A DNA stretch of 25,517 nucleotides, from positions 1-25,517 of IMG/VR virus record IMGVR_UViG_3300027769_000117; one strand, 5' to 3'. The translations under genes were made by a program, and so were the position numbers. The stretch is from a virus (taxonomy: Duplodnaviria > Caudoviricetes). Shown here piece after piece: positions 1-25,517 of this stretch; position 1 is the first letter of the stretch, and each line of letters opens with the position of its first letter. The notes beneath the pieces were generated by a model that saw only the letters and a program-made list of their open reading frames with translations, was not told the DNA's origin and did no database searches.

Positions 1-62
1 GGGGGGGGGGGGGGGGGTAAATTGTTGGCTTTTACTGCTTTATACTTGGCCTCCCGCGCCCT

Positions 63-1091
63 CTAAAGCGCCCAGAAAGCCAGCGCCTCTTTTTTCCGCA
101 CGGCGCGGGCATACCTTTCTCGAACCATCTTGGGCGAGGAATGCCCGAGGTAGTAAGCCGTCTTCCCCGCGTCCTGCCACGCCGCGTAATGCATCGAGGC
201 CGCCGTGTGCCTCAAACAATTCTGCGGCCACTCCTGCCACCCCATTTCGAGAGCCAGCGCCGTCCTCGCCCTCTTTATGTGATCCTCGTCTAGGCAATCC
301 CACTTTTTCGGAAGGTGCCGCTTGAGCGCCGGCAGGATCGGCACGAAGCGAGGCCGTGGCTCAGGGTCCGTGGATTTTGTTTGGGGGACGAAAATTTCGA
401 CCTCCTCGATGTGCTCCGGCAACGCCCTCCCGACCTCTGAGATTCGCATCCCACCAAAGACTCCGAGAACCAGCCATGCGCGCATTCGGTCACAATTTGA
501 AGTGAGGCCGATCAGCCTCTTCACCTGCGGCACCGTCAGCAAATGGTGGACCGGTGCCGCCTGCGGCCTCTCCGCCCGCTGCACCGGCGAACGATCCAGA
601 TGCTCGTATCGAACGAGCCAGTTGAAAAAGAGGCGCAGATAAACGAACCCCTGTTGCCGCGTCGTGCCGCTCCACTCCTTGCGCGCCAGAAACGCATCGA
701 TGTCTCGAGGCGAAACCGCCGCCAGCGGCATCCGCCCCTGCTCCTCCACATAGTGCCCAATCCACCACTGCACCAGCCGCGCATTGCTCCCCCGGAGCTT
801 CGGCAGGCGGAGCATCTGAAACTCACGCCACCCCTCGGACACCGTCTTGCCCGACTCCGCAAACGACTCCGTCCCCTTCGCCTGGAGCTGACGCAAAATT
901 TGATCCCGATAAGCCACCGCGCCCGCCGCCTCATCGAAGAAAGCCCGCTTCCGCTTCCCTGAGATTTTCGTCCACACGCAAAACTTTTCCACCCCCCGGA
1001 CCATCGCCCGCTGAATCGAAACGGTGCTGGTGTTGCTCTGCGTTGCTCCCCCTGTTGGCACCGTTGGCACGATGTTGGCTTTTTTAGGCAT
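63..1091 (-). CDS. int: Tyrosine recombinase (phage integrase)
   Basis: Catalytic motifs GMRISE (R), CLRHTAAS (xxxR box), LGHS (H) and RERY (Y); adjacent to a tRNA 3' fragment. The start may lie further downstream because the first codons overlap putative arm-type repeats. Confidence 0.95.
   Translation of the reverse strand: MPKKANIVPTVPTGGATQSNTSTVSIQRAMVRGVEKFCVWTKISGKRKRAFFDEAAGAVAYRDQILRQLQAKGTESFAESGKTVSEGWREFQMLRLPKLRGSNARLVQWWIGHYVEEQGRMPLAAVSPRDIDAFLARKEWSGTTRQQGFVYLRLFFNWLVRYEHLDRSPVQRAERPQAAPVHHLLTVPQVKRLIGLTSNCDRMRAWLVLGVFGGMRISEVGRALPEHIEEVEIFVPQTKSTDPEPRPRFVPILPALKRHLPKKWDCLDEDHIKRARTALALEMGWQEWPQNCLRHTAASMHYAAWQDAGKTAYYLGHSSPKMVRERYARAVRKKEALAFWAL
1054..1080. repeat. Putative integrase arm-type sites, int side (3 x GTTGGCAC/GTTGGCT)
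   Basis: GTTGGCAC at 1054 and 1063, GTTGGCT at 1074; the same motif recurs on the other side of the att core. Confidence 0.6.
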
Positions 1092-1127
1092 TTAGAGCAA
1101 TCAAGCGCAACGCAGAGAAACATCAAC

Positions 1128-1166
1128 AAAAAACCCGCAGAAGCACTGTAGAAGCGCCTCTGCGGG
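1128..1166 (-). terminator. Rho-independent terminator just 3' of the tRNA fragment
   Basis: Minus strand CCCGCAGAGGC-loop-GCTTCTGCGGG followed by TTTTTT. Confidence 0.8.
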
Positions 1167-1179
1167 CATTTAAGAAGAG

Positions 1180-1223
1180 AGCCGACGACGGGATTTGAAC
1201 CCGCGACCTATCGATTACGAATC
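1180..1223 (-). mobile_element. attP core: 3' half of tRNA-Thr(CGT), not a complete tRNA
   Basis: Minus strand GA-TTCGTAA-TCGAT-AGGTC-GCGGG-TTCAAAT-CCCGT-CGTCGGC-T gives anticodon loop CGT, variable loop, T arm and 3' acceptor strand. The D arm and 5' acceptor strand are absent. It lies next to the integrase. Confidence 0.88.
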
Positions 1224-1242
1224 TAAAAACGGCCTTTTATTT

Positions 1243-1548
1243 TCAACGCTTTACTGAGATGTTGGCACGGCGTTGGCTCACTGGCCGGAAAATAGCCACG
1301 CCGCGCACGCCGTTGGAGCACATGACGCGAATGATTTTTTTCTCAAAAGTTTTTTGGGTGGTCAGCGTTTTCATTTGAGAAAACACCGTTGCGAGCGATT
1401 GGCCGGATTCCTCGGCAATGCTGGCCACGGTTTTCCATCCTTCGGCTTCGTAGGCGGCCAAGTTGTCCGCTTTGGTTGACTCGTAGAAATCCGCCCAGGC
1501 GCTTTTTAGATCGGGAGCAGCCAGGGATTTCCCTTTTTTCGTTCGCAT
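1243..1548 (-). CDS. Small basic protein with possible (winged) HTH
   Basis: ATG at 1548; segment WKTVASIAEESGQSLATVFSQMKTL resembles an HTH; last gene of the operon before attP. Confidence 0.6.
   Translation of the reverse strand: MRTKKGKSLAAPDLKSAWADFYESTKADNLAAYEAEGWKTVASIAEESGQSLATVFSQMKTLTTQKTFEKKIIRVMCSNGVRGVAIFRPVSQRRANISVKR
1261..1278. repeat. Putative integrase arm-type sites, distal side (GTTGGCAC, GTTGGCT)
   Basis: GTTGGCAC at 1261 and GTTGGCT at 1272, matching the repeats at 1054-1080. Confidence 0.6.
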
Positions 1549-2237
1549 AAATTTACGGTAAGAGCGTTGTCGCAATAGTGGCCCCACGCGAAGCCTTGCG
1601 ACCACGCCAAGGTGGCTCTGCGCTCGGCGGCATACGGCATGTCGAAGTTGGCGAGCATACCGACGCAGTAGCCAGAGGCGCCGTCGATGTTGCGAGCGCG
1701 TTCCCAGCCGACGCGGTGGAGGTGGGCCATGACCACATTCCCGTAGGTCTCCGCGTGGTCCCTAATGGCGCTGACATTGAACATCGAGCCGTGGACGAAC
1801 TTCGTTCCGCCGAGTTCGACATAATTCCGGATGCCGTAGGGTGTGATCGGAGCGCGGAGTTTCTTGGCGGTCTCCTCGATTTTCTGGATTGTGAGGTTCG
1901 CGGCGTAGGCGAGGAGGGCGTTCGGGCTTTTGGAGAATTTCCAGAGTCTGGCTTCGTGGTTTCCGCAGAGGATTTGGTTGGGCTCTAGCTCGTGCAGGAA
2001 CTCGATGCCGGCCATGAGATCCCCGGCGACATCGGCGGCGTGGTCGGCGTCGTTGCTATCGCGCACGGCTCCGGCGCGGAAACTGGCGAGGTCGATGAAA
2101 TCGCCGAGGTGCAGGGTGGTGTGGGGCTTCCAGGCGCTTCTGAACCGAAGCACGGCGGCGCGGGCTTCGGGATCGATCTCAGCGCCATGCGAACACCCTA
2201 CAGCCATCCACTTTTTCCATTTCTTGATTGGTGTCAT
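1506..2237 (-). CDS. Calcineurin-like metallophosphoesterase
   Basis: Motifs GCSHG, LGDFID, GNHE, FVHG and AHLH; ATGA overlap with the upstream gene at 2234-2237. Confidence 0.88.
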   Translation of the reverse strand: MTPIKKWKKWMAVGCSHGAEIDPEARAAVLRFRSAWKPHTTLHLGDFIDLASFRAGAVRDSNDADHAADVAGDLMAGIEFLHELEPNQILCGNHEARLWKFSKSPNALLAYAANLTIQKIEETAKKLRAPITPYGIRNYVELGGTKFVHGSMFNVSAIRDHAETYGNVVMAHLHRVGWERARNIDGASGYCVGMLANFDMPYAAERRATLAWSQGFAWGHYCDNALTVNLCERKKGNPWLLPI

Positions 2238-2491
2238 GGGAGGTCGGGGATTTCGTTGTCCTTGCGAAGCTCCCACAAATAGGAGCGGACTTTTTCGAGG
2301 GTTGCGTCGCATCCTTTTTGCGTGACGCCTTCGTCGTCTCGCCATTCGCGGAACTCGCCGGCGCCATGTTTAAGGTAGGAGCGGATTTCGTTAAGAAGGT
2401 CGTCGATTATTAAAATGGCATCCATTCCTTTTACCGCCGCGATGTGCTCGGTGCGCTCGTCTGGCAAGGTGAACTCCAGCGTGGCCTTCAA
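2234..2491 (-). CDS. Hypothetical phage protein (MKATLEFTLPDE...)
   Basis: TTG start overlapping the upstream stop (TTGA) and ATGA overlap downstream. Confidence 0.7.
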   Translation of the reverse strand: MKATLEFTLPDERTEHIAAVKGMDAILIIDDLLNEIRSYLKHGAGEFREWRDDEGVTQKGCDATLEKVRSYLWELRKDNEIPDLP

Positions 2492-2739
2492 GCGGTTTCC
2501 TCCTCGTCGTCCTCTTCCTCTTCGTCCTCGAGCGGCCAAAGAATTTCTTCGGCTTCGCGGGCGAGGTTACGGGCGGCGTGAGAGTTGCCGAATTTGAAAT
2601 CCATGTCGTAGGTCGTGCCCTGGTCTTCCCAGCTCACCACGCAAACGCCGACCTCAAAATGCTCGGCGAGGGTTTGCCGGACTTGCAGGAGGATAGCCTC
2701 GCGGTCTTTGGGCAGGGGGGTTTTGGATTTGCGGCTCAT
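2488..2739 (-). CDS. Hypothetical protein with acidic C-terminus
   Basis: ATGA-coupled to the endolysin stop; ends EDEEEEDDEEETA. Confidence 0.7.
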   Translation of the reverse strand: MSRKSKTPLPKDREAILLQVRQTLAEHFEVGVCVVSWEDQGTTYDMDFKFGNSHAARNLAREAEEILWPLEDEEEEDDEEETA

Positions 2740-3251
2740 GCGGCGGGGCGGAGGCGGATGAAATTTCTGGCGATGGATTTTGGCCGGGTCTTGCGCCACA
2801 CGCCGTCGCCGGTGGCGCTGTCGCGGTCGCCTCGGCCGTTGGTGTTGCCTTCGATCGTGAGGAGCTGGCCTGCGCCGGTGTCGTATTCGACGATGCCGAC
2901 ATGCGAGAAATCGAAGACGACGATGTCTCCGGCTTGGGCGCGGACATCTTCTGGCAGGATGAGGGTGGTTTTGGGGCGAGATTTTGCCCAGTCGAGGAAG
3001 CCGTAGGCGAGGGCTGTCTTAGGCCGCCATTCCTCGGGCGTGCTGGCTTGGAGGTTTAGCCAGGAGATGGCTGTGGGCTTGGCGAGCCATTCGCGTAGTA
3101 TCCAATCAACAAAAGCGGCGCACCAAGGCCACGCGCCGGGCTTGAGATCCGTGGCTTTTTGAAATTCGCGGACCTTCGCGCCGCAGTTGTTGCCGCCTTC
3201 CTCGCGGACTCCGACTTGCGCGGCGGCGATGTCCACGAGGAGCGATGTCAT
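2736..3251 (-). CDS. Endolysin, CHAP-domain amidase/peptidase
   Basis: PWCAAFV (catalytic Cys), FSHVGIV (His) and TIEGNT motifs; in the lysis cassette. Confidence 0.88.
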   Translation of the reverse strand: MTSLLVDIAAAQVGVREEGGNNCGAKVREFQKATDLKPGAWPWCAAFVDWILREWLAKPTAISWLNLQASTPEEWRPKTALAYGFLDWAKSRPKTTLILPEDVRAQAGDIVVFDFSHVGIVEYDTGAGQLLTIEGNTNGRGDRDSATGDGVWRKTRPKSIARNFIRLRPAA

Positions 3252-3406
3252 TTCTTTTTCGGCGCGGGCTTTTTTTTCGCGGCAACTATTCGGGATTTCC
3301 TAATAGTTGGCTTTTTAGCGCGGGGCTTGCGGAGTGGCTTTAGCGCTGGCTCGGCGTGCGGAATCGCGGCGGGGAACATCCGGCGTAAAAAATCGAAAAT
3401 GTGCAT
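3248..3406 (-). CDS. 52-aa Lys/Pro/Ala-rich basic protein (not in ORF track)
   Basis: Manual translation MHIFDFLRRMFPAAIPHAEPALKPLRKPRAKKPTIRKSRIVAAKKKPAPKKK; TGATG and ATGA overlaps with both neighbours. Confidence 0.7.
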   Translation of the reverse strand: MHIFDFLRRMFPAAIPHAEPALKPLRKPRAKKPTIRKSRIVAAKKKPAPKKK

Positions 3407-3573
3407 CACTTGTCGCGGAGGGTGCGGCTGGGGATTTCGGGGAGCTGATAGGTGAAACGGCCGTAGTCTGTCTCGAGCGAGACGCCGATGGTTTCGCAGC
3501 CGGTGAGGAAGGCGAGGGCGAGGAATATCCAGCCGAGGAGGACCATCAGCGCGGCGACTTTTGCGGGCGTCAT
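3406..3573 (-). CDS. 55-aa lipoprotein, possible o-spanin (not in ORF track)
   Basis: MTPAKVAALMVLLGWIFLALAFLTG-CETIG...: signal peptide with lipobox LTGC; ATGA-coupled to the holin. Confidence 0.7.
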   Translation of the reverse strand: MTPAKVAALMVLLGWIFLALAFLTGCETIGVSLETDYGRFTYQLPEIPSRTLRDK

Positions 3574-3734
3574 TTCTCTTTCCGGAAAACCTCGATGAGT
3601 CCGATGACGGCGATCACGCCTGCGGTGATGGCGTTGACCGCTTCGGGGTCGAGGTTGATTCCTGCCAGGCCGAGGAGAATGGCGACGCCACGGATGGTGC
3701 TCGGTTCTTTGAGCTTGGAGAGGAGTGCTTTCAT
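3570..3734 (-). CDS. Holin, 54 aa with two hydrophobic segments (not in ORF track)
   Basis: MKALLSKLKEPSTIRGVAILLGLAGINLDPEAVNAITAGVIAVIGLIEVFRKEK; basic C-terminus; upstream of the endolysin. Confidence 0.72.
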   Translation of the reverse strand: MKALLSKLKEPSTIRGVAILLGLAGINLDPEAVNAITAGVIAVIGLIEVFRKEK

Positions 3735-3758
3735 CTCCCTTCTCCGCATGTCAAAGCC

Positions 3759-4028
3759 TCACGGGCGATTGGCGAGGATTTGCTCGATGCGCTTGGTGCG
3801 TTCGTCGATGCGGGCCAAAGTCTCGGCGCGGTCGGCGGCGGTGGCTTCGATCTTTTGCAGTCGCTGCTCCTGCTTTTCGTTCTCCACCTCCACTCGGGAG
3901 ACTTTTTCGGGTAAAATCCACCAGGCTTGAGAGGCTGAGAAGACGGTTGCCACCAGGGCGAGCGCGGCGATGAACTCGCCGACGCTCATTTTTAATCCTG
4001 GTCTGTTTCGGACGATCTCGCTGCTCAT
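3759..4028 (-). CDS. Membrane-anchored coiled-coil protein (lysis accessory; i-spanin or antiholin-like)
   Basis: N-terminal hydrophobic helix followed by a heptad-rich charged segment; adjacent to the holin. Confidence 0.55.
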   Translation of the reverse strand: MSSEIVRNRPGLKMSVGEFIAALALVATVFSASQAWWILPEKVSRVEVENEKQEQRLQKIEATAADRAETLARIDERTKRIEQILANRP

Positions 4029-5308
4029 TAGCTTTGCGACTGAGCTAGAAGCGTTCCGACGATGTTCGTGGTGGCCACATTGGCGAGGCGGTCGGTGTTC
4101 AACAGATCCGTCTTCGCCTTGATGGCTGCGATGTTGGCCGATGGGATGTCGCCGGTTGCTGCGGGCGAGGCGGGCAGGTTGTCGGTTTTGGATTTGATTG
4201 CGCTGATGTCGCTGTTGGCTGGCGCGGTGTAGGAGCTGCTGGCGAGGCGGGTGCTGACTGCGGCATCCACTCGGCCCAGCTCGGTGCTGAGTTCGGTGCG
4301 GACGGCGCTTGCGTTTTGCGCGGCTGTAGGCGGCGTGGTCGGTGCGGTGTAGCTGGCCGAGGCGAGGCGTGTCGAGACGGCGGCGTCGATGCGGCCGAGT
4401 TCGGTGCCGAGTTCGGTGCGGACTGCACCGGCGACCGTGGAGGCCGATGGGGCCGAGGTGGTCGGGATGTTGTCGAGTTTGCCACCAGTGCGCTCGAGGT
4501 CGGCGCGGACGGCCGCGACGAGCGAGACTTCGCTGAGGTTCGTGTTGCCGATGGCGCCGACGATGGCGTTGAGGAGTTGCTGGCCGTCGCCTTCGTTGAG
4601 GAGCGAGCCTTCCACGGCTGTGGCGATCTGTGCCGCTGTGGGCGGGGTTGTCGGCGCTGTGTAGGCGCTGCCTGCGAGACGCGAGGACACGGAGGCATCC
4701 AAGCGACCCAACTCCACGGCCAGCTCCGAGCGGATGTCGGCCACGCTTGGGGCTGATGTAGGGGCGGTATAGTCTGCATCGGCCAACCGGCTGGACACGG
4801 AGGCGTCGAGATTGGCGAGCTTGGTGCTGTTCGCATCGAGTTCGGTGCGGATGTCCACAACGCTCGGCGCGGCGCTCGGGGCCACATAGTCAGCGGCGGC
4901 GAGCCTGCTTGAGATGTTTTGATCCACCCGGCCAAGCTCCACCGAAAGCTCGGTGCGCACCTGGCTGGCAATGGCGCTGGCAGATGGCACCGTTGGCGCG
5001 TTGGTGAGGGTCGTGGTGGTGGCGCAGAGGGTGACATTGGCCACGGTGTCGGTGGAGGGGTTGAAGGTGCTGGCGGGGACTTCGGCGGTGCCGGACCACA
5101 CGATGCTGCCGCTGCCGACATTGGCTCCGGCGCTGCGGAAGGCGAGTTGGTAGGTGCCTGCGCTGCCGGTCATGGTGCCAGAGTAGAATCCGCTGCTGCC
5201 GACTTCGGTGAGCGAGATGGCGGAGCCGACGGCAGAGCCGGATTGGTAGGGTTGCGCGGTGACGGTGAGGCCGCTGGTGGGCAGGGCGATGTTGAGTTCG
5301 TTGGCCAT
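4028..5308 (-). CDS. Virion fibre-like protein with five ~36-40-aa internal repeats
   Basis: Repeats of (V/I)R(T/S)ELxxELGR(V/L/I)DA(A/S)VS(S/T)RLAxxxY(T/V)AP; Ala/Ser/Thr-rich; end of the fibre cluster. Confidence 0.7.
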   Translation of the reverse strand: MANELNIALPTSGLTVTAQPYQSGSAVGSAISLTEVGSSGFYSGTMTGSAGTYQLAFRSAGANVGSGSIVWSGTAEVPASTFNPSTDTVANVTLCATTTTLTNAPTVPSASAIASQVRTELSVELGRVDQNISSRLAAADYVAPSAAPSVVDIRTELDANSTKLANLDASVSSRLADADYTAPTSAPSVADIRSELAVELGRLDASVSSRLAGSAYTAPTTPPTAAQIATAVEGSLLNEGDGQQLLNAIVGAIGNTNLSEVSLVAAVRADLERTGGKLDNIPTTSAPSASTVAGAVRTELGTELGRIDAAVSTRLASASYTAPTTPPTAAQNASAVRTELSTELGRVDAAVSTRLASSSYTAPANSDISAIKSKTDNLPASPAATGDIPSANIAAIKAKTDLLNTDRLANVATTNIVGTLLAQSQS

Positions 5309-5312
5309 GGGA

Positions 5313-5729
5313 TTAGGAGTTTAGAGTGGTGAGTGTTTCGGTGAGGGTGTCCTCGAAGGAGTGTGGCGCGGCGGGCCAGTTGCTGGCGGCGGGGGCGAGG
5401 CCGGAGGCGATCATGCCATCGAGCCAGCCTTGCACGGCGTTGAGCTTGGGCGAGGATTTCGCGGCGGCGTCGAGGCGCATTTTTTGATAAAGGAGCGTGG
5501 TGCTGCGGTTGCCGCCGTAGCCTTGCTCGGCGGTCCACTCCTCGGCGGTGTAGACAGGAGCGGCGGGCGTGATCCATTGGCCGTTGCCCCATGTGGCGTT
5601 GTCGCTGGGCTTGGCTGGGAGCGGGGCGTAGTCGGCGGCTTTGGGGTTGCCGTTCGCGGCCCATGCGGCGAGCGTTTCGGGCGCGAGGGTGACGACTTCG
5701 TTTGTGGTGAGGTTGTAGTGGTTAGGCAT
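5313..5729 (-). CDS. Hypothetical protein, possible tail-fibre assembly chaperone
   Basis: ATG at 5729 overlapping the upstream stop; PAKPSDNATWGNGQW resembles the Pro/Trp motif of fibre-assembly proteins. Confidence 0.5.
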   Translation of the reverse strand: MPNHYNLTTNEVVTLAPETLAAWAANGNPKAADYAPLPAKPSDNATWGNGQWITPAAPVYTAEEWTAEQGYGGNRSTTLLYQKMRLDAAAKSSPKLNAVQGWLDGMIASGLAPAASNWPAAPHSFEDTLTETLTTLNS

Positions 5730-6363
5730 AAACGCGGGGATGGTTGGCGACGGTTGCGCCGTTGTTGTTTGTGATCGTAAGCCCGCCCTTTTGGTCAACG
5801 AGGTCGCGGATGAGCGGGGCGTAGAAGACGAGGGACTGCGGGCGGATTTTGTCGCAGGTCATGCCATTTGCGAGGGAGGCGACTTCGGCGGCGGTGAGGG
5901 CGGCATTCCAGATGCCAACTTCGGCTAAGCGACCATCCAAAAATAGACCTGGCGTTCCGGCTGCTGTTCTAAATGCAATTTCAACTTTATTTAACCCGCT
6001 TGGTGTTGTTGTTGTTGTGCTTGTTGCAGGATTTGCTGCATTCAAATAAACGGTTCTCGAATTATTTGCGCTAAATACACCGCACGCGTGTTGCCAGGTA
6101 TTAACCGAAAAACCCGTGGTTGTATCTGATTGGGAGCTACTGCTGGAAGATTGAACAAATGCTCTAATAGGATCTCCAGCTAACCCGCCGAGCGCAGCCA
6201 ACCCAAAACGATTGTTCTCCGAGCCATCGTTTATCTGAAAAAGATTGTAATTTGCCGTGATGGCGTCTGGGAAAAACCAGCAGGCCAAAGTTAGCGGAAC
6301 TGCTGTGGCTGGCGCAGATACCACACTCAAATACTGATTTGTTCCGTTGAAATCGTAAGCCAT
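5722..6363 (-). CDS. LamG/concanavalin A-like lectin domain protein (putative receptor binding)
   Basis: AYDFNGTNQYL, TLACW, NTWQHACGVF, TVYLN and FLDGRLAEVGIWNAALTAAEVASL are typical LamG-3 motifs. Confidence 0.85.
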   Translation of the reverse strand: MAYDFNGTNQYLSVVSAPATAVPLTLACWFFPDAITANYNLFQINDGSENNRFGLAALGGLAGDPIRAFVQSSSSSSQSDTTTGFSVNTWQHACGVFSANNSRTVYLNAANPATSTTTTTPSGLNKVEIAFRTAAGTPGLFLDGRLAEVGIWNAALTAAEVASLANGMTCDKIRPQSLVFYAPLIRDLVDQKGGLTITNNNGATVANHPRVYA

Positions 6364-6367
6364 ACAA

Positions 6368-7078
6368 TTACGCAACTTGTTGCAGCTCGACGGCGATCAG
6401 CTCGGCGTCTCCGGTCATGGTATCGTTGGTGGCGTCGTCGGCGTCGCGGTAGATTTTGATGCGGAAGGTGTCGCCGACGACGAGGGAATCAATGGAGGTG
6501 GCGGTGATTTCGGCGATGGTGACTATTCCTGAGGTGCCGTTTGCGGCAGAGGTGACGAAGGCGGATGTGTCGAAGCTGTCTGCGTCGAGGTCGGTGTTGC
6601 AACGCATGAGCTGCACGCCCCATCGGACATTGCCGCTTGTGGCGGTGGTGGCCATCCATGCGAGGCGGATTTTGAGGCCACTGGAAAGATCGGCGTAGTC
6701 GGGAATGACGCCGCTGAAAATCGCGGCTTCGTCAGTCGCGGCGTCGAAATCGAGGACGGCGATGGAGTTTCGCGTGTCCAAGGTCGCGAAGGCGGTGGCG
6801 GGGGGTTGGTTGTCCTTCGCGGCGGTGAATCGGGCGAGGGTTTTTGAGGCGAGGTAATTTTGCGTGCCTGTCGAGGCATTCAGCGTGGTGCCGGTGATGC
6901 TGAGTGCGGTGCCGAGTTCGAGGTGTGTGAGTTTGCCTGCGGAGTCGTCCCAGAAGAGTAGCTTGTCGGCTCCGGCGTCAGCGGCGGAGATGGCTCCGTC
7001 TGTGGCTGTCAGTGCGTCGGCGGCGGTTGTGTCAATGGAGACGCTGTCGCCTGCGGCGAGGATTGGTGTTGCGATCAT
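6368..7078 (-). CDS. Fibre-associated structural protein
   Basis: 236-aa ORF in the fibre cluster; N-terminal ADKLLFWDDSAG linker and beta-rich C-terminal domain. Confidence 0.6.
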   Translation of the reverse strand: MIATPILAAGDSVSIDTTAADALTATDGAISAADAGADKLLFWDDSAGKLTHLELGTALSITGTTLNASTGTQNYLASKTLARFTAAKDNQPPATAFATLDTRNSIAVLDFDAATDEAAIFSGVIPDYADLSSGLKIRLAWMATTATSGNVRWGVQLMRCNTDLDADSFDTSAFVTSAANGTSGIVTIAEITATSIDSLVVGDTFRIKIYRDADDATNDTMTGDAELIAVELQQVA

Positions 7079-7081
7079 GTT

Positions 7082-7450
7082 TTAAGAAAATTGGAGTGTG
7101 GTTCGAGAATTCCACGCGCCTGTTGCTGAGGCTTCGGTGCTGGAGTTACCGTCTGCGCTGAAAGTGGTGCGGGAGATTTCCCAGTCGGGGGCGTCGTAGA
7201 TCGAGCCGGTGGACGGCACATCCGAATACAGGAGATATCCGAGGTAGGTGGTGTCGCCGTTGCTGTCGAAAACGAAAACGCGGTCGGGGGCTTCGCCTGC
7301 GCCGGCGAGGCGATAGATTTCGCCTGTCGCGGGATTGCGCGAGTAAAGGCGGCGGTCGGCGTGGTTGATGGCGATCTCACCGAGGGCGAGAGTGGGCGGA
7401 ACTGCTCCGCTCTGGACCGACTTTTTCGGGATGATTGTGGGATTTGGCAT
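7082..7450 (-). CDS. Small fibre adaptor-like protein (Mtd N-terminal-like plus shared C-terminal module)
   Basis: N-terminus IIPKKS..PTLALGEIAINHADRRLY resembles 7537..8451; C-terminus resembles that of 8726..10105. Confidence 0.65.
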   Translation of the reverse strand: MPNPTIIPKKSVQSGAVPPTLALGEIAINHADRRLYSRNPATGEIYRLAGAGEAPDRVFVFDSNGDTTYLGYLLYSDVPSTGSIYDAPDWEISRTTFSADGNSSTEASATGAWNSRTTLQFS

Positions 7451-7493
7451 TGGCCTGATTTATTCAGCGGAGATTTTAGGCTCCCCCCGCTTG

Positions 7494-7519
7494 GCGAGGC
7501 GGCATGGGCCGCCCCGCCG
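7494..7519 (-). other. GC-rich intergenic hairpin without U-tract
   Basis: Minus strand GGCGGGGCGGC-CCAT-GCCGCCTCGCC. Confidence 0.55.
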
Positions 7520-7536
7520 GGGAGTGGGTTGCGGGA

Positions 7537-8451
7537 TTAGTAGGTTCCGCCGTCGATCGTGCTCTCGAGAGCGCTGATGCGGGTCTCGTGGTCGGCGACG
7601 TCGGCCTCGACTGCGTCCAGTCGGCTGTCGGCGCTGGCGTTTTCGAGGGTGGTGATGCGGTTGCTGAGGCTGGTGTCCGCTGTGGAGCGGTTGGAAGCCT
7701 CGGCGTCGATGTTGTTTTGGAGCGTCGTGTCGGCATTCGCGCGGCTGGTCGCTTCGGCCGAGACGGCGGCGATGCGCGCGGTCTCTTCGGCTGCGATGTC
7801 GGCTGCGTTGTCAACGATGTCTTGCTCGGCTGCGGAAACGCGGCCGGTCAACGCTGTCGCGGAGGTCTCGACCCCATCGATGCGCAGGCCCAACGCTGTG
7901 TCGGCCGATTGGCGTGCGCTGGTCTCGTCGGCAATATCGTCGTTGATCGAGAGGACGGCGGCCGCGAGGGCGTTGTCGTTGGTCAGGTCGACGCTGTTGA
8001 TGAGGTCCACGACCTCTTTGAAAGTATCGGCATCCGCTGTGGAGGCGGAAAGGATCGCATCGATGCGGCCTTTCTCGGTCGTGATTTTGCCGTCCAAAAC
8101 GAGGTCGGCTGCTTCGCGGGCGCTCTGCTCTGCCGAAACAGCGGCGATGCGTGCTGTCTCTTCTGCAGAAATATCGGCGGCGAGATCGCTCTCGGCACCT
8201 TGGGCGCGGCTGATTTCCGAATTCAGCGAGGTGCTGAGATTCGAGTCTCCGGACTCGCGAAGCGCGGCTTCGGCTGCGACGGCAGAGTCAACGAAGGTTT
8301 TCTTCGCGTAGCTCTCGCCGGAGAGGTCGAAAACGCCTTCTTCGGTTCCGATAAAAAGTTTCTTGTTGAGTTTGTCGAAGCCCAACTCTGCGAGCTGGAG
8401 CGACACTGGGGAGCCTGTTCCCCTTTTGATGCGAATTACTGGATTAGCCAT
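7537..8451 (-). CDS. Coiled-coil fibre protein with Mtd N-terminal-like head
   Basis: IRIKRGT..LQLAELGFD N-terminus; repeated EETARIAAVSAE / E..AR..AD coiled-coil units; ends IDGGTY. Confidence 0.75.
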   Translation of the reverse strand: MANPVIRIKRGTGSPVSLQLAELGFDKLNKKLFIGTEEGVFDLSGESYAKKTFVDSAVAAEAALRESGDSNLSTSLNSEISRAQGAESDLAADISAEETARIAAVSAEQSAREAADLVLDGKITTEKGRIDAILSASTADADTFKEVVDLINSVDLTNDNALAAAVLSINDDIADETSARQSADTALGLRIDGVETSATALTGRVSAAEQDIVDNAADIAAEETARIAAVSAEATSRANADTTLQNNIDAEASNRSTADTSLSNRITTLENASADSRLDAVEADVADHETRISALESTIDGGTY

Positions 8452-8501
8452 ATGATTTTTTTAGGTGGTGGTGGTTGTGGGTTTCGTTGTGGGGGTGATT
8501 G

Positions 8502-8729
8502 TCAAAAAGCGCCCGCGTCGATGACCGGAATCATGAGCGCGTAGCTGCTGGCGGAGGGCGACCAGCGGTAGGGCATTCCCTCGTCGAGGGCCATGTAGAG
8601 GCGGTCGGCTTTTCCGACGCTCGGGAAGCTCGAGCGTGTTGGGTATTCGACCACGACGGCGGGGAGCGTGAGGTCGAAGCTCGAGAGATCGAGCGTCTGC
8701 GTGAGGTTGCTCTCGGTGATTGTTGTCAT
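8502..8729 (-). CDS. Small fibre-associated protein
   Basis: FPSVGKADRLYMALD..YRW motif typical of fibre junction domains; ends IDAGAF; ATGA-coupled. Confidence 0.6.
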   Translation of the reverse strand: MTTITESNLTQTLDLSSFDLTLPAVVVEYPTRSSFPSVGKADRLYMALDEGMPYRWSPSASSYALMIPVIDAGAF

Positions 8730-10105
8730 GCGTAGGCGAGAGTCTCCCGGTTAGACCACGATCCAATGGCCGAGGCGGTGGCGAGCACGCGCCCGGCGGC
8801 GCTCAGCGTGGTGCGTTTGATTGTCCAGTTTGTGGCTGTCTCGGGCAGGGCGGGCGCGGCGGGGCGGTCGGAGTTGAGGAGTCGGCCGCTGTAGGTGGTG
8901 AGGCCGTCGAGGCTGGAGTCGAAGGCGAAGAGGTAGAGGGTCGGATCGATGGGCGGCTGGACGGTTCGCAGGCCGAGGGCGGTGCAGGCGATTTGCGTGC
9001 CGGCGGCGGGCGCAGAGTCGAAGGTGATGGTGCCCGAGGCTTCGCTCACGGTGTAGTCGCTCGTCGGCGCTTGCGTGACGCCGTTGAGGGCGACGAGGAC
9101 AGACTCGGGGTCGTTGCTGACGAGGCCGTCGATCGTGAAGGTGGTGCTGGTGCCGTCGGCGATGCGGATCGTGCTGTTGATCGACAGGCCGGGGGCGCTG
9201 GCGATGATGAAATCCGAGAGGCCGGTGATTTGGTTCGCGGGGTGGGTGTGCGACTCGGGTGGGAACTCGGTGGGTTTGCCAGTGAGGCTGCTCCAATCGA
9301 CGGGCGGCGAGACAGCGACGACGGCGGTGGCGAAGTCGGTAATCTCGGCGGCCGTGTGGGTGTGGGTGTCGAGCTGGGTTTGGAGCGTGCCGATGCTGGC
9401 GGCGGCTTCGGCGATGGAGTCGAGCGCGGCGGGATCGAGGTTGGCGGTGAGGTGGTCGATCCGCTGGCCGAGTGCGGTATCGGCGGAAGTAAGGGCGGCG
9501 AGGTCGGCAGTCAGGCCGGTGATCTCGCCTTTGAGATGCGTGTGCGCGGTGGCTGGGAAGGTCGCGGGCTTGTTCAGCACGCTGTCCCAAGTCGGTGGCG
9601 GGGCGAGTTCCGCGATGGCCTGCGCGGTCCTCAACGGGGTCATCCATTTGGCGTTGTCTGTGCCTGCCTCGGCTTCGGCTTGTGAGGCTTTGCCGTCGGG
9701 GATTGCGGCGGGGGTGCCCTCGTCGCCGGTGATCACGGCGTTCTGGAGTTCGACGGCGAGGGTGGCGGTGCGGTGGGCGGTGCCTGGCGCGCCCCAGCGG
9801 ATCTCGAGGAGGGCGGAGATGCTGGCGGGGTTGGAAGAAAACGCGGCCTCGACGGGGATGGTATTTAAAACAAGTGTGGTCTCTCCCGGGGCCGCGTAAG
9901 CTAGGAAATTGGCGTCGGAGAATTTGGCCTTGAGGCCGACGGCGGCCGTGGTGCCTGCGGGGGGCGTGGCGACTGCGCCGTTTTCGACATAGATGACCTC
10001 GATGGGGAGCGTGTCGCGGCGTTTGAGGATCAGGCGGTCGAGCGCGACATTCGACGCGGCGGACTTAACGAAGCGCCGGTTTTTTAAATCGAGAAAGAGT
10101 TTCAT
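8726..10105 (-). CDS. Tail fibre protein with HTH...I.GL repeats
   Basis: Three HxH fibre repeats (HTHLKGEITGL, HTHTAAEITDF, HTHPANQITGL), an ASQAEAEAGTDN..MTPLRT motif and a VLVALNGVTQAP..DY domain. Confidence 0.8.
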   Translation of the reverse strand: MKLFLDLKNRRFVKSAASNVALDRLILKRRDTLPIEVIYVENGAVATPPAGTTAAVGLKAKFSDANFLAYAAPGETTLVLNTIPVEAAFSSNPASISALLEIRWGAPGTAHRTATLAVELQNAVITGDEGTPAAIPDGKASQAEAEAGTDNAKWMTPLRTAQAIAELAPPPTWDSVLNKPATFPATAHTHLKGEITGLTADLAALTSADTALGQRIDHLTANLDPAALDSIAEAAASIGTLQTQLDTHTHTAAEITDFATAVVAVSPPVDWSSLTGKPTEFPPESHTHPANQITGLSDFIIASAPGLSINSTIRIADGTSTTFTIDGLVSNDPESVLVALNGVTQAPTSDYTVSEASGTITFDSAPAAGTQIACTALGLRTVQPPIDPTLYLFAFDSSLDGLTTYSGRLLNSDRPAAPALPETATNWTIKRTTLSAAGRVLATASAIGSWSNRETLAYA

Positions 10106-10132
10106 GCCGCTGACAGCGGCACGGGTGTCAAA

Positions 10133-10459
10133 TCATTCGCCCTTCCGAGTGGCTTCGGGAGCGGCTGAGACGGCTTTCCACTTTCCGAGCGGGCAGGCTT
10201 CGGTGGCCATGCGGAGTTTGGCCCAGGTCGAGCACCCGCACTTGCGGCATCGGCCGGTGTTGTTCAGCGCGGCGGCGTCCCATTCGGGACACGCGCGGCA
10301 GGTCGCCTCGCGGGTTGCGAGGGCTTCGGGTGGGGTGACGGCGAAGCCGGATGCGGTGAATTTTTTGCCAGCCATAATGGCATCGCCAATCATTTTGTGA
10401 GTAGCTCTAAAATCTTGAATCAGATTGGGGAACTTTTCTAAAATCTCGGCGCGTGTCAT
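10133..10459 (-). CDS. Small Cys-rich metal-binding protein
   Basis: R..TCRACPEW...CRKCGC...K.....CPLGKW (6 Cys); ATGA-coupled. Confidence 0.75.
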   Translation of the reverse strand: MTRAEILEKFPNLIQDFRATHKMIGDAIMAGKKFTASGFAVTPPEALATREATCRACPEWDAAALNNTGRCRKCGCSTWAKLRMATEACPLGKWKAVSAAPEATRKGE

Positions 10460-11007
10460 GAGATTGTGACGGTGAAATTAAACGGGAATTGGGTGGGGCT
10501 TGATTGCCAAGGAGGAGGCAGGCATTGCCCGTAAAAAGTAAAATCGTAAGAACCTTCTGGATTATCGCCGCTAATGAATTGATTTGGAAAATCCTCCGAG
10601 AACTGAAGCGGACAGACATCATCATACCCCATAAAGGTGAATTTGAAGCTGCCATAAGCGTAAAAACTCAAATTCCAACCACATACGCCGTTGTTTGCTC
10701 GCGAAAGATAGGCGCCAACATTTTGTTGCAAGAAAAAACCAGGATAATCAGGAATGTAACCGCCATAAACTGCCCCCCATGAATCTTGGCAAGTTCTTAT
10801 CGGGGTGCAGCATTGTGTAGGTGGGTATTGAAATTCTTCAATCAAATCCATCAAATCCGAAGAGCTCACAGAGAAGTTAAAATTTTTATTTACCGGAGGG
10901 CATTGCAAACACGGATCGATCGGCCCACAACACGCGCACTCGACGGCGCGGAGGCCGCCGTCGGTTTTTATCTTGATGGCGTTGGAAGATGTGCGGCCGA
11001 GGGTCAT
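10456..11007 (-). CDS. Cys-rich hypothetical tail-region protein
   Basis: Likely ATG at 11007 (MTLGRTSSNAIKIKTDGGLRAVECACC...); 11 Cys; AT-rich body. Confidence 0.65.
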   Translation of the reverse strand: MTLGRTSSNAIKIKTDGGLRAVECACCGPIDPCLQCPPVNKNFNFSVSSSDLMDLIEEFQYPPTQCCTPIRTCQDSWGAVYGGYIPDYPGFFLQQNVGAYLSRANNGVCGWNLSFYAYGSFKFTFMGYDDVCPLQFSEDFPNQFISGDNPEGSYDFTFYGQCLPPPWQSSPTQFPFNFTVTIS

Positions 11008-11012
11008 TTGGA

Positions 11013-11077
11013 GAAAGTAGGAAGGAGGAAGGAGGAAGGATGAAGCAAAAGCCCCTCCGTGCTCTCCGTGGTGAAAA
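11013..11077. repeat. Heptamer tandem repeat (GAAGGAG) plus CTCCGTGCTCTCCGTGGTGAAA element
   Basis: GAAAGTAG-GAAGGAG-GAAGGAG-GAAGGAT-GAAG followed by CTCCGTG CT CTCCGTG GTGAAA in an intergenic gap. Confidence 0.6.
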
Positions 11078-11083
11078 TCTGCC

Positions 11084-11377
11084 TCAACATTCCTCCGTGG
11101 CGAGCCATGTGAGCGTGCCATTCACCGCCGCGAGCACATGGGTGCCGCTGCCTGGGGTCTGCGGGAGCGGTTTGGAAAGCATTACTTTGCGGGTTTCGTG
11201 TCCTCCTGCGCCAAGCATATTTGTGACCGTGAAATGGTCCTCGTTGAAATGCTCCGTGGCAAAGGTGAAATTTTTGTCCAAGTCGTATCCTTTTATTGTA
11301 TAAGGATAACCTCCCGATGCTGGATTTGCGGCAGTTTTTGCCAGTGCATTAAATGAGATCGGTGGGATGGACGCCAT
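11084..11377 (-). CDS. Hypothetical tail protein
   Basis: 97-aa ORF tightly packed in the tail module; ends GTLTWLATEEC. Confidence 0.65.
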   Translation of the reverse strand: MASIPPISFNALAKTAANPASGGYPYTIKGYDLDKNFTFATEHFNEDHFTVTNMLGAGGHETRKVMLSKPLPQTPGSGTHVLAAVNGTLTWLATEEC

Positions 11378-11378
11378 T

Positions 11379-12104
11379 TTATGAGCAGTTTAAATTCTCT
11401 GGATATTTTTGCACAAAATGACCAAAATTTATAAGCAATGGAGTTCCTATGGCATATGACACCTCAAGCTCAATAATCGAACCATATACATTTGTCTTGA
11501 TAGTTGACGGATAAGCGCTTAAAGGTATTTGTCGGGGGGCAAAATTACCGTCATATGTTTGAGATGATATTGTCCCTATCAAGCCAAAATCTGTCAGGCT
11601 ATATGCTGAATTTGTAATGTCTTGAAAAGTAAGGTAATCATATATTTTTAATGTTGGTGTAGATGGCAACTCATTTCCTATTTTTTTTATCATAACGCTT
11701 TCTACAAAAACAGGTTTTGGGTGAGTTGGAGGGTTCCCAAAATAAAGTGGAATGGGAAAATTGTAGCCGCCACAACCCGGGCCTTCTGTAATGACTGAAG
11801 ACGATGTGCCTGTGGCATAAACAAACTCACGCGAGATCGATGTTACGACCTCTTGAATAGTCTCATCCCAAACGCCATATCCCGTGGCATTTACGCGCTC
11901 AAAGCCATCCGTGCCGACGCTCACAGTCGGCTCGGGCCAGACATCGACATTGCCAATCGAGGTCACGATCACGGCGGGCAGGTCGCCATTTCCGACGGGG
12001 CGGATGTATTCGGCTGATACCGTGAATAGTCCGCTTTTGAATTTCTGCTCGGTCTTGCTTTGCAGCAGTGGCCATTGGGTGCTGGATGCGGAGTAGACGG
12101 GCAT
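11379..12104 (-). CDS. Tail protein directly downstream of the tape measure (distal-tail position)
   Basis: 241-aa ORF; assignment by synteny only. Confidence 0.6.
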   Translation of the reverse strand: MPVYSASSTQWPLLQSKTEQKFKSGLFTVSAEYIRPVGNGDLPAVIVTSIGNVDVWPEPTVSVGTDGFERVNATGYGVWDETIQEVVTSISREFVYATGTSSSVITEGPGCGGYNFPIPLYFGNPPTHPKPVFVESVMIKKIGNELPSTPTLKIYDYLTFQDITNSAYSLTDFGLIGTISSQTYDGNFAPRQIPLSAYPSTIKTNVYGSIIELEVSYAIGTPLLINFGHFVQKYPENLNCS

Positions 12105-12109
12105 ATAAC

Positions 12110-14656
12110 TTAGACGATGGCTGGGACGGGGAGTTTATTGGAAAGCGTGGTCATCGTGGTCTTGATGTCGCCGAGCAAGACTTTGAGATCGCCGAGGATT
12201 TTCGTGCCTTCGCCGGTGGTGATGGCGAGGTCGATGTTTTCCTTGAGCTTGGATTTGATCGACTCGATGGAGGCGGAGGCGTCGAGGTTGAGGGTCTGCT
12301 GGGTGGAGCCGAGCTTGATGATTTCGGCCTGGATGTTTTGCAGAGAGTTCTTGCCGCCTTTTTCGTCAATCGGCTGGATGCCGGTGAGTTCGCCGCGCTT
12401 GCTGGCGATGTAGCTGAGGATGGCATCCATTTGCTCGGTGCCGGTGGAGCCGAGGTTTTTGATGCCGAGCGCGCGGGCGATGTCGGGGAAGGATTTGTTT
12501 TTGAGATCCACGCCGATGTATTCGCCGAAAGCGGTGATTTCCTTGCGGGCGTCGGCGGTCTGCTCTTTGAGGCTCTTCACGGGCTTGGAGGGATCGACGC
12601 CTTTGATGTAATCGAGCCAGGTGGCGAAGGACTTGGCGGCCTCGGCGGCTTTGCTGGCCTCGGCTTTGGCTTCGGAGACGGTCGTCTTGTCCACTTTAAC
12701 GGCAGCGGCGGCGTTTTTGGCGTTGACGAAATTCGTGGCGAGGACTCCGGCTTCTTCTTTGGTGACGCCGAGGGTTTTCACATAGTCGTCGGTGAGCTTG
12801 GCTATCTCTTCGGTGGCCTTCTTGCGCTCGAGGTCTTTTTCGAGGGAGGCCACGAGTTCGGTGTTGCCTGCGGCTTTGGCGGAGTTGAGCTGGGTCTCGA
12901 GTTCGATGATGGCGGTTTTGTCGGCTTTGGCTAGGGCGTCTGCGGCGGCTTGCTGGTCTTTGAGTGCTTGGCGTTTTTTAAGCTCGTCCTCGGTCTGGGC
13001 GGCTTGCGTCGCGCGCTCGGCGGTGGTGGCGGCGGTCGCGGCAGTGACTTCGTCCTGGAGGGTCTTGACTACAGCGGCCTGCTCGCCGGTTTTGAAAAAC
13101 TCGGCGTTTGCGCTGGCGAGGTTTTGCTCAAACTCTTTTGGGATTTCGCCGATTTGCTTTTTGGCGTTGGCGGAGAAATTTTCAAAAGAAGTTCCGAGGG
13201 TTTCTTTTTGTTTTTCGAGGTTGGCTTGCATGCCATCCATTGAGCCGCGAAGGGCATCGAGGCCTTTGTTGGCGGCGTTGAAGGCCAAGGCTGCCGGGCC
13301 TGCGATATTTGGCAGGAATGTGGCGGCGAGGTTGATTGTCTTGAGTAGGCCATCGTTGATGTCCGGCAACATGGCCAGAATGCCTTGAGCGAATTTTACG
13401 CCGGAGGCTTTGCCTGCATACGCAAACGAGTCGATCAGCAGAGTGAATGTGCCGCTGGATGGGCCGAATAAATCGACGATGGTATCTGCCGCCGTCTGCA
13501 AACTCGCTGAAAGATATTTGTAAATCGCGTTGCCGCTTTGCATCGCCTGCAGTTTTAAAGATTCCCAGAAAAGCTCGAAGGCCAAGGCGACCTTGCCGAT
13601 GGAGATGGCATCCACGGCGGCTTGGAAACCTTTCATGGCGTTCTCTCCGCCGAGGAAGGCATTGGCAAGGTTTTGGCCTACGGCGGCGGCATCGATGCGG
13701 GACAGGGCTGTGGTGATGGCGTCGAGGGCGGGGAGGGCGCGGTCGAGGATGCCTGCGGCGAAGTCGCGCACTTTCTGCTGAATAATGAGGAAGCGGTCGC
13801 CGACGGCGTCGAAGACATTGGCTCGGCGGTCCATGATGTCCGCCATGCTGCCGACGGTGGCGCGGGCTTCGTTCATTTCGCCCGAGAAATTGGTGAGGAG
13901 CGGGAGGAGTTCCGCGCCGGATTTGCCGAAGACATCGATGGCGGTGGCGGCGCGTTTGGTGGGGTCTTCGATGCTGGTGAGGCCGGAGGCGACGAGGGCG
14001 AGCTGCTCGGTGGGGGTCTTCCCGGCGAGTTCTTCCATGGAGAGGCCCATGCGGCCAAAGGCGGCGACGGCTTCTTTGCTGCCTTCGCCTGCGCCGAAGA
14101 TGTTGTTTTGGAGTTTGGCCAGGGCGGGCCCGACCTTGTCCGCACCGGCGCCGGTATTGTCGAAGGCGCGCTGGAGGAGGAGGAGATTGCCGGCCGTCTC
14201 GCCGGTGGAGGCGGAGAGGTCGGAGAGGGTGCCGCCGAGGTCGAGGGCGTCGGTGAAGCCTTGAATGGTATTCCGCACGGCAGCGAATCCGGCATCCAGG
14301 ACGGCGGTGAAGGCTTTCGCGGCGAGCTGGCCGACTCCGACGGCAGCGGCGAGTTTGCCGAATCCAATCCCGGCTTGGTCGCCCATTTTCTCGCTCTTGT
14401 CGCCCGCGCCTTTGATGTCTTTGCCGAGGGCATCGACCTTCGGCGATGCGGCTCCGGATTGGTCGCCCATGGCCTTGAGGCGTTTTTCCATGTTCTCGAC
14501 TTGGCCGATGCGTTTCATCGTGGACTCGAGTTCTTCCATGGAAAGCTCGCCGCTCTTGACCTTCCCTTGAAGGTTGCCCATCTCGGTCTGGATTTGCTGG
14601 AGGGCTTTTTCCAGCCCGACATCTGTTGCACCGAATTCTACTGAGACATCTGCCAT
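12110..14656 (-). CDS. Tail tape measure protein
   Basis: 848 aa, Ala/Gly/Leu-rich and helical; AIDVFGKSGAELLPLL motif typical of TMPs; downstream of the tail chaperones. Confidence 0.92.
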   Translation of the reverse strand: MADVSVEFGATDVGLEKALQQIQTEMGNLQGKVKSGELSMEELESTMKRIGQVENMEKRLKAMGDQSGAASPKVDALGKDIKGAGDKSEKMGDQAGIGFGKLAAAVGVGQLAAKAFTAVLDAGFAAVRNTIQGFTDALDLGGTLSDLSASTGETAGNLLLLQRAFDNTGAGADKVGPALAKLQNNIFGAGEGSKEAVAAFGRMGLSMEELAGKTPTEQLALVASGLTSIEDPTKRAATAIDVFGKSGAELLPLLTNFSGEMNEARATVGSMADIMDRRANVFDAVGDRFLIIQQKVRDFAAGILDRALPALDAITTALSRIDAAAVGQNLANAFLGGENAMKGFQAAVDAISIGKVALAFELFWESLKLQAMQSGNAIYKYLSASLQTAADTIVDLFGPSSGTFTLLIDSFAYAGKASGVKFAQGILAMLPDINDGLLKTINLAATFLPNIAGPAALAFNAANKGLDALRGSMDGMQANLEKQKETLGTSFENFSANAKKQIGEIPKEFEQNLASANAEFFKTGEQAAVVKTLQDEVTAATAATTAERATQAAQTEDELKKRQALKDQQAAADALAKADKTAIIELETQLNSAKAAGNTELVASLEKDLERKKATEEIAKLTDDYVKTLGVTKEEAGVLATNFVNAKNAAAAVKVDKTTVSEAKAEASKAAEAAKSFATWLDYIKGVDPSKPVKSLKEQTADARKEITAFGEYIGVDLKNKSFPDIARALGIKNLGSTGTEQMDAILSYIASKRGELTGIQPIDEKGGKNSLQNIQAEIIKLGSTQQTLNLDASASIESIKSKLKENIDLAITTGEGTKILGDLKVLLGDIKTTMTTLSNKLPVPAIV

Positions 14657-14660
14657 AGCT

Positions 14661-15494
14661 TTACGCGGGTTTCAGCCGCTTTTTGAGGATGGTCTCCATT
14701 TGTTTTTTCATTTTCTCGGCAACGATGTTCAGCGCCATGAGTTGCTCGCTGGGGCGAATGACTTTGTCGGCCCACGGGATGGAATTGGTGAGCACCACGG
14801 AGGGGCGTTTGTTTGAGGTCTTAAACATCGGGCGAGCCGAAGTGCCGAGGGAGACGACATTGTCGGATTTATCCACCACGGTGCCGAGGCCGCGCGTGTG
14901 CCGGGTGACCCATGGTTTGATGCCGCGCGACATGCTGCCCTTAACGACTTTTTTTAAACCCTCGGCGCACTCGCTCCATCCGCTCTTGCTAATGCCTGCG
15001 GCCTTCTGGCGGGTGGCGATGTAGTTACTCAATGCAGAGGAATCAGTAGCTAGATAAAATTTATTTGGGCGCTTGTAGGTGCGGCCGGTCTTGATGTTCC
15101 GGTTCACTTCGTGGGTGTCGCGCATGTCGTCGCGGTTGATTAGCGTAAAGGCCTCCGCCCCCATGCCGACCTTGGCTAAAGTTTCGGCAAGGACGCTCCA
15201 TTTCCCGGCAAAATAGTTTTTTTTCAGCGAGGCTTTAAGCCGTTCGTTCGTGGTTCGGCCGAGGAATTTTAAAAAATAAACCGGCGGCTTGATGATGTTC
15301 GAAATGTCCTTGCGGATGCGCTCCTTTTGCTGCTCCTCGCTCTCGTGGCCGAATGCCTGCGTGCGCCTCGCCAACTCGACGCAAAGGAGGCGGGCATTGG
15401 TATGCACGGCCTCGGGCAGCGTCTTTTCCAGAATCGTGGCGTAATCATACATGATTCGCTCGAAGCGGAGGTTGGTGAGTTTGAACTTTGGCAT
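14661..15494 (-). CDS. Basic hypothetical protein, possibly a neck/tail-completion (HK97 gp10-like) protein
   Basis: 277 aa; TGATG-coupled; helical N-terminus ...LCVELARRT and C-terminal VLTNSIPWA resemble the morphogenesis-protein pattern. Confidence 0.5.
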   Translation of the reverse strand: MPKFKLTNLRFERIMYDYATILEKTLPEAVHTNARLLCVELARRTQAFGHESEEQQKERIRKDISNIIKPPVYFLKFLGRTTNERLKASLKKNYFAGKWSVLAETLAKVGMGAEAFTLINRDDMRDTHEVNRNIKTGRTYKRPNKFYLATDSSALSNYIATRQKAAGISKSGWSECAEGLKKVVKGSMSRGIKPWVTRHTRGLGTVVDKSDNVVSLGTSARPMFKTSNKRPSVVLTNSIPWADKVIRPSEQLMALNIVAEKMKKQMETILKKRLKPA

Positions 15495-15724
15495 CAGGTG
15501 ATTTTTGCGAAAGCGGCGTCTATTGCGGCGAGGGAGTCAAAATCCACCTTGCGGGAGTTGCGGGTCCAGGTGCGTCGGCGGCCGTGGGCGGCGTCGTCGG
15601 CGTGAATGATTTGGAGGCCTGCGGCGAAAGGGAGGTCTTCGAGGATTTCGCGGAAGCCCCAGCCGGTGATTCGAGCGATGCGGTAAACATAGCCAGCGAG
15701 CCAGCCGGGGCTGTTTAGTTTCCC
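15494..15724 (-). CDS. Tail assembly chaperone, frameshifted C-terminal part (gpT equivalent)
   Basis: Open -1 frame entered at slippery G GGA AAC; KLNSPGWLAGYVYRIARITGWGFREILEDLPF resembles gpGT C-termini. Confidence 0.78.
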   Translation of the reverse strand, partial: GKLNSPGWLAGYVYRIARITGWGFREILEDLPFAAGLQIIHADDAAHGRRRTWTRNSRKVDFDSLAAIDAAFAKIT

Positions 15725-16107
15725 CCTGCGGACTTTCCGCCTTGGGTCTCGGAGAAGCTGGCGAAGTATTCGTTCGTGCGCTCGAGGCAGAGCTTTTGGA
15801 GTTCGGCGATCTCGGAGGCGGATGGGTTTTGTTTTTCCATCCAATCATCCACGGCGGCGACGAAGCGGGCGTGGTCGTTCACGGTTGAGCGGACCGAGGC
15901 TTTGGGCGCGGAGTGGATGAAGGCGAAGCCGCCGGAGCGCCAGAGGATATCCATCTCGGGGCTGAGGATTTTGTTGCGCTGCATCCAGGAGATTTCGAGC
16001 GCGGCGGTGGGGCGCATTTCCCAGCGGGAAAGGGCTTGCGGGCCGCTGGTCATGGCTTGCTCGCGCAGGGCTTCGTCGTCGGTGAGGAGGTCGTTTGTAT
16101 CTGTCAT
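15715..16107 (-). CDS. Tail assembly chaperone (gpG equivalent)
   Basis: Lies between the major tail protein and the TMP; ends GGG GGA AAC TAA. Confidence 0.8.
   Translation of the reverse strand: MTDTNDLLTDDEALREQAMTSGPQALSRWEMRPTAALEISWMQRNKILSPEMDILWRSGGFAFIHSAPKASVRSTVNDHARFVAAVDDWMEKQNPSASEIAELQKLCLERTNEYFASFSETQGGKSAGGN
15718..15724 (-). promoter_or_regulatory. Programmed -1 ribosomal frameshift site GGGAAAC
   Basis: X XXY YYZ heptamer in the correct phase immediately before the stop; compare lambda G/T GGGAAAG. Confidence 0.8.
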
Positions 16108-16130
16108 GTGTTTGTCGTTGGGTTGGTTGG

Positions 16131-16595
16131 TTAGAGAAATTTGGCGAAGCGCTTCTTGTCGGCTTCGGTGGCGTTTTCGGAGATGCTCACGATCTTGCCG
16201 TTGCGCTCGAAAACGATCTGGCGGGGGGTTCCTTTGATGATGTTCAGCAGGCCGTCGCGTGTGAAAAGTAGGCCAGTAAAATCAATGACAGGAGAGCCGG
16301 GATACTCGGCGCGGAGTTTTTGCCAGAGAGGTGCGGCTGGGTTTTTTTCTGGCGCGGCAGCGATATCTTCGATGGCTTGTTTTGTTTTTGCGTAAATACG
16401 CATCACTTCATCGGCCTGCTGACCGGTGCTTGGGTGAGAGGCTTTGAAATGGAAGACGGTGGACTCGTCGCCGGATTCGCGCTTGATGCGGGTGGCGGGG
16501 GCTTTGTCGGATTCAAACTCAAAGCCCATCCAATCAAGGATCGTGGCGAGCTTGAGGTCGCGCGTGTTGAAAATGGCAATGTGTCGTGGGTTCAT
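16131..16595 (-). CDS. Hypothetical protein between major tail and chaperone genes
   Basis: 154-aa ORF with N-terminal TRDLKLATILDWMGF motif (DUF5659-like by recollection, unverified). Confidence 0.6.
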   Translation of the reverse strand: MNPRHIAIFNTRDLKLATILDWMGFEFESDKAPATRIKRESGDESTVFHFKASHPSTGQQADEVMRIYAKTKQAIEDIAAAPEKNPAAPLWQKLRAEYPGSPVIDFTGLLFTRDGLLNIIKGTPRQIVFERNGKIVSISENATEADKKRFAKFL

Positions 16596-16609
16596 TTCTC
16601 GTGGGGTGC

Positions 16610-16640
16610 GGCCGGGGAGCCGCTAGGCGACTGCCCCGGC
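16610..16640 (-). other. GC-rich bulged hairpin after the major tail gene
   Basis: Minus strand GCCGGGG-C-AGTCGC-CTA-GCGGCT-CCCCGGC; no U-tract. Confidence 0.55.
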
Positions 16641-16654
16641 GCGGAGGGTGGGGA

Positions 16655-17032
16655 TTAGGGCGTGGAGGAGGTGCTCATCGCGGTGCCGTAGCTGCGGAGC
16701 GTCGCGGAGACGGTCTCGAACTGCTCGGCGGCGAAGCTGGTTTCCAGCGAGGTGCAGATCGTGGTGGCTCCAAGCTCGGTTCCTGTAGGCATCGTGATCG
16801 AGGCGGTGCCGCCAACGGTGAGCGAGAAGCTGCCGGTGCGCATGCCTTCGACGCTGACCTCTTGGATCGGCTCGCCGACTGCCACCGCCACCACGCTACC
16901 CTGTGAGTCCTTCACCTCCTGGACATCGGCGGATTCCGAAATCGAAAAGCCGGTGACGATGAGGCCGGAGACTTCCGGTGTTCCATAAGTGGCCGAAGAA
17001 ACGGCCGATGAGCGGTAGATTGAAGCTGCCAT
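16655..17032 (-). CDS. Major tail (tube) protein
   Basis: 125 aa, Ser/Thr-rich beta pattern; synteny between tail terminator and chaperone; has its own leader and a downstream hairpin. Confidence 0.65.
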   Translation of the reverse strand: MAASIYRSSAVSSATYGTPEVSGLIVTGFSISESADVQEVKDSQGSVVAVAVGEPIQEVSVEGMRTGSFSLTVGGTASITMPTGTELGATTICTSLETSFAAEQFETVSATLRSYGTAMSTSSTP

Positions 17033-17082
17033 GATTTTGAGTTGGTTGGGTTGGGTTGCGGGTTACGGGAGAGGGGCAGGTG

Positions 17083-17490
17083 TCAAATCGCGGACTCGAC
17101 GAGGCCGAGGGTGAGAGCGGCGGTGGTGATCCATCGGCCGTCTTGCTGGCTCTCGCTCCAGGTGCGGAGGTCGGCCCCGGCGAGGGTGAGCGGCGCGGCG
17201 AAGGAGGCGGCGAGTTGGTCGGCGGCGAGGAGGGAGGTTTTGAGCGACGAGGCGAGGGCGGCGTGGGTCTCGAGCGCGGCCTCGACGACGCTCGGGGTGG
17301 CGAGGACGATGGAGGCGGTGACTTTGTAGAGCCCGCGAACGATGGCTTCGGTGCTCTCGACGCCGACGATGAGGACGGGTTGGTCGTTCGGGATCGGGTC
17401 GGAGCTTTGGCCGGTGTGGACGGGGATGCCGTCAAAGGCGGGTTGCCCGCGGAGCCAGGCGGCGAGGGAGGATTCGACTTCGAGGTTCAT
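17083..17490 (-). CDS. Tail terminator-like protein
   Basis: 135 aa; LAAWL..PVHTG..P.DQPVLIV pattern; synteny. Confidence 0.6.
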   Translation of the reverse strand: MNLEVESSLAAWLRGQPAFDGIPVHTGQSSDPIPNDQPVLIVGVESTEAIVRGLYKVTASIVLATPSVVEAALETHAALASSLKTSLLAADQLAASFAAPLTLAGADLRTWSESQQDGRWITTAALTLGLVESAI

Positions 17491-17813
17491 TGGCCACCTC
17501 CGGCGGGGCTGACGGTGGCGGTGAACTCGGCGGGGTTGTTGAGCGATTCGCCGACGGATTGGACGAGGTAGCTGCGGCCGTGAAAGTGGATGGATTCGCC
17601 ACGGCGTGGGGGGCTCTCGAGGTCGCTGGCTTGAAAGCGGACGGTGAATTCGCCGCCTTGGCGGAGGCCGCCGCTTTCGAGATCAAAGGAGACGGCGACG
17701 GGGGAGATGCAGGCTTTCAAATCCTGCGCGCGGAATTTTACCGGAATCCCTAGGAGCGAATTGCGCGCGGAGGCGGCGAGGGTTTCGAGGCGGGATTTTT
17801 GCTCAGGCGACAC
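17487..17813 (-). CDS. Head-tail joining (gpFII-like) protein
   Basis: 108 aa with PRRGESIHFHGRSYLVQSV beta-barrel motif; follows the capsid gene. Confidence 0.7.
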   Translation of the reverse strand: MSPEQKSRLETLAASARNSLLGIPVKFRAQDLKACISPVAVSFDLESGGLRQGGEFTVRFQASDLESPPRRGESIHFHGRSYLVQSVGESLNNPAEFTATVSPAGGGQ

Positions 17814-17830
17814 GCTTCTCGCTGCGTGTC

Positions 17831-17877
17831 AAAAAGCAGAACGCCCCGCCGGGAGTGAGAACCGGCGAGGCGTTTGC
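17831..17877 (-). terminator. Terminator after the capsid gene; its U-tract overlaps a TTTGACA motif
   Basis: Minus strand GCA-AACGCCTCGCCGG-loop-CCGGCGGGGCGTT-CTGC-TTTTT(GACA). Confidence 0.72.
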
Positions 17878-17904
17878 GGGCTGGTGTTGTCGGGTGTAGG
17901 GTAA

Positions 17905-18750
17905 TTAGTCGACCATCAGGGCCATCGTGCCTGCTGTGAGGCCGGGGGCTGCACCGAACATCACTTCCAAGGAAGCGATGAGCGAGCGGGTGCTCTTGTC
18001 GCTATACACATTGTAAGCGATCGAGAGGCCGATCTGATCGAGGGTGACAGAGTCGCTGACGAGGTAGTCGTTATCCGCGAGGGCGGGAACGGCTGCGGCC
18101 ATGACGAGCGCCTCTGGGGAGCATGCGAAGCCGTAGAGGCCTGCCTCACCGCCGAAGCTGGTGGCGTAGTGGACGCCATTCTCGAAGCCGTAAGCTCCGT
18201 CGCCGAGGTTGAGGGCGGTGGTGCTGGTCGGGATGAGTTGGCTGTAAACAACGGGCGAGACCACGAGGCCTTTGCGGGCGCTCTTGTGGACGGCTGCCCA
18301 CAGGCTGGCGAGGTCGCCGCTGGCGGCGTTCACGCTCGAGGGGGCGGAGGTAACAACGGCGGCGCCGAAGTTCGCAACGGTCACGGGAGTCGTGGCGAGG
18401 GTCCAGATTTTGTCCGCGATAGCGTCGAGGTTGATCTGGATGAGGCGCTCCAAGCGGTGCGCGGATTGGAGGTCGCTGTAGCTGAGGCCGAAGGGCTGGT
18501 AGATGTGATCGAGCGAGACCGTGGCTTTGCCGAGGGTCGTGCCGCCGATGCTGTTGAAGGTGGTGGGGTTCACCGAGGTGCTGGCAGTCGCGGAAGCGAT
18601 GGGCACATGAACGGTGTCTTTTGGCTTCTTAACATCCGAAGAGAAATCGGAGGCGAAGAGGTTGAGCGCGCTGAGGCGCTTGCTGAGGACGGTTTTGGTC
18701 TGCTGAGCGATGGAGTCAGCAACCAGGGCGCTGTCGAATGTATTGGGCAT
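17905..18750 (-). CDS. Major capsid protein
   Basis: 281 aa directly after protease/scaffold; KPKDTVHVP and SLEVMFGA segments fit HK97-fold coat proteins; followed by a terminator. Confidence 0.82.
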   Translation of the reverse strand: MPNTFDSALVADSIAQQTKTVLSKRLSALNLFASDFSSDVKKPKDTVHVPIASATASTSVNPTTFNSIGGTTLGKATVSLDHIYQPFGLSYSDLQSAHRLERLIQINLDAIADKIWTLATTPVTVANFGAAVVTSAPSSVNAASGDLASLWAAVHKSARKGLVVSPVVYSQLIPTSTTALNLGDGAYGFENGVHYATSFGGEAGLYGFACSPEALVMAAAVPALADNDYLVSDSVTLDQIGLSIAYNVYSDKSTRSLIASLEVMFGAAPGLTAGTMALMVD

Positions 18751-18788
18751 TTTGTTGGTGTTGGGTTGGTGGTTGGGTTCTCCTTGGC

Positions 18789-19295
18789 TCAGGCCTTGGA
18801 AATTTTATTGCGGTGCTGCCAGATGGCGGCTTTGTGTTTCTCGAAGAGGAGCGAGGCGGCTTTGCGGTCGCCGGCCTCGACTGCGGCCAGATATTCGGCA
18901 ACGGGATCGGCTGCCTCTGACGCGGAATTTTCGATGAGTGGGACGACGCGGGCGGGAGCGAGGCCGAGGCTACGCTCGAGGCGGGCGAGGTCTTGGGTGA
19001 CGCCGTCGAACTTCGCCCGGTAGGCGGAAGCTTCGGCGAGGGCGCTGTCTAGCTTCGCAGAGAGTTCGTTATATTTGGCGAGGATGGAGTCGGCGGCGCT
19101 GGCCTTGGCTTGTGGCTCGGCGACTTCCTCGGCAGGGATCTCCTCAACGACCGGCTCGGCGGCGACTTCTTCCGAGACGGGAGTCTCGATGACTTCAGGC
19201 GCGGGAGTTTCGGCGTTTTCGCTCACGATGCTTGCCTCGGGGGTCTCGACGACCTCGGGCTGTTCGGGCGTTTCGGTGACTACTGTTTCGGTCAT
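18789..19295 (-). CDS. Nested in-frame scaffolding protein (Nu3-like)
   Basis: In-frame ATG at 19295 just after the protease domain, preceded by TTTGACA-N14 like other gene starts. Confidence 0.65.
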   Translation of the reverse strand: MTETVVTETPEQPEVVETPEASIVSENAETPAPEVIETPVSEEVAAEPVVEEIPAEEVAEPQAKASAADSILAKYNELSAKLDSALAEASAYRAKFDGVTQDLARLERSLGLAPARVVPLIENSASEAADPVAEYLAAVEAGDRKAASLLFEKHKAAIWQHRNKISKA

Positions 19296-19886
19296 GCCCT
19301 TGGCGAATTTGTCAAATCGCGCTCGCAAACTTTCCGGTGTGGCGGTGGCTGCGGCGGCCACGCCTTCCTCGATGGCGTCGGCGAATCCGAGGGCCACGGC
19401 TTCGACGGCATCGAGCCAGGTCTCGGCGTCCATCATCTCGGCGACTTGGTTTTGATCCATGCCGGTCTTTCGGACATAAGCGTTGACGAGGGTGCTCTTC
19501 AGTTTGTCGAGGAGGTCGGCTTCTTTGCGGAGCTGGTCGGCATCGCCAGCAGAAATCGTCCACGGGTTGTGGATCATCATGAGGGCGTTGTCGGCGATGT
19601 AGACTGGCGCTCCGGCCATGGCGATCACGCTGGCCATCGAGGCCGCGAGGGCGTCGATGTGGACGGTCAGCCCGCCTTTGTGGCGGCGGAGAGCGTTGTA
19701 AATCGCGGTGCCTTCAACCACGGAACCGCCTGGGGAGTTGATGCGGAGGTGCAGGTGTTGGCCGTCGAGCTTGGCGAGGTCGGAGAGGAATTCTTTTGAG
19801 CCTGCGCCGAAAGCACCGACCTCGTCATAGAGATGAATCGTTGCTGTGCCGTCGTTGGATTTTTCCAAAGCATAAAATTTGGTCAT
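18789..19886 (-). CDS. ClpP-type head maturation protease fused to scaffold domain
   Basis: LRINSPGGSV, IDALAASMASVIAMAG (Ser), MMIHNPW (His) and ETWLDAVEAVALGFAD motifs; ATGA-coupled to portal; acidic/coiled-coil C-terminus. Confidence 0.93.
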   Translation of the reverse strand: MTKFYALEKSNDGTATIHLYDEVGAFGAGSKEFLSDLAKLDGQHLHLRINSPGGSVVEGTAIYNALRRHKGGLTVHIDALAASMASVIAMAGAPVYIADNALMMIHNPWTISAGDADQLRKEADLLDKLKSTLVNAYVRKTGMDQNQVAEMMDAETWLDAVEAVALGFADAIEEGVAAAATATPESLRARFDKFAKGMTETVVTETPEQPEVVETPEASIVSENAETPAPEVIETPVSEEVAAEPVVEEIPAEEVAEPQAKASAADSILAKYNELSAKLDSALAEASAYRAKFDGVTQDLARLERSLGLAPARVVPLIENSASEAADPVAEYLAAVEAGDRKAASLLFEKHKAAIWQHRNKISKA

Positions 19887-21334
19887 GATGGGATTGGGGT
19901 TGAGGTGAGTTGGCTTTGCTGGTTGGGGAAGACTTGGCCGAGGTCGAGGCCGAGGGCTTCGCACTTGGCTTTGCGGCGGACATAGGAGGCGAGGATGTCG
20001 TCCTCTTCGGCTTCGGCATCGAGGCCGTGCATGTTGCAGTAGCGCTCCCAGCTCAGATAACCGGAGTCGAGGAGTTGGGCATACAACCTTCCATCTCTCC
20101 CATTATCGACCGTGATCTTGCGGGGGGTGACCCACTCGACGCGCCACCAATCATCGCCGGGATAGGGAAGGCGTCCGGCTTGGATTTCCTGCCACACCCA
20201 GTATTTCCACGCGGGGAAACAGAATTGATCGATGACCATCTGCTGAATGCGGTCGAGGAAGTTCTGCGCGACTTCGAGGAGGGCGCGGGTCTCGGTGCCT
20301 GCGAGGCCGACGAGTAGCATCATTGCCTCTGGAGGCACGCCAACAGCGCGGGCGATGTCGCTCGTGTAGTCGCGCATGAGCGGCTCAAACCAAGCGCCTG
20401 GAGATTCGTTTTTGAAGCTCTGGATAGACTCGCCCGGCTTTAGGCGGGCGATGATGTTCCCATTGTAAAGGTTGTCCGTGGTGATTTCGTCACCTGCGGA
20501 ATTGGTAATCCTTGTCGCGCCGAGGCCGATTTTTTGCGCTTCGTTGCTGTTGATGACATAGCCAATCTGCGCCTGCATTTTGGTGCTGCCTTTTGCGTAG
20601 GCTTTCGTCTCGCTTTGGTCTTGTGCGGGGATGATGGCGGAGTGGAGCCACGAGACTCCTCGCGGTTGGCCGATCCGGCGGACATGGCGGATGTGCATCA
20701 TGTCGTCGGCGGGGACATCCACATATTTGCCGTTGGTGCGGTCGGTGATGACGCGGTAGCTGCGGGGCGCGCCAAAGCGGTCGAGAAGGAGGCCGTCGAA
20801 AGCGTAGTCGGGGGAGTTCAGCGTATTGCCGACGCTCTCGCCGCCGATGAAGCGGAAGCGAGCGCCGTCGGTGCCGGTGACGAGCTTTTGCGCGAAGACA
20901 TCGCCATCGAGTGCGACTTGGCGGACGATGAGGGATTGCGCGCTGTAGAAATTCACGGAGTCGCTGGCGTCGAACGCCCATGCTTCTCCACAGGCGCGGT
21001 CTTCGAAATGGCGCTCAGCGATGCGGTTCCACGCGGGGTCGGTGGTGCGGGCTTTCGGGACGATGCCGAGGCCGATGGCGCGCTGAGCGATGTGCTCGAT
21101 GATGTATGTGACAGAGGGGATGTTGTTGTAGAGCCAGCGGGCTTTGCGGATGAGTTCCTCGCGGGTGCGGGGCGTGACTTCGCGCTTGGGGTCAACGGTG
21201 TTAACGAAAATCAAGCTGCGGGCGGGCGAGTGCTCGGCGGCTTCGAAGGCGGCAGCTTGGGCGTCTAGTTTGCGCGGACGGCCGGCGCCGGGGCGGGTTC
21301 CGCCCCAACTTGATTTCTTGATTTTCGAGGGCAT
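19883..21334 (-). CDS. Portal protein, lambda family
   Basis: ELIRKARWLYNN, VALDGDVF, IGQPRGVSWL, LKPGESI and DIARAVGVP motifs; synteny. Confidence 0.92.
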   Translation of the reverse strand: MPSKIKKSSWGGTRPGAGRPRKLDAQAAAFEAAEHSPARSLIFVNTVDPKREVTPRTREELIRKARWLYNNIPSVTYIIEHIAQRAIGLGIVPKARTTDPAWNRIAERHFEDRACGEAWAFDASDSVNFYSAQSLIVRQVALDGDVFAQKLVTGTDGARFRFIGGESVGNTLNSPDYAFDGLLLDRFGAPRSYRVITDRTNGKYVDVPADDMMHIRHVRRIGQPRGVSWLHSAIIPAQDQSETKAYAKGSTKMQAQIGYVINSNEAQKIGLGATRITNSAGDEITTDNLYNGNIIARLKPGESIQSFKNESPGAWFEPLMRDYTSDIARAVGVPPEAMMLLVGLAGTETRALLEVAQNFLDRIQQMVIDQFCFPAWKYWVWQEIQAGRLPYPGDDWWRVEWVTPRKITVDNGRDGRLYAQLLDSGYLSWERYCNMHGLDAEAEEDDILASYVRRKAKCEALGLDLGQVFPNQQSQLTSTPIPS

Positions 21335-21350
21335 TGCCCTCGGCGGCGTG

Positions 21351-21626
21351 TCAAACGGGGGAGGTCACCGCGCCGAAGTTGGCGAAGGTGCCGAGCTGGC
21401 GGCCGTGGGTGCCTTCGGAGAGGAGTTCTTCGACGGCTTGGAGGAGGAGCCACTTGGGGAAGCTGATCTGTCCGGCGCTGCTTGCGCCTTCGCTGCCGAG
21501 GGATGTGATGACGACCTCCTCGGTGGCCGACGCGAAGGTGGAGAGCGCGAGGGCTTCGAGTTCGGCGGTGGTCTTGGTGCGGCGCAGGAAGGATTTAACG
21601 CCGGAGATTTTGTCGAGGTCGGTCAC
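21351..21626 (-). CDS. Small head-completion protein (gpW position)
   Basis: 91 aa with GTG start, immediately upstream of portal as in the lambda W-B order. Confidence 0.6.
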   Translation of the reverse strand: MTDLDKISGVKSFLRRTKTTAELEALALSTFASATEEVVITSLGSEGASSAGQISFPKWLLLQAVEELLSEGTHGRQLGTFANFGAVTSPV

Positions 21627-21656
21627 GCCGGAGGGGGCGTGTCAAAAGGAGGATCT

Positions 21657-21681
21657 CCCGCAGAGGCGCGGAGACGCAGAG
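21657..21681. repeat. REP-like element CTCTGCGTCTCCGCGCCTCTGCGGG
   Basis: Three imperfect CTCYGCG units on the minus strand; similar in design to the CTCCGTG units at 11055. Confidence 0.5.
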
Positions 21682-21690
21682 GGAGGTTTT

Positions 21691-21870
21691 GCAGGGACGG
21701 CGCGGCCGCACCTTTTCAGACGCCGGGTTTCCAAGGTTGCAAACCTGCTATCGACGGGAAGAGGCACCACGAGTCTTGAACTCGTGGCAGTATACGTTCT
21801 CCGGCAGCTTTAGGTTCTCCCGACCTCGATGTGCCCCATACGGAGCCATCCGTGTGTCTCGTCTGCCTGC
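21691..21870 (-). ncRNA. Candidate ~180-nt structured ncRNA of unknown family
   Basis: No credible ORF. Ends pair (GCAGG/CCTGC) and there are multiple further helices. The 5' end lies exactly 14 nt after TTTGACT. Confidence 0.55.
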
Positions 21871-21982
21871 GAGGATTTGGGTGGAGTCAAAAGCTACAGG
21901 GGAAAAAGATGCTACATTTGGCAAATGTAGAGTCCGGCGGTTTAGATTTTGCCGTAAAACTCAAGCGTGGCTTGAAGTTTGG

Positions 21983-22171
21983 CTACAATTTCGACTCGAT
22001 GTATTTCCCGCGACTCTGGTCGCCGCGGTCGCGGTCGAGCTTTTGCCAGCTCTCCGGTTGCATGGAGACGGATCTGGTGATGGCCGTTCGGCCTTTGGAG
22101 TTTTTGTTTTTGCTGCCGGTTTTGCGGCCGGCATTTTTGCGCGGGCCGCCGTGGGTGGTGGGCTTGCTCAT
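21983..22171 (-). CDS. Ribbon-helix-helix-like DNA-binding protein with basic GGxRxxAGRK N-terminus
   Basis: HGGPRKNAGRK, then an alternating strand ITRSVSM and two helices (PESWQKLDRDR, SRGKYIESKL). Confidence 0.68.
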   Translation of the reverse strand: MSKPTTHGGPRKNAGRKTGSKNKNSKGRTAITRSVSMQPESWQKLDRDRGDQSRGKYIESKL

Positions 22172-22317
22172 TTCGGGCGCGGGTAGTAGCCGGAGGGGGT
22201 GTCCACTTGGGTGAGGGTTGGATTTTTTTGCAGGATTTCGGCGGCTTGGTCTTTCGTGATGTCTTTGCTGACAACGGCTCGGGTGCCGATCTTTTGGAAT
22301 TTGATTTCTGTTTTCAT
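22168..22317 (-). CDS. 49-aa hypothetical protein (not in ORF track)
   Basis: MKTEIKFQKIGTRAVVSKDITKDQAAEILQKNPTLTQVDTPSGYYPRPK; ATGA overlaps at both ends. Confidence 0.7.
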   Translation of the reverse strand: MKTEIKFQKIGTRAVVSKDITKDQAAEILQKNPTLTQVDTPSGYYPRPK

Positions 22318-22589
22318 TTTGTAGGAACGATGAATTTTGCGACGAGTTTGCCGAGTGTCAGGGTTTGAAAGGCGGGGTCTTCGTCTTCTCCTTCCCAGTT
22401 GTAAACCTCATATTCGTGACGGGTGTTTGAGAGTCTGCCGCCATTGTCATCCCAATCCCATCGGCGAATGACTGCGAGGTCGTCCCATATCGCCTGTCCT
22501 GCACTATGTGGTTGGCCCTGATCTTCCGGTGGCGTCAGATAGGTGAGGTTTTCAATTTCGTCTTGTTCTTGCGGTGTTAGCGTTTTCAT
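22314..22589 (-). CDS. 91-aa acidic hypothetical protein
   Basis: ATGA overlaps at both ends. Confidence 0.72.
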   Translation of the reverse strand: MKTLTPQEQDEIENLTYLTPPEDQGQPHSAGQAIWDDLAVIRRWDWDDNGGRLSNTRHEYEVYNWEGEDEDPAFQTLTLGKLVAKFIVPTK

Positions 22590-22747
22590 TTTTTCGAGCG
22601 GGTGGAGGTTTTGAGGTTGTGGGATATCAGGATTTGTTCGGATTTTTGGAGGGCGAGGGCTAAGTCTTCAAGCGTGCTTTTCAGTTCTTTGCCGAGGAGC
22701 ACGAGGCAGGCCAGCGAATTGTAGAGGCTTCGGTCGTTGGTTTTCAT
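22586..22747 (-). CDS. 53-aa leucine-rich helical protein
   Basis: ATG at 22747 after a C/A-rich leader; MKTNDRSLYNSLACLVLLGKELKSTLEDL... Confidence 0.62.
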   Translation of the reverse strand: MKTNDRSLYNSLACLVLLGKELKSTLEDLALALQKSEQILISHNLKTSTRSKK

Positions 22748-22760
22748 TTTTGTCGTGGGT

Positions 22761-22787
22761 TGGTGGCGCGGGGATCGAACCCGCGCC
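22761..22787 (-). other. tRNA-like T-loop hairpin ending in ACCA
   Basis: GGCGCGGG-TTCGATC-CCCGCGCC-ACCA: a perfect 8-bp stem with a 7-nt T-loop. Confidence 0.65.
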
Positions 22788-22797
22788 GGGTGGGTGG

Positions 22798-22986
22798 TTA
22801 GTGAAGTTCTGGGCAATCTTCCCAGAGCTTGATTGTGCCATCGCGGAACACGACGACTTCGCCGAATGAAGTCAGAATGTTGACGCTGTGGACTAGACCG
22901 TTCGCCAAAGTGGCTGCTGCCAAGTTGCGGGCTTCGGTCAGGGTTTTTGGCATTTTTGCCGAGGTGGAGTTTTTCATAAGTTGCAT
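22798..22986 (-). CDS. ~60-aa hypothetical protein
   Basis: ATG at 22986 (or 22977) after the A/C-rich leader ACAAAAACCAAAAACCAA. Confidence 0.6.
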   Translation of the reverse strand: MQLMKNSTSAKMPKTLTEARNLAAATLANGLVHSVNILTSFGEVVVFRDGTIKLWEDCPELH

Positions 22987-23033
22987 TTGGTTTTTGGTTT
23001 TTGTCTCTGCCGTGGTGGCTTCGATCTGCAACC

Positions 23034-23095
23034 ACTCTCTCACGCTCTTGATTTCTCGTCAACAACTTTTTTTCAAGAAAATGAAAATAATTTTG
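23034..23095 (-). promoter_or_regulatory. Putative sigma70-type promoter with UP element for the mini-gene operon
   Basis: AT-rich tract, TTGACG at 23062-23057, 17-nt spacer, TGn-GAGAGT (weak -10). Confidence 0.45.
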
Positions 23096-23135
23096 GAGGC
23101 TTGCGGAGCCGCTTAAAACCTAGCTCGTCGGGAGG

Positions 23136-23171
23136 GTTCGGGGAAAAGTTCGGGGAAAGGTTCGGTGAAAA
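23136..23171. repeat. Three tandem 12-bp repeats GTTCGG(G/T)GAAA(A/G)
   Basis: GTTCGGGGAAAA GTTCGGGGAAAG GTTCGGTGAAAA. Confidence 0.8.
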
Positions 23172-23172
23172 G

Positions 23173-23385
23173 TTAGGACATCCCGAAGATTTTCATAAGG
23201 TCTGCAACGCCTTTTGAGTCGGTGGCCGGCGGGGCTTCGTGCTCGGGCTCGCCTTCGTGTAGAGCCAAGTTCCATGTCTGATCGAACATCTTGCGGAGGC
23301 CGCGCGTTGACAAAGTAACATTTCCATCGCGCTCGAATGCGGGATTCTTTGCCACATAGATTTTCCAGAGTTGTGATTTTTTCAT
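23173..23385 (-). CDS. 70-aa hypothetical protein
   Basis: ATGA-coupled to the terL stop; MKKSQLWKIYVAKNPAF...ADLMKIFGMS. Confidence 0.72.
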   Translation of the reverse strand: MKKSQLWKIYVAKNPAFERDGNVTLSTRGLRKMFDQTWNLALHEGEPEHEAPPATDSKGVADLMKIFGMS

Positions 23386-25061
23386 TTGAATTCGATGGCT
23401 CCGGCTTTGCGGAGTTGTTGCGCGCAGGCGTAGTTGAGGCGAACGGAGTCGGCGAAGTGGTCGCCTGCGACCGAGCGCCATTCCTTGCGGCCTTTTTTGC
23501 TGACGATGATTTTTTGCCCCATGAAGGCGGAGAGGAATTCTTCGCCGGAGTCTTTGGGGAAAAACAGGAATGGGGATTTGCGCTTGGCGATGCGGTCGAT
23601 GAAGAGGGAGACTTTCGACGCGAATTCGTTGACGGTGTAGAGGGGCATCGTGGGGTATTCCTTCAGCACGCTTTCGGAGATGCTGCCGAAATTCGCGCCG
23701 GAGCCTTTGGCGGGGAAAAAGAAATTCCCGGAGAGGTAGCAGGCGCGATAAACGGCGTTGGCGTTGAAGCCTGAGTCGAGGAGGCCGCCGATGGGGGTGA
23801 CTTCTCTGCTGTCGGGCGTTTTGAATTTCTGCGACTGCGCGACCTGGAGCATGTCCTCGATGCCGGTGACGGTGCCGTAGTCGAGCACATAGGCGTCGCC
23901 ATTTTCTGAAAAGGCCATGGTCGTCCAGTGCGATGTGTCTTGGCCGACATCGGCTGAGAGGGTGATGGCCACCGGATCGATGGGGCAGGCTCCGCGCAGG
24001 TAGTCTTTGCGACAGGCGAGGACCTCGGCGCTGGTGGCTCCGGTGCCTTGGACGGTCCACCGGCGGGCGTTGCGTTTTTGGATGAATTGTTTCATGGCCT
24101 CGGTGTCTCCGGCCTTGCGGTCGAGATCGGCTTTGACCCACTCGACAGCGAGCGATCCCCACGGAATCCACCAGACGGCGGAGGCATCGTAGTGAAAGGC
24201 GATGCGTCCTGGCGCGCCGTGCGAGGTGACGGTGTAGCGGGAGCCGGAGGAGAGGGCGCGGCGGATGCGGGGATCGTCCATGTATTCGTGCGAGCAGGTG
24301 GGGCAAACGAGCCGCGCGCTCTTGGCGACGCGGTCCCAGAGCATGGCGCCATTGGCATCGGTCTCTCGGTCGAAGGCGATGTTTTTAAAATCCCACGGGT
24401 GGACTTCGCCGCATAGGCACTGCCAGGAGAATTCGCGCTTTTCGCAGAGGTCTTCCGCGTCGTGGAAGTCGTCGCCTTCTTCTCCACCTTGGGAGACGAG
24501 GATGCGGCGGGCGTTCCATCGGTCGTGGGTGCGCCGGCGAAATTCCTCGAGCATGCCGCGCTTCCAACGCCACACCTCGTCGGCAATAGCCCACCGGATG
24601 GATTTCTCCTGGAGGCTGGTGAGGTTGGCGCCGCCGATGAAGAGGGGCATGTGGGGAAAGAGGATCTCCGTCTTGCGCTTTTGGTGGCGGTCTTTCGGGA
24701 AGAGCTTTGCGACTGATGGGATGGCTTCCAGCATCGGCCCGAGGCGCGACTCGGCCCACTGCTTGGCGGTCTTGTCCGTCTGGCCGGTCACCAATGTCGG
24801 GCCGGGGTTCTCGCTGATGATCCACGCCAGAAGCGCCTCGAATAGCGTCGTCTTGCCGCTGCCGACAGGCGCGCAAATGATGATCTCGTCGTTGGTGTCT
24901 TTGGCGATTTCCTCGATGGGCTCGTTCATCCATTGCGCTGTCGTGGAATCGAATTGCGTATTCCGCGCGGAATGCGGGACGACGACATGCCGAGACATCC
25001 ATTGCACCGGACTGAGCCGCTCACCGGGGTTGACTCCGAGTTTGAAGAATTCTGCGATCAT
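23382..25061 (-). CDS. terL: Terminase large subunit, lambda gpA family
   Basis: Walker A APVGSGKT, Walker B AIADEV, Zn-finger CLC/CPTC, nuclease motifs SADVG, LLDSG and DHFADS. Confidence 0.95.
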   Translation of the reverse strand: MIAEFFKLGVNPGERLSPVQWMSRHVVVPHSARNTQFDSTTAQWMNEPIEEIAKDTNDEIIICAPVGSGKTTLFEALLAWIISENPGPTLVTGQTDKTAKQWAESRLGPMLEAIPSVAKLFPKDRHQKRKTEILFPHMPLFIGGANLTSLQEKSIRWAIADEVWRWKRGMLEEFRRRTHDRWNARRILVSQGGEEGDDFHDAEDLCEKREFSWQCLCGEVHPWDFKNIAFDRETDANGAMLWDRVAKSARLVCPTCSHEYMDDPRIRRALSSGSRYTVTSHGAPGRIAFHYDASAVWWIPWGSLAVEWVKADLDRKAGDTEAMKQFIQKRNARRWTVQGTGATSAEVLACRKDYLRGACPIDPVAITLSADVGQDTSHWTTMAFSENGDAYVLDYGTVTGIEDMLQVAQSQKFKTPDSREVTPIGGLLDSGFNANAVYRACYLSGNFFFPAKGSGANFGSISESVLKEYPTMPLYTVNEFASKVSLFIDRIAKRKSPFLFFPKDSGEEFLSAFMGQKIIVSKKGRKEWRSVAGDHFADSVRLNYACAQQLRKAGAIEFK

Positions 25062-25462
25062 TCGTCGGAGAGCGTTTTCAGCACGCGGCTTATTTCGTCC
25101 TCAAGGATCGGAACCATCTGCGCCGCCGATAGCCCTTCGAGTCTGCCAGGCAATGCGCCCACCCATGAAAGGAGTTGAGCCTTCACGGCCATGCCGAGAG
25201 CAATCATTTCTTCCTCTACTTTCTCCTTGGCAATGTGTTTCCCCTTTGTGACCTCAAGAAGATATTCGATCCGATCGCCCTCGAGCTTGAGCTTCCTCAG
25301 CCTCGCCGCCTTCATGTCCTCGACGGGTAGGCCGGTCGTCTCAGACTCGGCGGCGAGGTTTCGAGCCTGCCGTTTCGTCACAGCAAGTTCGTCGGCAATG
25401 CGATCCGTCACCGGATTGCGCGGGCGACCCTTGCCTCTCTTTTGGGTTTTCTTGGGTGTCAT
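25058..25462 (-). CDS. terS: Terminase small subunit (Nu1-like)
   Basis: N-terminal HTH IADELAVTKRQARNL, coiled coil ARLRKLKLE, LPGRL motif; ATGA-coupled to terL. Confidence 0.82.
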   Translation of the reverse strand: MTPKKTQKRGKGRPRNPVTDRIADELAVTKRQARNLAAESETTGLPVEDMKAARLRKLKLEGDRIEYLLEVTKGKHIAKEKVEEEMIALGMAVKAQLLSWVGALPGRLEGLSAAQMVPILEDEISRVLKTLSDE

Positions 25463-25517
25463 TATAGGGAAATGGGAATTTTATTGCTCACACAAAACTA
25501 ACGAGAGACTGGCAAAC

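Follow-up and report, generated by a model that had tools for sequence, protein, structure and literature searches.

A Phage RNA Family Absent from Rfam, with a Pseudoknotted Base, Exchangeable Arms, and a Covarying Palindromic Loop

The RNA gene in its genomic setting

The window analyzed here (the whole 25,517-nt stretch of DNA) is an entire 25.5-kb virus record, IMGVR_UViG_3300027769_000117, with a completeness of 70%. Its genes, which lie on the minus strand throughout, include terS, a gpA-type terL, a lambda-family portal, a ClpP-type protease, a tape measure, an endolysin, and an integrase; the source phage is lambda-like and temperate. The RNA gene described in this report (Table 1) is situated within the 1.75-kb interval separating terL from a 91-aa gene in the position of lambda gpW (hereafter, the gpW-like gene). 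Across 79 portal-related loci this interval ranges in length from 33 to 3437 nt, and we therefore regard it as an insertion hot spot. Also on the minus strand, at 21983-22986, are five tiny ORFs of 49 to 91 aa, a moron-like cassette without PHROG matches, which is preceded by a sigma-70-like TTGACG at 23062; its final ORF (P0001) encodes a 62-aa peptide of basic character and possible DNA-binding activity. The pyrimidine-rich repeat listed in Table 1 is retained at sites without the RNA gene (L002 and L005) and may be a host repeat or a signal for termination.

Table 1. Features of the RNA gene and its surroundings in the window
Feature	Position	Strand	Basis or remark
Terminase large subunit gene, lambda gpA-type	23382..25061	-	Context
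TTTGAC, late-promoter-like motif (inferred promoter)	21886..21891	-	15 nt 5′ of RNA nt 1
RNA gene, 180 nt	21691..21870	-	Model R1 score of 100 bits (window RNA itself part of the training set); homologues
P1 5′ strand GCAGG (partner CCUGC, 21691-21695)	21866..21870	-	Two-sided changes in 5/5 pairs
P2 5′ strand CAGACG (partner CGUCUG, 21717-21722)	21860..21865	-	Two-sided changes in 6/6 pairs
P3 (GAUG/CAUC) and exchangeable arm 1 (hairpin GCUCC/GGGGC)	21828..21850	-	Covariation alignments
Pseudoknot 5′ strands GAGGU and CGGG	21819..21827	-	100% paired
Exchangeable arm 2, with 8-bp hairpin and recurring bulge/CUC module	21741..21817	-	
Pseudoknot 3′ strands ACCUU and CCCG, with GGAAA linker	21724..21737	-	Covariation
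3′ hairpin GGUGCGGCCGCGCC, three-way junction; AAAA 5′ and GUC 3′ of the hairpin	21699..21712	-	
Palindromic hexamer CGGCCG, predicted intermolecular dimer interface	21703..21708	-	
Pyrimidine-rich imperfect repeat	21654..21686	-	3′ of RNA gene in the phage group; outside the RNA
TTTGAC (21641-21646) and 91-aa gene in lambda gpW position	21351..21646	-	Identity from position; no family match
Portal gene, lambda-family	19883..21334	-	Context

The first-pass annotation of this DNA had placed the first G of the RNA (21870) 14 nt past a TTTGACT (21891-21885) and had noted that the next gene has a TTTGACA of its own, both of which we find as described. TTTGAC occurs within 40 nt of 44 of the 91 reference members of the family defined below; in all 44 its spacing to RNA nt 1 is 14 to 15 nt, the same distance at which it stands upstream of the start codon of gpW-like genes (46/46) and portal genes (43/43). 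Because this spacing is conserved, we infer that transcription starts at 21870, and the motif probably acts as a promoter that sets both leaderless mRNA starts and the 5′ end of the RNA. TTTGAC is not overrepresented in the window (12 copies versus 11.7 expected; 11 of the 12 on the minus strand), and a scan for sigma-70 promoters and intrinsic terminators found nothing at the RNA ends. A separate copy of the motif precedes the gpW-like gene, which therefore has no need of the RNA as a 5′ untranslated region; with a spacing to TTTGAC like that of late genes and no match in Rfam, the earlier reading of a stand-alone pseudoknotted RNA gene holds up. Members in other phages are preceded by A/U-rich linkers or by the CCA of a tRNA, which suggests that these are processed out of longer transcripts.

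Late genes in general appear to be leaderless, both in the window (21641, 21350, 17828, and 3750, minus strand) and in loci L001 to L079. Within the ClpP-type protease gene, an internal, in-frame ATG (19295) is preceded by another TTTGAC at a distance of 15 nt (19295-19316, minus strand). This suggests that the internal ATG is the start of a nested scaffold protein, for which lambda C/Nu3, with its nested scaffold protein, offers a comparison.

The annotation had also proposed looking for a transcript in metatranscriptomes. One freshwater metatranscriptome contains an identical 153-nt contig spanning 21710-21862, whose depth (8.3) is the greatest among the eight phage pieces listed, the seven coding-region pieces lying at 2.8 to 5.2; the run was selected using the window itself, and contigs reveal neither strand nor level, so that the contig is weakly compatible with expression of the RNA. 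Runs X2 to X5 contain small shares and related strains, and X4 is probably DNA; these runs were excluded from the evidence on expression and habitat.

Family members and the covariation of their fold

The family comprises more than 100 distinct sequences with lengths of 76 to 231 nt. A 3′-end pattern applied to viral records (61 of 64 parts scanned) returned 119 stretches, which together with other fetched loci gave 96 distinct sequences, 88 of them with a matching 5′ end; allowing one junction variant and adding a bacterial locus (L386) produced the reference set of 91 members. The metagenome scan (25 of 64 parts) gave 118 matches, of which 85 were nonmembers; the 33 members included 19 new ones. 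Because such patterns fix the ends, a second search relied on interior motifs only, and this was the source of the P1 sequence variants. One interior type gave 57 matches with the same base in 49, and of the remaining 7 distinct sequences the majority were variants of that base. The interior of the window RNA gave 96 matches, with the partner pseudoknot strand present in 93 (65 distinct); only 7 have the canonical base, and elsewhere the sequence of P1 differs while its pairing is kept.

Among bacterial genomes, a pattern scan of GTDB (29 of 64 parts) found one true member among the 120 matches listed, the remaining 119 listed serving as a negative control. A phylum-wide search with a 17-mer gave matches in 13 of 401 genomes at no more than one mismatch; G013 is a true member, and the other 12 gave no hit with our covariance model (R1). 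The sole named bacterial genome with a true family member is the Spartobacteria metagenome-assembled genome carrying L386, and the RNA was found in 3 of 151 genomes of its order, lying between terL and portal in two and near a weak phage-gene match in the third. On these grounds the host of the phage is probably a freshwater verrucomicrobium.

The RNA family is absent from the Rfam catalogue and widespread in phages. With Rfam 15 the window matched nothing at gathering thresholds or at E values up to 10, and 50 homologous loci returned only tRNAs or chance matches outside the element, so that novelty with respect to Rfam stands. BLASTN of three members against cultured phages gave no meaningful match, and a literature search, covering largely papers available without subscription, found no description of the family. 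The accessible part of PMC10690425 reports more than 10,000 automated candidate viral RNAs; its four readable supplements contain no match to our motifs, and the family may be among the candidates themselves. Likewise, no HRIMA motif in the sections and supplement covered of PMC10085705 matches the family. Protein coding on either strand was rejected, as member lengths are evenly distributed among the three frames (29/31/31; n = 91).

Run on 32 diverse members, RNAalifold recovered P1, P2, P3, one stem of the pseudoknot, and the 3′ hairpin unaided; 22 of the 27 pairs had changed on both sides. For the full model on an alignment of 32, 99.5% of cells were paired and 18 of 26 pairs had two-sided changes, values reached by 0 of 500 shuffles, with slid controls at 36 to 41% paired; the 32 rows were picked from about 140 because they were diverse and had short arms, complementarity guided the trimming of P1 ends, and the statistics ignore kinship. 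A second alignment, of another 27 members, had 99.7% of cells paired. The covariation supports a closed three-way-junction base, in which P1 pairs the 5′ and 3′ ends of the molecule with each other, together with an H-type pseudoknot formed by GAGGU/ACCUU crossing CGGG/CCCG. GAGGU/ACCUU changes to GAUCU/AGAUU and GAACU/AGUUU in other members, all of them paired.

Every complementarity named in the first-pass annotation was located in the sequence at its given place, and homologues, the proposed route to a decision, were found. They support the pairings GCAGG/CCUGC and CAGACG/CGUCUG and the 3′ hairpin GGUGC-GGCC-GCGCC. A pseudoknot exists as claimed, although not through the crossing pairs that had been suggested (GGGGCAC/GUGCCUC, AUCGA/UCGAU, and CGGGAG/UUCCCG); these and the hairpin AGGUU/AACCU, taken together, were paired in 50% of cells with a covariation score of 0.039 versus 0.035 in shuffles. 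The shuffle control that had been proposed for the single sequence went against the claim: the window RNA by itself has no significant folding advantage over chance (z score of −1.40, with 15 of 200 shuffles folding equally well), and family z scores are modest (median, −1.66; 12 of 40 under −2). The folding energy being unexceptional, it is the covariation of homologues that settles the structure.

A self-complementary loop and a predicted dimer

The most conserved property of the family is one that the first-pass annotation overlooked, namely, the self-complementarity of the 3′ loop. No search pattern constrained the sequence of this loop, and its 6-nt palindrome varies in sequence among members while remaining self-complementary. 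A 4-nt Watson-Crick core with a further Watson-Crick or G-U pair is present in 89 of 91 members and in all 19 new RNAs; among distinct hairpins, 26 of 28 are palindromic, compared with 7 of 50 genomic matches that arose by chance, are similar in length, and have identical flanks (Fisher P = 3.5e-12, relatedness not being modeled). In the interior-anchored set, a perfect Watson-Crick hexamer occurs in 53 of 56 sequences, and nine interior-anchored sequences that the junction pattern missed have a palindromic 4- to 6-mer by eye. The perfect hexamers comprise 13 different sequences. The full Watson-Crick/G-U hexamer is missing in 5 of the 144 sequences pooled, some of which are duplicates, and some members have palindromes of weak duplex energy (e.g., AUGCAU, −4.7 kcal/mol).

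All three palindrome pairs covary in alignment A4 (n = 32), including the two adjacent central bases, which are GC in 25 rows, CG in 6, and otherwise in 1. Adjacent bases are unable to pair within one strand; therefore, the simplest interpretation is that two RNA molecules pair with each other, and we consider it very likely that the RNA homodimerizes through its palindromic loop, as HIV-1 DIS does. The loop has the property that defines a DIS-type element, a self-complementary 6-nt sequence kept by compensatory changes. In ViennaRNA predictions for the window RNA, the extended-duplex dimer has −154.9 kcal/mol versus 2 × −68.5 kcal/mol for the monomers, a difference of 18 kcal/mol in favor of the homodimer.

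Alternatively, the palindrome might belong to a DNA-level or selfish element, as a protein-binding site or an insertion signal. The presence/absence polymorphism of the gene, its terminal inverted repeat, and its occurrence in 3 of 151 host-order genomes would fit such an element. We nevertheless judge this highly improbable: the G-U-tolerant covariation and the pseudoknot are RNA signatures, the hexamers number more than a dozen and therefore do not represent a single protein's DNA site, and the window and the five records checked each carry one copy per genome, with no target duplication at empty sites.

Another possibility is a structural RNA that has no specific target and builds higher-order cages or is packaged in virions, like manA, ROOL, and GOLLD. 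The late-type promoter favors it, as do the occurrence of members in tRNA arrays, where ROOL and GOLLD are found (in the accessible text of PMC12990946), and the ability of RNAs of less than 200 nt to form cages (reported in the accessible part of bioRxiv 10.64898/2026.07.01.735769). Yet a single self-complementary loop closes as a two-fold dimer, alignments A2 to A4 contain no second conserved intermolecular interface or loop pair, and the arms are too variable to supply one; we consider cages or virion RNA rather unlikely.

Dispensability, exchangeable arms, and possible function

Of the 79 portal loci fetched, 11 give an R1 match to the RNA; among the 14 loci whose portals are at least 85% identical, 8 do so (the upstream region is missing from one of these 14). 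Five whole records searched with R1 lack it, two of these being at least 90% complete (93% and 98%) and one of these two having a 99% identical portal; the positive control matched 5 of 5 known carriers. In L012 just about 18 nt of the 3′ end are left, upstream of the gpW-like gene, as a deletion remnant. Ten sister phages with 68% identical portals have the RNA elsewhere in the genome, some 3 kb upstream of terL, and the contexts found in other phages include positions downstream of PAPS reductase, DnaB helicase, and HNH genes, tRNA arrays, and a position convergent to a terminase-like gene. A tRNA lies within 400 nt in 21 of 93 loci, many of which come from one clade. The RNA is, in short, an optional and dispensable phage gene.

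These findings bear on the packaging or assembly role for which the first-pass annotation had invoked phi29 pRNA. As a pRNA-like part of the DNA-packaging motor, the RNA would have a suitable size, a three-way junction, loop-loop pairing between copies, and, in this phage group, a position between terL and portal. However, we give almost no credence to this reading. Neither of the two relatives that are at least 90% complete carries the RNA, whereas a phi29-type pRNA would always be present; the gene is independent of packaging genes, lying about 3 kb upstream of terL in the sister phages and elsewhere beside helicase, PAPS reductase, or tRNA genes; and the terminase is of the lambda gpA type. 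Moreover, pRNA rings form through two different complementary loops (as given in the accessible part of PMC7357161), whereas the family has one self-complementary loop.

Other structured RNAs share these locations. At L135 and L123 there is a second, unrelated three-armed small RNA whose terminal hairpin likewise has a loop palindrome, GUUAAC (its wobble variant, GUUAGC, occurs upstream of L136), and a third structured RNA lies in between, making these loci arrays of uncatalogued RNAs. Upstream of the gpW-like gene of L056 and L057, in the same hot spot, is a different structured RNA of about 155 nt with paired ends, which begins 14 nt after TTTGAC, has no Rfam match, and also directly follows the RNA in L589. 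In another phage group (L665, L628, L594, and L626), further uncatalogued structured RNAs stand in tandem behind a family member.

While the base is constant among members, the interior is swapped between phages. Arm 1 of the window RNA, the same or nearly identical, recurs with a different arm 2 in L148, L150, and L685, and the arm 2 of L008 recurs in similar form with a different arm 1 in L430, L610, and L685; phages with 94 to 99% identical portals have different RNA interiors. One recurring arm module consists of a 5-nt bulge, a short GC helix, and a CUC internal loop. In forward orientation its pattern is found in 45 of 144 pooled sequences; in the window RNA (AUACU bulge at 21789-21793, CUC internal loop at 21761-21763) and in L148 its orientation is inverted relative to other members. 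A natural variant, U77C (runs X2, X3, and X5), turns a predicted U77-G106 pair into C-G. Stand-alone RNAs of 45 to 130 nt behind TTTGAC, in L016 to L022, as the second element of L004, and as hairpins in L008/L014 and L019/L020, share the CUC-loop/bulge module with arm 2 of the window RNA. The pseudoknot itself comes in at least three sequence types and is missing in 10 of the 91 members (76 to 94 nt), and therefore no single arm provides a universal function.

The invariant unpaired and wobble nucleotides of the family are concentrated at the P2/P3/pseudoknot junction. In riboswitch aptamers, invariant unpaired nucleotides likewise cluster at junctions, and one may imagine the dimer as a small-molecule aptamer whose junction pocket sequesters a metabolite or an immune signaling nucleotide. 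The variety of pseudoknot types, the members that dispense with a pseudoknot altogether, and the lack of an Rfam riboswitch match or a consistent downstream gene all argue against this reading, which we find rather unlikely.

The first-pass annotation had also called the RNA ribozyme-like, and a ribozyme that cleaves itself, or that processes neighboring tRNA transcripts as theta ribozymes do, would have in its favor the pseudoknot, the multistem junction, and the invariant core, the few bases that separate some members from a tRNA CCA, and the hammerhead-like CUGAUGA and GAAA words of some members. Theta (HDV-like) ribozymes reportedly adjoin phage tRNAs. A known self-cleaving class nevertheless did not emerge, since there was no Rfam ribozyme match. 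The hammerhead, in which CUGANGA, GAAA, and UH elements are linked through stems I-III, was rejected in any permutation: CUGANGA occurs in 14 of 75 pseudoknot-type members and is absent from the window RNA, CGGAUG occurs in 50 of 75, and the covarying flanking helices connect differently. In the HDV fold, a nested double pseudoknot is cleaved at its 5′ end, whereas here the 5′ and 3′ ends are mutually paired and the pseudoknot is single, which speaks against an HDV-like or theta ribozyme. The family thus shares with theta and hammerhead ribozymes the character of small pseudoknotted RNAs and differs in topology and in not having the catalytic consensus; with no tRNA near the window copy, we regard catalysis as improbable.

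The reading that we tentatively favor, while stopping short of calling it probable, is that of an accessory RNA that serves a host factor as a bivalent decoy or scaffold. According to this model, the RNA would be transcribed late in infection from its own TTTGAC late promoter and would fold into a closed, nuclease-resistant molecule with its three-way-junction base and pseudoknot. Palindromic loops would then kiss, joining two copies, possibly with maturation to an extended duplex as in HIV-1 DIS, and the homodimer would display two sets of interchangeable arms. It would act in trans, as a binder and not as a catalyst. We think of an accessory arms-race gene because of its dispensability, its location in hot spots and tRNA arrays, and the shuffling of its arms. 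That the arms bind a host defense or translation factor is a possibility we hold more loosely, suggested by the accessory hot spots and tRNA arrays in which the gene sits and by its mix-and-match arms. Going further, one could envisage an antibody-like RNA platform, in which a constant dimerizing base carries plug-in aptamer arms (the pseudoknot variants and the bulge/CUC module in one orientation or the other), exchanged among unrelated phages, that bivalently neutralize various factors of host defense or translation; this extension is conceivable, albeit unlikely.

To our knowledge, natural RNA-only multimers are rare, and the majority were chance discoveries by cryo-EM. Here, a quaternary contact appears to have been recorded by evolution, as adjacent-base covariation that is possible solely between two molecules, and such covariation could serve as a sequence-only screen for dimerizing RNAs. 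The family is small in size (76 to 231 nt), is easy to transcribe, and has natural loop-swap controls built in. It also bears on what role stable RNAs other than tRNAs play in phage tRNA clusters and at late-gene insertion sites. If the arms are interchangeable binders, they would constitute a new class of RNA-based counter-defense.

Comparison with known RNAs

Several known RNAs were compared with the family and set aside. A tRNA or tmRNA identity was rejected (ARAGORN found none, the base after P1 varies, and the palindrome occupies the T-loop position), as was mimicry of the 23S rRNA peptidyl-transferase loop, for which no 15-mer matches at more than 12 positions, a score that shuffled cores equal or exceed in 156 of 1,000 cases. 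T4 rnaC/rnaD and the T5 stable RNAs resemble the family in being stable phage RNAs of 100 to 180 nt in tRNA arrays; R1 found nothing in them below an E value of 1.6, with no match on rnaC/rnaD. An identity with manA was rejected on the absence of Rfam matches to it in the 50 homologous loci.

As a group, manA (RF01745), EGFOA (RF02955), ARRPOF, OLE, ROOL, and GOLLD are structured, several of them near phage tRNA arrays, and have intermolecular kissing loops and variable peripheral helices like those proposed here (on the accessible parts of bioRxiv 10.64898/2026.07.01.735769 and PMC12990946). The present RNA is smaller than most of the manA/EGFOA/ROOL/GOLLD group and has no Rfam match at E values up to 1 to 10; it also differs from the multimer-forming RNAs in having one palindromic loop (a two-fold dimer) and arms that are exchanged between unrelated phages.

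The closest likeness is to the HIV-1 DIS and the oskar 3′ UTR kissing loop, with which the family shares a 6-nt, GC-rich hairpin-loop palindrome that is often purine flanked. In HIV-1 the palindrome is GUGCAC and gives both kissing and extended-duplex dimers (according to the accessible part of PMC7357161), and this very hexamer is used by 14 of the 91 family members. Homology to DIS and oskar is limited to the motif, dimerization of the phage RNA being a prediction, and here the loop sits in a free-standing phage small RNA rather than in a genomic or messenger RNA. On our analysis the family, a member of none of these classes, appears to work like DIS-type dimers and to group conceptually with the multimer-forming phage RNAs.
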